Source of the DNA: Perkinsus chesapeaki ATCC PRA-425
Lineage: Eukaryota > Protista > Perkinsozoa
DNA: 62,163 bases
Direction: 5' to 3'
NCBI GenBank assembly: GCA_013115145.1
Contig: JAAPAO010000148.1
Coordinates: 1 to 62,163 of the forward strand
The position numbers and the translations under genes are program-made. Below are positions 1 to 62,163 of this stretch, in pieces (the stretch's first letter is position 1; every line of letters starts with the position of its first letter). The notes below the pieces were generated by a model. The model ran no database searches. It saw only the letters and a list, made by a program, of their open reading frames with translations, and had not been told where the DNA came from.

Positions 1-277
1 GCATAATGATTGAGTGTGTAGAGCAGGCAAATATAGAAATAAGCAAAACCAGCCTAAGTAGGACAGTGAGTCACCATAGACGGGCAGTAGCTATACTAGC
101 ATAATCATCACTACGAGATATACTAATGTGCAAATGGGAGTATCTTGGGAATGAGACTATCTTAGGATATCCGAAACGGAAATGAAACCGCGCTCGCATG
201 AGCGAAGCGAAGGATCACAGATATACAAACGTCATGCATCTACACTTCCCTTCCGTATTCAAGTGCTTTGAAATTTG

Positions 278-321
278 GTTCCCCTACTCTCCATCTACTA
301 GTTCCCCTACTCTCCATCTAC
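278..321. repeat. Tandem duplication, 23-bp period (GTTCCCCTACTCTCCATCTAC x2 separated by TA)
   Basis: Identical 21-mers at 278-298 and 301-321. Confidence 0.9.
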
Positions 322-482
322 AGTAATAGTTGAATAACAGCCTACGGTAATAAGATCCTACTAATAGTATTATATCTATTATTATTATCTCACCATCAAC
401 AGCATTCTACACTGAGCTTAGTAGACCATACAACCTCCGAAATATCATTATCCCCTATCCCAGCAGCCCCCACCGCCGCCGC

Positions 483-1138
483 CTATGATCCCCTTAGTAC
501 CCTCTTGGGTGCGTTATTTAGACTGTTCAAGCGCTTCTCACGCTCCTCGGCTTCAACAACACTAGCACGTCTCCGACCCTCTCGGATGCACCTGTCACCA
601 CCAAGTGCATTATTCACCTCTGCGTGTCACCATTTACCTTCTGCACATAAAAGTGTCGGCTTGAATGCTGGCGGAGACGCGAAACCGCCGACGGCAACCA
701 CCACAACGACAAATTTGGGTTCCGACGTCGGCGGGCATTCGCTTGGCGTAAAGAGCGCAGCCGATCAGAGCTAATACGAGCAAGCCACCGAGGACACCTG
801 AGGGAAGGGGAGGTTGAAGCGAGGTTTAAGCGATGCATAAAGATATTTTCGAGGTTGAAATGGCTACTCCCACATTAATACCTACAACAACCCATCCAGT
901 AACTTCAGAAGATTGGCTGATTCGACGCAAATGATGGGGTACATGGCCCGGTATAGAATTGGGGTCCATTGAATGAGCTCAAGGGATAATAGAAATACTA
1001 AACACCCATAACATACCAACGACAATCCACCCGCCAACAGGAACGTTCTCCTCTAATGACCGCTGAGGCTGAGGACCGTGGAGGAGGAGGAGGCTGCTGA
1101 CTGAAGTGATGGTTCCGAGAAAAGAAGAATGCTGAATG
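483..1138 (-). CDS. Downstream exons of a host single-pass membrane protein with a cytoplasmic CxxC...CxxC zinc-ribbon-like motif, interrupted by the retrotransposon
   Basis: Phase-consistent GT-AG introns 978-1016, 798-881 and 592-637 join exons 1138-1017, 977-882, 797-638 and 591-483 into an open frame: IQHSSFLG...GWIVVG|AHSM...TGWVVVG|GVLGGLLVLALIGCALYAKR...CGGCRRRF...FMCR|RCIREG...VLRGS*. Confidence 0.65.
1135..1138. repeat. Target-site duplication, left copy (AATG)
   Basis: AATG abuts the LTR at 1139; the same 4-mer abuts the other end at 6934-6937. Confidence 0.85.
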
Positions 1139-1368
1139 TATGCTCGATCCTCCTCTTCTCTGGTGTCATGATAACTGGTTGGCATAACTCAATGTCAGGT
1201 TAGTGTTGGTTAATGGGGTTAACAACGGGTGGTCAACAAACGACCAAGTGAGATCCCGAGACGGAATTCACTGATCGTGGGACAGAACATGCATTACATG
1301 CAACATGTGCGCACGCCCCCACACTGGTGACGCTTACGCCCGTCGAACAAGCTACTCTAGAGAGTACA
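1139..1368 (-). repeat. 3' LTR (230 bp)
   Basis: Matches 6704-6933 except C1257 versus T6822. Reads TGTAC...GCATA on the minus strand. Confidence 0.95.
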
Positions 1369-1380
1369 TGCCCTCCCCCG
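1369..1380 (-). other. Polypurine tract (GGGGGAGGG) just upstream of the 3' LTR
   Basis: Minus strand reads CGGGGGAGGGCA immediately before the LTR's TGT. Confidence 0.75.
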
Positions 1381-1512
1381 AAAGAAGGAAGAAAGCATTA
1401 ACATGTCTATAACATGGTAAGTAAAAACCGCGCAACAGTAAACCCTGTCACGTCTTAGCTCTATCCGCACAGGGACAGGTAAAAAAGCTATTAGTCTTAT
1501 GATTGCTAAAAG

Positions 1513-4500
1513 CTAAACCGGAACTCCAAGCTGCTGAAACATCTTCTTCAGGCCAGCACGAAGATATCCTTGCTGAGTAAGGGCTACCTTTGGACCAGAG
1601 CAGACCAGATCGTTGTAATCGATGATGACCAAATGTTGGGCGTCCCCTTGCGTATCATACCACTTGCCTTCGTCGTCGACCACTAATCGCTGGACGGACA
1701 ACATTTCATCGAAGACATTGTTCTTAACCACTCGACCAAGATCAATACAGACAACACTCTCCGGATCATCTACGGGGCTCCGGTAGGCAATGAGGTCTCC
1801 CTCACAAAGGTTTTCTGGTAAAACTTGCTTCAACCCCTGCAAATCCGGGATGCCGAGATCACCAAATCGACGAACCATCTCCGAGGAAGGTGCCTGCCAG
1901 AGCTGCCAGCAAGGCGCTCCTCCTCCGCCTTTCAGACTCGCCATGGAACCGTCAATCTTCTCTACCACAAAAGGGCCAAGAACTTGACGTTTATGCAGAC
2001 CATCTACAATAATACGGAAAACCTTGTCCCCCACCTGTACTGGCTGTTCATGACGAACTGGACCACCGTCAAGGTTTGATACTCTGGCCTCCGCGATGAA
2101 ATGTTTCCAAACCATCTGCAAGGACCCCAATTCCTCTTTTAGTTTATCCAAGTATTCAGCGGCATCGACAGTCGACTCCGGAGCATCCGCATCCGCCCCC
2201 CCTTCCAAAAGGGATTGCAGGCCATCACGGGTCCGACCCCCATACAGCAGTTCCTCGGGGGTCACCGGACCGCCATACCTAGGCGATGTATTATGGAGGC
2301 GGCTAATAAAACCAAGATACTTGAAGGCTATAGCAAGAGGAATATTAGCAGTAAGACGGCGAAGACCCGCCTTCACAAATCCGACGGCTCTTTCAGCTTC
2401 GCCTTGGGGTTGCGGGTGGTACCCAGCCCCCATAACATGATCGATGTTGAAGGCCCGCATAACACCTGCGAGTACCGACGAAGCGAAACCCGCGCCCCGA
2501 TCTGACTGAACGTGCCGAGGAACTCCATAACGCATACTCCAGGCAATGAGGCCATCCACAGTCGAGGCCGCTGTCTGATCCGGAGTAATACGGAGCTCCA
2601 ACCAAGTACTAAAGGTATCAACCATAACCAAAATACAGGGGTTCTGGATTATGCCCTGAGTGGTATCCACAGTGATGCCATTAAAGGGCCCTAGAAAATC
2701 GACAACCACCGACTCAAACCGGGAGCGTATAGCTCTCGGCCGCTGCCCTGTAAGGGGCACAACCCGGAGGGCTTCCCTCCTACAGGAAAGACACCGCTGG
2801 CAAAAATCAGTAACCTCCCTACGGAGGTTAGGCCACCAGCACTCTTCCTGCACTCGTGCTAGCATACCGGTAGCCGTTGAATGATGCCAGTGGGCTGCTC
2901 CTAGAACTTGGGCTCGAAGGGTTTTTTCCCAGGGTGTCCTTGGCTGATGAGGGACATAGAGCCGAGCTCTCTTATCAGCATCAATAAAGTAGAGACAACC
3001 ATCCTCTCCAATAGTTAAGCACCAACTCAAGCCTCTCTCTGCGTCTGTTCTTTCAGCCTCTGGCTTTAAAAAACGACGCAACTGCACTCCCCGCCATCGT
3101 GAGTCATCAGTAGTTAAGGCTTGAGCACAGCGATCACGGAAGATGGGGGTTTTTACCCCTAGTCCCTCGGTGGTACCCTGGATCAGAAAAACGGCCTTCT
3201 GTCTGGGGGGTAAAGGCTCAGGCAATTTAAGGTCAGCAGTGCACCTTGATAATTCGTCCGCCTGGCCGTTTTCTTTCCCCTTAATATGACTAGTACGAAC
3301 AGCTATACCTCGCTCCTTCATGGCAGCCTCCGCCTCAGAAAATTGCTGAAGCATTTTCCTAACCGCGAGTTTGTCATAACCTTTGAGATGATGTAGATGA
3401 GTATCACACCAAGAGACAGTACTAGTATTGTCACAGAAAACTCTCACTGAAGTGATGTGATGAGCTATACTAGTAATACGAGCCAGTGCCTTGATAAGGG
3501 ATACCACCGCGAACAGCTCTCGCCGGTTGGTGTGCCAACGCAGTCCTGCCGGAAAAGTTTTGCACTGTTCAAGAACTACCCGACCGTCAGGGGTCTGAAT
3601 GGTCCATCCAAAACCCGACTCACAAGCATCCGAATAACCGTAGAGCTCAGTGACATCCGCCCAGCTAACATGCTCGCATGGTTTTGATAGATCACGGACT
3701 CGGTCAAAGAGCTCTTCAAGCCGCTTTCGCCCCTCTTCCCCAATTGGAAGGGGCTCATCCCACGACGCCCTATCAGTAGCCAAACCATAAGAACCAGACC
3801 ACGACCGTAGAGAGTCGAAAATCAAAGATCTCACCGGATGCTGGCATAACGGATCAGGGGCCAAACCACAGAGACGAAAAAGCTGGCGCTTAGAGACCGT
3901 ATCCCCAATCTTCCACAGGCGAGGGTCAACGGTTGGGCATGAAGCACAAAGGTTACCATTCTTAAAATACCAGTTCAAACCAATATGCTTCTTGGGCACG
4001 TCCAAGATCCTGTCTGCTTTCGCGTCAGGAAACTCAGCGGCCACGCGCTCTCCCACCCGTGAGAGGAGTTCAGATACCAAATTACCAACCACCGGATCTT
4101 CCGCGCTGACCATAAAATCATCAAAATACACAAGAAGTGTTAAACCCCTTATGTACGTAGCTCGCTCTTCAGGGAGCAGGTCCGGACATTCAGTGTTCAA
4201 TAATGCACTGTATATCGAGTGTATCAACGCTGTGGTAAAGCAGCTTAAAGCAAGGGGTCCGAACCGGACCCCGAAGGCTATCCGACGGGTCAGGAACTTC
4301 TGATTGTTGATAGTAAGGGATAGAGCCTTAGAGCGTCTCACCGTCAGGCGGTAAAAGGCTTTGGAGATATCTTTATACTGCAAATAAGCAGAGGGATAAG
4401 ACAATAGAGTGAGTGCACAGTCCGCAATGGGCAGGTCGTAGTAACCACTAGGTGGGAGGTCTCGATTCCTGCCTCTCGCGTCGGCACAGGGCCGTATGCG

Positions 4501-6750
4501 GGTTGAGGCACTCTGGGACACGACCGGGAAGATAACAATGCTCTCCCTAGGGGTCTGGCGGTCAACCCCGCCCTCATCCCCATTCCCACAAGTCCCTAGA
4601 ACTGCAGCATCCTCCTCTGGAACCCACCATCGACGCTTGAGATATTCATTAATTTCACCAGCAAAGTACTGGCGCTGGTCATCGTCCAGCTTCGATATCA
4701 AGTGGGTAGAATAATCAAACTGTCTGGCGCGCGGGTGATTTTCATTGTCTTCCTGCCAATCAAACTCAAATACGTGAGTCTGACCGGGACAGTCCCGGAT
4801 ATCTCCCCCAGCCTCGTCGATGGGCCGTATACGAAACATATACCATTTGTTGCCAGGGATCCTAGTCCAGTCCGCATAGTGGGTAGTGAGATAGGCCACC
4901 CCTCTCTCTACCAAAGTATCCAGAGAGACCTGAGGGTCCAGGACAAAATCCTTCCTAGAGGGGTACCGGCTGTAATAGTGGAAGGAGTCAGTTGTGAGGC
5001 CTTCCCCCCACAGGACCTGAAGATCTTCAGCTGGTGGTACCTCGACCAAGTCCTCAGCAGATTGGGTGCCATCAGTCGTTTGGCAAACCTCTGCCGATAT
5101 TCGGACAAGCTTGTAACCAAGTTTTTCCAATGTGGGCCTACCCACTAGCACATCGAACTTTGAGAAACCGTCTTCAAAGGAACCATCGTCAGGAACATAG
5201 AAAGCCACATCAACAGACTGATCTTGACCATATATGCAAAGCTCTGCCATGCGAGCCAATTTGACAGGACCGCCTAAGGACTGGGCGACCATCCCATCAT
5301 CACCAAGGCTAATGATATCGGCTCGGAGCTTCGCGCATGCCTCGCTTGAACATAAATTGATAGTTGAGCCTGTGTCAAAACAAGCCCGCAGCTGCTGAAC
5401 GGCGCCGTTCTGGTCGGTAAACTCTAGGGTATCTACGCAACTGTCTTTGTCGGAATATTCATGGGATAGAATATAAGTGTGGCCACTTCTCGTCACCTTC
5501 TGGCCACCTCCCTCTCCTTTTTCCTCCTTCACCGCAACACTTTTGCGGCGAGGACAGTCCCGCTTCATATGCCCTTGTTCACCACATCCAAAACAGGCCC
5601 CTGCTGCCTTGGACTTAGAATTTCTTGCACCTCGCTTGACATCAGCGGAGGGACCAACACCTCCCGACTGTGTAACTACCGAGGCTGAAGCAGACTCCTC
5701 TGTCTTAACTATGGTATCTTTGGTGATTTGGGCCCCATTTTTAGAGCCTCCAGTTTTTCCCGAGTGGCTAGGCTTCCCTCCTCCGTTTCTAGATTGATCG
5801 CCTAAGATGCCTAGGACAGCATCCAAGCTGGCCGGGCTATGACGCTGCGCTAGGTCCTCAAGCAAAGCTATAAACTCATGTATCTTCTTCGTCTTCTTTA
5901 AGATAGGGAACTCCTGAGCCCTCGCTACTTGGTTCTTGAAATAAGGGTATACCGACAGAGCCTTTAGTAACTTATCACAACGTATGTGCCATGATGTACC
6001 CGTGAAGTCAACGTCCTCCAATTGAGCGTAAACCATACGCTCTCTTGCTAAGAAGTCAGACCAAGCCTGCCAACTTTTGGGAAAAAGATTGCACCACCTC
6101 CTGAGAGCTTCGGATGTGTCCTGAACCTTGAACTCTTCAGTAGCTCTCTCAATGGCATCTTGCAAGACTTCATTACAGCTTGATAACCATTTACTAACTT
6201 GATCCACCATAGTGTCTTCTTGGTCCTTCTCCCCTTCCTCGGCTACCTCAATCAGATGCCAGGCCACCAAGGAACCATGCCGGGCTAGGCAGCATTCCAA
6301 AACACGTCTGGAAATGGTAGAAGGAGTGACATAGCTTAATAGCATTAGAGTCAACGGTGACGCCAGTCTACTCAACCGGGCGCATGACTGAACTTTCTGC
6401 CAGTTTGCTTCAGTCCAATCCGCCGTCTTGTGGATACCCCACCCCTTGCAAAAGGCCTCGAACGAGTAGACTTGCTTGCCCGAAGGTAGAAGCAAGCCCA
6501 GCCCCTTAGTCTGATTATACGGGGCAAACTGACCATAACCAAGGAGGGTGATCACTGCCTGGTGAGGATCTTCCAGGCGTCTAAGTGACTTCTCCGCGAG
6601 GTAGTCCACGTCTTCAGGGCGAGCATTGACCTCAGCGTCCATAATGACCTCGTCCAGGAAAGAGAATCGAGAGTAATCGAGATGTTTCTCGGATGATGCA
6701 CCATATGCTCGATCCTCCTCTTCTCTGGTGTCATGATAACTGGTTGGCAT
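1513..6750 (-). CDS. Gag-Pol polyprotein (1745 aa): capsid-like region, CCHC knuckle, aspartic protease, RT, RNase H, DDE integrase with GPF motif, C-terminal extension
   Basis: CFGCGEQGHMKRDC; FDTGS; DISKAFY...YFDD; YSDACESGFGW...RRELFAV...FCDNTS...ADELSR; HWHH...CQRC; VDFLGP...VDTFS...SDRG...EAER; LGPF. Confidence 0.97.
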   Translation of the reverse strand: MPTSYHDTREEEDRAYGASSEKHLDYSRFSFLDEVIMDAEVNARPEDVDYLAEKSLRRLEDPHQAVITLLGYGQFAPYNQTKGLGLLLPSGKQVYSFEAFCKGWGIHKTADWTEANWQKVQSCARLSRLASPLTLMLLSYVTPSTISRRVLECCLARHGSLVAWHLIEVAEEGEKDQEDTMVDQVSKWLSSCNEVLQDAIERATEEFKVQDTSEALRRWCNLFPKSWQAWSDFLARERMVYAQLEDVDFTGTSWHIRCDKLLKALSVYPYFKNQVARAQEFPILKKTKKIHEFIALLEDLAQRHSPASLDAVLGILGDQSRNGGGKPSHSGKTGGSKNGAQITKDTIVKTEESASASVVTQSGGVGPSADVKRGARNSKSKAAGACFGCGEQGHMKRDCPRRKSVAVKEEKGEGGGQKVTRSGHTYILSHEYSDKDSCVDTLEFTDQNGAVQQLRACFDTGSTINLCSSEACAKLRADIISLGDDGMVAQSLGGPVKLARMAELCIYGQDQSVDVAFYVPDDGSFEDGFSKFDVLVGRPTLEKLGYKLVRISAEVCQTTDGTQSAEDLVEVPPAEDLQVLWGEGLTTDSFHYYSRYPSRKDFVLDPQVSLDTLVERGVAYLTTHYADWTRIPGNKWYMFRIRPIDEAGGDIRDCPGQTHVFEFDWQEDNENHPRARQFDYSTHLISKLDDDQRQYFAGEINEYLKRRWWVPEEDAAVLGTCGNGDEGGVDRQTPRESIVIFPVVSQSASTRIRPCADARGRNRDLPPSGYYDLPIADCALTLLSYPSAYLQYKDISKAFYRLTVRRSKALSLTINNQKFLTRRIAFGVRFGPLALSCFTTALIHSIYSALLNTECPDLLPEERATYIRGLTLLVYFDDFMVSAEDPVVGNLVSELLSRVGERVAAEFPDAKADRILDVPKKHIGLNWYFKNGNLCASCPTVDPRLWKIGDTVSKRQLFRLCGLAPDPLCQHPVRSLIFDSLRSWSGSYGLATDRASWDEPLPIGEEGRKRLEELFDRVRDLSKPCEHVSWADVTELYGYSDACESGFGWTIQTPDGRVVLEQCKTFPAGLRWHTNRRELFAVVSLIKALARITSIAHHITSVRVFCDNTSTVSWCDTHLHHLKGYDKLAVRKMLQQFSEAEAAMKERGIAVRTSHIKGKENGQADELSRCTADLKLPEPLPPRQKAVFLIQGTTEGLGVKTPIFRDRCAQALTTDDSRWRGVQLRRFLKPEAERTDAERGLSWCLTIGEDGCLYFIDADKRARLYVPHQPRTPWEKTLRAQVLGAAHWHHSTATGMLARVQEECWWPNLRREVTDFCQRCLSCRREALRVVPLTGQRPRAIRSRFESVVVDFLGPFNGITVDTTQGIIQNPCILVMVDTFSTWLELRITPDQTAASTVDGLIAWSMRYGVPRHVQSDRGAGFASSVLAGVMRAFNIDHVMGAGYHPQPQGEAERAVGFVKAGLRRLTANIPLAIAFKYLGFISRLHNTSPRYGGPVTPEELLYGGRTRDGLQSLLEGGADADAPESTVDAAEYLDKLKEELGSLQMVWKHFIAEARVSNLDGGPVRHEQPVQVGDKVFRIIVDGLHKRQVLGPFVVEKIDGSMASLKGGGGAPCWQLWQAPSSEMVRRFGDLGIPDLQGLKQVLPENLCEGDLIAYRSPVDDPESVVCIDLGRVVKNNVFDEMLSVQRLVVDDEGKWYDTQGDAQHLVIIDYNDLVCSGPKVALTQQGYLRAGLKKMFQQLGVPV
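6686..6703 (-). other. Primer-binding site, probably tRNA-Gly
   Basis: TGGTGCATCATCCGAGAA directly follows the 5' LTR. It is complementary to a tRNA 3' end ...ATGATGCA-CCA, and cytosolic tRNA-Gly species commonly end in UGCA-CCA. Confidence 0.8.
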
Positions 6751-6933
6751 AACTCAATGTCAGGTTAGTGTTGGTTAATGGGGTTAACAACGGGTGGTCA
6801 ACAAACGACCAAGTGAGATCCTGAGACGGAATTCACTGATCGTGGGACAGAACATGCATTACATGCAACATGTGCGCACGCCCCCACACTGGTGACGCTT
6901 ACGCCCGTCGAACAAGCTACTCTAGAGAGTACA
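6704..6933 (-). repeat. 5' LTR (230 bp), contains the gag-pol ATG at 6750
   Basis: Direct repeat of 1139-1368. Confidence 0.95.
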
Positions 6934-6945
6934 AATGGACCACAT
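6934..6945 (-). CDS. First four codons (ATG TGG TCC ATT, MWSI) of the interrupted host gene; includes the right TSD copy 6934-6937
   Basis: Removing the element and one TSD gives ATG TGG TCC ATT CAG CAT..., in frame with the 1138-483 exons. A polypyrimidine tract plus AG acceptor lies at 6960-6980. Confidence 0.6.
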
Positions 6946-7151
6946 TACCAGTCCATCAACTAAAAGGAGGAGGAGAAGGACACACGTACAGAAGGGCGAG
7001 CGCTAGGATCGGCTCTCCGTCGCTCGCCACGAAAATGATTTGGCTCTTCGGAAAATGCTTGCTCAACTTTTTGAGCCAGTTATTGGGTCGGTTTTCGGGG
7101 CGTGAATTATCTTCATTGTTATTGATTCAGTTGTATTTAATACTGTTGTGA

Positions 7152-8056
7152 ATGACTAAAACAAGATCTCTCATGTCATCACCTACGACGACTCTTATAA
7201 CCATCGTAGCTGCCTGCCTCACTATCGCTCTCACCAGCCCCATGAAGTACCGTACTTACAATGGTTATGCCGACAATCGTACCAAATCTTGCTGGCCCGA
7301 GATGTCCACGGTTCAGCTTAACCTGAGCTCCCAAACGTTCCCCGAATACATGCACGGTTCACTCATCTACTCGGGCCACGGTGGCGACGCCTTTCAAATT
7401 GCCAATAGCTACTTAGTCAAATATTCATCACTATCAAACATTGCCCCTCTCTATCCGCACTGCTACCGCTTCAGTTGGACCTCCCTCGACCACCGCCGAG
7501 GCAGTAACGACATTATTCTCATCTGCATTGAAAACGGATATGAATTGGGCGATCAGGCTGTGATATACTACCGTACGAAAGCTAGAGAAGAAAGCTAGAG
7601 AAAATCGAGTGTCCAGTTGCTCTCTGGTCTTTGCCGCCTGACCTCTCACTCCTCACTACTGGTCACAGCTTGCCCAGTGGACGGGTAACACTGAAGAGTC
7701 ATCACGAATCAGCATCAGTCAGTATATTGTTCGAATCTCTTGATGATATGTCCTTCATTGAGATGGATTCCCTCAAGCTCAAGCCTGTTGTAGGTCGTCA
7801 AGGTTACTTCGATTTGTATAGTTCCGACGAACTCTCCCTCTCGACCGGTCTAGCCACAGCGGGAGGTATTATTAAAGTCTACCCGCTGAGGCCAGATAAT
7901 ATCCATATCTACCTGCCCGCCGACCTCAACCAGGCAACACTAACGTTGCCAGAGAACCTCGCCGATGGATTTGGGAGGAAAATCACAGTGCCATTACGAC
8001 CCACCTCGCAGGAAGAAGCAGTACTTAGAGACCTATACAAGGATCTAGCTGATTGA
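7152..8056 (+). CDS. Putative secreted protein split into ORFs 7152-7598 and 7631-8056
   Basis: Hydrophobic N-terminus (LITIVAACLTIALT). The frame break coincides with a 13-bp tandem duplication at 7578-7602, and the second frame is open from 7586. Confidence 0.55.
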
Positions 8057-8536
8057 TAGAATATTATAGATTGTACTGTGGTAGATGTAATACTGTCAAT
8101 TGTACTCCGTTGGTCACTGTCTCGGAGGCAGCTCGAACACAACCTGTCCCCATCTCACTTTATTAAGTTTATATTTCACATCATACTCACTTGTTCAATT
8201 CCTATCCCAATAGCTATTCAAGTCTATCTATAAATGATTAGCTGTGCGTTATGCCTAGTTCCTCTTGAGTTGTAGTAGTATCCACAAGCCGCCTCACTCG
8301 CTCAACTTACCCACTTGGTGACAACCACTAACTTTTACCATAAGCGTTAAGCATTTACGGTGCCCAGGAAATAATCCTGAAGTCAATTACTGGGATTATT
8401 ATTATATTGTCGGGATCAAAGAAGAGGGTTGTTGAGCGTCCATATCATTGATAGACGACATGGAGCTGCGGCAGCTACTCTGTGGTTACCCCATAACCAC
8501 GGCAACATTTCTGCGTTCCCAGGTCGGTTTGGAGAA

Positions 8537-9238
8537 ATGTCGGTGATGGCTGATATTTTGAGTTTGCTCCGCGACCGGCTAGGGTCCCATGCGGAGGCGG
8601 TCGTACCTTTTGGAAGTCGCGTTATATTACCCAACTATCAAAAAGGAGATATCGACGTAGCTGTTATACTGGCCGCCGGTCGTAGTGGCGCTGTAAGCAG
8701 CAGGGGCGAGGTCTGAACTGAAGCCTCATCATGGCTCAGACACTTGAACGAGGCGAGATAGAAAAGGAAATGCAGAAAGTCCGGCGAGCACTTGTGGTGC
8801 CCGACTTGGAGAACGATGACGATACACCAATGCTAGAAGTTGAAAAGTCATTGCCGAGGGCCAGGATACCGCTTTTGAAGGTAGGAGTGATTACCTGGGG
8901 AAATACCTTCATCGGTAGATGACACACGTGCCAACCAAAACGGCAATCGACTTGGTAGTCCACCTCGGCCATCCGGTAGTCTCCTCCTGGTTCCTGAGGG
9001 ACATAGTTGCTTACTCGAAGTAATGTTTCTACTATGCACTCTTTATAACAGGACTAATCTAGGACCGCGCGAGAGCTGATTCCCTTGGTTCGTCAATGGG
9101 CGGCCTCGAAGAAGATCACGCGTGCTGATATTGGGATGTTGCCAAAGTAAGTCTAAGCCACTTGTTAGTCCCAAATTGTCACATTCAAAACGTTGTTGTT
9201 TGTCTAAAGACAGTAGCTGGCAGTATAGACATAAATGA
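8537..9238 (+). CDS. Pol-beta-type nucleotidyltransferase (TENT/TUTase/Trf4-Cid1-like), apparently C-terminally truncated
   Basis: Spliced reading gives PFGSRVILPNYQKGDIDVAV, RARIPLLK, AIDLVV and ELIPLVRQWAASKKI...GMLP. Confidence 0.7.
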
Positions 9239-9434
9239 GCTGTGATCTTTTAACGGCGACAACAATGTCTTCAACGTAGACGGCAGAAACGTATTTCGAT
9301 AGGCAAACGCCCAAAACTGTGTTCCAAGAGCAGAGAAATATCACAATCGTCTCTTCTGGGACATTGAATGAATTCGATCGATCTAATCTATTAGAGTCAG
9401 TAATAGATACCATCCCACACTAGTCTTTTCAGAT

Positions 9435-10442
9435 ATGGCTACTCGTTATTGGTTGTATCCTTCCTGCAGAGTAAGCGTATACTTCCTTCGAGGCTATTCG
9501 TGGATAATAACGAGAATACGGTGGATGCTCATAAACCGAAAAAAGCCAGATTGGAAGCGTCATGTTACTTGGGCGCGGGCAGGGTAAGAAAACGGTATGA
9601 CGGCCCATGGTCGAAACATAAAGAAAATCACTTTCAATGGATACCTTGCTTGAAGCGTGCTCCAGCCTCCAAGATCTAGTACAAGCCGTTCTCGAAGCTA
9701 CCTCTTTTTTGCACTGCCGCTTCCAAAATTCTCATGGTGTACTACAACTTGGCGTTGCCAGTAAAGCAACAGAAAACAGAGTGTTTCAGTATTATACAGA
9801 GGATGAGCTGATACGGTTCGCTGCGCTGGATGATCGAAACCGAGTGGTCCCTTGGGGTAAAACTCTTGAAGCGTTGGAATTGGACATCGACCCTCAGACC
9901 GACACTAATACGTTATTTCTTGAAGTAAGTCTGTGAGAGGCTGCAGTGTTACTATTCATTTGTTGTCTTCAGTTCCTGGAAGATCTCGAGAGAAAGCTCT
10001 CATCGAACGAGCCAGAACCAGTGGTCTTCCGGGACGCCGACGTGAAGCCATTAGATGAGTTCGCCGATACGTCCAATGACGTCTTTGTCCTGCGAGATCC
10101 AATAACAAGTCGCAATGTGAGTCCATCTTTGCGGTCATTCCATATGGTGAGCATTGGTTTCCTGAAGGTAGCATGTGTTCTTACACCGACAACCAAAGTG
10201 GTAATTCTTAACGAGCTCACCCGAGCAACTTATGTACTCGAAGGTGGCGCAACAGTCGAAGAATCCATTGGTATGAAACCCTTGTCGAGCTCTGCTTGGA
10301 GGTGACTGGACAATACCCACCATCCAAACTACAGAGTGTGCTCCCTTGTGGGGACGGATTGAGAATACACTTTCACCACAGCGATTTTTGTTTCTTGGCA
10401 CTTCCAAGTTTGAGTTGCGGAATGCCTTTTAAAACGCCCTAA
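9435..10442 (+). CDS. Multi-exon hypothetical protein, boundaries approximate
   Basis: Chain of same-strand ORFs (9637-9936, 9946-10305) separated by GTAAG/GTGAG...AG introns. No family recognised. Confidence 0.45.
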
Positions 10443-10475
10443 CTGACGGGGCGTTTAAGGTCTTTAAAAGACCTT
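10432..10475. repeat. Two abutting hairpins: AAACGCCC-9 nt-GGGCGTTT and AAGGTCTTT-A-AAAGACCTT
   Basis: Read directly at 10432-10456 and 10457-10475, between convergent genes. Confidence 0.85.
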
Positions 10476-10764
10476 CGACAGCCGTGGCGTCTACAAGGCA
10501 GCGAATAATCATGCCTATTAGTTACGTTACGTTTGTAAAATGCACTAGGTGTACGATAGAGTGAACGAGGCTATAAATGCCTTATGAGCAAGGCAACTCA
10601 ATACCTCATTACCGGAATCTCGTTTCTCGCAATCGGAATCTGAGCAACTGAAGACGTTCGCGATGTGACTTACTAGACTTGCGGAAGAGCCCTGCGCTAT
10701 TCTTCCCAGAATCTGCGGAACTACACGAAAAACTGGACAAGAACTCAAAGCCCTTCAGTGTGTT

Positions 10765-13700
10765 TCAAACAGCCGCGAAATCCATACACTCATAAGGTGC
10801 GTAAACATCTTCTTCCACCCGAGCTCCATCAACCGAATCGTAATGCTTCATGTAAGTTCCATCAGGGAATTTATTATACTGCTCACTGATCTCTACTATC
10901 TCCTTCACTCTGGTATATTCCTTTATTATATTTTCTTCAACCAGCGTATCCGATGACATGCTGGACATGGTTATAGTTCCACTGTCTGATGCCGATGGTC
11001 TTCCGGAAGTTTGATTCCGTTTTTGGTCACCGCGGCAGAGCTCGACGGCACTCCGAGGGGGTTCTGCTCCCAAGACCAACGCTACGGTAGCCGCGGAGCC
11101 TATCAAATCTGCAATCGGGTACCTGAATAAGCGCAAGGCAGTACAGGAGTGCTGAGGAAGATCCTACAGCTCAGCATCGTGTACTGGTACTCCCTTCGGC
11201 CCCTGTATGAGACGTTCTCCACCGTTCAAAACTAGAACCATATCCCCACGCTTTGATATAAATAAACCGATACGGTCCCCAGGTTTCAAACATACTGGAT
11301 TCCACCTGCGTGAACAAGTGCAGGACAGCAGCACAACCTCAACCGGAGTGATCGCCTTTTAACTCACCCGTTTTCAAGATCCTCCCATGTATCTGTTACA
11401 CTATTATAAGAGGAACCATCGTAACCGATAGTCCAAGACGAGTCCAAGTCAGCTACTGTAGATGGTACACCTTCGGCCATCACATCTTCAGGCGTCGCCT
11501 GATAAGTTACGCCATTAAAGGTTTTGCGAGTCAGACGTGACTAAGCCTTGAAGGCTCGATGCAAACTCGAGAGAAAGCTCATAGGGTTGGAAATAAAGCA
11601 GCATTCTGTTCGGAAGGCGACTATCTCCTACAAGTGACCTAATAATCAGAATGTCTTACTGTGGTGGCCCCGAGAGTGAGGCCATCAACCCAATGTCCTT
11701 GAGGCTCTTGAATCTCTAATAGCTCGACTTCAAAATAGAGTCCAGCAAAGCGGAAGTGCTCAATCGGCCCGTCACCGATCACCATTCCAAGCGCGACATC
11801 ATTCTTGGAGGGGCCCATATCCTTCTTGTACTTGGCGATACGACCATAATCGCTGATCTTCACATAAGAAGAATGTACTTTTGGTGCCCAGCCACTCAAC
11901 CGTGGAACGGCATTTTCCCGGTGGGCGTCGTTCAATACAGATGCACGGGCAAAGCTGGCTCTACTTTTTCGGGAGAACGTAGAAGACTGGAACCCTTCCT
12001 CACCTAGGTGAAAATTTCATCTAGCACACCCGAATTTCCGTACCGGTCTGTATTTCATCGAAAACGCCAAATAAATAGCTGGCCTCTCTGGTGAGTATAT
12101 CGTCACTGTCTCGGGCATCCCAAGCAGTTTCCTTCATCTCTGTTATCCGTATTAAATTTATGTTGTCTTCATCGGCAAAAACATCACGTTGCCGCTCCTG
12201 TTTCTCGCGTCGAGCGAGCACCTGATATAATCTGGACGTTGGTAGCCGTTGGCCGGTGTCTAGGCTGACAGCACCTCTTGAATTTGCAGATCGGTAAGGT
12301 TGTGTATCATCGCAACACATACATAAAGAGCCACAAGTCTATTAGGCATACGATTTATATGAACAGCAATGGTGAACTGTGTTCCTGCTTCTCGGCAGTT
12401 CAGGAAAGGACATCTGGCTACGACCTGAAGTAGCAGCCTCGAGCATCAAATCGTCATTAGCTATGGCCCACTGTGGTTCCCACAAGACAGACTTACACTG
12501 TCCCCAACATCTTTGGGAGATGTGTAGTTAACGAACATCGGTAAGCATATCAAGTTCATGCCAGTTGGAACCTGATAAGATCTGCTTACTGTGCAGCATG
12601 CTCCAGTCAATTTGACGCCGAACCTTGCTGTAGAGGAGCCTTCGCCAGTCAGTGACCCTCTCGCTTGCTATCGGTCTGTCATGGTCCGCGGCAATTTCGC
12701 ATGCAAACATGAGTTGGAGGCCTCTTTCAAGGTAGTGTGTAAGAGCCTACACGGAGAGTTCAGCATACCCCCAGCCATACCGCTCACAGCGTCCTTCTGC
12801 CAGACGACCGCCGAGGACTGATTTTGGCGATATGCTTCGATCGCATCCCGGACATGCTGATATACTTCGCGCTTGCTCTCCTGTATCCTAGCCAAACGCT
12901 TCAATGGCCAATCCTGAAGCTAAGTTACCATTGATCAGTCCTTGGCATTCTGTTTGATGTTACGCTGAAGAATGAAGGTATCTCAGATATCGTCGTAGAG
13001 AAGGGATGCCAGTAGTTGTTGTTCCATAAGTCGTAGTAAATCCTCGTTGGTTCTGGAGTCTGCATATTAGCCCACACATTCGACTTGTTGAAAATGATAT
13101 CTATCGTCCTGTATGGCATCAAAGGGTGCTCATTGAATGACACGGGCTTCCACGTGCCATCTTTCCAATGAAGATTTTTGCCTGTGATCCTGGAATCCGC
13201 CTCTTCAAAGTCGGGGCCGGAGCAATCCCAGCATATTAATATCTCAGTGCAGTTGACCCCAAGTCGAGCCGAAGATGCTTCCTTGCCTCGGAGTGGCCGA
13301 GTGCTATTGGTTATTGGGTAAGCTTGATGGCACAGGAACCCGAGCATGTTTCTCGTACTGGGGTAAGAACCGCATATGGTACACGGCAGGTTCAAAGGGA
13401 GGCTAGAGTGAAGCCTCAAGGGGTGCCTACAAGACACTATTGAGTCTCTTCATGCTCTTATTGCGGAAGTTGAGGGTGACAGAACGCAGGAAGAGTCCAC
13501 AAGACGAGCGCTTGGAGCTTACTGGTGATGTTGCGAATTGAGAAGGAGCAGCTCATTTGGTGGCGCGTCTAATGTGGCATCTAACATCTCTTGATCTGGA
13601 TGCTGTTCATCGTCGTTCGACAGAATACTGCCGAACGAGCTATCATCGACAGAGGTCTACACTCAGAACTGTGGCAGACAAAAAGGGGAACACCTACATC

Positions 13701-16700
13701 ATCGGTTGGGGGAATCAGCATTGATGCATCAACTGAAGCATCAATAGAAAAGTCAACGCCTTTGGACGCTCTCATCAAAGCGGAAGTTCCCCGGCGTCTT
13801 TCCTCCTTGATAGCTTTCAGCTGCGATTTGCGGCGCTGCCTCAGCAGTTTCTGGTAGGCAATGAAGGGAGTTAGAATCATCGGTATAGGTCTTACTTGAT
13901 AGAGCAGCCGCTTCCTTCTCGTTACTTCCGCCTCTCTGGCCTCCTTAGGTGCTAGCCTTCCTGGGGGCCTTTTATCCACCACAGTGCGCTTACAGCGATG
14001 AGCATCAGCGAAACGCTTAGGCAAACTGTATCTTTGAGGAGTATAGATTGCAAGAGGAACGATGGAAAGGAGTTTAACAGTTCAAGATTCCACCCTTAAA
14101 CCCCACCATTGCACTTACCGTCGACCAATCGTAGCATCCCAGAATGTGACAGAGCAGTCGAACTCCATAGTCATGACCCAGTAGGCAGGCTGCCGGTCCC
14201 ACGTTGTGCCAATGCATACGAACGCGGTCTCTCCGACCTAGTGACAATCCACATCGAGCTACCAGCATCGGGCCTGCCTTCTGCTGGCTCTCATCATCAT
14301 AACTGCCTGAAGGTAGCTCGGCAGTAGCCTCATCCTAAGCTCATGCTCAACGTATGAACTTATAAGATATCCAGACAGCCTACAGCTTCGGCGACAGGAG
14401 ACTTCACATTTGGCAACACGTGCTTCCTGGCAGTGACCCCTAGAAGCAGACTACAGTGTAATAGCGCGCGCGCAAGTGAGTCTCCTTTTTGGAGCGACAT
14501 GGTGAAATCTGATTCAGTGGTGTAAAAAAGCAAATACAGCAACCCACCAGGTGCAAGCGCCAAGCTCTCATATATGGGCATGGCGTTAACGTATGGGAAG
14601 CACCGTACCCAGAAGTAGACCGCGTTTCTGTTGTCTACCTCCGAGGGGGGCTTTATGACATCCAGAAAGGAAGGTAGATAATGAAGGCGCCTGTCAGCCA
14701 TACAGTCGAGTATAACAGGCTCGAGGGTTCATACCCTCGTTGCCCTCTGAGCTGATATATAAACTGTCGGTTCCTATTGTCATCAACCTTCAGTGGCTCA
14801 GTATGATTGTTCCACTCGATGATTCTCAATGGCCATTCAGCGATAAGTTTGGGAGGTAAGTAGTCTGGACGAGAGTCTGGTACATCTGGTACACGATAGT
14901 CATCGGGAAAATCGAATGGCCTTATCCATGCTTCAACGTAAATATTGGATATCTATAAGGGCTAAAATATAACACATTTTGTCGTAAATAGGAGTACGTT
15001 ATTCTTGCTTGAAACCTCCTCAGCGTCCTCATCAGGGGGCATCCATAGGCATTTCAAGCGCCTTTTAAGATGGAGTACCTGTTCATTTGCTGGCCACCAC
15101 TGCAGCGTAAAGCTGGGAATGAAGCTCATACTTTAGTTTGATAGTCGGTTGCTAAACCAGTCCTGATAGAGTAGTAAGTTTGTGTCTCCGATTTGCCTAC
15201 GAGAGAACATCGCGCTGTCTGGTGGCTGCGACAAGTGTAGTTAGCAATATATTCAAACCGTCATTGAATATCTCGCTGAGGTCCATCTTGGCCCATCCGC
15301 AATGGTCCGTGCCTCCCACCCCCGAGGAATCGCTGGCATCCAGCCACACGTCGAATGTAACTGGTCCCTATGGCAGAATGTGAGCTTTATGCACTGTATT
15401 TTGGACGCGACCTTGGCAAGGACCTCTCTAGGGTCCAAAGTAGTGGTGTTAGCCACCCTTATTTCAAAGTAAAAATCCTGTTTATATTCCGGTCTAAGGT
15501 CATCCTGTACCACATCAGTAACATAAGACATCCCGTCGAAAGTAACCTAGTATTTTTTGGATGATATCTGTACCATGCACTCGGGCTACCTGGACGTACG
15601 TATCCATTTCACTAAGTGGCCGCTGCTGGGGTGTTAGAATCTTATCAACTTTAATGACTCGCACTAGAAGATATGCCTAAGCCGGGTATACACACGGTGT
15701 CCCCGATATGATGGATAGACCTTGGACTCGGCCATATCGCACAGCTCTCCTGTCTGACGGTAGTGGGGTCTGTGGTCAACACCGATCTTCCCACCGAGCT
15801 TCCCGAATCCCGACTGCAGCATTCGTCCGATCGCCTCTTTGGACTCTTGCTGCGTTCCTAGCTTGAAAATGGTCGCAGCGGCTCACGGTCAGTAACCTCT
15901 GGTAGCAATTTTCATGAGCTCCTTCGCAAACCAGGCCGGCGGACCAAACATTGCCGAAACGTGACCGTACTCGTGCACGCCGCGGAGGGATATGAGAGCT
16001 TCGGCAATAGGCTGACAGCAAGCCACGTTTCCAATACATCTAACGGTGCTTGTCAATCAAGAATGTTTAATATCGTTAGAGAATAGCCGATAGGCGTACA
16101 GTGTTCTTGTATAAGCCATGCTTCTTGGAGCGCTGAACGACCTCGACTCTGAGGGTCTCACTATCGACGTCTGCCAACGTGCCGCGGTAATAGATTTTCC
16201 CTACATTCGGCCAACGAAGCCTGCAAAGAGAACTTATAAGATCACAACATAATTTTAAAGATCATACATGGCGGACTCCCTTTTGATATAGTCACTTCGT
16301 ATGCTCATCGAAAAGAAGCTCTTCCACTGCTCGAAAAAGTTACGTTTGATAGATGCTTGGAAACCCAACCGTGAGGAGGCGGTGGGCCCTCGGCGCTCAG
16401 CGTTCGCGCTTTTGCCATCGTTTTCCAGCTCAGAGAACATAGACGCCGAGTTGACCAAGAACGATCCTCCGCCGACGATGGTCTGCAGAGACTTAGAGGC
16501 CTGGTTACCTGTTCGCAGGCACCGCTACTGACCTTGCGTGCTCTTCGTAATCTTGAAAGAGCGTCAAAGCCTACAGGCAAAAATGTGCCTGCCGCACTTG
16601 TGCGCTTACCATCTGCGTTTGATTGCAGAGCTTGACCTTCGTCATCCGTGGATCCTTCGCTTGCGCTCTCGGCAAAGATGTCCTCTTCGTGTTGCAAATC

Positions 16701-18170
16701 GTCTTTGTCGATATTTGCGTCGATCTCTTCGTAACCACCTGAGTTGATGCCACTGTGAGTCGGGCGTAACAAAAGAGGTTTTCTTGATCATGAGCAGTAT
16801 GGAGGAGCTAGTGGTAGCTTGACCAAGTGACACTTCTAAATGGTTGGAGTTGAGCTCTACTTTGTCGTACCCTTCGCGGCTTTGATCCTGGCAATGAGCT
16901 CTTCAACTGTTGGCAAGTCCCTGAGGGTCCAATCAAGCAAGTGTAGCTCGAAGTCATATATTTCTTGAAAGTAGATCTGGAACTGGACATGGTATCTATT
17001 TGGGGATCAAACTCTTCATGAAATCCACAGACTGCACCACTAAAGATACCTTTCATTAAATTTCCCGCTTTCCATCCCTACTGTGTCATCAACATGAAAC
17101 GTGCCGAGGACACAATTCTGGAGAACCGGGCCAGTTGCATACTCCATTAGCAGTCGGGAGTGATGAGAATCGATTCGATTGGCCCTAGTCGGAGAAAAAG
17201 CTCCATGTGGGGCAAAGAGAGTTTGAAAGGATCACTTATATTTGCTCCATTGCCAGAGCTCGATTTTGAGATGCTCTCGTTCGAGATCCAGATAGCTGCC
17301 TCGCCATTCGAAATCAAAATCGTCGGGAATCTGGACTTTGTTCTTAACTCCATCTGTGAACATTTTGGGGACACTAAATGCACCCGTCCGGAGGGACTGC
17401 GCTTCCTTGCCTATGCACCAGACCGAACCTGCCAAAGCCTTGCGTTCCGGCTCCTCAGAGTAGTATAACTTGATGCGCTCAGCCACCCAAAAAGCGTTCC
17501 TGTCTGAGCAGTGTCAACTCGGAACTCCTCTCTTGTTCCTCCCCATGCGAAGTTGAGGAAGGCGACCGGCTCGTCATTATTGAGAGGAGTGACTTCGATC
17601 TTCCACAGCCGGACACCCCACCTCCGCGGATGGGACCAGAAGCGTCTCTAAGGCTGCTCTATTGGGAACAGGCTATACACTTTAAGCCTTGCCTCTGCTT
17701 CGGTCTCTCCAACTGTCACATTATATTTACCCTTGTGAGCTTCACAGGCCGCCTGGAACCGTTCTCGGGTAATGCAGATATCGTCATCAGCAGGGAGAGT
17801 ATCATTTCCTTCTTCTGGTGAGGTCTAAGGGTAAATGTCTTTGAGGCGTGATGTGACTGGTACCATGCCCCTCTCCAGATCCCCTCCGTCTTGACCAACC
17901 TCTTCTTCTAGCTCAGCTTGTTGCCGCTGACGTACCTCTTCCTCCTGAAACAATAAAATTCCAATTCCCAATCTCTAGGTTTAGTGCGGAATATTTAGAG
18001 ATTATCTCGCTGTGTTTTGCCTGAATGGACTAACATTGCCCAACCTTATCGCGGTCCTCTTCCTCTCTCCTGCGCCTATCATCTTCTTCTTTCTGCTTCT
18101 CTTTATCTTCTTTTGTATCACCTCCCACAAAGTTCTTTACTGCTGCAAGCCCGGCTGCGGCTGCGAACAT
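10765..18170 (-). CDS. Large multi-exon protein: charged N-terminus, several C2 domains, CC2D2A/CEP76-like C-terminal domain, Neuralized (NHR) domain
   Basis: C2-like exons (EWRGSYLDLEREHLKIELW; VVQDDLRPEYKQDFYF). CEP76/CC2D2A-like motifs KGDSLARALLHCSLLLG, PYRTIDIIFNKSNVWANMQ and TQFTIAVHINRMPNRLVALYVCVA. NHR motifs GMVIGDGPI...GLYFEVEL...WVDGLTLGAT, KPGDRIGL and YPIADLIGS. Confidence 0.7.
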
Positions 18171-18666
18171 ATTCAAAGTAGTGCTGTAGAAGCCAACCCT
18201 TATGAGAGTCGAACTATGAGCTCGAATTGATAGGAAGCACTCTCTAATAGGAAGATCCTATACAGCAGTAACAGACTGGACCTCGACTTCCCTCAATTCT
18301 TGCATTCCAACCAGTTCCTTATCAGCTTCTGGTTGCGCTTGCATGAGTATGACAACTCGAGAACCACTCTATAAGTAGTAGATGAAGTTGATAGAATAAG
18401 TAGACAACATAGTGAATAAACGATAAGTTGAGTCATCAATAAGTCACCCGTCCGTGAACACCTCGTCAACCTATCCTCTAAAGGCACTTTCGATAGAGAT
18501 CGGCCCGGCTTTAATGGGCACATAGTAATACGCAAAAGTTAGCTCCTCCTCTTATAAGCTGCTTCATAGCAGCCTTGTACCCTTCATAAACGAATAAACC
18601 TTAGCGTTCCGCTTTGCCCCGCGCTTCCCAATTTACTCTTTTCGGTTCGGAGCGGAACGCGTAAGA

Positions 18667-19191
18667 ATGAGTTTTAGTTACCTTATACCACTCATACCAG
18701 GGATCAGAGAACAAGAGGTTCTTCGATCTCTTCGCCAATTAGCTCTGGAGAAGAGAGCTCTAATTGTGGAACCACGCAAAGGCGATGAAGTTTCTTGTGC
18801 CCCTCGAATGGAGTCCATTCACTGGGTGACCTGTCTTGACTCACTGCAAGCAATGTAAACCTAGCCCTGCACTGAAGTGAAGCCTTGCCGAAGAGCGTAG
18901 CTCCTGGGAGTAGCTTACCATATGAAGATTGTATCCTGGCCTCTGTTGCCTCCTAGGTGATGTCACGAAACCGACATGCGTACAATCAGCTGTCACAAAA
19001 TATACAGCACGTTGTGGATTGATGGGACAATCAATGCCATGTGCCTGAATTTGCATGGACGACTTGCCCCAGCTCAAGGCTCAATCGCAATGCATCCCAC
19101 GGCTCACCGTATCAGAGCAGTGGTGGCGCGGGGCATGCGCATGCGCATACCAGCGAATAGTTCACTAGCGGTAGAACGGGGTCTCGAGTAA
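18667..19191 (+). CDS. Hypothetical multi-exon protein
   Basis: Short ORFs with plausible GT-AG introns. No recognisable domain. Confidence 0.25.
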
Positions 19192-19656
19192 ACGAGCCAT
19201 CAGCAAAAGGGTAGAGATAGACGCTAGACTATCGACGAGCTGCGAGGGTCGGTCGGAATCACCCTGGTCGGGTCGAGCCCTGTGGGCGCTGGAAAGGCTA
19301 CTTTCATGGAGCCCGTCTTCGCTTGACATCACCTTGAGCCGAGGGAAACTTCACTTCGGTTATCACACAGCATGCGCAAGAGCTAAGTTTAGCACGAGTT
19401 TGACGATATGTGTGTGTGTTGTATAAATAGCGATACTCGAATACTAAGGTTAGACAGTGTAACGAGTCTCGATTTTCGAGATTCGTATCGCTTGACGTGT
19501 GGACACGATGCGGCGCGTCACATGTGAGCGGGTTACCATGATGAACTTGTAATTCCCACGAACCTGCCTGGTGATCACAACGCCTCTCTTAATGGTTGAG
19601 ACTTCATCCCAGCGTTCAACCCTTTCCAATCTGATCAGTCGTATCAAGCTTAACCC

Positions 19657-20890
19657 ATGAATATCTACTTCAACGTTTCCCTAGCCGCTATTGTCGTATT
19701 TGCGGTCTCCGGAGATTTAACCTACCGAGACTACGAGGAAGACGACAGATGTGATGCTGAAGGTTTTTATGGCTGCAGTTATACACCCTGTTATGTAGCA
19801 GTTGATACAACCGAGCAAGTTAATGTGAGTTATATGTACTGCGTAGTGTTGAGCATCTGTATCTCCTCCGAAATAACTGATAATAGTCGATTGTCTCGCA
19901 GATAAGGTCTACGCAGTTGTTCATATATGTGTGACCAGGTAGTCGGATTTATCATCTTCCGCATACCCTATCTATACGACGAGCACGAGGTAGAAGCTCT
20001 GAAGGATAAGATGTGAGTGGCTATAGCCCATCGCGAGTGAATTCTATGCAGTTGATTTGATCAAGTCTGAACCCGTCGGTGTTTTGCATGTTGTTGAATG
20101 TGTTTCTTTTCAGGCTTGATCCGAGGAAAGAAGGAGAATTCGGCTACATATTTCGGGTAAGTCATTCAGATCGTAGCAATTTATGAACTATATCATTATT
20201 AACTCATTTCCATTCATAAACAGTGCATATAAATTTCTGGGCTCAGCAGCCGGCGCGGCTGAGCCGTACAAGTTCAAAGCTCCCTGTATATACTGGGCTC
20301 CGCCTTGCATTTCATCTTGTATGCGCGGTTTATCTTGTTCACAATCTCGACGTCGCTCGTACTAATCCTCAGGTCTGGGTTGACGAAAGCTACCGAAGGC
20401 AGGGTATTGCAACCAAGCTGTTGACGCACATCATTGACGTTGTAAGATTGCCAACCTTAAACTCTCTATGGTTTAAACTCAATGGGGTTCATGCTGAGGT
20501 ACATTCGACAAACTACTTTCCGATAAAAGTAATCAAATGCAACTTACACCTTTCTTATTGAGGAACAAATGATCATCAATTAGTGCAGAGAATATTGTTG
20601 CAATCATCCAATTTCAACTGCTGTACGAAGTTCACTGGAATAAACTCAGGGTCATCAAATCAAGAACATCCTTGCTGTGGGCTTACTCGTTCACAAGGAT
20701 AATGAGAAGGCTATCGCGCTGTATAAGAAGCTACACTTTGTAGAAGTTGAAGGTAGGGTTAAGTCTGACAAATCAAGTCCAAACGGCTCGCTTTGTTTCA
20801 GAGCGGGGAGAGCTCGAGTATATGTACGCCTATTACTATGTTCCCATCAAGTCTGGCCCAGATGTCCTTGAGGCTGCTGACAGGCGCTAA
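19657..20890 (+). CDS. GNAT acetyltransferase with an N-terminal signal peptide (copy 1)
   Basis: Signal-like MNIYFNVSLAAIVVFAVSG; motif A GYIFR|VWVDESYRRQGIATKLL; motif B LLVHKDNEKAIALYKKLHF; C-terminal YMYAYYYVPIK. Confidence 0.8.
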
Positions 20891-21378
20891 GTGACGCCTT
20901 TTAATCTTTGTTAGATATGACCCACTTAAAGCCAGGCTTTGGGTATGTCACCCCGGGTGGTGGACTCGACGCAGCAATCGCTTTTTAAAGTACTTTACCG
21001 TTCGGCTTGATTGCTGTCCGTCGGAGTGGCGTGTTGCTAATAATCACGCTTATCACGACTCATCGACTATATTACGACTAATCAACTTATTACTCAGAGT
21101 AGTCATATCTTCAATAAACTCTTGAGTTTTAAAAGTTATTTAAATGGGACAACGAATAAGAAACGTGATAACTAATCTGAGGAATGTATGACCATTACAG
21201 GCTCACACATCCAGTTGTCTACATCATCTACATCTTCAGTATTCTGAAACGGCCTTGTGGTATCATGTAGGTTGATTAGGGCCACACTGAGGCCCTAACC
21301 CGCGGAGGAGCACTTTTGTTTCCTGACTCACCCGGACGACACAACTCTTAGTGATGAAAGAAATTGATAACTCATGCT

Positions 21379-22706
21379 CTATTGGAAAGTACTGATCCAA
21401 TCTACAACGCGGATGCCCATCACCTGAGCAGTTTGTGAACCTTTACTCGGTCCTGGCTGAGAAGCTGGCATACCTGATAGTAACCATCACACGGGAAATC
21501 TCGATTGTCACTCACTTCCATAGATTGAAGCACCTGTCCAAGCTATGTCACTAGGTTGAACTCGAGGAACCGATTCAAAAACTGCAATGCTTTCGGATGT
21601 GAAGTTGGGTAGCAATCTGACAGTTAACCGATTATTACGATCACTGCTAGGATAACTACTCAGTGGAAACGAGAGACGTAAACTCTCCGATAACGTCGGT
21701 CTTCAGGGAAGAATCACCAGATCTTCCACCAATGAAGAAGAGCCGCTGTGCCACGATCCGACGCACATCGATTGGACATTTCTTTACAGCCTCGACCATC
21801 GCAGACGATACCTTAAAGATTTCGGACGAAACAACACCCTTAGAAGCTCTCACCAGTTGATGCATATTGGATTCGACTTCCTAGAGGCAGACATACCGGA
21901 ACAATAGCTGAAGCCTAAGGCTACCTTGAAAGCATCCGATTCAACAGCGGCGTCCATCAGCGGTACACAAGCGAACACAGGGGTAACTCGAGCCGAGCTG
22001 TGACCTATGTCGACCACAAGAGCGGTCGGTTGACCAATAAGGTACCTAAAGTAGAGTTCTATAGACTATAGAACACAAGCTCACAAGCTCAGTGGTGCTC
22101 CAAGCGTTATTGTCCGCCATTTACACCGGAATCTGCGTCCCAGCAAGTCCGACACCTGCTCGATACGAAAGGAAGGTTCCACCTGCGAGGGCGGTCTACC
22201 ATGTCTCTGATGTATCTCGGTGTGAACATATTCTCCAGGACTAGGAACCTGGTATCACCCCAGGATTCAGAACTCACTGGTGGTCCTATTAGAAGCCGAT
22301 CAAACAACACCTGGAAGAAGATTCAACGCGGATGGTGGAGTCATCTCCTCACATGACCGAGGAACATCTCAAGTTCGTCAGGTGTCCAGTCTTCCCAACA
22401 GTGATGAAGAGCCCTAATCCTCCACCTCGGCGCGATTTCACCAGCATATCCGAGCTGGTAAGAACAGTTCAAGTGTGATGTCTTATAATCTTCACCTTCC
22501 ACGTATAACAGCCCATATCAATAACCACCGTTGGCCTCCTCCCTGACGACAATGGTGCCACCTACTACCACCTACCTTAACTCACGTAGGCTAATCCTCT
22601 CTGCCGTCGAGGTTGGCGAAGATGCCACTGTTCTGGCTGGTCTGAGTCTGTCCTCTGCTGCTCGAGCTTTTGGTATAGGTGAAAGTTGCGGCGAAAGACC
22701 CGACAT
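21379..22706 (-). CDS. Actin-related protein, most like dynactin Arp10/Arp11
   Basis: VVIDMGCYTWK, VVDIGHSSARVTPVF, VKKCPIDVRR...FFIGG, AWTGASIYG and a terminal DW across short introns. Confidence 0.75.
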
Positions 22707-22905
22707 AACGCACAAGCGTTCTGGGCAACGGCCGGCAGCACTCAGTAGTAAACACAAGCCTTCATCTGTTAAACTCGTAATGTTGACATGATTCCATGTA
22801 GCTTAAAGAACTAGTTCTCCTCCGGCCGGGGACGTCTTTTAAACATCAACTCCGCTGACGACCGAGGCGGCAAAGCAGAGGACGAGCTCAGGTGGGGGAG
22901 CGTTC

Positions 22906-23115
22906 CTAACTGAGAGTTCGATTAATAAGGTTGGGAGCCGCGCTCATTATCACCCTAGTGATGAGATTTTCGATGTACTCCTTAAGAAGGTCATTCTCCT
23001 CCTCAAGCGCAGCATTCTGCAGTCGGACCTCCTCCGCTTTATACGTCAGTTCACTGAGGGCCCGCTGAAGCTCCATTGCTCGATCGATGAGCTTCTCCCT
23101 ATCGGGCGTAGGCAT
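22906..23115 (-). CDS. SCOC: Short coiled-coil protein (SCOC/Slo1-like)
   Basis: REKLIDRAMELQRALSELTYKAEEVRLQNAALEEENDLLKEYIENL matches the SCOC pattern (LI..V.ELQ..L..L......EN..L..YIENL). Confidence 0.8.
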   Translation of the reverse strand: MPTPDREKLIDRAMELQRALSELTYKAEEVRLQNAALEEENDLLKEYIENLITRVIMSAAPNLINRTLS

Positions 23116-23204
23116 ACCAGTGACGGGGGGGTGACAGGCACTAGTATGGACTGGAACGCAACAGCCAGGGGTCACGAAGAAACTCAAAAAATAAAACTTT
23201 CATC

Positions 23205-24110
23205 CTACATGTTGGTGATGGCAACTATTAAGAAGAGCATGAGGAGCACCGTTACGAACATCAAACAGGCTGTTAGCATTCTTCGAGTGCACCAGCAATC
23301 CTCACCGAAGCATCGACAACATCTCCACGAGTCATGAGCAGCGGTCAGGAACCATCTGAGGTTCACGAAAATGCCATCAGTGCTCAAATGCCGTGCGACC
23401 AGATTCAGTTGCTGACTAGAGAACCGCTATGAATATGACGAACGGCGTTACCTGGATGAATCGAGAGGTTGTTGTATCCTCCTTTCTGCTATTGAAGTGG
23501 GCGCCTCCTCATCTGGATCACGAAGAGGAACTAGCTCCCGTTCACTGACTCGGGAGGATCGAAAGAAGCTGCCAAATGGGCACCAAGACGGAAAACTGAA
23601 CCAACTTGGATACGCCGGCCACGAGGATAGCCCTACCCGGCAGACGGTTCCTCTTCGTAAGGAGGGCCATCATCAATCAAACGTTCAGTGTAACCAGTTC
23701 TCATCGGCCTACTCCATATGCTCCTATCCCACCCACCGCAAGCCTACCTACCGCCTCACACCATCATGTGTTGGGGATGGACTGTCGTTCGGTGCAGCTG
23801 TAAGTTGATGACGTTGCTCCATTTCCTGTTGTCTATGGACCTCCTCTGCATGCCTCAGATCCATCTCCTGCTTTAGTCGTATCTCTTCGTGGGACTGCAG
23901 TGTCTGAGCCAGCTCCCAGTCGGCATCCTGGCACAAGTTCGCCTGGTCTCCATTACAAACACGTCACCTCCTGTTCTTGCCGGGCCTCTTCTGCCTCTCG
24001 CTCCTCGTACCGTTGCTGATGCCGCCGCCTGAAATGGGCCATCCTCCTCCAAAAAGTCAGAATCAGCCAGTTTGTCGTTTGCTATTTACCGATAGTCATC
24101 CATAGTAGTA
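23205..24110 (-). CDS. Hypothetical protein with a charged coiled region and a C-terminal transmembrane helix
   Basis: Exons ADWELAQTLQSHEEIRLKQE and LTACLMFVTVLLMLFLIVAITNM*, linked by plausible introns. Confidence 0.45.
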
Positions 24111-24756
24111 CTGCCGTTATGATTCACGATATTGGATGAAGATGAAGATGATGATGACATGTTTATCGGCACCCACTGAACCGGTTTGATCTATCATTAA
24201 CCAACACTTAGAACTCAGAACTGCACGTGGCTCTTGGAATGGAACACTCCATTGGCAAGGTGCACAATACTCCGTACCTAGGCAACATGGATGGGTTATA
24301 AGGACGTTACAAAACGGCGGCCCTCGCCCATGAAGGACGATCCTGCCAGGATGAGTTGTTGATTCAAAGAGCCGAAAGTAGATAATGTACCACAAAGTTG
24401 TGTTTTTTGAAGACCCCATTCGTCTGAACATTTTTGAGTCTATTTCGCAATGCGACCTTTGGCGTATCTTTTTCATCCGTCCTCATTCGACATGTTGACG
24501 TCAAAAACTCTTCATGTGTTTTGACGAGTACTGTCTTCTGCTCATGCATTTGTGCTTACAAATTTTAAGAATTTCATTCTCCCGCATTAATCTTAGTCTG
24601 AACAAAAAGCTGTAAAAATAAAAGACGTCATCAAGCAAAACATTTTGCACTGCAGAAACGTCCTCGCTGGGAATCGAACTCGAGCCTTCCTCTCTTTCTT
24701 ACAATCTTACACGTCCTTACGTAATCTCCACACTTCATCGAACGCCGGCTTCGAAT

Positions 24757-25350
24757 TGAAAATACTGCTAGGCCTGTTCGTAATAGCTCGGTTAGTTATC
24801 GGTATCGAGGGTAGCGGTGTAATTGCTACTACCATTCGGCAGCTGGCTGGCCCCATACCGCTCTCGTTCCCTCCCGACTGCTCTAAGGCACACAAGCCGG
24901 CCAATTCTTCACTCTGAGTAACTGGAGATGTCGACATTGGTCTGAAACGGGTCCTCAATTCCGACACTCGCATATTGAATGTATTTGAGGCGAACAAGGC
25001 TGTCCTCTGGCTTACACTCGGCCCGCTGGGTGGCTGTGCGGTGACATTTTTTACGACATTTCTCAGCTACATGTTTCCATGTCTTTTGCAATACGGAATT
25101 ATTATATGTACCTCAGGTGGTTCTCCCGCTAAGTATAAATTCTAATCAACTAAAAGATGCTAGGCCTCCTCGACCTGGACATCTCTGTCGAAGCTGGGTT
25201 CTACTCCCACGGCCGGAGGACGTTCTTGCCTTTTATACCATTCAGTGGTGCAGGCCATGCCTATGTCAACCCACACTTCGACGTCGGGCGTTACGGTCGA
25301 GCGGTCCGTCAAGGGTCCGGATCCTGAAGCCTCGTTCAGGTTGGTGAATA
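24757..25350 (+). pseudogene. Degenerate member of the 29659/33434 secreted-protein family
   Basis: IGIEG...LSFPPDCS...L*VTGD aligns to IGAEG...FSFPPNCS...FCATGD (stop replaces Cys). AGHAYVNPHFDVG aligns to RGHAYANPSFDVG. Confidence 0.7.
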
Positions 25351-26244
25351 CTGTTAGTTCTGTGAAGGGATCTATCTTCCCTTAGTACGTCTCCAGTAGC
25401 CTCACGTTCGATCTCAACTCTACCCGGTATCTCACAAGCAGCGCGCCATTTATGGACTGAAGCATACAGAAGCCCAACTTAGCTGCTGCGTAGTGTAGCT
25501 GAATGGATATGCTATCTTTGTTAAATTTATCAAACCCAAGGTCAATTGTCGTATTTGTCCGGGATCATATTCACAGCTTTTTGCTCTGTCATCATACCCG
25601 CCTATATAGGGGGGTGAACTTAGACGGTTCTGCCAACTAAAATTGTCGTCTCTGTGCATCTCTGCTTTCCTTCGATGCGTAATTGCGTTAATCCAGTTTG
25701 AGCTTGTCTTTTGGAAGAAGCTTCCATGGGGGAAGCTCAAGCCTTGTGAGCCTAGAACAGCGTGCCCCAGATGGAGGATCATTCGACAGTACATAAAAGT
25801 ACTCAGTAGCGCTTTTCGAGGAAGACCTTCTGTTGCATATGCCGTGTGTCATCATACAGAAACGCTATAATGCAAATTTTTAGCGAACTTGCATTTTAGA
25901 GAGCAATCGGCAAAAAGAAAGATGAACCTCTGTTCAGTTTAGGAAATGAACTTTAGAGTCCTGGTAATGACGAACGTTGCCACTATAAATCACACGTGAT
26001 ATTATGAGCTCTTACTTGTGATTAGTTGTTGTTGTTATTATGTTGAACTATCTATACCAATGAAGGTCACTAAACTCTATCCGCCTACAGTCCCAGCATT
26101 CGATCTCTGGCTTGCCCTCTTCTGTGGTGTTACAGAATGTTGTACATCATTCCTCATATTCACCCCATCCATAACAGACACTTTCTCCGAGAGCTTTCTG
26201 GTAAATTTGGGGCTCCCCTATCGGACTGTCGTCTAACCTTTTGA

Positions 26245-28896
26245 ATGTCATCGAGATCACTACAACATCGGCTCCTGTGCCGATATGTATTTCTTTTTTC
26301 AAATTGTGCTAATAGGAGTATCGGAAATGCCGGCTTACTCGATTATCCCAACCTATTCTCCCTTGATGCGGGAGCATCAAAATCAGTTGGATTTCCGCCA
26401 GAGACAATGGGTGCATATTTTTTGACCCAAACTGCCACTGTGTCCCTCTTTCAGATCCTTGGTTTGGTCATCGCTATTATATCAAGTCAGCTAACTCTAC
26501 CATCAGCATTCGAGTGGACTATGAAGACTGTTATCGCGTCCTGGTATGGTGCTGGATATGGGTGCGCAATAGTTGCCTTCGTCACCGCTGTTAACCATAA
26601 CACCTACAATCCTTACATTGGCGTGGCGGTCTCCATCCCCTTTGCGATCTTTGTTTGTCTAGCTGAGCAAGCCAACGTGTCTCATTGCAAGTTCAGTGCC
26701 ATCTACAGAGGCGACAAGGCGCTGCTCCTTATAATGCTGGTGGTTGTCTTCGGCGGTGACCGGCCCTACTGGGCTGCACTCACAGCATGTATTGCCTACA
26801 CAACAGGGACGACTATCACCCTCTTGGGAACATTCATATTATGGACTCTCCATCTGCTACCAAGGCCTGGCCCCGATCCAATGGCTCTTTTGGGCCACCG
26901 GATGGCGCAGTTCTTCGAGGAGATTTCCTCCGTGGCGCCCGTTGGGGAGATCCAGCAGCAGGAGCTCGATCAAAAGTGGAAGAATCTTGACAAGGCCGCA
27001 GCGGGAGCCGCCAAGACCCCCGACCCCCACCTGCGCGCTATAATTTTTTCAATGGTTTCGTCTCTGTCAACTTTGGCACGCTCGCTCAAGCATGCAGCTT
27101 TCAGCGAGATCTCTTTGAAGGAGCTATGGGAGCCCGTCGATCACACACTCAATATCATCCGCGTTGAGGTTGTATCTCGCCTGCGTCCTAGTCCCGACAA
27201 CCGCACATTGAAGCTCGATCTATATGACTTAGCCAGGACACTAAGACGGAATGCAACTGACACCTTGGCGACTTACACTGTACAGGTTGAGACAGGCGCA
27301 ATGAAGCCTATATCCGAGTCTGAGCTGGCTCGGTTTGATTTCTGTACTAGAGAGATTGCCAACTATGTGCAACTTGTGGCAGACTTCCTTTTCCGTATTA
27401 ACAATCCTCCTTCCTCGATGCACACCTCTCGCGCATATATTGAACTAAAAGTGAAGAAGTGGTTGGAAGCCCCTGTATTCAAGCCACTGAATCCTCCGAC
27501 TCCATGGCTAATAAGATTGGCATATCCAATCCGTTCGGGCATCGGTGCTTGTATCGCTGGTTGGATTATCCTGGGTATAGGAGAGGCGTTGGAGCCTGTA
27601 AAGGAGTACGGTTTGTGGATGATGCTGCCCTGCGTATTCTGTTTCCTACCAACCCCAGGAGCATCGTTGGTGAAGGGAACAAGGAGAGTTCTCGGAACCA
27701 TCTGCGCCGGTATTCTGGCTATTATTTGTGTCAGCATCCATCCATACAATAAACCTGCATTTTTCGTGGAGTTATTCGTCGTGTCGTTCCTCGGCAAGCT
27801 GTTGAAGTGCAGCCCGAAAGTTGACTATGCCGGCTTGGTCTTTGCTTTTACTTGGGTGATTGTCGGTCTAGCTGCCGGAACAGATGGGCATCTAGATGAG
27901 AGCGAGATGGTCCTCCGTTCGGTGTACAGAGCTATCCTTACTACATGTGGTGTTATTTTGGCTACTATCATATCAACTCTTGTGTTCCCCGAGTTCGCAT
28001 ATGGGCGACTTAGACGTGCTACAGCTCGCGCTATTGAGAAGCAAGGAGAGATGGTGGCAAATGCGGTGAAGCAGATTCAAGATTCTGAGCCTGCAGACAG
28101 CAGTGGAAATGGTGCCTTAGACGACAAGATAATTGCAGCGGGCGATGAGCTGCTTGAGCTTAGAGGAGAACGGTGGTCTCAAGTTACCGATGCCACAGTG
28201 GAGACCAAACTCTTCTCCTGCCTGCGGGGAATGTTCAAGAGTGACGAGCGCCGAGTTAATGCTGCTCATATAATAGCCTGTCAACCGTTTTTGGATCGGT
28301 TGAATAGACGGACAATGGTTGTGGTAACTGCCGCGGGCTCCTTCCACCCGAGCTCAGATGAGCCTCTGCCAGAAGTAACAGATGCCCTTACTGGTCTTAC
28401 ACCATTTATATCGGATATGAATGATGCTGGTAAAGAACTTGCCAAGATAACCAACAAGCACGGCAGTCATCTTGGTCTGTGGGATGCGCGCTCGAGGAAA
28501 TTTGACGAGGCTCAGGCCGCGCTCACCGACGTTGAGAGTAGCATGCAAACAGCTATGCGAGAGTCGCGGAGAAGAAGGGCGAGGAGTGACGTGGATGAGG
28601 CAAAGGAAGAGGACTTGAGCGACGTCTATGCTATTTTACGAGCGCTTTCCCTCTTTATGGAGGCCTGGACGGATGTTGAACATATGATGTATTTTGGTTA
28701 TGTTAAAGATACAACCACAGCTAGTCCCTTCGCCTTTGACGACGACCGGGAAACGAGGCCCCGGGAAATGAAGAGGTTGCCCACCACAGGTGTTGCCCGC
28801 CTTCGTGCTTATTCTACCCTCGGTAGCCCCCATTCGCCGCAGGATAGCGCCACTATGAGCGGCTCTCCGGCGAGAAGTGATGGCCGCTCTACTTGA
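26245..28896 (+). CDS. ALMT / FUSC-like (aromatic acid exporter superfamily) multi-pass transporter, 883 aa
   Basis: Two bundles of TM helices. Second repeat YPIRSGIG...YGLWMMLPCVFCFLPTPGASLVKGTRRVLGT...DYAGLVFAFTWVIV...RAILT is the ALMT/FUSC signature. Confidence 0.85.
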   Translation: MSSRSLQHRLLCRYVFLFSNCANRSIGNAGLLDYPNLFSLDAGASKSVGFPPETMGAYFLTQTATVSLFQILGLVIAIISSQLTLPSAFEWTMKTVIASWYGAGYGCAIVAFVTAVNHNTYNPYIGVAVSIPFAIFVCLAEQANVSHCKFSAIYRGDKALLLIMLVVVFGGDRPYWAALTACIAYTTGTTITLLGTFILWTLHLLPRPGPDPMALLGHRMAQFFEEISSVAPVGEIQQQELDQKWKNLDKAAAGAAKTPDPHLRAIIFSMVSSLSTLARSLKHAAFSEISLKELWEPVDHTLNIIRVEVVSRLRPSPDNRTLKLDLYDLARTLRRNATDTLATYTVQVETGAMKPISESELARFDFCTREIANYVQLVADFLFRINNPPSSMHTSRAYIELKVKKWLEAPVFKPLNPPTPWLIRLAYPIRSGIGACIAGWIILGIGEALEPVKEYGLWMMLPCVFCFLPTPGASLVKGTRRVLGTICAGILAIICVSIHPYNKPAFFVELFVVSFLGKLLKCSPKVDYAGLVFAFTWVIVGLAAGTDGHLDESEMVLRSVYRAILTTCGVILATIISTLVFPEFAYGRLRRATARAIEKQGEMVANAVKQIQDSEPADSSGNGALDDKIIAAGDELLELRGERWSQVTDATVETKLFSCLRGMFKSDERRVNAAHIIACQPFLDRLNRRTMVVVTAAGSFHPSSDEPLPEVTDALTGLTPFISDMNDAGKELAKITNKHGSHLGLWDARSRKFDEAQAALTDVESSMQTAMRESRRRRARSDVDEAKEEDLSDVYAILRALSLFMEAWTDVEHMMYFGYVKDTTTASPFAFDDDRETRPREMKRLPTTGVARLRAYSTLGSPHSPQDSATMSGSPARSDGRST

Positions 28897-29340
28897 CTCT
28901 AATGCTTGCTATTACTTCACAGTACTTGTTCGCTGCAGTACTCACTGTTTAGTATATTTTTTTATAACAGCTGCCTTTGTTATATCATTTGCCATTTCAA
29001 CTGCATCGGTTTCGAGTTGCCGCTAAGTCTCAAGAATGCCCGTTAAGAAGTATTAAGTGACATTTCCCCGTGGTTATAATATAACCGTTATACAACAGAG
29101 CACTCCCACAGCCAGAGGAGGCTCATTGACAGAGGCATTCTAGTCCAAGCCGTTACGGTGGTGCAAATGTTATACTTAGCTTTTGCTGACTCAAGTCTGA
29201 ATTCCACGATTCGCGAAGTTAGAAGTCGTTGTATTCACGAACATCGGATTGTTGTTCGTCACCTCTTTGAAACTTGCCTGCTCGTGCACTTAAAGCTGGC
29301 ACTGTACCATCGGAGAAACACTGATATTATGGACTTTAGT

Positions 29341-29382
29341 GGGGACAGTGTGTCACGTCACGGGGACAGTGTGTCACGTCAC
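29341..29382. repeat. 21-bp perfect tandem duplication GGGGACAGTGTGTCACGTCAC x2
   Basis: Two adjacent copies here; a single copy at the paralogous site near 33149. Confidence 0.9.
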
Positions 29383-29658
29383 CGACTTGTGTATCTGGTC
29401 GATATCGAATGAAGATGCACGTGAAGATAAGTGGCGTCCGAAATGCAGGGTGACCGACTCAGTACTCATTAACACACGCGGTTCGATCGACGGACAAGAA
29501 ATCTTGAGAGCGTTGAATGAGAGTATAGAGATTTAACCAAACCAGGGGGCAAGGCCCACGGCGCAATGCGCCAGGCGCATAGGACACATGTGACGGGGCG
29601 GCTTATCCTCGGTCGCCCACTAACAATTCAACAATTGACAGAAAACATTTCGGCCGAA

Positions 29659-30432
29659 ATGTCGCTGAGCTACTTCATCATCGGATGGTTCATTATCGGC
29701 GCTGAAGGTGACGATTATAGAAACGATGGTCTCCCTTCCCGACACATGGCTATTCCTGGGGAATTCTCATTCCCGCCTAATTGCTCCGAAGCTTCCAGCC
29801 GTGGTAACTCAACGTTTTGTGCAACTGGAGACTACTATGCCGTTGGTGAACAATTAAGCCTCGACCTGGATATACGCCTATACGATGCACGTGTTCCGAA
29901 TAAGTCAGTGCTTTTCGGTTTAAATGTCGTATTTGACAAAAGCGTTCCCAGTAGGCTGACCGTCCGAACTGGTGGGTGTGCTGCCCCAGCTTCCTCCGGA
30001 TTAAACTTTTTGGGTGCCTCATGGCGCGTCACCCCTACCATATGTACATCTGGTGGCGGTTCTAGTGACTTTGACCTGTCAACAAGGGGTTTCTCGGCTA
30101 ACTTCGAAGTATATGGTGATACTGGTATACATCTCGATGTCATAAGAGCCTTTCTCCCGGCGGTACCCTTCAGGGCGAGGGGCCATGCCTATGCGAATCC
30201 ATCTTTCGATGTGGGGCTACACGCAACCGTCGAGGACTCTGGTGGAGTACCCAATTTATTTGAGATTGCACTGAACTTCGTCAATACTATCAACTCCGTG
30301 AGAAACTCAACGAAGACCTGGCGTGTATTCAGTGGAGTCAGCTTCACCGTCAACGGTACCGGAATCGGTCGTCATTCATACAATACTACTTTCATCGACC
30401 AAATTGTGAACCTAGAGCCATTTTCCTACTAA
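29659..30432 (+). CDS. Intronless secreted beta-rich protein of unknown family (copy A)
   Basis: Signal-like MSLSYFIIGWFIIGAEG; open to the stop; near-identical paralog at 33434. Confidence 0.8.
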   Translation: MSLSYFIIGWFIIGAEGDDYRNDGLPSRHMAIPGEFSFPPNCSEASSRGNSTFCATGDYYAVGEQLSLDLDIRLYDARVPNKSVLFGLNVVFDKSVPSRLTVRTGGCAAPASSGLNFLGASWRVTPTICTSGGGSSDFDLSTRGFSANFEVYGDTGIHLDVIRAFLPAVPFRARGHAYANPSFDVGLHATVEDSGGVPNLFEIALNFVNTINSVRNSTKTWRVFSGVSFTVNGTGIGRHSYNTTFIDQIVNLEPFSY

Positions 30433-30559
30433 GAACTGTAAAATTGATATTAGTCTGATAGCTCGTATACGTCTTAACATTAGCTTAGCAGTTCGATTCA
30501 TTATTTGGTATGATTCACCTCTCAGGTGAATCAATGTCAACTCTATATCAGTTCGTCAA

Positions 30560-31000
30560 TCATGTGTATGCCGCAACTTGAGGGTCCTTAGCAACGCTGC
30601 GTATGACGGCTAATAGGACCATTCTGTAGCTTGCTCGACGGCGATCGCTAGCTCGACATCTTTGTAGTACTACGTTGTTGCTAACGATCAGAATTTTTGG
30701 TCCATCAATCAATCGGTTCATCTGATTCATCGTTTCAATCAGCTCGAAAGTGTATTGTGATATTATATAATAAAACCAGTCAGCTACCATACATGGTATT
30801 TATATACACTGCAAGACCAATGGTCATCCTTCGCCACGTATGATGGGGGAAGGTTACATTTCGCCCGCTGGCTTCAGGCCGGTCACCTGCGTCGTTAAGA
30901 ATCCTTATTTGTAACCAAGCGTCGCATTTTAGGGAAAGACTATGTACCAAGAATGTACTGGTCATGGTATTGCTTGTTGATGAGAATTGCGCTGGCCCAT
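30560..31000 (-). pseudogene. Decayed minus-strand gene remnant with related copies at about 32150-32640 and 34330-34524
   Basis: Shared blocks such as YKDVELAIAVEQATEWSY / YKNVWLTIIGERVTQWSY and TAGGGAAAGACTA; stops and indels in every frame. Confidence 0.4.
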
Positions 31001-31755
31001 TACCAGAAATCACATTTCGTCCGAGTTGAGAGAAAGTTGGAAGCGCGCGGCTTTAATCGGAAATACCCTCTTCTTCCGTCAGAGGACAACAAGTTGTATA
31101 CAGTCTTAAGGAGTCATACAGAGAAACTTCGCAACACGATTAGACAGCCCACGCCAAGAGCATACTATTTGCAGACGTATTCTAGCCCAAAGCGAAGAGC
31201 CGACTTACATGCTGCACCTGGCGTTTTCTAAGCCTCCAGTCTTCCCTCTAAGAGTAGACACCTTTTCCCCCAGCGAGAATGAGAGGTGGAGAAAAAACCT
31301 CGGCCGTGACACAGCCTGCACTCACAGCCTGTACTCGCCAATCTTCAAGACAGGACTCCTTGTGTAGTCTCACGAACTTCAGTGTTGATTAGCACATCGA
31401 ACCCAAATAAAAATCACATATTGATAGGAGACGAGCGATTCTGCCCCTGGCTAGAATGTCCCAAAGCCCACTACTGTTGACCAACTGAGCACGCGCCCTT
31501 TGATAGGGGCGATTAATGAGAGTATAGTAATGGAACCAAACCAGAATGCATGGGTTCCACGGCGCGTGGAACACATCGGGCGAGGCGACTTTTCTTGGTA
31601 GTTCATCCAAAATTAACAGTTCGCGGTAAACATTTGAACTACTATGTTACCCTTATTTGCTACCCATCATCGTGTTGTTCATTATCGGCGTTACCAGTGA
31701 CGGTGATAGAAGTGTGGGCGCCCCTTCCCATCTACACCATTTCCAGACTCATTTA

Positions 31756-31878
31756 AATAAAGCCTAGACCAAGTTGGTATAAACCCGGAGCAATCAAAGA
31801 AAGCCGAGACCAACTCAGTGAAACACCAGGGCAGTTGAATAAAGCCCAGACTGGATCAGTAAAACTCCAGAAGCTCGG
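31756..31878. repeat. Degenerate tandem repeat, 3 x 41 bp (AA-AAAGCC-AGAC core)
   Basis: AAGCC[T/G/C]AGAC recurs at an exact 41-nt spacing (units start at 31756, 31797, 31838). Confidence 0.65.
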
Positions 31879-32736
31879 GCTGTACTCGCCTCCTCCAATG
31901 CAATCAATTCCGAGAATAAATCAACATCAACCTGGCGAATGGTAAACCGACTTGGTTTCGATGTCTACAGTACCCAAAATGGTCGCAGTGCACACAGAGC
32001 GACCTTCGTGGACCGAATTGAGGAAATACAGGTACCTGCCTAGGCGGCTAGCGTTGAACTGACACTGGTCCGACAAAGCTTAGCAGGAATGTTGATCCCC
32101 CGACATGATTCATGCTTCAGTTAGACCAATACACTATCGCCAGTTCTGGAATTATTTATATGTCACGAGTTGACAGTCCTTCAAACCCATGCTTATGGAG
32201 GCGAGTAAGACCATTGTGTAACACGCTCGCCGATGATCGTTAGCCAGACATTTTTGTACCGCCTTGCTCTTGCTAGCGATCAGTATAACGATAAGAAACA
32301 TGCGTCTGTTGGTTATGCACTGCTCAATCTGTTTGAAAGCGTGCCGTTGTATATCACGCAACGTAATGCAAAGAGCGTAATTTATGCTCCTCGCAATAAA
32401 ATATGCCAACTTGTAAGACTCTATCTGTCCAAGCGTTAATCTACATTGTAAGACCACGGATCATCTGTAGGAAGTATAACAGATGGCCCATCTGAGATGG
32501 GAAGCTTCATATACTTGTCTGGAGTCGAACCGGTCACGTATGCCGTTTGGAATCGGCATTCTGGCTTTGGACAGTCTTCTACCAAAGCGTCCGTTGTAGG
32601 GAAAGACTACTAGGAATGTACGGGTTATGCTAGTGATGCAGGCGCAAATTGCGCCATTCAGTGGTGCAGGCTACGCTTTTGTCAACCCACACTTCGACGT
32701 CAGACCGAAAGTCGGTCGAGAGATCCGTCGGGGCTC

Positions 32737-34524
32737 CAGTATCCACTGTTTAGTATATTTTTATAACAACGGGTTTAGTTATATTATTCGCCGTTTCAAC
32801 AGCATAACTGTCGAGTTGCCCCTGAGTCTCAAGAATGCCTGTTACGGAGTAGAGTACTGTAAAGTAGCAATTACAGGTGGTTAGACAACAGAGTACTCGA
32901 ACAAGCAGAAGAAGCTTATTTACGAATAAAGTACAATAGAAGCCATTACGGTGGTGCGAATTTTGTGCTTAGCTTTTGCGGACACCCGTCTGAATTTGCG
33001 GAATGGCGAAGTCAGAAGTATTTGAGATTATTCATGAACATCGCACCGTTTTTCGTCACCTCTTTGGACCTTGCCTTCTCTTGCAATTACAGATGGAGCC
33101 CCAGCTGGCACTGTACCACCGGAGAAACATTGAGATTATCAACTTTAGTGGGGACAGTGTGTCACGTCACCGACTTGTGTATCTGGTCGATATCGAATAA
33201 AGATGCACGTGAAGATAAGTGGCGTCTGAAACGCAGGGTGACCAACTCAGTACTCATTAACACACGCGGCTCGATCGATGGACAAGAAATCTTCGGCGCG
33301 ATGAATGAGAGTATAACGATTCAACCAAGCCAGGGGGCAAGACCCATGGCGCCTGGGACAGATGTGACGCGGGCGGCTTATCCTCGGTCGCCCATTAAGA
33401 ATCTAACAACTGATGCTAAGCATTTCGGCCGCAATGCCGCTGAGCTTGTTCATCATCGGCTGGTTTATTATCGGCGTTGAAGGTGACGGTTATAGAAATG
33501 CGGGTGCCCCCTCCCGACACCTGGCCAGTCCTGGGGAATTCTCATTTCCGCTTAATTGCTCCGAAGCTTCCAGCCGTGGTAACTCACCGTTCTGTGCAAC
33601 TGGAGACTACTATGCCGTTGGTGAACGATTAAGCCTCGACCTGGATATGCGCCTATACGATGCACGTGTTCCGAATAAGTCAGTGCTTTTCGGTTTAAAT
33701 GTGGTATTTGACAAAAGCCTTCCCAGTAGGCTGACCGTCCGAACTGGTGGGTGTGCTGCCCCAACTTTCATGGGATTAAACGGTGTCTCATGGCAACTTG
33801 CCCCTACTATATGTACATCTGGCGGCGGTTATGGGGAGTTTGACTTCTCAACACAGGGTTTCTCGGCTAACTTCGAAGTATGTGGTGATACTGGTATATA
33901 TATCGATGGCGTAAAAGCCTTTCTCTCGGCGGTACCCTTCAGGGCGAGGGGCTATGCCTATGCGAATCCGCCTTTCGATGTGGGGCTACACGCAACCGTC
34001 GAGGACTCTGGTGGAGACCCCAATTTATTTGAGATTGCACTGAACTTCGTCAATACTATCAACTCCGTGAGAAACTCAACACAGACCTGGCGTGTGTTCA
34101 GTGGAGTCAGCTTCCACGTCCACGGTACCGGATTTGGTCGTACTTCATACACTAGTACTTTCATCGACCAAATTGTGATCCTAGAGCCATTTTCTAACTA
34201 AGAACTGTAAAATTGATATTAGTCTGATAGCTCGTATACGTCTCAACATTAGCTTAGCAGATCGATTTATTATTTGGTATGATTCGTGTCTCAGGTGAAT
34301 AAATGTCAAGTCTATTCCAGTTCTTCAATTATGTGTATGTCTCAACTTGAGGGTCATTAACAACCCTACGTATGACGGTGCATAGGGCCATTCTGTAGCT
34401 TGGTCGACGGCGATCGCTAGCTCGACATCTTTGTAGTACTACGTTGTTGCTACCGATCAGAATTCCCGGTTCAAAATCGATTAACCTGATTTCTTGCTTC
34501 AATCAGTTTGAAAGCGTACTGTGT
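32737..34524 (+). repeat. Segmental duplication, copy B
   Basis: Paralogous to 28936-30760. Preceded at 32654-32735 by a fragment of the same secreted-protein family. Confidence 0.9.
33434..34201 (+). CDS. Intronless secreted beta-rich protein of unknown family (copy B)
   Basis: MPLSLFIIGWFIIGVEG...; collinear with copy A, four shared Cys. Confidence 0.8.
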   Translation: MPLSLFIIGWFIIGVEGDGYRNAGAPSRHLASPGEFSFPLNCSEASSRGNSPFCATGDYYAVGERLSLDLDMRLYDARVPNKSVLFGLNVVFDKSLPSRLTVRTGGCAAPTFMGLNGVSWQLAPTICTSGGGYGEFDFSTQGFSANFEVCGDTGIYIDGVKAFLSAVPFRARGYAYANPPFDVGLHATVEDSGGDPNLFEIALNFVNTINSVRNSTQTWRVFSGVSFHVHGTGFGRTSYTSTFIDQIVILEPFSN

Positions 34525-35597
34525 TACAGTAACACTGTTACTGGCGCGTTGTTAGAAGCGTGTTGCTCATTATAGGCGTAAACCCTTTGGAAAGACTCAA
34601 GTCGTGATACACTAAAAAAGTTGACAGTTCTCACCGGGACGCTATCATCACTTATTTACTTGATTACTTATCTCGGAGGTCTCGAGCTATTGTACGGCAC
34701 TGCATGGTTTCTTGCTTTGCCAAAACCTCTAGACTAGATCGTTAGGCTTCTGTGTGCCCGCGCAATGCGCGCAGGAAGCAATCGTGCGCAGAAGTTGCGT
34801 GTCGGACTTGGAAATCACCGGTACTCCTCCGCTTTGTATTATGCACTGTAGTACCTGCTTGCGAGTGGCCGGACATATTGTATGGGATAGTTGTTGCGCA
34901 AAATGTGGGCTAACCCGTAGGCCATTCACAACAAGCGTGACTATTACTTTGCACCAGGGCTAAGAAGCCGTGTTACAGTGCATCTCGCATTTCGTGCCGT
35001 AACAGCACAGTTTTCTCACTCGCATGGCGCCAAAGGTATAGATCATGATGAGTGACTTCACCAGCCTCAACCTCATACGGCAGGAGTGCTGGCAGAGTGA
35101 ATACTGTTGAAGTTCGAACCTTCCTGGTACGTGGCACCGATTTTGTCCAAAAACACTTATGCGTGACATCGGTTAACCCTATTGTCTCGTTCAGACTCGA
35201 GTAGCTGAACGCTGAAACATGATACTAGTTCTAGTGGGGATGTCCGGGCACCTCAGTCGCTCTCCCACTGTGGTATGCTTTTCACTATCCTTCGGCCCTT
35301 GGTCAAGTTGGGATTGGATGGCTTGGCAGTAACTCACTACCGTGTTACCGCGAGCAAGTTCTATAGGTCACGTTCCTCGGGAAATGCTATCTTCGATCAT
35401 TCCTTGTAGGGCAGCCGGTTCAAAACATCCACGTCGGATGTGTTCAAAGCACGAAGAGGAACATTTGCGACCTGCGTCAGTGACCTTCGCGGAATTTGAA
35501 CTAAAAGCCTTCCGGCTCTTTCGTGTGCAGGCTCCACGGTGGAGCAAATGCATGAGCGACTACATTGTGTTGTAGCAGTTCGCTTGATTTAAGGTCA

Positions 35598-36716
35598 ATA
35601 ATATACATAAAGCTACCTCTCAACGGTCTACTATCTTTTTCGTTATACCAGCATCTGCAGATATAGTCTACCGGGACTACATCGATGGTGACAAGTACGA
35701 CGACCCCGACGCAGGGTTCGGCATATGTCGTGCCAAGGCAACGATTCCCTGCTATGTTGCAATCGACGGCAGCAAGAGTAACCATGTAAGTTGCGACTAC
35801 CGTACTCAGGAGGCTGCTTCTGCGGAACTACTGGGGGCTCGCTGGCCTACTTATACCATTAACTTGTACCTCAGACGGTTGTTGGATTCATCAAGGTTGA
35901 CATACCATTTGGATTCACAGCAGAGGAGCAAACACGTTTTGAAGAGAGAATGTAAACAAAAATCTCGTTCCGAACGAGTCGTTCGAAGTATCGGTATTCA
36001 AGTCTATCTACTGTAGACCACTGAGCTTCTGAGATCTCTTGTTTCTCCTGTTCCCCAGCTGTTACATAAATCCGCTATCCGAATGCTTCGCTCAGGAAAG
36101 ATCCCAAGAAGAAAGGAGACTTCGGCTACATACATACTGTAAGCCGAGGAGGGCCGTGTTTATGGTAAGATTCCCCACGTCAGGTTGAGGTAATCAAAGA
36201 CCACCGAAGAAAGGGTATTGGGAGAAAGTTGGTGACACACGCTATTGATCTCGTAAGAGTGTCAACTTCGCACTCACTGGTGGTGCGCAAACCCGCATGT
36301 ACTTGTGTAAATCCGCCTGTATTTTTTCTGCGATTGCAAATCCCCAAAGCGTATTGATTCGACATCTTCGCTGGGGCAGTGGCATGAGATCGCTCACTGC
36401 AGCAGTCTGGGATTACTGTAGCTTCCTCGATATGAGCATATTCGGGTTTCAAAAGGTGTCCCTTCAAAGCGTTCCACTTTAGGGTAAGAGAACTAAGAAT
36501 ACACTGGCTATGGTGCTGTTCGTTAATGAGGAGGATACCGGTCCAATACAGCTGTATCAGAAACTCCATTTTATCAGAGTCATGAGTAAGTTGCAAGTCC
36601 TGTAGACAACCTCCGAGTTTCCCGCTCCTTCTTCAGAGACATCGATGCTGTATATGTATGCCTATTATTATGTACCCGTCAAACCAACTTTGAGGCGTAT
36701 CGATATTATCGAGTGA
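35598..36716 (+). CDS. GNAT acetyltransferase with signal peptide (copy 2); no in-frame ATG found
   Basis: ADIVYRDY...PCYVAID, TVVGFIKVDIP, GYIHT|VEVIKDHRRKGIGRKLV, LFVNEENTGPIQLYQKLHF and YMYAYYYVPVK. Several intron positions match copy 1. Confidence 0.7.
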
Positions 36717-36882
36717 CAGGATTACGATCTCGGCAAGGCCGTAGATGCTAATCCATCCGACTCTCAGCGGATCTACAGTTCTAAGAGGTCGGCCGACGGC
36801 TTTCCGCCACTTTCTTTAATATAGAGCTTGTTCTTCAGTCAGATCCTTTACAAGAACCTGAGTTCTAGTAACAGTTGTGAAT

Positions 36883-36903
36883 TGTGACACGCGGCGTGTC
36901 ACA
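36883..36903. repeat. Perfect palindrome TGTGACACGC-G-GCGTGTCACA
   Basis: 10-bp arms, 1-nt centre, intergenic. Confidence 0.9.
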
Positions 36904-37562
36904 CGTCAAGAAAGCAAATCAATTCTCGTCACGAAGTTCTCTGTGAAAGTGGCATGACCTTCATCTTCTCGCAGCACTCAAGCCGCGAGTTGAGTGGGGC
37001 TCTTATGCTATTCATTATCTTTGCATGACCCGTTCCTTGCGTTACCCGAGCTAACTAAACTGTTCTGTCTACTCGAGGGATTATTCCCTCCGATCTAGTA
37101 ACAAGAGTGCCCGCAAAAATACTGCACAAAACACTGCTGACTGATCGAGAGAATTCCACAGCGCGGTAGGCATGTTATCATTGTCACTTATTTTCAGGTC
37201 ATCTTACCAACCACAGGGGTCAACCTTCTAAACGTGTCTAAACTTGGACATATTGTGACGTTAAGCTGCTTCATGCATTGCCAGGCTCAGGCCCTAGGAT
37301 GCCTGCCAAGCCTCTGAGCCGCTGGGAGCAGCGGTGGCCGGGCGCTTCGCCCGTGGATCAGAATACGAGGGAGGAATATCTGAAACATGCACGCTATGCC
37401 TGGCACGGGGAACTTGCCGACTGCCACCTCCTGATGCTTCAGTCTCTGGCTTCAACTCATCGGGTGAACTACTATCAGTGGCAAGGTCCCGTATGGCGGG
37501 GGCTGTAGAGCTGCTACTTGTGGTGCTACCTGAAAAGACTGATACTCGGGTTTATAGAAATC

Positions 37563-40197
37563 TCAGCTACTGTAGCTCATTTGATGCTGCTGAGGCTGTG
37601 TTTCCGAGAAAAGCTTTGGGACGCCTTCTAGCCAGGGGTCGGCCCCAAGCTGGTTGGCGTCCATTCGTTCATCCTGAGGCCCAAACGAGTGGTCAGCGGG
37701 ATATGCAGTCGTAGAGTTAGACCGCTTATCAAACAATGAGATTAGACCTACCGCATCAACCTTAAGCAAGCGTTTGAGTATAGCTCTTGCCCCGGGTGCT
37801 AGGATCGGCGAGGTCGGATCGGGGAGGTAGAAGCGACCTTTCTGGATCTTCATGTACAGCTCCTTTTGCGTGTGCGCTCGGAAAGGGAAGCCACCAAAGA
37901 TCATGACATAGAGAATGACCTGTCAATGGAAAATAACAGCAGCAGTAAGAGGAGGAGAGCGGATCACCCCAATGGCCCACATATCAGCTTTGAAACCATT
38001 GTACTCTCCACCATTGATGAGCTGAGGACACATGTAGGAGGGTGTGCCGCAAAAGATCTTCACGTTTTGGCCTTCCGGGACCGATGTGGAGAACCTGCGG
38101 CGGTGCTTCAAATAGAAGCAGACTAGCAGAGACCGAAGACCCGAAGTCGATGATCTTTATTCGGTCCCCTCTCTCCAAAAGAATGTTCTCCAACTTGAGA
38201 TCTCGATGTACTATCCTTTTGTCGTGACAGTACTTCACGCCTGCACATATTTGTGCCATGAACCTTAGAAGGGCGACAGAATCAATAACATTTACAGACC
38301 GGAGGTGTATAGTTTTGGTCAGGCATTCGACGCCCACGAATATCTTATATCCGAAACTTCTTCTAGATATAATATATCTAGAACAAGTTAGAGCGCCCAA
38401 TGGCCAACGTATGCTAGTCTGAAATGAGACTACGAAAAGCCGGCAAATAGGTCCTCTTAGTCACTAACAACAAGTTTGCTCTTTGTCCGCCTACTTCTTC
38501 GCTGTTGCCTCATCGACCTTGTGCCCAGGTAACTTGCGAAGATACTCGTTTAGGCAGCCACCACTGATGTGCTCCAGGATGAGGTAGCTGAACGCCATTA
38601 ACAAAGTGTGCTGTTGGTAATGTACATCTTTTTTGGTGTATCGAATGTTTCTATGAACTGGACAATATTTGGATGTGATATCTTTTTCATCACGTGAATC
38701 TCTCGTATCACATTCCGCCGCCTCGTGGTGGACCCCACCAGGCTGATCTTCTCGTATCTGGATGTTACCCGCAACTCCGTCCACTCAGTTCTATCGCTGT
38801 CCCACATTTTAACAGCAACTTTTCCGGCTCGATTGCCTTTGCACCATCCCAGCCTCACCGTAGCATAGGCGCCATGCCCGAGTTTCTCCCCCAAGAGATA
38901 CCTGCCCAGAAAGTCGCAATCTCGAAGGGCAGGAGATCATCACGTCATTACTTCGCCAACACAGCCGACTCCTCATGAGTGTATCTATCGAACGGCTCGA
39001 AGTTATGTTCTCTGAATATTTTCTCTCGCTTAGCCGGGTCTATCTTCGCTGCCTGCTGTCCGGTTATGACTAGGTCCCAGGAGCGGTTTTCCTTACGAAA
39101 TCAACCGCTAAATGAACTGCATGCTTGTACGGCTCGAGAGCGTGTTCCTTTGGCCCATCGCGCCGCCCAGTGTTTATTCGCGCCCTGCCTCCGAGGGCTG
39201 CCGTAGCTGGTCTACCCCATGGGTCTCCAGGAGTGCTAAGGCCGCTTGGTGCTCTTCCTCCGCTAGGCCGATGTCGGTGAGGAAATGCATTACCAGCAGT
39301 AGGGGCCGTCGCGGCATAATTCTGCCGGGCATAACCTATGCAGCAATTGTCCTATACTTCAAAGGCAAGAGAAACTGACCTGCCGTTTGCGGGCGTTTTC
39401 TGGCGTATTTGTTGCCATTCTCTATCATCCTCCGGAGTATCTCTCGATACTTATCAGGATCTACACCGGCCGCCTCGACCATTTCCAACTGCTGTTGGTC
39501 CAATTCGCCAGGAGCATTCCCTGCATTCTGATAACCCTGGCTCTGTTGCCTGTCGCTAGTAGCGGTCATCGGGCGAGGTCCTCGAAAGATATGACCAGGT
39601 TGAATGAGCGCAAACTTTTACCTTGAGGACGTCGGTATCCAGCATGGGGCCTATGAGGATTACGAGGAGGCCTCCACCCTCCCCCGGCTGCCGCTAGGGC
39701 ATCACCTCGAACATGGTGGCGAGTCTACAGCGAGGCTGACCAGGTCAAGTAACTCGAGGAGCTACATCTTGATTGGTGTTAACTTGCGGGGCCGCATAAT
39801 TTCTGTTGGATCGCCCCGCCATTCGAGGATACGCTGACTGAGGCCGATTGGGGGAGTGGCCAGCCCAGTTGTAATCTAGCAGACATGAACGAGCACTCTC
39901 CCACATAAGGAATCATTCCCAGGTAGACGACGGAGAGAAGGTCACTAGGAAGAGATGCGAATTCGTGAGTTTTCTCTGTAAGGCAGTGATGGAACATCCG
40001 CGATGCGCCGGCGCCTTTTCAAGCAGGTCCTCACAGTTATTGTGATGATGTCTTGGCGCAGCTGCCCTCCCCGGTCCAGACTGGAGGCGATCGTCATGGC
40101 CTCCTCTCCACCCGTAAAGATTGTTGTGTGTCGCATTTGGATTTGCACTCGCTGGGCGTTGCCCTATGGCACTCCCTGAGGGCCCTAAGTTGGTCAT
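37563..40197 (-). CDS. Ser/Thr protein kinase, CAMK group (MARK/SNF1-like), with a long low-complexity N-terminus
   Basis: [34 protein letters not shown] and [11 protein letters not shown]...ADMWAIGV across short introns. Confidence 0.92.
38361..38383. repeat. Perfect palindrome TTCTAGATATA-A-TATATCTAGAA inside a kinase intron
   Basis: 11-bp arms, 1-nt centre. Confidence 0.9.
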
Positions 40198-40377
40198 ATT
40201 TATTACGGATACCAGTGAACTTGACCGGTATCCGCGGTGACAACACTACGGCCCAGTACCGTGAAACAAAAGGACAAAATCAAGTATGCAATGACACAGG
40301 CACACATTATACATAATAGAGCTTACAAACAGAAAATGCACGTTCCGAAAGAGCCATCCCAACTGGACAGGGCGTGC

Positions 40378-43300
40378 TCAGGGCTGGCCGAGTGACTGAG
40401 GCACAAAGAAGGAGGTAATTGCTCGGCCGAAACGCCTGGCGTAGTCCTCGGGGTGGATGACCGTGGGCGCCACATTCAAACGAGAGAACCTCGGGCCCCA
40501 TAGCTCATCTGAAAACAAGAATTCTACAAAGCTGTGAAGAGCAGCAGCAGCCCGGAGGGCCACAACTTACGCAGCAACTTCCTGGCATCTACTGAGGCAT
40601 TCCTGATCAGGGGGATCTCCACTTGCCCCGCATCTTGCATATCAATGGCTTCGGATGCCATTACGTCACTAGAGGCCATGGGAGGGATAACCAGACTTGC
40701 AGCGTCTGGAGCAGAACCAGCGGCGGCCGGTGGCTCAGACGCCGGAGCCCGTCGGACATGTGCAAGACTGGTGTTGCCGGCATACATTGCGGTCTTGAGG
40801 AGGGTCTCGAGCTGCTTCTCCCACGTATAGGGTCGGAAGTAGTCTATCATACCGAACGAGACTTGCAGTGGACCCAGATCTGGGCCGCATGCCAGCAGGC
40901 ACGGCGAGTCCTCCGATGGAGCGCGGCACTCGTGAGGAACGTAAATACGTCTTCGCCTGTAAGCACCGCCACCGGCGTTGTCCGGCGCCTTGTGTATCAT
41001 AAGGAGGAGGGAGTAATCCACAATGTATAGCTTCGACAGGAAGTGGGTGTCGTTCTTGGCCGCACTGTCAAGGTAGAGATAGTCCTCCGGCGACAGAGTC
41101 AGTGGCAGACCGCGAGTCCATTCCCTGAAGTTCTGGTCCCACAGGACGACATCCGGCCCCGGCTGGGGATCTGCAGAATCGATGCACGGAGCAGCTTCAT
41201 CCGGGCTGGCCGAACTGTCGGCTAGCCCGGATGACGTCGCCTCCCGGAAGGCTCTCTTCGGTCCAACACCCTTGAGATCAAAGAGAAGCAGGTCCTGCTT
41301 CTGGCTCGCACTGAGATGATGTTCTAAATGTCGCATCACTATGAAGGTCCTCCGATACTGTCGACCACCGCCAGCCGTCTTGTGTGTGACCGTGAACATA
41401 CCGTAGACCTCAATCAGAGTGGTAGGCATATTCTGGAAGATTCGCTTGCTGTCATACCAAAAAAGCGCCTCGCCGTTCTCTTCGATGAAGTCCTGCTCCC
41501 TAGCCTTCAGCGCCTTGAAAATATACCGTCCATTATGGCTGACGTAGAAGGAAGCACCGCTCTTCCCTCCGGCCGGACGCAGACGTCTCGTGTGACGGAT
41601 GGAGCGAATAAACTCGAGGTCCCCGCCGCACATCCAGTGCCGGAATGCATGCCACTGTAGGGCGTAGTAGACGCGGACCTCCCAGCTGTGATTCTCATTC
41701 GAGAACTCAATGTCGACATGTGGCGAAACGTCTCCAGTTGCACCCTCACCGCCGGCTAGCAGCGCAGACTTTACCCACAGAGCCTCGCCCTCACTGAGAC
41801 CTCGACCACTAGGAGTTCTGTAACTCCGAGACCCGCTTCCCGCTGTACACGTCGGCCAAACCTTCTCGTTCTCTTTCACAGCATCGCCATTCTCGTCATA
41901 ATCTTCATCGCCGTCCCTTAGCTGAGGCGGCAGCGGCGGCTCGGCCTGTAGACCGGCGTGATTCAAAAGCTCTTCGGTGGTTAGGGGTGGCCCCGAGCAC
42001 CACGATGAGTTCTGGCATATAGGGCAACCCTCTGAACTTTCCACAAACTCCTGCGTCAGCTGTGTCATCTTTGCCTTCATCTGCTCACTCGCCAAGGCAA
42101 AGGCCACCCAGGAGCCGATGTCCTCGTCACCCACAACCACACAAGTGAGGTCGTTGGGCCTGTGCAGAGCGAGTCTTCCTTCTTGGGGCTTGATGACCTC
42201 GCGCATCTCATTGACTTCATGATAGATCCCGGCACAGGCACGCCCGGCCGAAACAGCGAGCTCACGGACACTTCGCCGGACCCTGCCGCGCTGGTCCTCC
42301 TCGTGAACTCCAATGACACAGGGCGAAGATTTAGACCGACCCAATAACGATGCTGCTATCGCTGGTCCGGCCTCCTCCAACAGGCTCGAGGTTGTTCTCT
42401 GAAGTTTCCTCTTAGGACCGAGAACGCTCTCGTTGTCAATGAGAGTGAAGCTGGAGGATACCGTCTGCAGGTCCTTTTCGGTTAAATTGTCAGGGGGAGG
42501 GATCTTCGGTGACGAAACCCCAGTCTCCCCGGTCTTATCAACCCCATCAGTGAGAGGCTGTAGACATTCCAACACACAGTGGGAAATACTTCTACAGGCC
42601 GAGAATATCTCGTACCGGACTGAGTTAAGGACAAGAGAATCACCTCTCTGCAGAGGAGCCGACAGCGCGTAGGCCCTCATTCCTTCTAGAGTTGCTCGGA
42701 TAGCGCTGATGCCCATCAGGGCCTTCTTGGACACGGCACGGTACTCCCACAGACCCCACTCTAGGACGGAGTGCTCCAGCTCCAGTAGGAGCTTCTCGAT
42801 AGGCCCAGCGAATCTCAAGGCCAGATCCCTCAGCAGCCTAATGTCCTCGGCTTTCGTACAGCAGTCATCTCGACCCCAGTACGCCGACCTGTCCCGGCTC
42901 AGGACCAAGGAATGACAGGGTGCACTACGCCATTCAAAGCTGCATATCTTCCGAGCACCTCGGCACGCAAAGAGATGCACATGGTCTCGGAAGACCGAGT
43001 GAGGACAGGTATGGATGGCGTCCGGCAGGTGCTGCAGTGCTCGGTAATCGGTCGTGGCGGTGTAGTTGTGGAAGAAGAGCTCCAAGAACTTCCCGATGGA
43101 TATGCGGGAACCATCCTTGGTCAGCTTTACTCGAGGAGTTACGTTCGTCCCGCATACCCTACAGAACCTCCAGGTATCGATGTCGAAACCGGCCTCGCTG
43201 GCCTCGGAGGATGTGCCGCCCTGCATATAGGAGAGCACTTGCTCTCCGGCCCACCGCTCCACTCGGACTATCACGCGGCCGTGACAGTGCTGCCAACACA

Positions 43301-46010
43301 GTGCGCTGGCTCCAGTAATGGGTACTTGAACTGGGCCCGTGCTGCTAGAGCGGCTGTCACCGAGGTTTCCACCACCCCCGCCCCCCATCACTCGGCGGAC
43401 AATGTACTCCGCCAGAGTGATGTCCCATGGCTGAGCGCGGTCCTCGGGGTCCCTGTTGGCGTACATGCCGAAGAGATGGGGCTTTGGATGGCTCGCGTAC
43501 TTCTCGGCTTGGCCAACCATATACACTATAGTGGGAAGACACTGGCTTCCGCCCTCCCAAGAAAACTGACTAAGTCTCTTCTCGCGGTCCATTGCATGGC
43601 CGATGTCAGCTGAGACCATAATATCGAGTGGCATACGCGAGCACCGGGAAAGGGAGGGCGAGCTGTTGAGGGGGTGACAGGCGGCGTAGTGCTCATCGAT
43701 GAAGGTGTCTTGAAAGAACTCAGTCTGGGCGAGTATGGCGTACCCAACCTTCACGGCCCATTTGGTGCACACTCTGCCGGCCTTGAGGAGGGCTCGGTCC
43801 TCCGGACGATGCCCATGTGTCTTGAGACAGAGCGTCGCCAGCCTCGAGTTCATGCCGCCACGGATAACCATGTTCACGCTGCGCAGAGGCACTCGACCTC
43901 GGTGCTCTTGTGATGCGTTATCGTTGGGCACGATCTGCAAAGACAACTCCTCCTCTCAACCTCAGCCCGGCCAGGAGAGACCCACCTTCCACTGCTCGGC
44001 CACTCCAACCACATGGGTCATCTTCTGAGCATGAGCCACGCTAAGAACGTCCATGTTGGCCAGGACCACCCCTCCAGCAGCACTGGCCGCCAACTCCAAG
44101 TTGCATTGGGGGACATGAGTGCACACACTGACGCCAGCTTCGAGAAGAGCATCCAAGGCTCGCCTGAGAATTACCGTGAGATGAAGCAACCGAAGAACGA
44201 ATGCTGCCACAACCTACCGCGTTACTCTGCCGCCGCAGAGGAGAATTTGCACCGGTGTGTCCGGACCTCCGAGGGAGACAATCTTCTTCACAACGATTTC
44301 GATGTAGCTCTGTTCTTGGGCCCTGAGGAAGTCCATTGGGATGAAGCCTGATTTACTAGGGCCCTCGAACTCTATGGCTCCCTGGATGCAGACCAGGCCG
44401 GCATTTGCCCGCCATAGGGGCATCTCAGTGTTGGCTACATTATGGTGGAAAATGGTGCCCCTCAGATAGTAGCTGAGGCTCAGGGACGGGTGCCCGCCAC
44501 CACCACCATCCCAATCGTTACCGGTGAGCGTTCGGACCTTGACCAGTTTAAGTATGTCTATGTTATTATCGCCCCCGCCCTCAGCCAGCGGCAACAGCTT
44601 GTCCTGGATGCTCTCGACAGCCTGCCATGCTAGGTTCATAACCACCTCGTAGTTCTCGTCGGTGAAGTGCTCGCCCATGCAGGCCTTGCAACACTCCTTA
44701 ACGCTCCATCTCCAATGCTCGGTCATAGTCCTCCGGAGTTCGCTGCAGTGATGCACTTCCTGCTCCTCTCCACCGCCGCCGCCGCCAGACGAAGGCATGG
44801 CCCGGACCTTCTCGAGGCTCGGCAGATGGGCTTTGGTTTCGGATAAGCTTCGTCGGAGCGAATCCATGACATCAGCATCACCAACAAGCTCATCAGTGGT
44901 CTCGAAGAGACTGTCCAGAGGCTTCGAGAACTGCTCAGTAGGCGGGGCCGATCGTACCGAGAAAGTCGTAAGAGCGTGGGCCCATATGGTCGCCGACGCC
45001 TCTGCGTCCTCGACTCTCGCCGAGTATTCACTTCTGGTGTCACTTTCACCACTTTCGCTCACTGCAAGGTCTGCACTGTGATAGCGGCGTCCCTCGGAAG
45101 CATCGGAGCCCCTCGAGTCACCAAACCCAGGCACCGCCATGCTCCAGGCCCGGCCCTGGCCTCTGTGCGCATAGGTGGCCCCCGCCGGGCTCCGGGGCGA
45201 AGACACCAGACTCTCTAATGGCATCCGGAGCTCCTCGTCCTCCTTGGCGACCAGCTGTTGAGCATCGGGCGAGTGCAGCAACACTGTTGAGTGGCAATGA
45301 TCGCAGACTCGATGTTGGCCTTCTATGAAGTGATTGCTGCATCGATAACAGAATATTCTCCCACATATTCTGCAGTGGTGCTTACGGCGGAATGCATGGA
45401 AGGTCCTCGAGCAGCCAAAGCACGCCGTGCAGGTTTCGTCCGGCATCCACAGGCTTCGGCCATTCTCGCCGTCCAGGAGCTGGACCGGAGGGCTCGGTGG
45501 AGGCGGAGATCCTCGCATGGCAGCTACTTCAGACTGCTGATGACGGTAATGCCGGCTGCTGCTCGAAGCAGAACCATCGGCGTTGCTGAGAGAGCTTCTC
45601 CTGGACCTTCGACCCTGTGGAGTATCGGGGACACCGAGCATGGACCTCGCGGCTTTCCTCCACCATGTGTTGAGACGCCCGCCGATGGTCTGGTCACCGA
45701 CTGCACCACGCTGGTGACCTTCACCTTCGTCACCGCTGCAGCTTATGTCGCTGCCCTGGTCAGAATCATCGTACACCGGGGGCAGGGCCAGAGACCTCGA
45801 CTCGGTGATGACCGGAGGCGGGGCCTGTACCCTTCTCGAGACCAGCCCTGTGATGTGGGGTGCTGAGGTTGAGCCACTGATCCCTCGGGAGAGGCTCCTA
45901 TAAGGAGGGGCAGGCCAGCCAGCTCTCAGGTTGCCCTCTGGGTCGTAGACACGCACGTCGACCGTAGACTCGTTCGGGGGCCGATGAGAGCCTTCCTCCG
46001 AGTCGGCCAT
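40378..46010 (-). CDS. FAB1: 1-phosphatidylinositol-3-phosphate 5-kinase (PIKfyve/Fab1)
   Basis: FYVE (WMPDETCTAC...RRKHHCRICGRIFC...RVCDHC), CCT-like region, CCR (FCRVC...KFLELFF), PIPK domain (GGKSGASF, FDLKG, DYSLL, GMIDYFRPYTWEKQLE, PTVIHPEDYARRF). Confidence 0.95.
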
Positions 46011-46096
46011 TTACAAAAATCCTGAATCCAGAGCAGCGTCTGTGATCAACGCAGGAGGAGCAGGCTGGAGATAGATATCAATTGTAAACGTTGGTA

Positions 46097-49000
46097 TTAA
46101 GTACGGAAGGCCGCGGTGGCCATGACCCCACGAAGGGTGTCCAAGGCAGCTGCTATCTGGTCCGTCACGCTCTGAGGGTCGCCTTCGGGTAGCATTCCGG
46201 CCTCCAGCAAGGCCTGCTGCACTGTGGGATTGAGGGAGCTGCCATCAAGACCGATCAACTGAGATGGAGCATTTGCCGTCATAGCGGACACGATCCGTCC
46301 TACCTGCTCGCACATGTCCCCATCTATGACACCAGCGGAAGGCGGCTGTAATGGCTGCCGATGGTTGGGCCTGGTCGGACAGACGCAGGTTCGGAAGAGA
46401 CCCTCGAGGTACTGAAAGGCGAGAGGAAGTGAACGCCATCGAAGAGCAGATAGCTAACTGATAGAAACTGTGGGGAGTCTGCGAAGGAGTCTATGGTGCC
46501 AGCCTGTGCCTGTTGCTTCCATGGCCCGCCAGCCATGGCCCCACCGTCCGGGAGGGGCACTAAGACCCCTATGGCACCTCGGACCTGATGATAGAGATAC
46601 TAAGAATAATGGAGGGCTTGAAATAACAGCAACTCACAGTGCCGTAGATGATGCACTGAGGCAGGGCGCCCAAGAGGGAGGTCTCTGCAGCGCAGATAGC
46701 TGTGGGTATGTCGCAGCCCAAAGTGATGTGGGCAAGAGGCTCGAACTGAAGGTGGCGCAACGCAGCGGCGGGTCAGCTTAGGAGCCGGTCGGGCTGATGC
46801 TTACGCAGGGGGAAATCTCCAAAGGCATCCGCATTGGGTAACCGGCAAGGTCGCTTTTCTCATCGGCAGCTATGTGGCCGGGAACTCGCATTGTGGTGAG
46901 GCCGCCTCGCTTGTCCCCAACAACGACTGTGTCCCGGTCGAAGATGCAGGCAGAGGCGAACTGGGCTCCAAGTTGGCCACCAAAGTCCCGACAGAGAGCT
47001 TGAGTGGACCAATCACGTTTCCTAAGAATATTCCCTGTCTCAAGATCCGGTATGGTCAATGCACGCCGTAAGGGCTATAATGAATCGATCGTGTGCCGAG
47101 TGTCGTCGGCGTGTCGGCCGCTTGGACAACTTCAAGAGCGCAATCGATGTCCCGTCATTCGGCGGTCATCGAGTTCCCCTCACACCACACGACTGAATAC
47201 GGCAGGTTTCAGATCCCATTTCACCTTCCCCATGGGAACCTCGATGACTTCCAGCTATTATCCTGTTGAAATGACTGTGGGAGTTGGACCAAATGTGCCT
47301 TGTCTCCCGGTGACCCCTACCAGCTCACAGGCATCCCTCACCTTATTCCATGCAACTGCAGCCCTCCTCTTGACCGAGCTGCTGAGTATATCCTATCGGG
47401 GCATTTGCTATCATGTGCACACTGCAGCCAGATTGGTGCATCCATCTTGCTCCATGACTGTCGAGTTAACTGCAGCCTGTCTCGGAAGTTGTACCTGGTC
47501 GTCACTTCCCAGCCAGCGTCCTCAGTAGCCTACAGCGCCACAGTCCCATTAACCAGACTGGCCACCAGCCCCGCGCCGTCCCCATGTGCGGTCATGGCTA
47601 TCACTGCAGCCTCTGTCGGTTGCTCCATTGCCAAATGAAGCTCGTAGCGGCGATGGGTCATCGGTGCCGGCTCCAGCTCGAAGTAGTTGTACCTGCCAGA
47701 CAGTGCTGGCTGCCCGATCTGGTCGACGGGGAGCTGTATCCCTACAGGCGTATGGAGTAGCTGTCTGCCTCGCCATCGCTGGTGCCCATGCTTCGAACCC
47801 CAACGGCCAAAACAGGCGGTTGCTGAGACACTAGGGCGGTTTTGGACACCACCGCAGTGATGCAGAGGCACTCTTCATTGGAGGGGAAATTGAGTGTGGC
47901 CAGCGTGGTGAAGGTTCGCCCTCCTAAGAGATGCAGCACAGACCCACCGGCGGTCTCTCCGGCGCTGCCTGACAAGACACGTAACAAATTACCACAGTTG
48001 CAGCCAGGCTCACTTTTCCGTGGCGAATCTCGTGCCAGGACGGCGATGACGAACTCTCCAGGTTCCCCCTCCGGATGGGGCCCGAGGACGACAATTCGAC
48101 GGCCAGTTCTGCCTAGCCGGACTGGCTTGAGGAGATCATGAAAGGCTGCCCAGTGGCCATCAAGCGGTAGCAGCAAACTGCCCAGGACCAGCGATGAGGA
48201 GCCGGCATCTTGGTCACACATGTAGACTATCCCGCCTGTAGGGCAGGCCTCTGTGACGTAAGGCGCCAGGAACACCGGCACATCCATACCGCAGCCAGTG
48301 ACCGGAACACACCAGTCCTCCCCTGGACCGGTGGACTGCCGACACACGAACATATCGGCACCGAGGGCAAGAGTGGTATCATCGGGTAGAGTAGTAACCT
48401 GGCGAACAGGTTTGGAACCGAGGAACCGGGAACGCTGTCTGGCAAGGGAGCCAAGGTCAGGGTCCACTGAGTACTTCATTAGAACGCCATTAATTAGGCC
48501 AAGATAGAGCGAATGTTGCCCACCGTTGACGCAGTTGATGTGGATGCTTTCAACAGTGCTGCTGACATTGGCCACAGTGAGGGCCTGGAAGCCGAGGCGC
48601 TGCTGCGCTGCCCCATCATCCTGCATGCCGGCCTCCTCATACCTATATAAGGCCACCTTGCTCCCACGAGTGCAGAGTGCTAGCAGGCCGCTAGCCGCGG
48701 ACAACGTCATAATCTCGGTGTCAGTGTCGAAGCTGCCGACCTCGTTCACGAGACCAGGCGCGTCCACGGCTAAGGCCACCACTCGGCCACGGTGGCGCAC
48801 CTCACCGTCAGTCAGGGCCACGAAGACCAGACCACCGTCTTTGCAGGCTGCGGCAATCCTACATCCTCGAGGGGGATGCCAGTCTCCGCCCCTTGGCACC
48901 AGTTTGCACTCGGCAGGGGTTACCTGGACGCCCTGGCCGGCAAAGACCGTAGGAAGGCCGGTGACGAACTCGGCCTCTCCGACGGGGACCTCCGCCATAC

Positions 49001-50839
49001 CAGAACCTGTCAGCTGCAGGACCAGCGTGACGTCCACAAAGGAGATGAGAATGTACCGTGTGCGGACCTCGTCCTCGATGGTGAAGATCGCAGTGGACCG
49101 CCCCGGCAGCGGTGTCGAGCCCAATTTGAGCATGCCAACCCCGTACCTACACACTCGTCAGCTAGGACCTTCTTGACGGGAACAGCGGTCTGGAACCCAC
49201 CCTAGTGCTCGGAGCTGGGAGTGCTGGCCTCGGCCTGCCAGGACCAGACAGGCCGGCTGACCACGGTCCTCCTGGCCTGCTGCTCCGTTGGCCCCTTCCC
49301 CAATTCCAGCAGTGCCGTCCGGCAAGGCTACCGGCGTGGACGCTGTTCGGTCCAACATGGTAACCACCTAACAGACTGCTGCTCACTGAAGCCTTCGATC
49401 TACCTGGGCTTACCTTCAGGTCGGTGATGGGGCCCATCGAGGCCATCTCCTCATCTTGATTTTCTATTGCGTACTCCGTTGGCATCTCCCCTGTAGACGG
49501 GTTCATCAGCCTCAACAGCTGCGGCCCGTCTCCACAGAGGGCCACCGCCGAGTCCAGTGCCGGCACCCAGGCCATGGTTCGTACCGGCTGACTGGCATCC
49601 AGGGCCATCAGAGCGCTCGACAGACCAGAGGCTCCCAAATACAGATGCACCGCACCGCTGGTCAGGACGCAAACGAATCCTTCACGGAATGCCATAAGAG
49701 CAGTCGCTGTAGTGCCAGACGGCAGAGGGACGCTGACCGGATCGGCCTCGGGCGCAGCGAAGTCCACCAACGCTAGACTGGGACCGGTTGTAGCGACCAC
49801 ACACTTGGCGGTGGATAACTAATAATGACAGTGCTTACGGGACCACCACTAGGACCAGAGACTCACCGGCTCGCAAAACACAGAGTCCCGGACGGAGCGT
49901 GCCTCCACCTTACGGCCGCCGCCCTGATCGCCTTCAAAGGCGTACCTGGGCGAGGAACCCTACGGCTCGATCAAAGCGTCACTACTCACCGTGCCACGGC
50001 CTCCTTTATGCCATCATCAGACGACCATTTAATAACGCATGCCACACCGGCAGACCCCTCCAGAGGTTTGGCGTCAAAGACCACCAAATCGGAATCTAAG
50101 CAGCCTCACTTTTAGTCGCACCAAGTCCCTCCAGCGCCTCGCCGCGTGCCCATCACTACTGTCGGCTATCCGCTCCATCTTAACCGGCCGTCTTGTTTCC
50201 CCATGTGCCTCGCTATACGCTTCGGTGTCATTCCCGTCCACTTCCATCGCATCCGCCTCTCCGGCGCCTCCCTTATACAGTACCAGATCTCCCACAGCAT
50301 TCACCGTGAAGAATGCACCACCGTCCGAGCCGGCCGGGAAAACGTACCTGATCGACGAGGCCTTCATCAACGTGGGTGGAGAGTACTACATTGGGGCCGT
50401 GACTTCATCTTGCAGTAGCGAGCTCATGCTTGGGCTCGCCGATGCCGGCCTCGACGCCCGGAATTCAACCACCAGTAAAACGCCGCCGGTTTCGACAGCG
50501 ACCACTCGAATGCCCACAACAGTTCCACAGACGCACAAAGCGAGAATGAGATCATCCCCGCCGCCGCTGGACAAATGGCGTACCTGACCACACCCTGCCT
50601 CGGGAACCTGTCGCGTATCCAGCTACCTCCGAGCTCAGATTCCTCACCGCCGCTCGGACCAACTTAGTCTCATCCAAGCTCGCCAGAGTGTCCCCGTCCG
50701 ATTGATCGGTAAGAGTCGAATTCGTCGGAGTTGTCCAATACTCCAGCCGGCTGCCCCTGGCTAGGGCCACTGCATTCCTTCCCACTGTACACAGAGACGT
50801 TATCAGCGAGGAGTCCAACAGGGTGAGCTTATAAAACAT
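46097..50839 (-). CDS. SF3B3/Rse1-like (DDB1/CPSF160/SF3B3 family) beta-propeller protein, highly divergent
   Basis: N-terminal MFYKLTL...VALARGSRLE; YLGLINGVLMKYSVDPDLGSLARQRSRFLGSKPV; GDKRGGLTTMRVP; C-terminal GVIDGDMCEQ. Confidence 0.8.
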
Positions 50840-51124
50840 CGGCAACGAGGAGGCTCCTCTGGCTGTCGTGACACGGATGTGACAATTCACTGTAACACGA
50901 GTCCACATTAGGTTACCAGAAAATAAGGAGGATCCAACTGTCATACACCTATACTGCACCAGCAGCAGCACTGCCAGCCGCCACGCTGGGCTTACCGGAC
51001 CGCCGCCTGGGGGCGATCGCTGCTGATGGACTACGGCACTGGTGTGCCGGGGTGAAAAATAGTATAGAGAATCTGATGAACAATCTGATTAATGTACTTC
51101 GCCACCAATAAAAGTGTAATAAAT

Positions 51125-53682
51125 TCACCGCTTCGCTCCGCCGTCCTGCTCTACAGTCGAATGGTATTCGCGACTGTCATAGTCACGAGTCTCCTCCTCC
51201 TCAGCAGCAGCCCCCTCCACCGGTTCATCAACCCCATCCACTTTACGTCTGTACACCAACATGTACACGGATCCTGCGGTCTCCCATACCATAGGGCCGA
51301 ACCTGAGGCCCATACGGACCGTGGCATCATCAAAGGACACGAAACGGTCCTCCAGACCAGCAGCCCGGACATAGGATACATAATGGCCAAGGTCACAGGA
51401 CTGTCCCTCATGGCAGACCACACCGACAAGCTCGTATAGGATCGGCGACCCGATTCTGTTCTCAGTGAAAGGGCGAACGTTCAAATCCTGGCAGTACAGG
51501 AATTTGCCAATCGCCTTTTTGCGGCCATCCTCAGCGAATCGTTGCAGAACAAATATCAGCACCGGAGGCAGCTTGTCCGATTCCAGCCAGGACCTCCTTA
51601 TGGCTGTACCATTCCTCGTGAGCCGTCCGCATCCACACTTCACCTCACCCTCCACTATACTAGGCCTCCCAAACATTTCCTTCAGCGCCGAACGAAGGTC
51701 TCCGCAGTCGCACATTGGCACTGGTAACGCCGTGTAGGTGTCGCTGGACACCAGGGTGCTGTTGATGCAGGCCAAGTCAGGACAGTCAACTTGTGTGGTA
51801 CACTTGCTCTCTCCACATATAAGATGCTCCAACGAGCTCCCCTTATCACCATTCTCCCCAGAGAGCCCGTCCAATAGCTTCATTAGGAACTCACTAGCAT
51901 CCATCTCCTGGTCCAATGGCAGCCCCAAGGCCCTCAGCAGCGGCTCAGCATTGGCCAACTGAGGCTCCGACGATGTCAGCTCCTCCACCACCTCCGAGAA
52001 TGCCTTCGTCACAGGCCCGCTGCCCACGTCATCCAATATGCCCGGCAACCGGGATAGAACCTGCAGCGTTGCGTTAGCATAACAGAGCGTCCCCGTGTTG
52101 ATCATCCCTCCCGCCTTCTTAGCCGGCGACGGAGGCTCGTCCCCATATGAACCTGGCGTCTCCGTCCGAAGCCTATCAGTTGTCGGCGGCACTGTAGTCG
52201 ACGCCATGGAACGGTAGGCTTCAGGCAGCGAGTCCAGCGTGAGGCCTGGCTTCCCCTTCACCGCCACAGCCGGGGGCTTCTCGGCCATCACAGGAGACAC
52301 GTCCTCCGATGGCGTAAAGACCTCCTCCGCTGGTGGGGCGCTGGGCACCTCAGTCGACCGTGGTGACGTACGCATCTCCGGCGGTTTCTCGACCGGATGC
52401 CTTACCGGGGCCTTCGGCGGCGACGCACGTTGTGTTGTTATTGGCGGTACGTAATGTATCAAATCTGAGGGCCCCACATGGCAAACATCCCAGCCGGTCC
52501 AACCCCCCCTACTACCACACGCTTGCCTCATAAGGTTGATGTTCTGCTCCGTTCCCAGCGTCCTCACCGCTCGACACGCTTGTTCCAAACCACACCGAAC
52601 AAGCGTCAGTCGGAGAGCTGTCACGTCCTTCACGTCATAGCAGGCATCGTAGAGCTAAACCACAAAGCCTCTTTCACCACCCGGCCTTCCATCTTCCATA
52701 CTACCTTCCATATGTTCTCGGCAAACCCCTCCCTACTGCCGAACCTCAGCTCCCTGAGTGCCACCGCGGCCTTGACCCTGTTTGTGGCCTGCTCCCCTCG
52801 CCGGACAGGCTTCTCGTGACACGCCAAATACCGCACAAGTCGGCCCGTGAGCTTCACCATGCTCTCCGCGTCCTCCGTAGATATTCGCTCATAGTACATA
52901 CCTATGGCCCGTGGCAAGTCTTCCACCAGAGCCTCGCCCGCTCGGTCCAAAAATGGCTTCGGAAACCGACAAGTGACAGTGTGATGGTGGCGCTGTTTCT
53001 GGCAGATGTGCTCCTCCATGGCCACAGCAAGGATCCTCATGCATGTCACAGCTCGCTCCGGGGTGAAGACATCTGGGTACACCCAAGAGGCCAAATAGAC
53101 GTTGACACCGCTGTGCTGCTGGAAGCCGGCTAGGCTGACTAACCCGGCTGGGAGGTACTCCACCTGCCCATCAGCGGCAGACATCGCAACATAGTCATAG
53201 GCATCCGAGGCAACCAGATCGAACTCTCGCGGTAGGTGACGGAGGGCAGTCCGCTCGGCAATGTGGAACCACTGGAGACGAAGGTCGCCCATGGTCATGG
53301 CCCGATTGAAGGGGGCTGGCTTCAGATTGGCGCCGTCCTTTTTGAGGGTGAGTCGCTGGCCAGCGAGGAACTCTCCCAGTCGGCTACCCGGGTCGATGTT
53401 GGACAGAGCCTCCAGCAACCATAACGCGGACTTGTCGGAGCTCTTGCCCAAACTGCGGTTCATCATCACACGAGCCAGCACCGCGCACAACGACGAAATG
53501 AATGGCAGAAGCCTAGCAGCGCTGGTAGTCGATCGAAAGATATCTTCGAACTCAGCTGAGATAACCCGGAGGATGCTGGCGATCTCTGCCGGTCTATACT
53601 CGGCCTTTAGCAGGTCCAACAGCTTGGCATTGTACTTGCTTAGTAGAGGATAGATAGTAGTCGGTGGTGTAGGTCTTGGCAT
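51125..53682 (-). CDS. Ubiquitin-specific protease (C19), about 835 aa, with an uncharacterised N-terminal helical region
   Basis: A 50-nt phase-0 intron (52655-52704) joins ORFs 52630-53682 and 51125-52633. Cys box GMINTGTLCYAN, QEMDASEF, His box HEG...GHYVSY, FDD. Confidence 0.9.
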
Positions 53683-54101
53683 GCAGCTGCAGCGTGCGAA
53701 GGCAACGCCGACTTACGATAAATTATATACTAAATAACCGGTAACCGAGTCCATTCGTTACGGAAAGATTCTTCGCCGTGCGCACGCGTATCTTTGTACA
53801 ATCTCACGCGCCACGAAATATCGCGCACGCCCGAGGTCGCGAAGACGCGCTGCTCTTCCTGTCATAAGCACCCAACTGGTGCACCGTGACTCAATACCAG
53901 TGAAGATAGATTCGTGCGATCGACCATTGGAGGAGGGTGTGGGTTGACAGTTTATTAATGGATTATCTCCTTTCCGGCTGCGCTGGACAATGCAAGAGCG
54001 CAGCTGCCACGGATGCTTTAGTCTCCCTCAATTTAAAGTGGTGTGCTAATAGCGTCATTCATCAATTATACAATGACGCTGAGACCGATTGCCGAGTGGA
54101 A

Positions 54102-55295
54102 ATGATGCAGTAAGGCGACCTCATACCGCTCTCGCCGCTAACTCTACCGTTTCAAAGGTACAAGCTGAAAGGCTTGCGGCCGTCGAAGGCCAAGCTCGAG
54201 CGTTGGAGCACGTACACATCCCCGCAGCACTTGGCCCGGTTTGCTAACGAATCCAAGGACTACGTCCGGAGGTGGACGATGCTGCACAGGTGTCGTTTTG
54301 TGAGGTACTGTTGGGAGGGGCCGGGCTGCTGCTGGGATCGGGTCTTGGTCAGCACCGAGCAATGCCGGCTGCTGATAACCTTGCAACATCGCCTGCAGTT
54401 TGACCTAGAGGATGCGGCCAGACGCAAAACCAGCGACGATGACGATGACGAGGGCCATGGGGAGAAGTAGGTCACTGGCGTTGGAGGCTTGGATGGTGAT
54501 ATAAGGTTCACGGTGGAGGGGGTCAGCATGCAGCTGCTGAAGGACCTTACGCGGGGGAATGTATACGTCATTGGCGGCAAACGGTTTGACTATAGAGAAG
54601 AGCTAGCGTGCCAAAGTGTATCTCATTCGAAGGTTCACGAAGAGTAATGGTCACGAACCGCGGCGGATTGGTTAGCTGCTGTCGTTCAGGGACGGAGACA
54701 CTACGGCTGGTGAGGACAGTAGCCCGGCGGCATTGCAAAGGGAATGCACGGCCACTACTGGATGCCACCAGTCCGGATCCGAGGCGTCATCGCCTTGTGT
54801 GGGTCGACCGCCATTTGAGGCATCACCCGGTAGTAACAGGCAGAGGTAGTCTAAAAGGGGATGGGAGGGAAGAATGGTATGGAGGCGGTGACAGGTTCAT
54901 TTCTCGGGTCGTGGATGAGATAACTAGTATAGTGGGCCGGTATTGCGCGGAGCAAAGTATCCCCTCAGAGCAGCGCAGATTGCTCACTATGGCCGCTACC
55001 TCTGAGATGTCCCAAGCTGGTGAGCTCACCGGGAGCCCGCTGGCTGGCATCGCCGCTCAGGGTTCGCCAATTTGGAGTATTCAGCGGTCACGACACGGCA
55101 GTTTGTGTGCGAGCATCCGCTCCAGACGACAGAGGTCCATCTGAATGCGTTGCCGGATGGCACTGGGATTCGTGTGAAGCTAATGACGAGGAAGAGCGAG
55201 TTCTCGAGCTACGCGGTAGTAGGGGTGGAGGCACGCTTGTAGAGAACGTCGGGATAATTTTGTGGCGCGCGCCGGTTCACTGTTGGTGCTGCTGA
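54102..55295 (+). CDS. Hypothetical multi-exon protein
   Basis: Consecutive plus-strand ORFs separated by GT-AG introns, the first with a CTAAC branch point. No family recognised. Confidence 0.35.
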
Positions 55296-55335
55296 TGTTA
55301 GGTTGGATACGAGAGCACTCCACCGGATGTTGCGT

Positions 55336-55975
55336 TCACCCCGTGTGGACCTGGTAGCAGCAGGACGTTACGAGCGGAGATAGTCTGGAGGTTAAGGGAG
55401 CCACAGCTGAAGAAGGCTGCTCCGGATGAACGTAGTAGAGCATTATGGAGCGGCCGTCCACAACGGACATTAGGAGCCTAGTCTCGACTAACGGCATTAA
55501 AGGCGCTTGCGGATCACCACCTTGCGCGTGCTTTGGTAGGGCACGAATGTAGTTTTTTCCGGATCCGAAGTCGAAGTGCCGCTTGCTGACCAAACGGGAA
55601 AAATACCAATTATTGACTTAGCTTACATTGAGTTTGATCGCTGGCATTCTTGTGTCCAACTTAACGTTTCAACGCAGCAAATCCGAGCAAGCTTGTCCCT
55701 CTACTGTATCACTTCTCCGTTTAGCTGCCGAATTCCGTGTAACGCCACGAGCGGATTTGTTGGCGATGAAGAACCCGTTTGAAGTGGTATTGACTGATGG
55801 CGAGGAGAAGCTTGTCGCTCGACCAGCGAGCTCTAGTGATTGGCATTGGAGACGTATCTTTGAGAACTCACTTAAAATAAGCCTGTAGCTGCCGCTGCTG
55901 ATGCTGCTTCGCTCCGCCTTGAAAATGACCCTTTTGATTGACCAGTTGATTTGTAGGCAGTTTTGATTGTTCCAT
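55336..55975 (-). CDS. Small protein, possibly a Sen15-like tRNA-splicing endonuclease subunit
   Basis: C-terminal RLLMSVVDGRSIMLYYVH resembles the Sen15 I.LAIV..DSTIVYY motif. Weak. Confidence 0.3.
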
Positions 55976-56243
55976 ACGGATTGTTACTTCTAGTATTATT
56001 ATTACCATGCTTTCGGTTGCTCTCCTTAGTAGTAGGCCTATGTCGCCGTAGCCGCCTCCCTTATTTAACTACATTATTATTTCCTCAGTAGTAGTATATA
56101 GTATAAGCTAGTGGAGTTGCTGCTGCCATTGTGTATCCTATCACCGATACTAGTACGTTACCTGCCCACTAGGATGTGCCTTACACTATAGAGTTGCGTT
56201 CACTGAGGATGGCTGGGTCTATCGTAGCAGTTGCACTTTCCCA

Positions 56244-58414
56244 ATGGCTTTGGTAGCATCAGCAGCCCAACAGAGCCTTGCTGTAGGAGGAGAAGGGGCA
56301 GCAGGTGTGCTGTCCAAACCGTTAGAGGCCAATAGGAGATCCAAACTGAAGGGTACTATAACTGCGGTTGCAGTGAGATGAGGTCTCATTCCAGCTCCTA
56401 CGATGCTCCTTACTGGCCATGAGGCGGACGTGTTCTGCTGTGACTTCAGTGCCGATGGTAGGACGGCGGCGGGTGGCTTTGGTTATGATGGATGTGATTA
56501 GGGGCTAACTTGGCGAGTGGAGGGTTTGATAAGAATATATTAGTATGGAAGGTGTATGGGGATTGTGATAATTGGTGTATCCTAAAGGGACACGATAATG
56601 CCGTTTTAGAGGTACTGGGGGTTACAGCTTTGGAGTCGATCGCGAGGGGTCGACGGTGGTCATGTTGATACCTAGATATTAATGCTTGTAACTCACCCAG
56701 TGTGCATTTCGCAGGCGGAGCAAGAACAAAGCATGTGTCGTGTTTTTTCAGAGATGATAGGATCGGAAAAGCACGCCGTACAACACCTAGTAGAGATGAC
56801 ATCTCTACTAGGTGTTGTAGGGCTAAATTATAGACATGGGTAGTGTAATGAAAATGACCAAGTCTATTAACAGCTCCATATACCGTTGCTTGTACGTGTG
56901 TTCGCTCCTGTGGAGAGTTAGCTCACCTATGGCGTTCCACTGAGTACCCTCGCATCGAGCAACGTTTGGAACATAAGGAGGAGGAGGACTCTCCGTATGG
57001 GTTTGCCAGCCCGATGGCAGGATCTCTCCAGCAGGAACAGAACAAGATCGCAAGTTGAACTATTCTGAAAATATTCCTCAGAGCCAGCGGGAGATACTAA
57101 AGCTCATTCTAAAGGGCCCTGAAATCGCCGTATGTGTTCTTGTCTTCGCAGGTCCATTGGAGTTCTACAGAGCCAAACAAGATAGTGTCATGCAGTGCTG
57201 ATAAATCATTAGCCTTGTGGGATGTAGAGGAAGGCAGACGTATTAAGAAGCTTCGAGGCCATGGGTAGTAGTGATAAACGCTCAGATGGGAGTGGTCGTT
57301 AGCGTTGGTCGTCTGGTCACCTTCATCTGTAGCGGAGGAAATATTCGTTTCGAAATTTCTTCTTTTTTTCTAATAATTTTCGTCGGAAAGTTTTGGCATC
57401 CACTAGGACTAGACCTCTGTGGTTAGTCGACGGTGAACTTGAGGACGTCACTGAGAAAGGTTAACAGATATTTCCAACGTCGAAGGAGACAGAATGTTGT
57501 GTCTTTAGGGCCGTGGTGAACTCATGCCAGATTACTCGGAGGGGTGTCCCACTGGTTGTGTCGGGAGGAGATGACGGTAGCATAAAGCTATGGTAGGGCA
57601 GGCCTTCTCTTGATGTCGTTGTTGAGTACGTTGTATAGGGACCTTCGAGTTCGGAGATGCGTCCAGACCAGGGAGCACCAGTACCAAGTCCTCTCCGTCA
57701 CCTTCGACGACACGGCCACTAGGATATTCGCAGGCAGCATCATCATCGGGCGTGATGGGAGTTGATGGACGGTTGTTAGGTACATTGGATAACCAAATAC
57801 TGTCGATGGATATTCGTAACATGGACTCGGACCAGAACGTCATCGAGCTCGGCCCGGAGCACGATGATTCGATCACTGGTTTATCGGTAGAATTGGTGAC
57901 AGTAGCAATGGTGATGTTGAAGTTGCTGGCAGGTGTCCAATGACGGCAACTTCCTGTTGAGCAACTCTATGGACAAGTCGGTGAAACTATGGGACATCCG
58001 ACCGTTCGTGGCACATGACAGTAGGTTTGGTGAAGTTCTGGGCAACCGCGGACGAAGGCGTGAAGTGAGGGTTGGTGTGTTTTCAGGCCAGAGGCTGATC
58101 CATCACTTTACTCGTGGTGTCCAACATGACTCCGAGCGTAACCTTCTCCGTGTCCATTGGAGTCCAGATGATCAGTACTTCACCACCGGCAATGCTAAGC
58201 GTGTTGTGAATGTGTGGGACGTCAGGTGAGCAGCAGCAGCAGCAGCTGGAGGAGGCTGTCTACTACTGTGGTGGTTGTCAGGTCACGGGAGATCTTGTAC
58301 ACTTTGCCGGGCCACACAGGATCTGTTAATGAGGTTTGCTTCCACCCAACAGAGTCCTACGTCATTGCCAGTGCCTCCAGTGACAGAACTATCTATCTTG
58401 GGGAGCTGGCTTGA
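56244..58414 (+). CDS. SNRNP40: U5 snRNP 40-kDa WD40 protein
   Basis: APTMLLTGHEADVFCCDFS, GFDKNILVWKVYGDCDNWCILKGH, SADKSLALWDVEEGRRIKKLRGH, LLSNSMDKSVKLWDIRPF, ERNLLRVHWS and LYTLPGHTGSVNEVCFHP...SSDRTIYLGEL*. Confidence 0.95.
56779..56819. repeat. Perfect 41-bp palindrome (20-bp arms, central A) in a SNRNP40 intron
   Basis: TACAACACCTAGTAGAGATG-A-CATCTCTACTAGGTGTTGTA. Confidence 0.95.
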
Positions 58415-58764
58415 GGAGGAGGTGGAGGAAGGAGAGGGCAGGGTCTTCATCATCATCAACGTGATCTAGGGAGAGAGTGCCTATGACTGCTGCTGCTGCT
58501 GCCTACTGCCTCTGTCCCTTTTCAATACGGCATTCATTGACTTTTGTTCAGTCTTACAATTACAAGTGGGGTGCCATAGCCTTGGTCGGACTACGACCAT
58601 CGTAAACCAGTATAATACAGCCTGGCAAAATATAATATGATAATTCTAAACCTGGTCTACTGAGCAACGGAACCTGGAGGAACCGACTATACCGGAGCTA
58701 CGGCTAGCGTTCACTTTGGTGCTAAGTAAGTGAGTCGCAGTCCATTCCTTGGTCCCTAACCATA

Positions 58765-60172
58765 ATGTCGATAACATCTCATTTGACGATAGAGCTCATC
58801 CAGGACATCTGGCCTCTGGTTATCGGTTTTTTGACGACCCCCGAGGCGTACAGCCTTGCTGCCACCACGCCAGCCATGTGGCATCTCCTCGACCACTGCT
58901 GTTCGTTTTCGTGGCGCGTGAAATGCTGTCGACTGTACACTGAAGAGGTGTGTCTTGACTACCTTAGGAGCTGCTATCCTGTTTTACCTCCTACGGAGGA
59001 GTGGCGTGTCTGGCAAAGACTAGCTAGTGCCTGGAGCGACCGTGGGACTCTGGAGGCATTGCTGACAGAGCCGCACCGTATTCTAACTCTACCTAGAGAC
59101 ACTCGAATGATATCTTACGGTCGAGAGTCCCTTTGGTGGTCAGCTCCGAACTGTGGCATCAATCGGATCAATGTGTCAACGGGTGGGCTTAAGAAATACC
59201 AACACAGCAGCCATCATTGGACCGATACCTTTGCTGACGATATGGCTGTAGTGTTCGGCGATGGGAAGTTGGCTCTGATGAGCTCAGACGGGAAGCCGGT
59301 GGCCGAAGCCGAGCTGCCCTTTAATGGGCAGCGGCCGAATGGCGCTTGGAACTACTACGACCTCTATGTCGATATGGCCGCTAGCGTAGTCTATGCTTTA
59401 CAAGGCATGTTCGTTACTGGTTACCTCGTGGACAGCGCGAGGCGATCGCTGGAATATCTTTACACTTACGAGCTCGATCTAGACGACCCGGACATCAGCA
59501 ACGGCAGCGGTCACTGTGTGGTCTTCCACGACAACCAAAGTCACGTGCTGGTCTACCACGCTCTGACAGGAAATCTATTGCTGGATTTTGCTCGTCCCGG
59601 TGAGGGTGTTGAATGCTTCGATTGTGAGTACCCTAGGTTGGTTGACTGATGAAGGCCTCTACGATGTGGACTTAGCTTCTAGTGGTAGAGTTGAGGAGCT
59701 GTCCATGGCATGTGGCCCAGGCGAGGAATGGCACGGATATCGCTCGTTTTTAGACGAAGTGAGAATCGACCCAATAAATGTTGGGCAGTATCTCGTCCGT
59801 GCTCTTCGCACGCGGTTCTCTCCTCGAACACACTTGCTGTTATCGCGGAGAGCACAGGATAGCGGCTTTTTGGAGACCGTGGGTGTCTACAAGCTTGAAA
59901 AGGGATATACCTCCGATGAGTTCAAGTATCAGCATGACGGCAGGGTGATCGAGGTTCTTGTCAGTCGAAAGCGCTCTGGTTGGGAGACTGGAATCTGTCA
60001 TGTTTTTGACCGAGTTGTGTGGTTGAGAGCAAAAGATCTATCGCCGTTACGCGTATTCCGAAACTGTGTGGGCTTTTGGCGAACGCCTATTCGGGACGCC
60101 GTGGCTGTTGTGGAGAGAATAAACGACGAGGAAGGAGTTGTCGTGCACTATTGGGACCTCACCTGCCCATAA
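58765..60172 (+). pseudogene. F-box-like protein paralog 1, frameshifted near 59640
   Basis: F-box-like QDIWPLVIGFLTTPEAYSLAAT. ORFs 58765-59649 and 59588-60172 align end to end with paralog 2, which is continuous at this point. Confidence 0.7.
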
Positions 60173-60387
60173 ACCTGCTTTCTGCAGAAACTAAATGTTG
60201 ACGAGGACGCTTTGATTTCGCTTACTTTGCTTTTATAATGTTCGAGGTTTTTTGGTACTATTGCAAATCACGGCTAGTGGCATTTCAACATTTTCACAAC
60301 TGTTGCGTTCTTGCCTGGCTTCCACGGCGGCACTGCTGTTGGTTCCTGGAATGTAAGTAGGACTTGTTTCAGTTATTTATTCCCAGA

Positions 60388-61806
60388 ATGGCCGCTGCCT
60401 CCAGCCAAGGGGCTTCTGTTTTCCCTATGGATGTCTGGCCGGTTATCATAGACTTCCTGACAGCCAGCGAGGCGTGCAGCCTCTCTATGGCCTCCCGGGC
60501 CCTACATCGGTTGGTTACTGAGGAATGTCGGTGGTTTTGGCGTGACACGTGTTATAGGCGATACTCGAAGGATACATGTTTGCACTACATCGAGAGTCTT
60601 CCGAGGACAGCTGCTGGCAACGTGTGGAGAAGATTGGCCAGTTGCTGGTGGAATTCCACCTCTTTGAAGAGGGCTATGTTTACCGGCATGAGACGGCTCA
60701 CATTAGAGGCCGACACGGAGTTTATTGTGCACGGTCACGTCGCTGTGTGGTGCGGTAACTCCGAGCTGGTCAGGAGGGTTTCCGTGGAGCCGAAGACCTT
60801 CGGGCAGGTCCTCACCTACAAGTATCCTCGCTTGGAATTCGATGATGTTGTTCCGTTGGCCAAGGACCTGATTGTGGCAACCGGTAGCGAGCTCCAAGTG
60901 ATCGGCCCCGGCTCTAAGGTCTCAGCTACAATACCCTTCTCTTTCGACTACGATGAAGAGGAGGTCACTCGACTTTTCCTAGACATGGCATCGTCAGTTC
61001 TTTATGTGCTGCACAAGTGCTGGCTTGTGGGGTATGACGTTTCCTTGGATGACACAATATCACTGAAGGAGCTTTATACGGTTGAGCTTCCTCTGGCCGA
61101 CATCGATGCTCTTATGTTCCGTGCGTGTATTGGTCAGTGGGCCATTCTCCATGACTCGCAGCGAAGGATTCTCGTTTACGAGTCGCGTACCGGGCGGGCG
61201 ATCGCTGACGAGACTTTGCCCCTCGAGGATGAGTGTATAGTCTACGCTGATGCCTGTCCTCCGTGGCTGCTGGTCCTCACCCCTCGCGAGCTCTACCGGG
61301 TAAATATCAGTGATGGCAACGTCCTAGACAAGAGTCTCTGGGAAGCATTTCCGGTGGCCGGAACAGGAATTGCTGGGGTTGAGTTCCGCCGATGTGTTCT
61401 GGAGGTCAAAGTTGACCCCAAGGATCCCGACCAGTTCCTCCTTCTATCATCTCCTTACTTTGACGGTGAAAGTGCCCTTGTGTTATGCAGAAGGTCAGCC
61501 CCGTCTACGTTGACGTTCGTAGCCTCCTACGTGCTGGAGGCAGGCTACTTCTGTGACAGGCTTGAATATCGTCATGATGGAACGGTTATTGAGGTCTGCA
61601 TCGGCAAGCAGGGCATGGAAAAGAAGATCGCTGGTGTTTACAACAGAGTTGTGTGGCTCAGCGGAGCGGATCTTTCAGTCTTGCGTGTGTTCGAAAATGC
61701 TGTTGGTGAATGGCGAACGGATGTAAGAGACTGCGCGGCATCTATTGTGAGTGCAGATGATGAAGGTGTTGTAATGACATACTGGAATCTTATGAAGCCC
61801 GCCTGA
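60388..61806 (+). CDS. F-box-like protein paralog 2, intronless, with a beta-rich C-terminal region
   Basis: FPMDVWPVIIDFLTASEACSLSMASRALHRL...FWRDTC is F-box-like; collinear with paralog 1. Confidence 0.75.
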   Translation: MAAASSQGASVFPMDVWPVIIDFLTASEACSLSMASRALHRLVTEECRWFWRDTCYRRYSKDTCLHYIESLPRTAAGNVWRRLASCWWNSTSLKRAMFTGMRRLTLEADTEFIVHGHVAVWCGNSELVRRVSVEPKTFGQVLTYKYPRLEFDDVVPLAKDLIVATGSELQVIGPGSKVSATIPFSFDYDEEEVTRLFLDMASSVLYVLHKCWLVGYDVSLDDTISLKELYTVELPLADIDALMFRACIGQWAILHDSQRRILVYESRTGRAIADETLPLEDECIVYADACPPWLLVLTPRELYRVNISDGNVLDKSLWEAFPVAGTGIAGVEFRRCVLEVKVDPKDPDQFLLLSSPYFDGESALVLCRRSAPSTLTFVASYVLEAGYFCDRLEYRHDGTVIEVCIGKQGMEKKIAGVYNRVVWLSGADLSVLRVFENAVGEWRTDVRDCAASIVSADDEGVVMTYWNLMKPA

Positions 61807-62002
61807 ACCGGAGTTAGTACTGATTGAGCGCTGTTGATATGAGAGAGATAGTCGCGGCTGCAGCTACGATGGGAGAGTTAGGGCGAAGAATGCTAGTTCC
61901 GACTGGCAGTTGATAGAGGTGATTCCGCTGAAGTCATTTATTGCGTTTCTGTTGGTAAATGGTGGGGGATTGTATTTGGTTTCATACAGGAGTTCAAGTG
62001 TG

Positions 62003-62021
62003 CAATGCACACTGTGCATTG
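62003..62021. repeat. Perfect palindrome CAATGCACA-C-TGTGCATTG
   Basis: 9-bp arms, 1-nt centre, 70 nt upstream of the tRNA. Confidence 0.85.
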
Positions 62022-62091
62022 ATGTTTTTAGGTGATAAATTTTGGTTTTCTTTTCCTGAGGCAGTGGGGTTTTGATATAGGGGTTTGTCGT

Positions 62092-62163
62092 GGGGGACTA
62101 GCTCAAATGGTAGAGCGCTCGCTTAGCAAGCGAGAGGCACCGGGATCGATGCCCGGGTTCTCC
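62092..62163 (+). tRNA. tRNA-Ala(AGC); discriminator base cut off by the window end
   Basis: Cloverleaf GGGGGAC/GTTCTCC with G3:U70, D arm GCTC/GAGC, anticodon arm CTCGC-TTAGCAA-GCGAG, T arm CCGGG-ATCGATG-CCCGG. Confidence 0.95.

Follow-up and report, generated by a model that had tools for sequence, protein, structure and literature searches.

An intact LTR retrotransposon in an upstream first exon of a membrane RING gene of Perkinsus chesapeaki, and an in-frame LTR-host fusion that is probably a by-product

In Perkinsus chesapeaki ATCC PRA-425, an LTR retrotransposon is inserted just behind the start codon of a host gene, and its 3' LTR carries an ATG whose reading frame continues into that gene. 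The question raised by this locus is whether the element restores the start that it has interrupted, as the initial annotation proposed, or whether the in-frame fusion is an accident of an ordinary insertion. The window, i.e. the whole stretch of DNA that was analysed, corresponds to contig JAAPAO010000148.1 of assembly GCA_013115145.1 (62,163 nt), and the locus extends over positions ~483-6945. Features are on the minus strand unless otherwise indicated.

The element is intact and is inserted on the minus strand, in the same sense as the host gene, 11 nt past the ATG of host exon 1a. It is bordered by a 4-bp target site duplication (TSD), CATT in minus-strand reading, the upstream copy being at 6934-6937 and the downstream copy at 1135-1138. 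The first 12 nt of exon 1a (ATG TGG TCC ATT, 6934-6945) are thereby severed from its remainder (1017-1138, ...NVPVGGWIVVG, donor GT at 1016-1015, phase 1), and the host ATG at present encodes only MWSICTL before a stop codon. The empty site could be rebuilt as ATG TGG TCC ATT CAG CAT, where an in-frame stop precedes the ATG and an AG lies 14 nt 5' of it, and the TSD pair and LTR positions agree with the earlier placement of the element after host codon 4 in the same orientation. The start codon of the 3' LTR, at 1185, shares the reading frame of the host gene, as had been proposed, and the resulting MPTSYHDTREEEDRAY-IQHSSFLG... stays open as far as the GTATGT donor at 1016. This open frame (979-1185, with an unspliced stop at 979-981) consists of 16 LTR/TSD codons followed by exon 1a; the predicted fusion-protein peptide is MPTSYHDTREEEDRAYIQ... 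and the predicted LTR-host junction peptide is ...EEDRAYIQHSSF. Neither of two samples yielded a contig joining 1138 to 6934, i.e. an empty allele, and no second copy of exon 1a is present anywhere in the assembly. Because the empty allele was not found, the insertion appears to be in every sampled copy and not obviously harmful. P0012 was considered as the other allele and was rejected, being a partial paralog located on C534.

The element displays the usual hallmarks of an LTR retrotransposon, namely an LTR pair with a short TSD, a tRNA primer binding site and a polypurine tract. The two LTRs (TGTACTC...GAGCATA; 5' LTR at 6704-6933, 3' LTR at 1139-1368) are 230 nt each and 100% identical. 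The 18-nt primer binding site (6686-6703) is complementary to the 3' end plus CCA of tRNA-Gly(GCC), and genes for this tRNA that match the site at their 3' end were found on C411 and C633; the polypurine tract CGGGGGAGGGCA (1369-1380) abuts the 3' LTR on its upstream side. A single uninterrupted gag-pol frame of 1745 aa (1513-6750) encodes a CCHC knuckle (20.6 bits, slightly below the cutoff of 20.8), a weakly matched protease (PR, 12.8 bits), a weakly matched reverse transcriptase (RT; RVT_1, 17 bits for a cutoff of 29.6) and the H2C2 and core parts of an integrase (IN), for which the Integrase_H2C2 and rve profiles were both above cutoff; RNase H was not detected in gag-pol by profile search. 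The domains, as far as matched, follow the order knuckle, PR, RT, IN, as expected for an integrase-last (Ty3/gypsy-like) arrangement. Read depth was 72.5 in the internal part, 74-75 in the flanks and about three times that in the LTR, and since internal and flank depths are equal while that of the LTR is threefold, the genome contains a single full-length copy. The insertion is very recent and the element ordinary and intact; it is probably still active in P. chesapeaki. The promoter/terminator scan used a bacterial consensus and is not informative for this locus.

The ATG at 6748-6750 (LTR position 184), of which 1183-1185 is the second copy, is the first in-frame ATG of gag; a stop codon lies two codons earlier, and the frame is open through the primer binding site, which is itself translated as G-A-S-S-E-K. 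In at least five related families of this genome the gag ATG is also located upstream of the primer site; this site reads G-A-S-S or G-A-P-S in five of them, and protein similarity between families begins upstream of the next Met. In a related family on C135, a spliced leader is found 29 nt upstream of the gag ATG, ahead of an identical tRNA-Gly primer site. Judging from these sequence comparisons, gag truly starts at the LTR ATG. Since gag starts inside the LTR, any sense insertion would bring with it an outward-reading ATG, which is hence not a rescue device. A CTAAC...AG motif ends 2 nt upstream of the LTR ATG; its AG is not conserved among the related families. A search of the element's LTR for the spliced leader returned nothing within 3 mismatches. 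By eye, a weak spliced-leader resemblance (CCGT...ATCT...TTGG) was noted ~55 nt before this ATG.

The family was proposed to target the 5' ends of genes and to repair them, and its other copies in the genome, too few for a bias in placement to show, do not support this, the census being one full copy and three or four LTR fragments. The fragment on C69 is a deleted solo LTR (flanks GCGC|GCGC) with the same LTR ends and duplication size, located ~540 nt past the end of an open reading frame; two further fragments lie one next to the protease-like sequence of another element and one in DNA of non-coding appearance. An LTR-host fusion was found at none of the other LTR ends of the family: on C3178 a stop arises at the junction, on C69 the ATG is deleted, and on C3238 the LTR is truncated before the ATG. 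At six LTR ends of a sister family, the outward frames are of random length (9-50 aa in total).

For the host gene, the initial annotation assembled a complete protein with a transmembrane (TM) helix and a zinc ribbon, joined through three introns and ending at 483. The TM helix and zinc ribbon were confirmed; the end and the number of introns were revised. Downstream of exon 1a lies exon 1b (882-969; own ATG at 967-969, AG at 978-979, donor GT at 881-880, phase 1), a tandem look-alike of 1a, and the supposed 39-nt intron (978-1016) in fact links these two look-alike first exons, of which each P. olseni gene model takes one. They are followed by an exon (638-797) that encodes the TM helix together with the CxCxxC half of the zinc ribbon and by an exon encoding CIREGRRR...APKR (501-591; donor GT at 500-499). 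This donor, AGG|GT at 501/500, is a real one; the TAG at 483-485 falls within the intron, and the exons resume at base 260 of C2803. A dispersed repeat (1-247, unstranded) has enlarged the intron that follows exon 4 to ~736 nt, against 53 nt in P. olseni; the repeat is also the reason for the contig break, C531 and C2803 overlapping by 23 nt within it. The RING exons (C2803:548-909) are 85-97% identical to the ortholog, in which a C3HC4 RING finger was detected (zf-C3HC4_3, 1.8e-15), and the exons checked, each searched individually and up to ortholog residue 300, are intact and 84-100% like it. The product is thus predicted to be a membrane protein that spans the bilayer once, carries a zinc ribbon and ends in a C-terminal RING finger, resembling RING-type E3 ligases. 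Paralogs are found next to it on C2803 and elsewhere on C215 and C534. No short annotated or transcript-derived proteins matching the 5' part of the gene were found, and a protein search over the full-length range recovered nothing but the query.

Both P. olseni orthologs (P0001 and P0015) carry the RING domain. The P. olseni models KAF4680591 and KAF4694378 share with the host gene the exon order, the TM helix, the zinc ribbon, the RING and a position between a CEP76/Neuralized gene and a paralog, and differ from it in having no retrotransposon in exon 1a. For alignment with P. olseni, exon 1a was read by joining the host flanks and leaving out the element. It could be argued that exon 1a is untranslated, the gene starting at the exon 1b ATG (969) and the element lying in a 5' untranslated or promoter region without disrupting any codon; KAF4680591 does start at that ATG (MDPNS), and the first ~30 residues of exon 1a could not be aligned between the species. 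However, the ATG codons of exon 1a align, its length (130 nt against 133 nt in P. olseni) differs by exactly 3 nt with the same phase, its last 10 codons show five differences that are all at third positions, KAF4694378 includes it and splices it directly to the TM exon, and an in-genome paralog starts MFSNHS where the host gene has MWSIQHS. An untranslated exon 1a is accordingly very improbable, and exon 1a is, on this comparative evidence, a real coding first exon. Exons 1a and 1b are each conserved and each present in one annotated model. One computational gene model, together with sequence conservation, suggests that exon 1b serves as a first exon as well, and because it has its own ATG, used by that model, the insertion leaves a start codon intact on its downstream side. 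The idea that the acidic LTR extension might disable a signal peptide was abandoned: the N-terminus encoded by exon 1a is no more than weakly hydrophobic (KD 1.83) and its counterpart in P. olseni lacks hydrophobic character, so that conservation of a signal peptide is unlikely.

A rescue of the gene by the element would imply that the 3' LTR supplies a start codon together with a promoter or a trans-splice acceptor, and that a chimeric mRNA, with 16 LTR codons in place of MWS, gives a working protein. Several observations go in this direction: the fusion reaches the exon 1a donor in frame and stop-free, the LTR ATG is a genuine translation start for gag, the replaced N-terminus is unconstrained between species, the empty allele was not found in the two samples, and the CTAAC...AG motif precedes the ATG in a host that practises trans-splicing. 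Perkinsus mRNAs are trans-spliced (PMC2868825), and 30 spliced-leader copies were counted in the genome. The fusion protein could be functional, because its frame remains open as far as a good donor and the residues that the LTR codons replace belong to an unconstrained part of the protein. We nevertheless consider such a rescue unlikely: an in-frame match is expected by chance in 1 of 3 insertions, related families do not keep the AG that precedes the ATG, the exon 1b start is independent of the element, and nothing from the locus was found in two small possible RNA runs, the five runs that do hold it being DNA. The survival of the host frame is uninformative here, because the identical LTRs indicate an insertion that is too young. 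It may alternatively be supposed that the element and the repeat in the downstream intron have silenced or crippled this gene copy, a loss that would be tolerated because close paralogs exist (C2803, C215 and C534). The element indeed puts 5.8 kb between exon 1a and its ~200-nt promoter region, and the repeat has expanded the intron after exon 4. Against this, the exons checked are intact, although this would be equally expected of a very young insertion, and we regard silencing as improbable. What we consider likely is an ordinary recent insertion, the in-frame fusion being, as we infer, a by-product rather than an evolved rescue. The element is inserted in sense into the upstream one of two tandem alternative first coding exons; the gag-in-LTR layout of its clade leaves each copy ending in an ATG and a short stop-free frame into the flank, and here this frame happens to coincide with that of the host. 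Should the gene still be expressed, this would most simply occur from exon 1b, for instance with a spliced leader added at the AG located 8 nt upstream of the exon 1b ATG, and an LTR-started isoform would be a possible extra only. The original interpretation is thus upheld for the structure (a coding exon 1a, and an LTR ATG that is the gag start) and not for self-rescue, given that the position of gag in the LTR explains the ATG, that the other LTR ends show no fusion and that the exon 1b start is intact.

On a broader scale, elements of this gag-in-LTR clade, when inserted in sense into a coding exon, might act as portable start codons and, with trans-splicing, allow interrupted genes to keep proteins with a swapped N-terminus, the exon 1a isoform being here expressed from the 3' LTR; we hold this to be quite unlikely. 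If such a chimeric isoform did exist, the locus would offer a clear-cut natural example of a host gene acquiring a new translation start from a retrotransposon, and this in an alveolate that trans-splices its mRNAs and in which promoters carry less weight. For the present the locus is of mostly descriptive value: it provides an intact element of P. chesapeaki that is dated and probably active, a gag-in-LTR layout shared across the clade, in which the tRNA-Gly primer site is translated, and a corrected model for a membrane RING gene that has its two first exons in tandem and is spread over two contigs.

In the yeast elements Ty1 and Ty2, gag (TYA) starts inside the 5' LTR and the primer binding site lies within the reading frame. 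The element described here is similar in that its gag ATG, located in the LTR, precedes the primer site and that the ATG of its 3' LTR reads outward; it differs by an integrase placed last (predicted order PR-RT-RH-IN, the order being otherwise in Ty1/copia elements), by the use of tRNA-Gly(GCC) instead of initiator tRNA-Met as a primer, by a TSD of 4 bp instead of 5 bp, and by its host, a trans-splicing alveolate. LTRs are also known as alternative promoters and first exons of host genes, as for the mouse IAP at agouti and for LTR-driven isoforms in mammals. There, as here, host exons directly follow an LTR in sense orientation, from which a chimeric transcript could begin; in those cases such RNA has been observed, whereas the present fusion is predicted from DNA, and the LTR-derived part is usually non-coding there, whereas it would here add 16 codons to the host protein.

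A single minus-strand LTR retrotransposon fills the interval 1139-6933. The two LTRs (1139-1368 and 6704-6933, minus strand, 230 nt each, TGTACTC...GAGCATA) are identical, and a 4-bp target duplication flanks both ends of the element (6934-6937 and 1135-1138, CATT when read on the minus strand). A solo LTR with an internal deletion on contig C69, bordered by GCGC on either side, confirms where the LTRs end and that the duplication is 4 bp. An 18-nt primer binding site (6686-6703, minus strand) directly follows the 5' LTR and matches the 3' end of tRNA-Gly(GCC), as encoded on contigs C411 and C633, and a polypurine tract (1369-1380, minus strand) precedes the 3' LTR. Gag-pol is encoded by one uninterrupted frame of 1745 aa (6750 to 1513, minus strand), in which the integrase H2C2 and integrase core domains passed the Pfam cutoffs, the CCHC knuckle narrowly missed its own, and RT and protease gave weak matches. 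Read depth was 72.5 in the interior against 74-75 in the flanks, and about three times that in the LTR; the assembly contains only one full copy of the family, with three or four LTR fragments. Given the identical LTRs, the open frame, the depth and this copy count, the element is single-copy, intact and very young. At a locus truncated by a contig end (C1406:928-1000, L006), the sequence in front of the family's polypurine tract and LTR start does not resemble the element interior; this locus may represent a recombinant or non-autonomous relative.

The interrupted host gene was characterized by a two-exon profile search, which returned four protein clusters; the best match was P. olseni KAF4680591 (457 aa) and the second-best its paralog, both proteins combining a TM helix and a CxCxxC...CxxC ribbon with a C3HC4 RING. 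The window and the P. olseni locus are syntenic: a CEP76/Neuralized gene and the paralog flank the gene, one on each side. The initial annotation had described a complete host protein ending at 483; the exon in fact stops at 501 (AAG AGG|GT), and the TAG at 483-485 lies five codons into an intron. Later exons, including the RING, are found on contig C2803 from base 260, and a paralog of the TM exon (638-797) on the same contig is 61% identical. C2803 and C531, the contig bearing the window's repeat, overlap by 23 nt within a dispersed repeat that is contiguous on C1413:24252-24546, and jointly carry one gene; from this overlap the intron holding the repeat, after host exon 4, is estimated at about 736 nt, versus 53 nt in P. 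olseni. The repeat (1-247 with C2803:1-76) has over 30 partial copies, many of them at the ends of contigs, and is the cause of the assembly break. C534 and C215 (L046, L047) carry partial copies of the RING gene's 3' half that lack the TM exon and are 74-97% identical; NCBI lists one of them as the partial protein FOL47_001910. Proteins almost identical to those of this genome bear Perkinsus chesapeaki names at NCBI, and one of these maps to C534.

The insertion lies in exon 1a (1017-1138 and 6934-6945), which the sequence comparison identifies as a real coding exon: its ATG lines up with that of P. olseni (ATGTGGTCC versus ATGCGGTTC), its length is 130 nt versus 133 nt with identical phase, its last ten codons show five differences, at third positions only, and the in-genome paralog begins MFSNHS where the host gene has MWSIQHS. 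Synonymous sites are otherwise near saturation, with exon 3 (638-797) differing from P. olseni at 3/1/37 sites by codon position. The gene therefore has two alternative first coding exons, and the proposed insertion after codon 4 of one of them holds. What had been taken as exon 2 (882-969, exon 1b) is a tandem look-alike of exon 1a: the two end alike (...TGWVVVG|GT in 1b, ...GGWIVVG|GT in 1a), both in phase 1, and 1b has its own ATG at 967-969, 8 nt past an AG. KAF4680591 starts at the exon 1b ATG, and a further P. olseni copy, KAF4694378, begins in exon 1a, which is spliced directly to the TM exon. The 39-nt "intron" between 1a and 1b is in frame in both species, and is doubtful because neither of these P. 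olseni models includes both exons. The look-alike pair is conserved in P. olseni (882-1138; L014:5124-5450; L045:3043-3400), and the two may be alternative starts defined by the spliced leader, whose Perkinsus/dinoflagellate sequence occurs 30 times in the genome versus 0 for a reversed control. A three-codon upstream frame, ATG GAC TGG TAA (6946-6960, minus strand), overlaps the exon 1a ATG as TAATG.

The ATG opening the gag-pol frame is at LTR position 184, two codons past a stop, and the frame continues through the primer binding site. At least five related families of the same genome (C440, C2834, C426/C3164, C3084 and a frameshifted C135 copy; L036, L038, L039, L040, L041, L037), with 31-41% gag identity and the primer site translated as G-A-S-S or G-A-P-S, likewise have their first ATG on the upstream side of that site. 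Since they share the ATG position, the gag start in the LTR is a clade trait and not peculiar to one copy; at the end of each copy there is thus an ATG followed by a short frame, free of stops, that reads into the downstream flank. Clade-wide, one stretch (6686-6750 and related loci) serves both as tRNA-Gly(GCC) primer site and as coding sequence. In the C135 copy (L037) the primer site is identical, the gag frame is apparently shifted just past it, and an exact copy of the host spliced leader lies 29 nt upstream of the gag ATG (about 2520-2610, minus strand).

At the host junction, the empty site had been correctly reconstructed, and the ATG of the 3' LTR (1185) is indeed in frame with the host, giving 16 codons followed by IQHSSFLG...WIVVG, stop-free to the donor at 1016; the original host ATG now opens a frame of only 7 codons. 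The fusion had been read as a possible rescue of the host gene by an element family that may target gene 5' ends. The residues replaced by LTR codons fall in a stretch unalignable between P. chesapeaki and P. olseni, so the swap would probably be tolerated. The weak signal peptide proposed in exon 1a is unlikely to be a conserved feature, as the N-terminus shows only weak hydrophobicity here and none in P. olseni. Because every copy carries an outward-reading ATG, the only coincidence needed is one of frame (1 in 3, or 1 in 6 with orientation). The host gene also retains an untouched downstream start in exon 1b, at which the spliced leader could be added, and the intact host exons are uninformative on selection because the LTRs are identical.

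No fusion was found at the family's other LTR ends examined: on C3178 the junction itself makes TAA, next to another element's protease-like sequence, on C69 the ATG is deleted, and on C3238 the LTR is truncated ahead of it. Six LTR ends of a sister family with non-element flanks gave total read-outs of 9, 11, 19, 20, 47 and 50 aa, lengths that match the expectation for random sequence. Both insertion junctions are present in two DNA samples from two studies, in which the empty site was on no contig, and two small possible RNA runs yielded nothing from the locus. Family-wide targeting of gene 5' ends has no support among the few copies of the family, and rescue of the host gene by the LTR is a minority reading that we consider improbable. 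On the best reading, the in-frame fusion is a by-product that arose when an element with gag starting in its LTR landed in a coding exon. In yeast, Ty1 starts gag in its LTR, and the clade described here likewise starts gag within the LTR.
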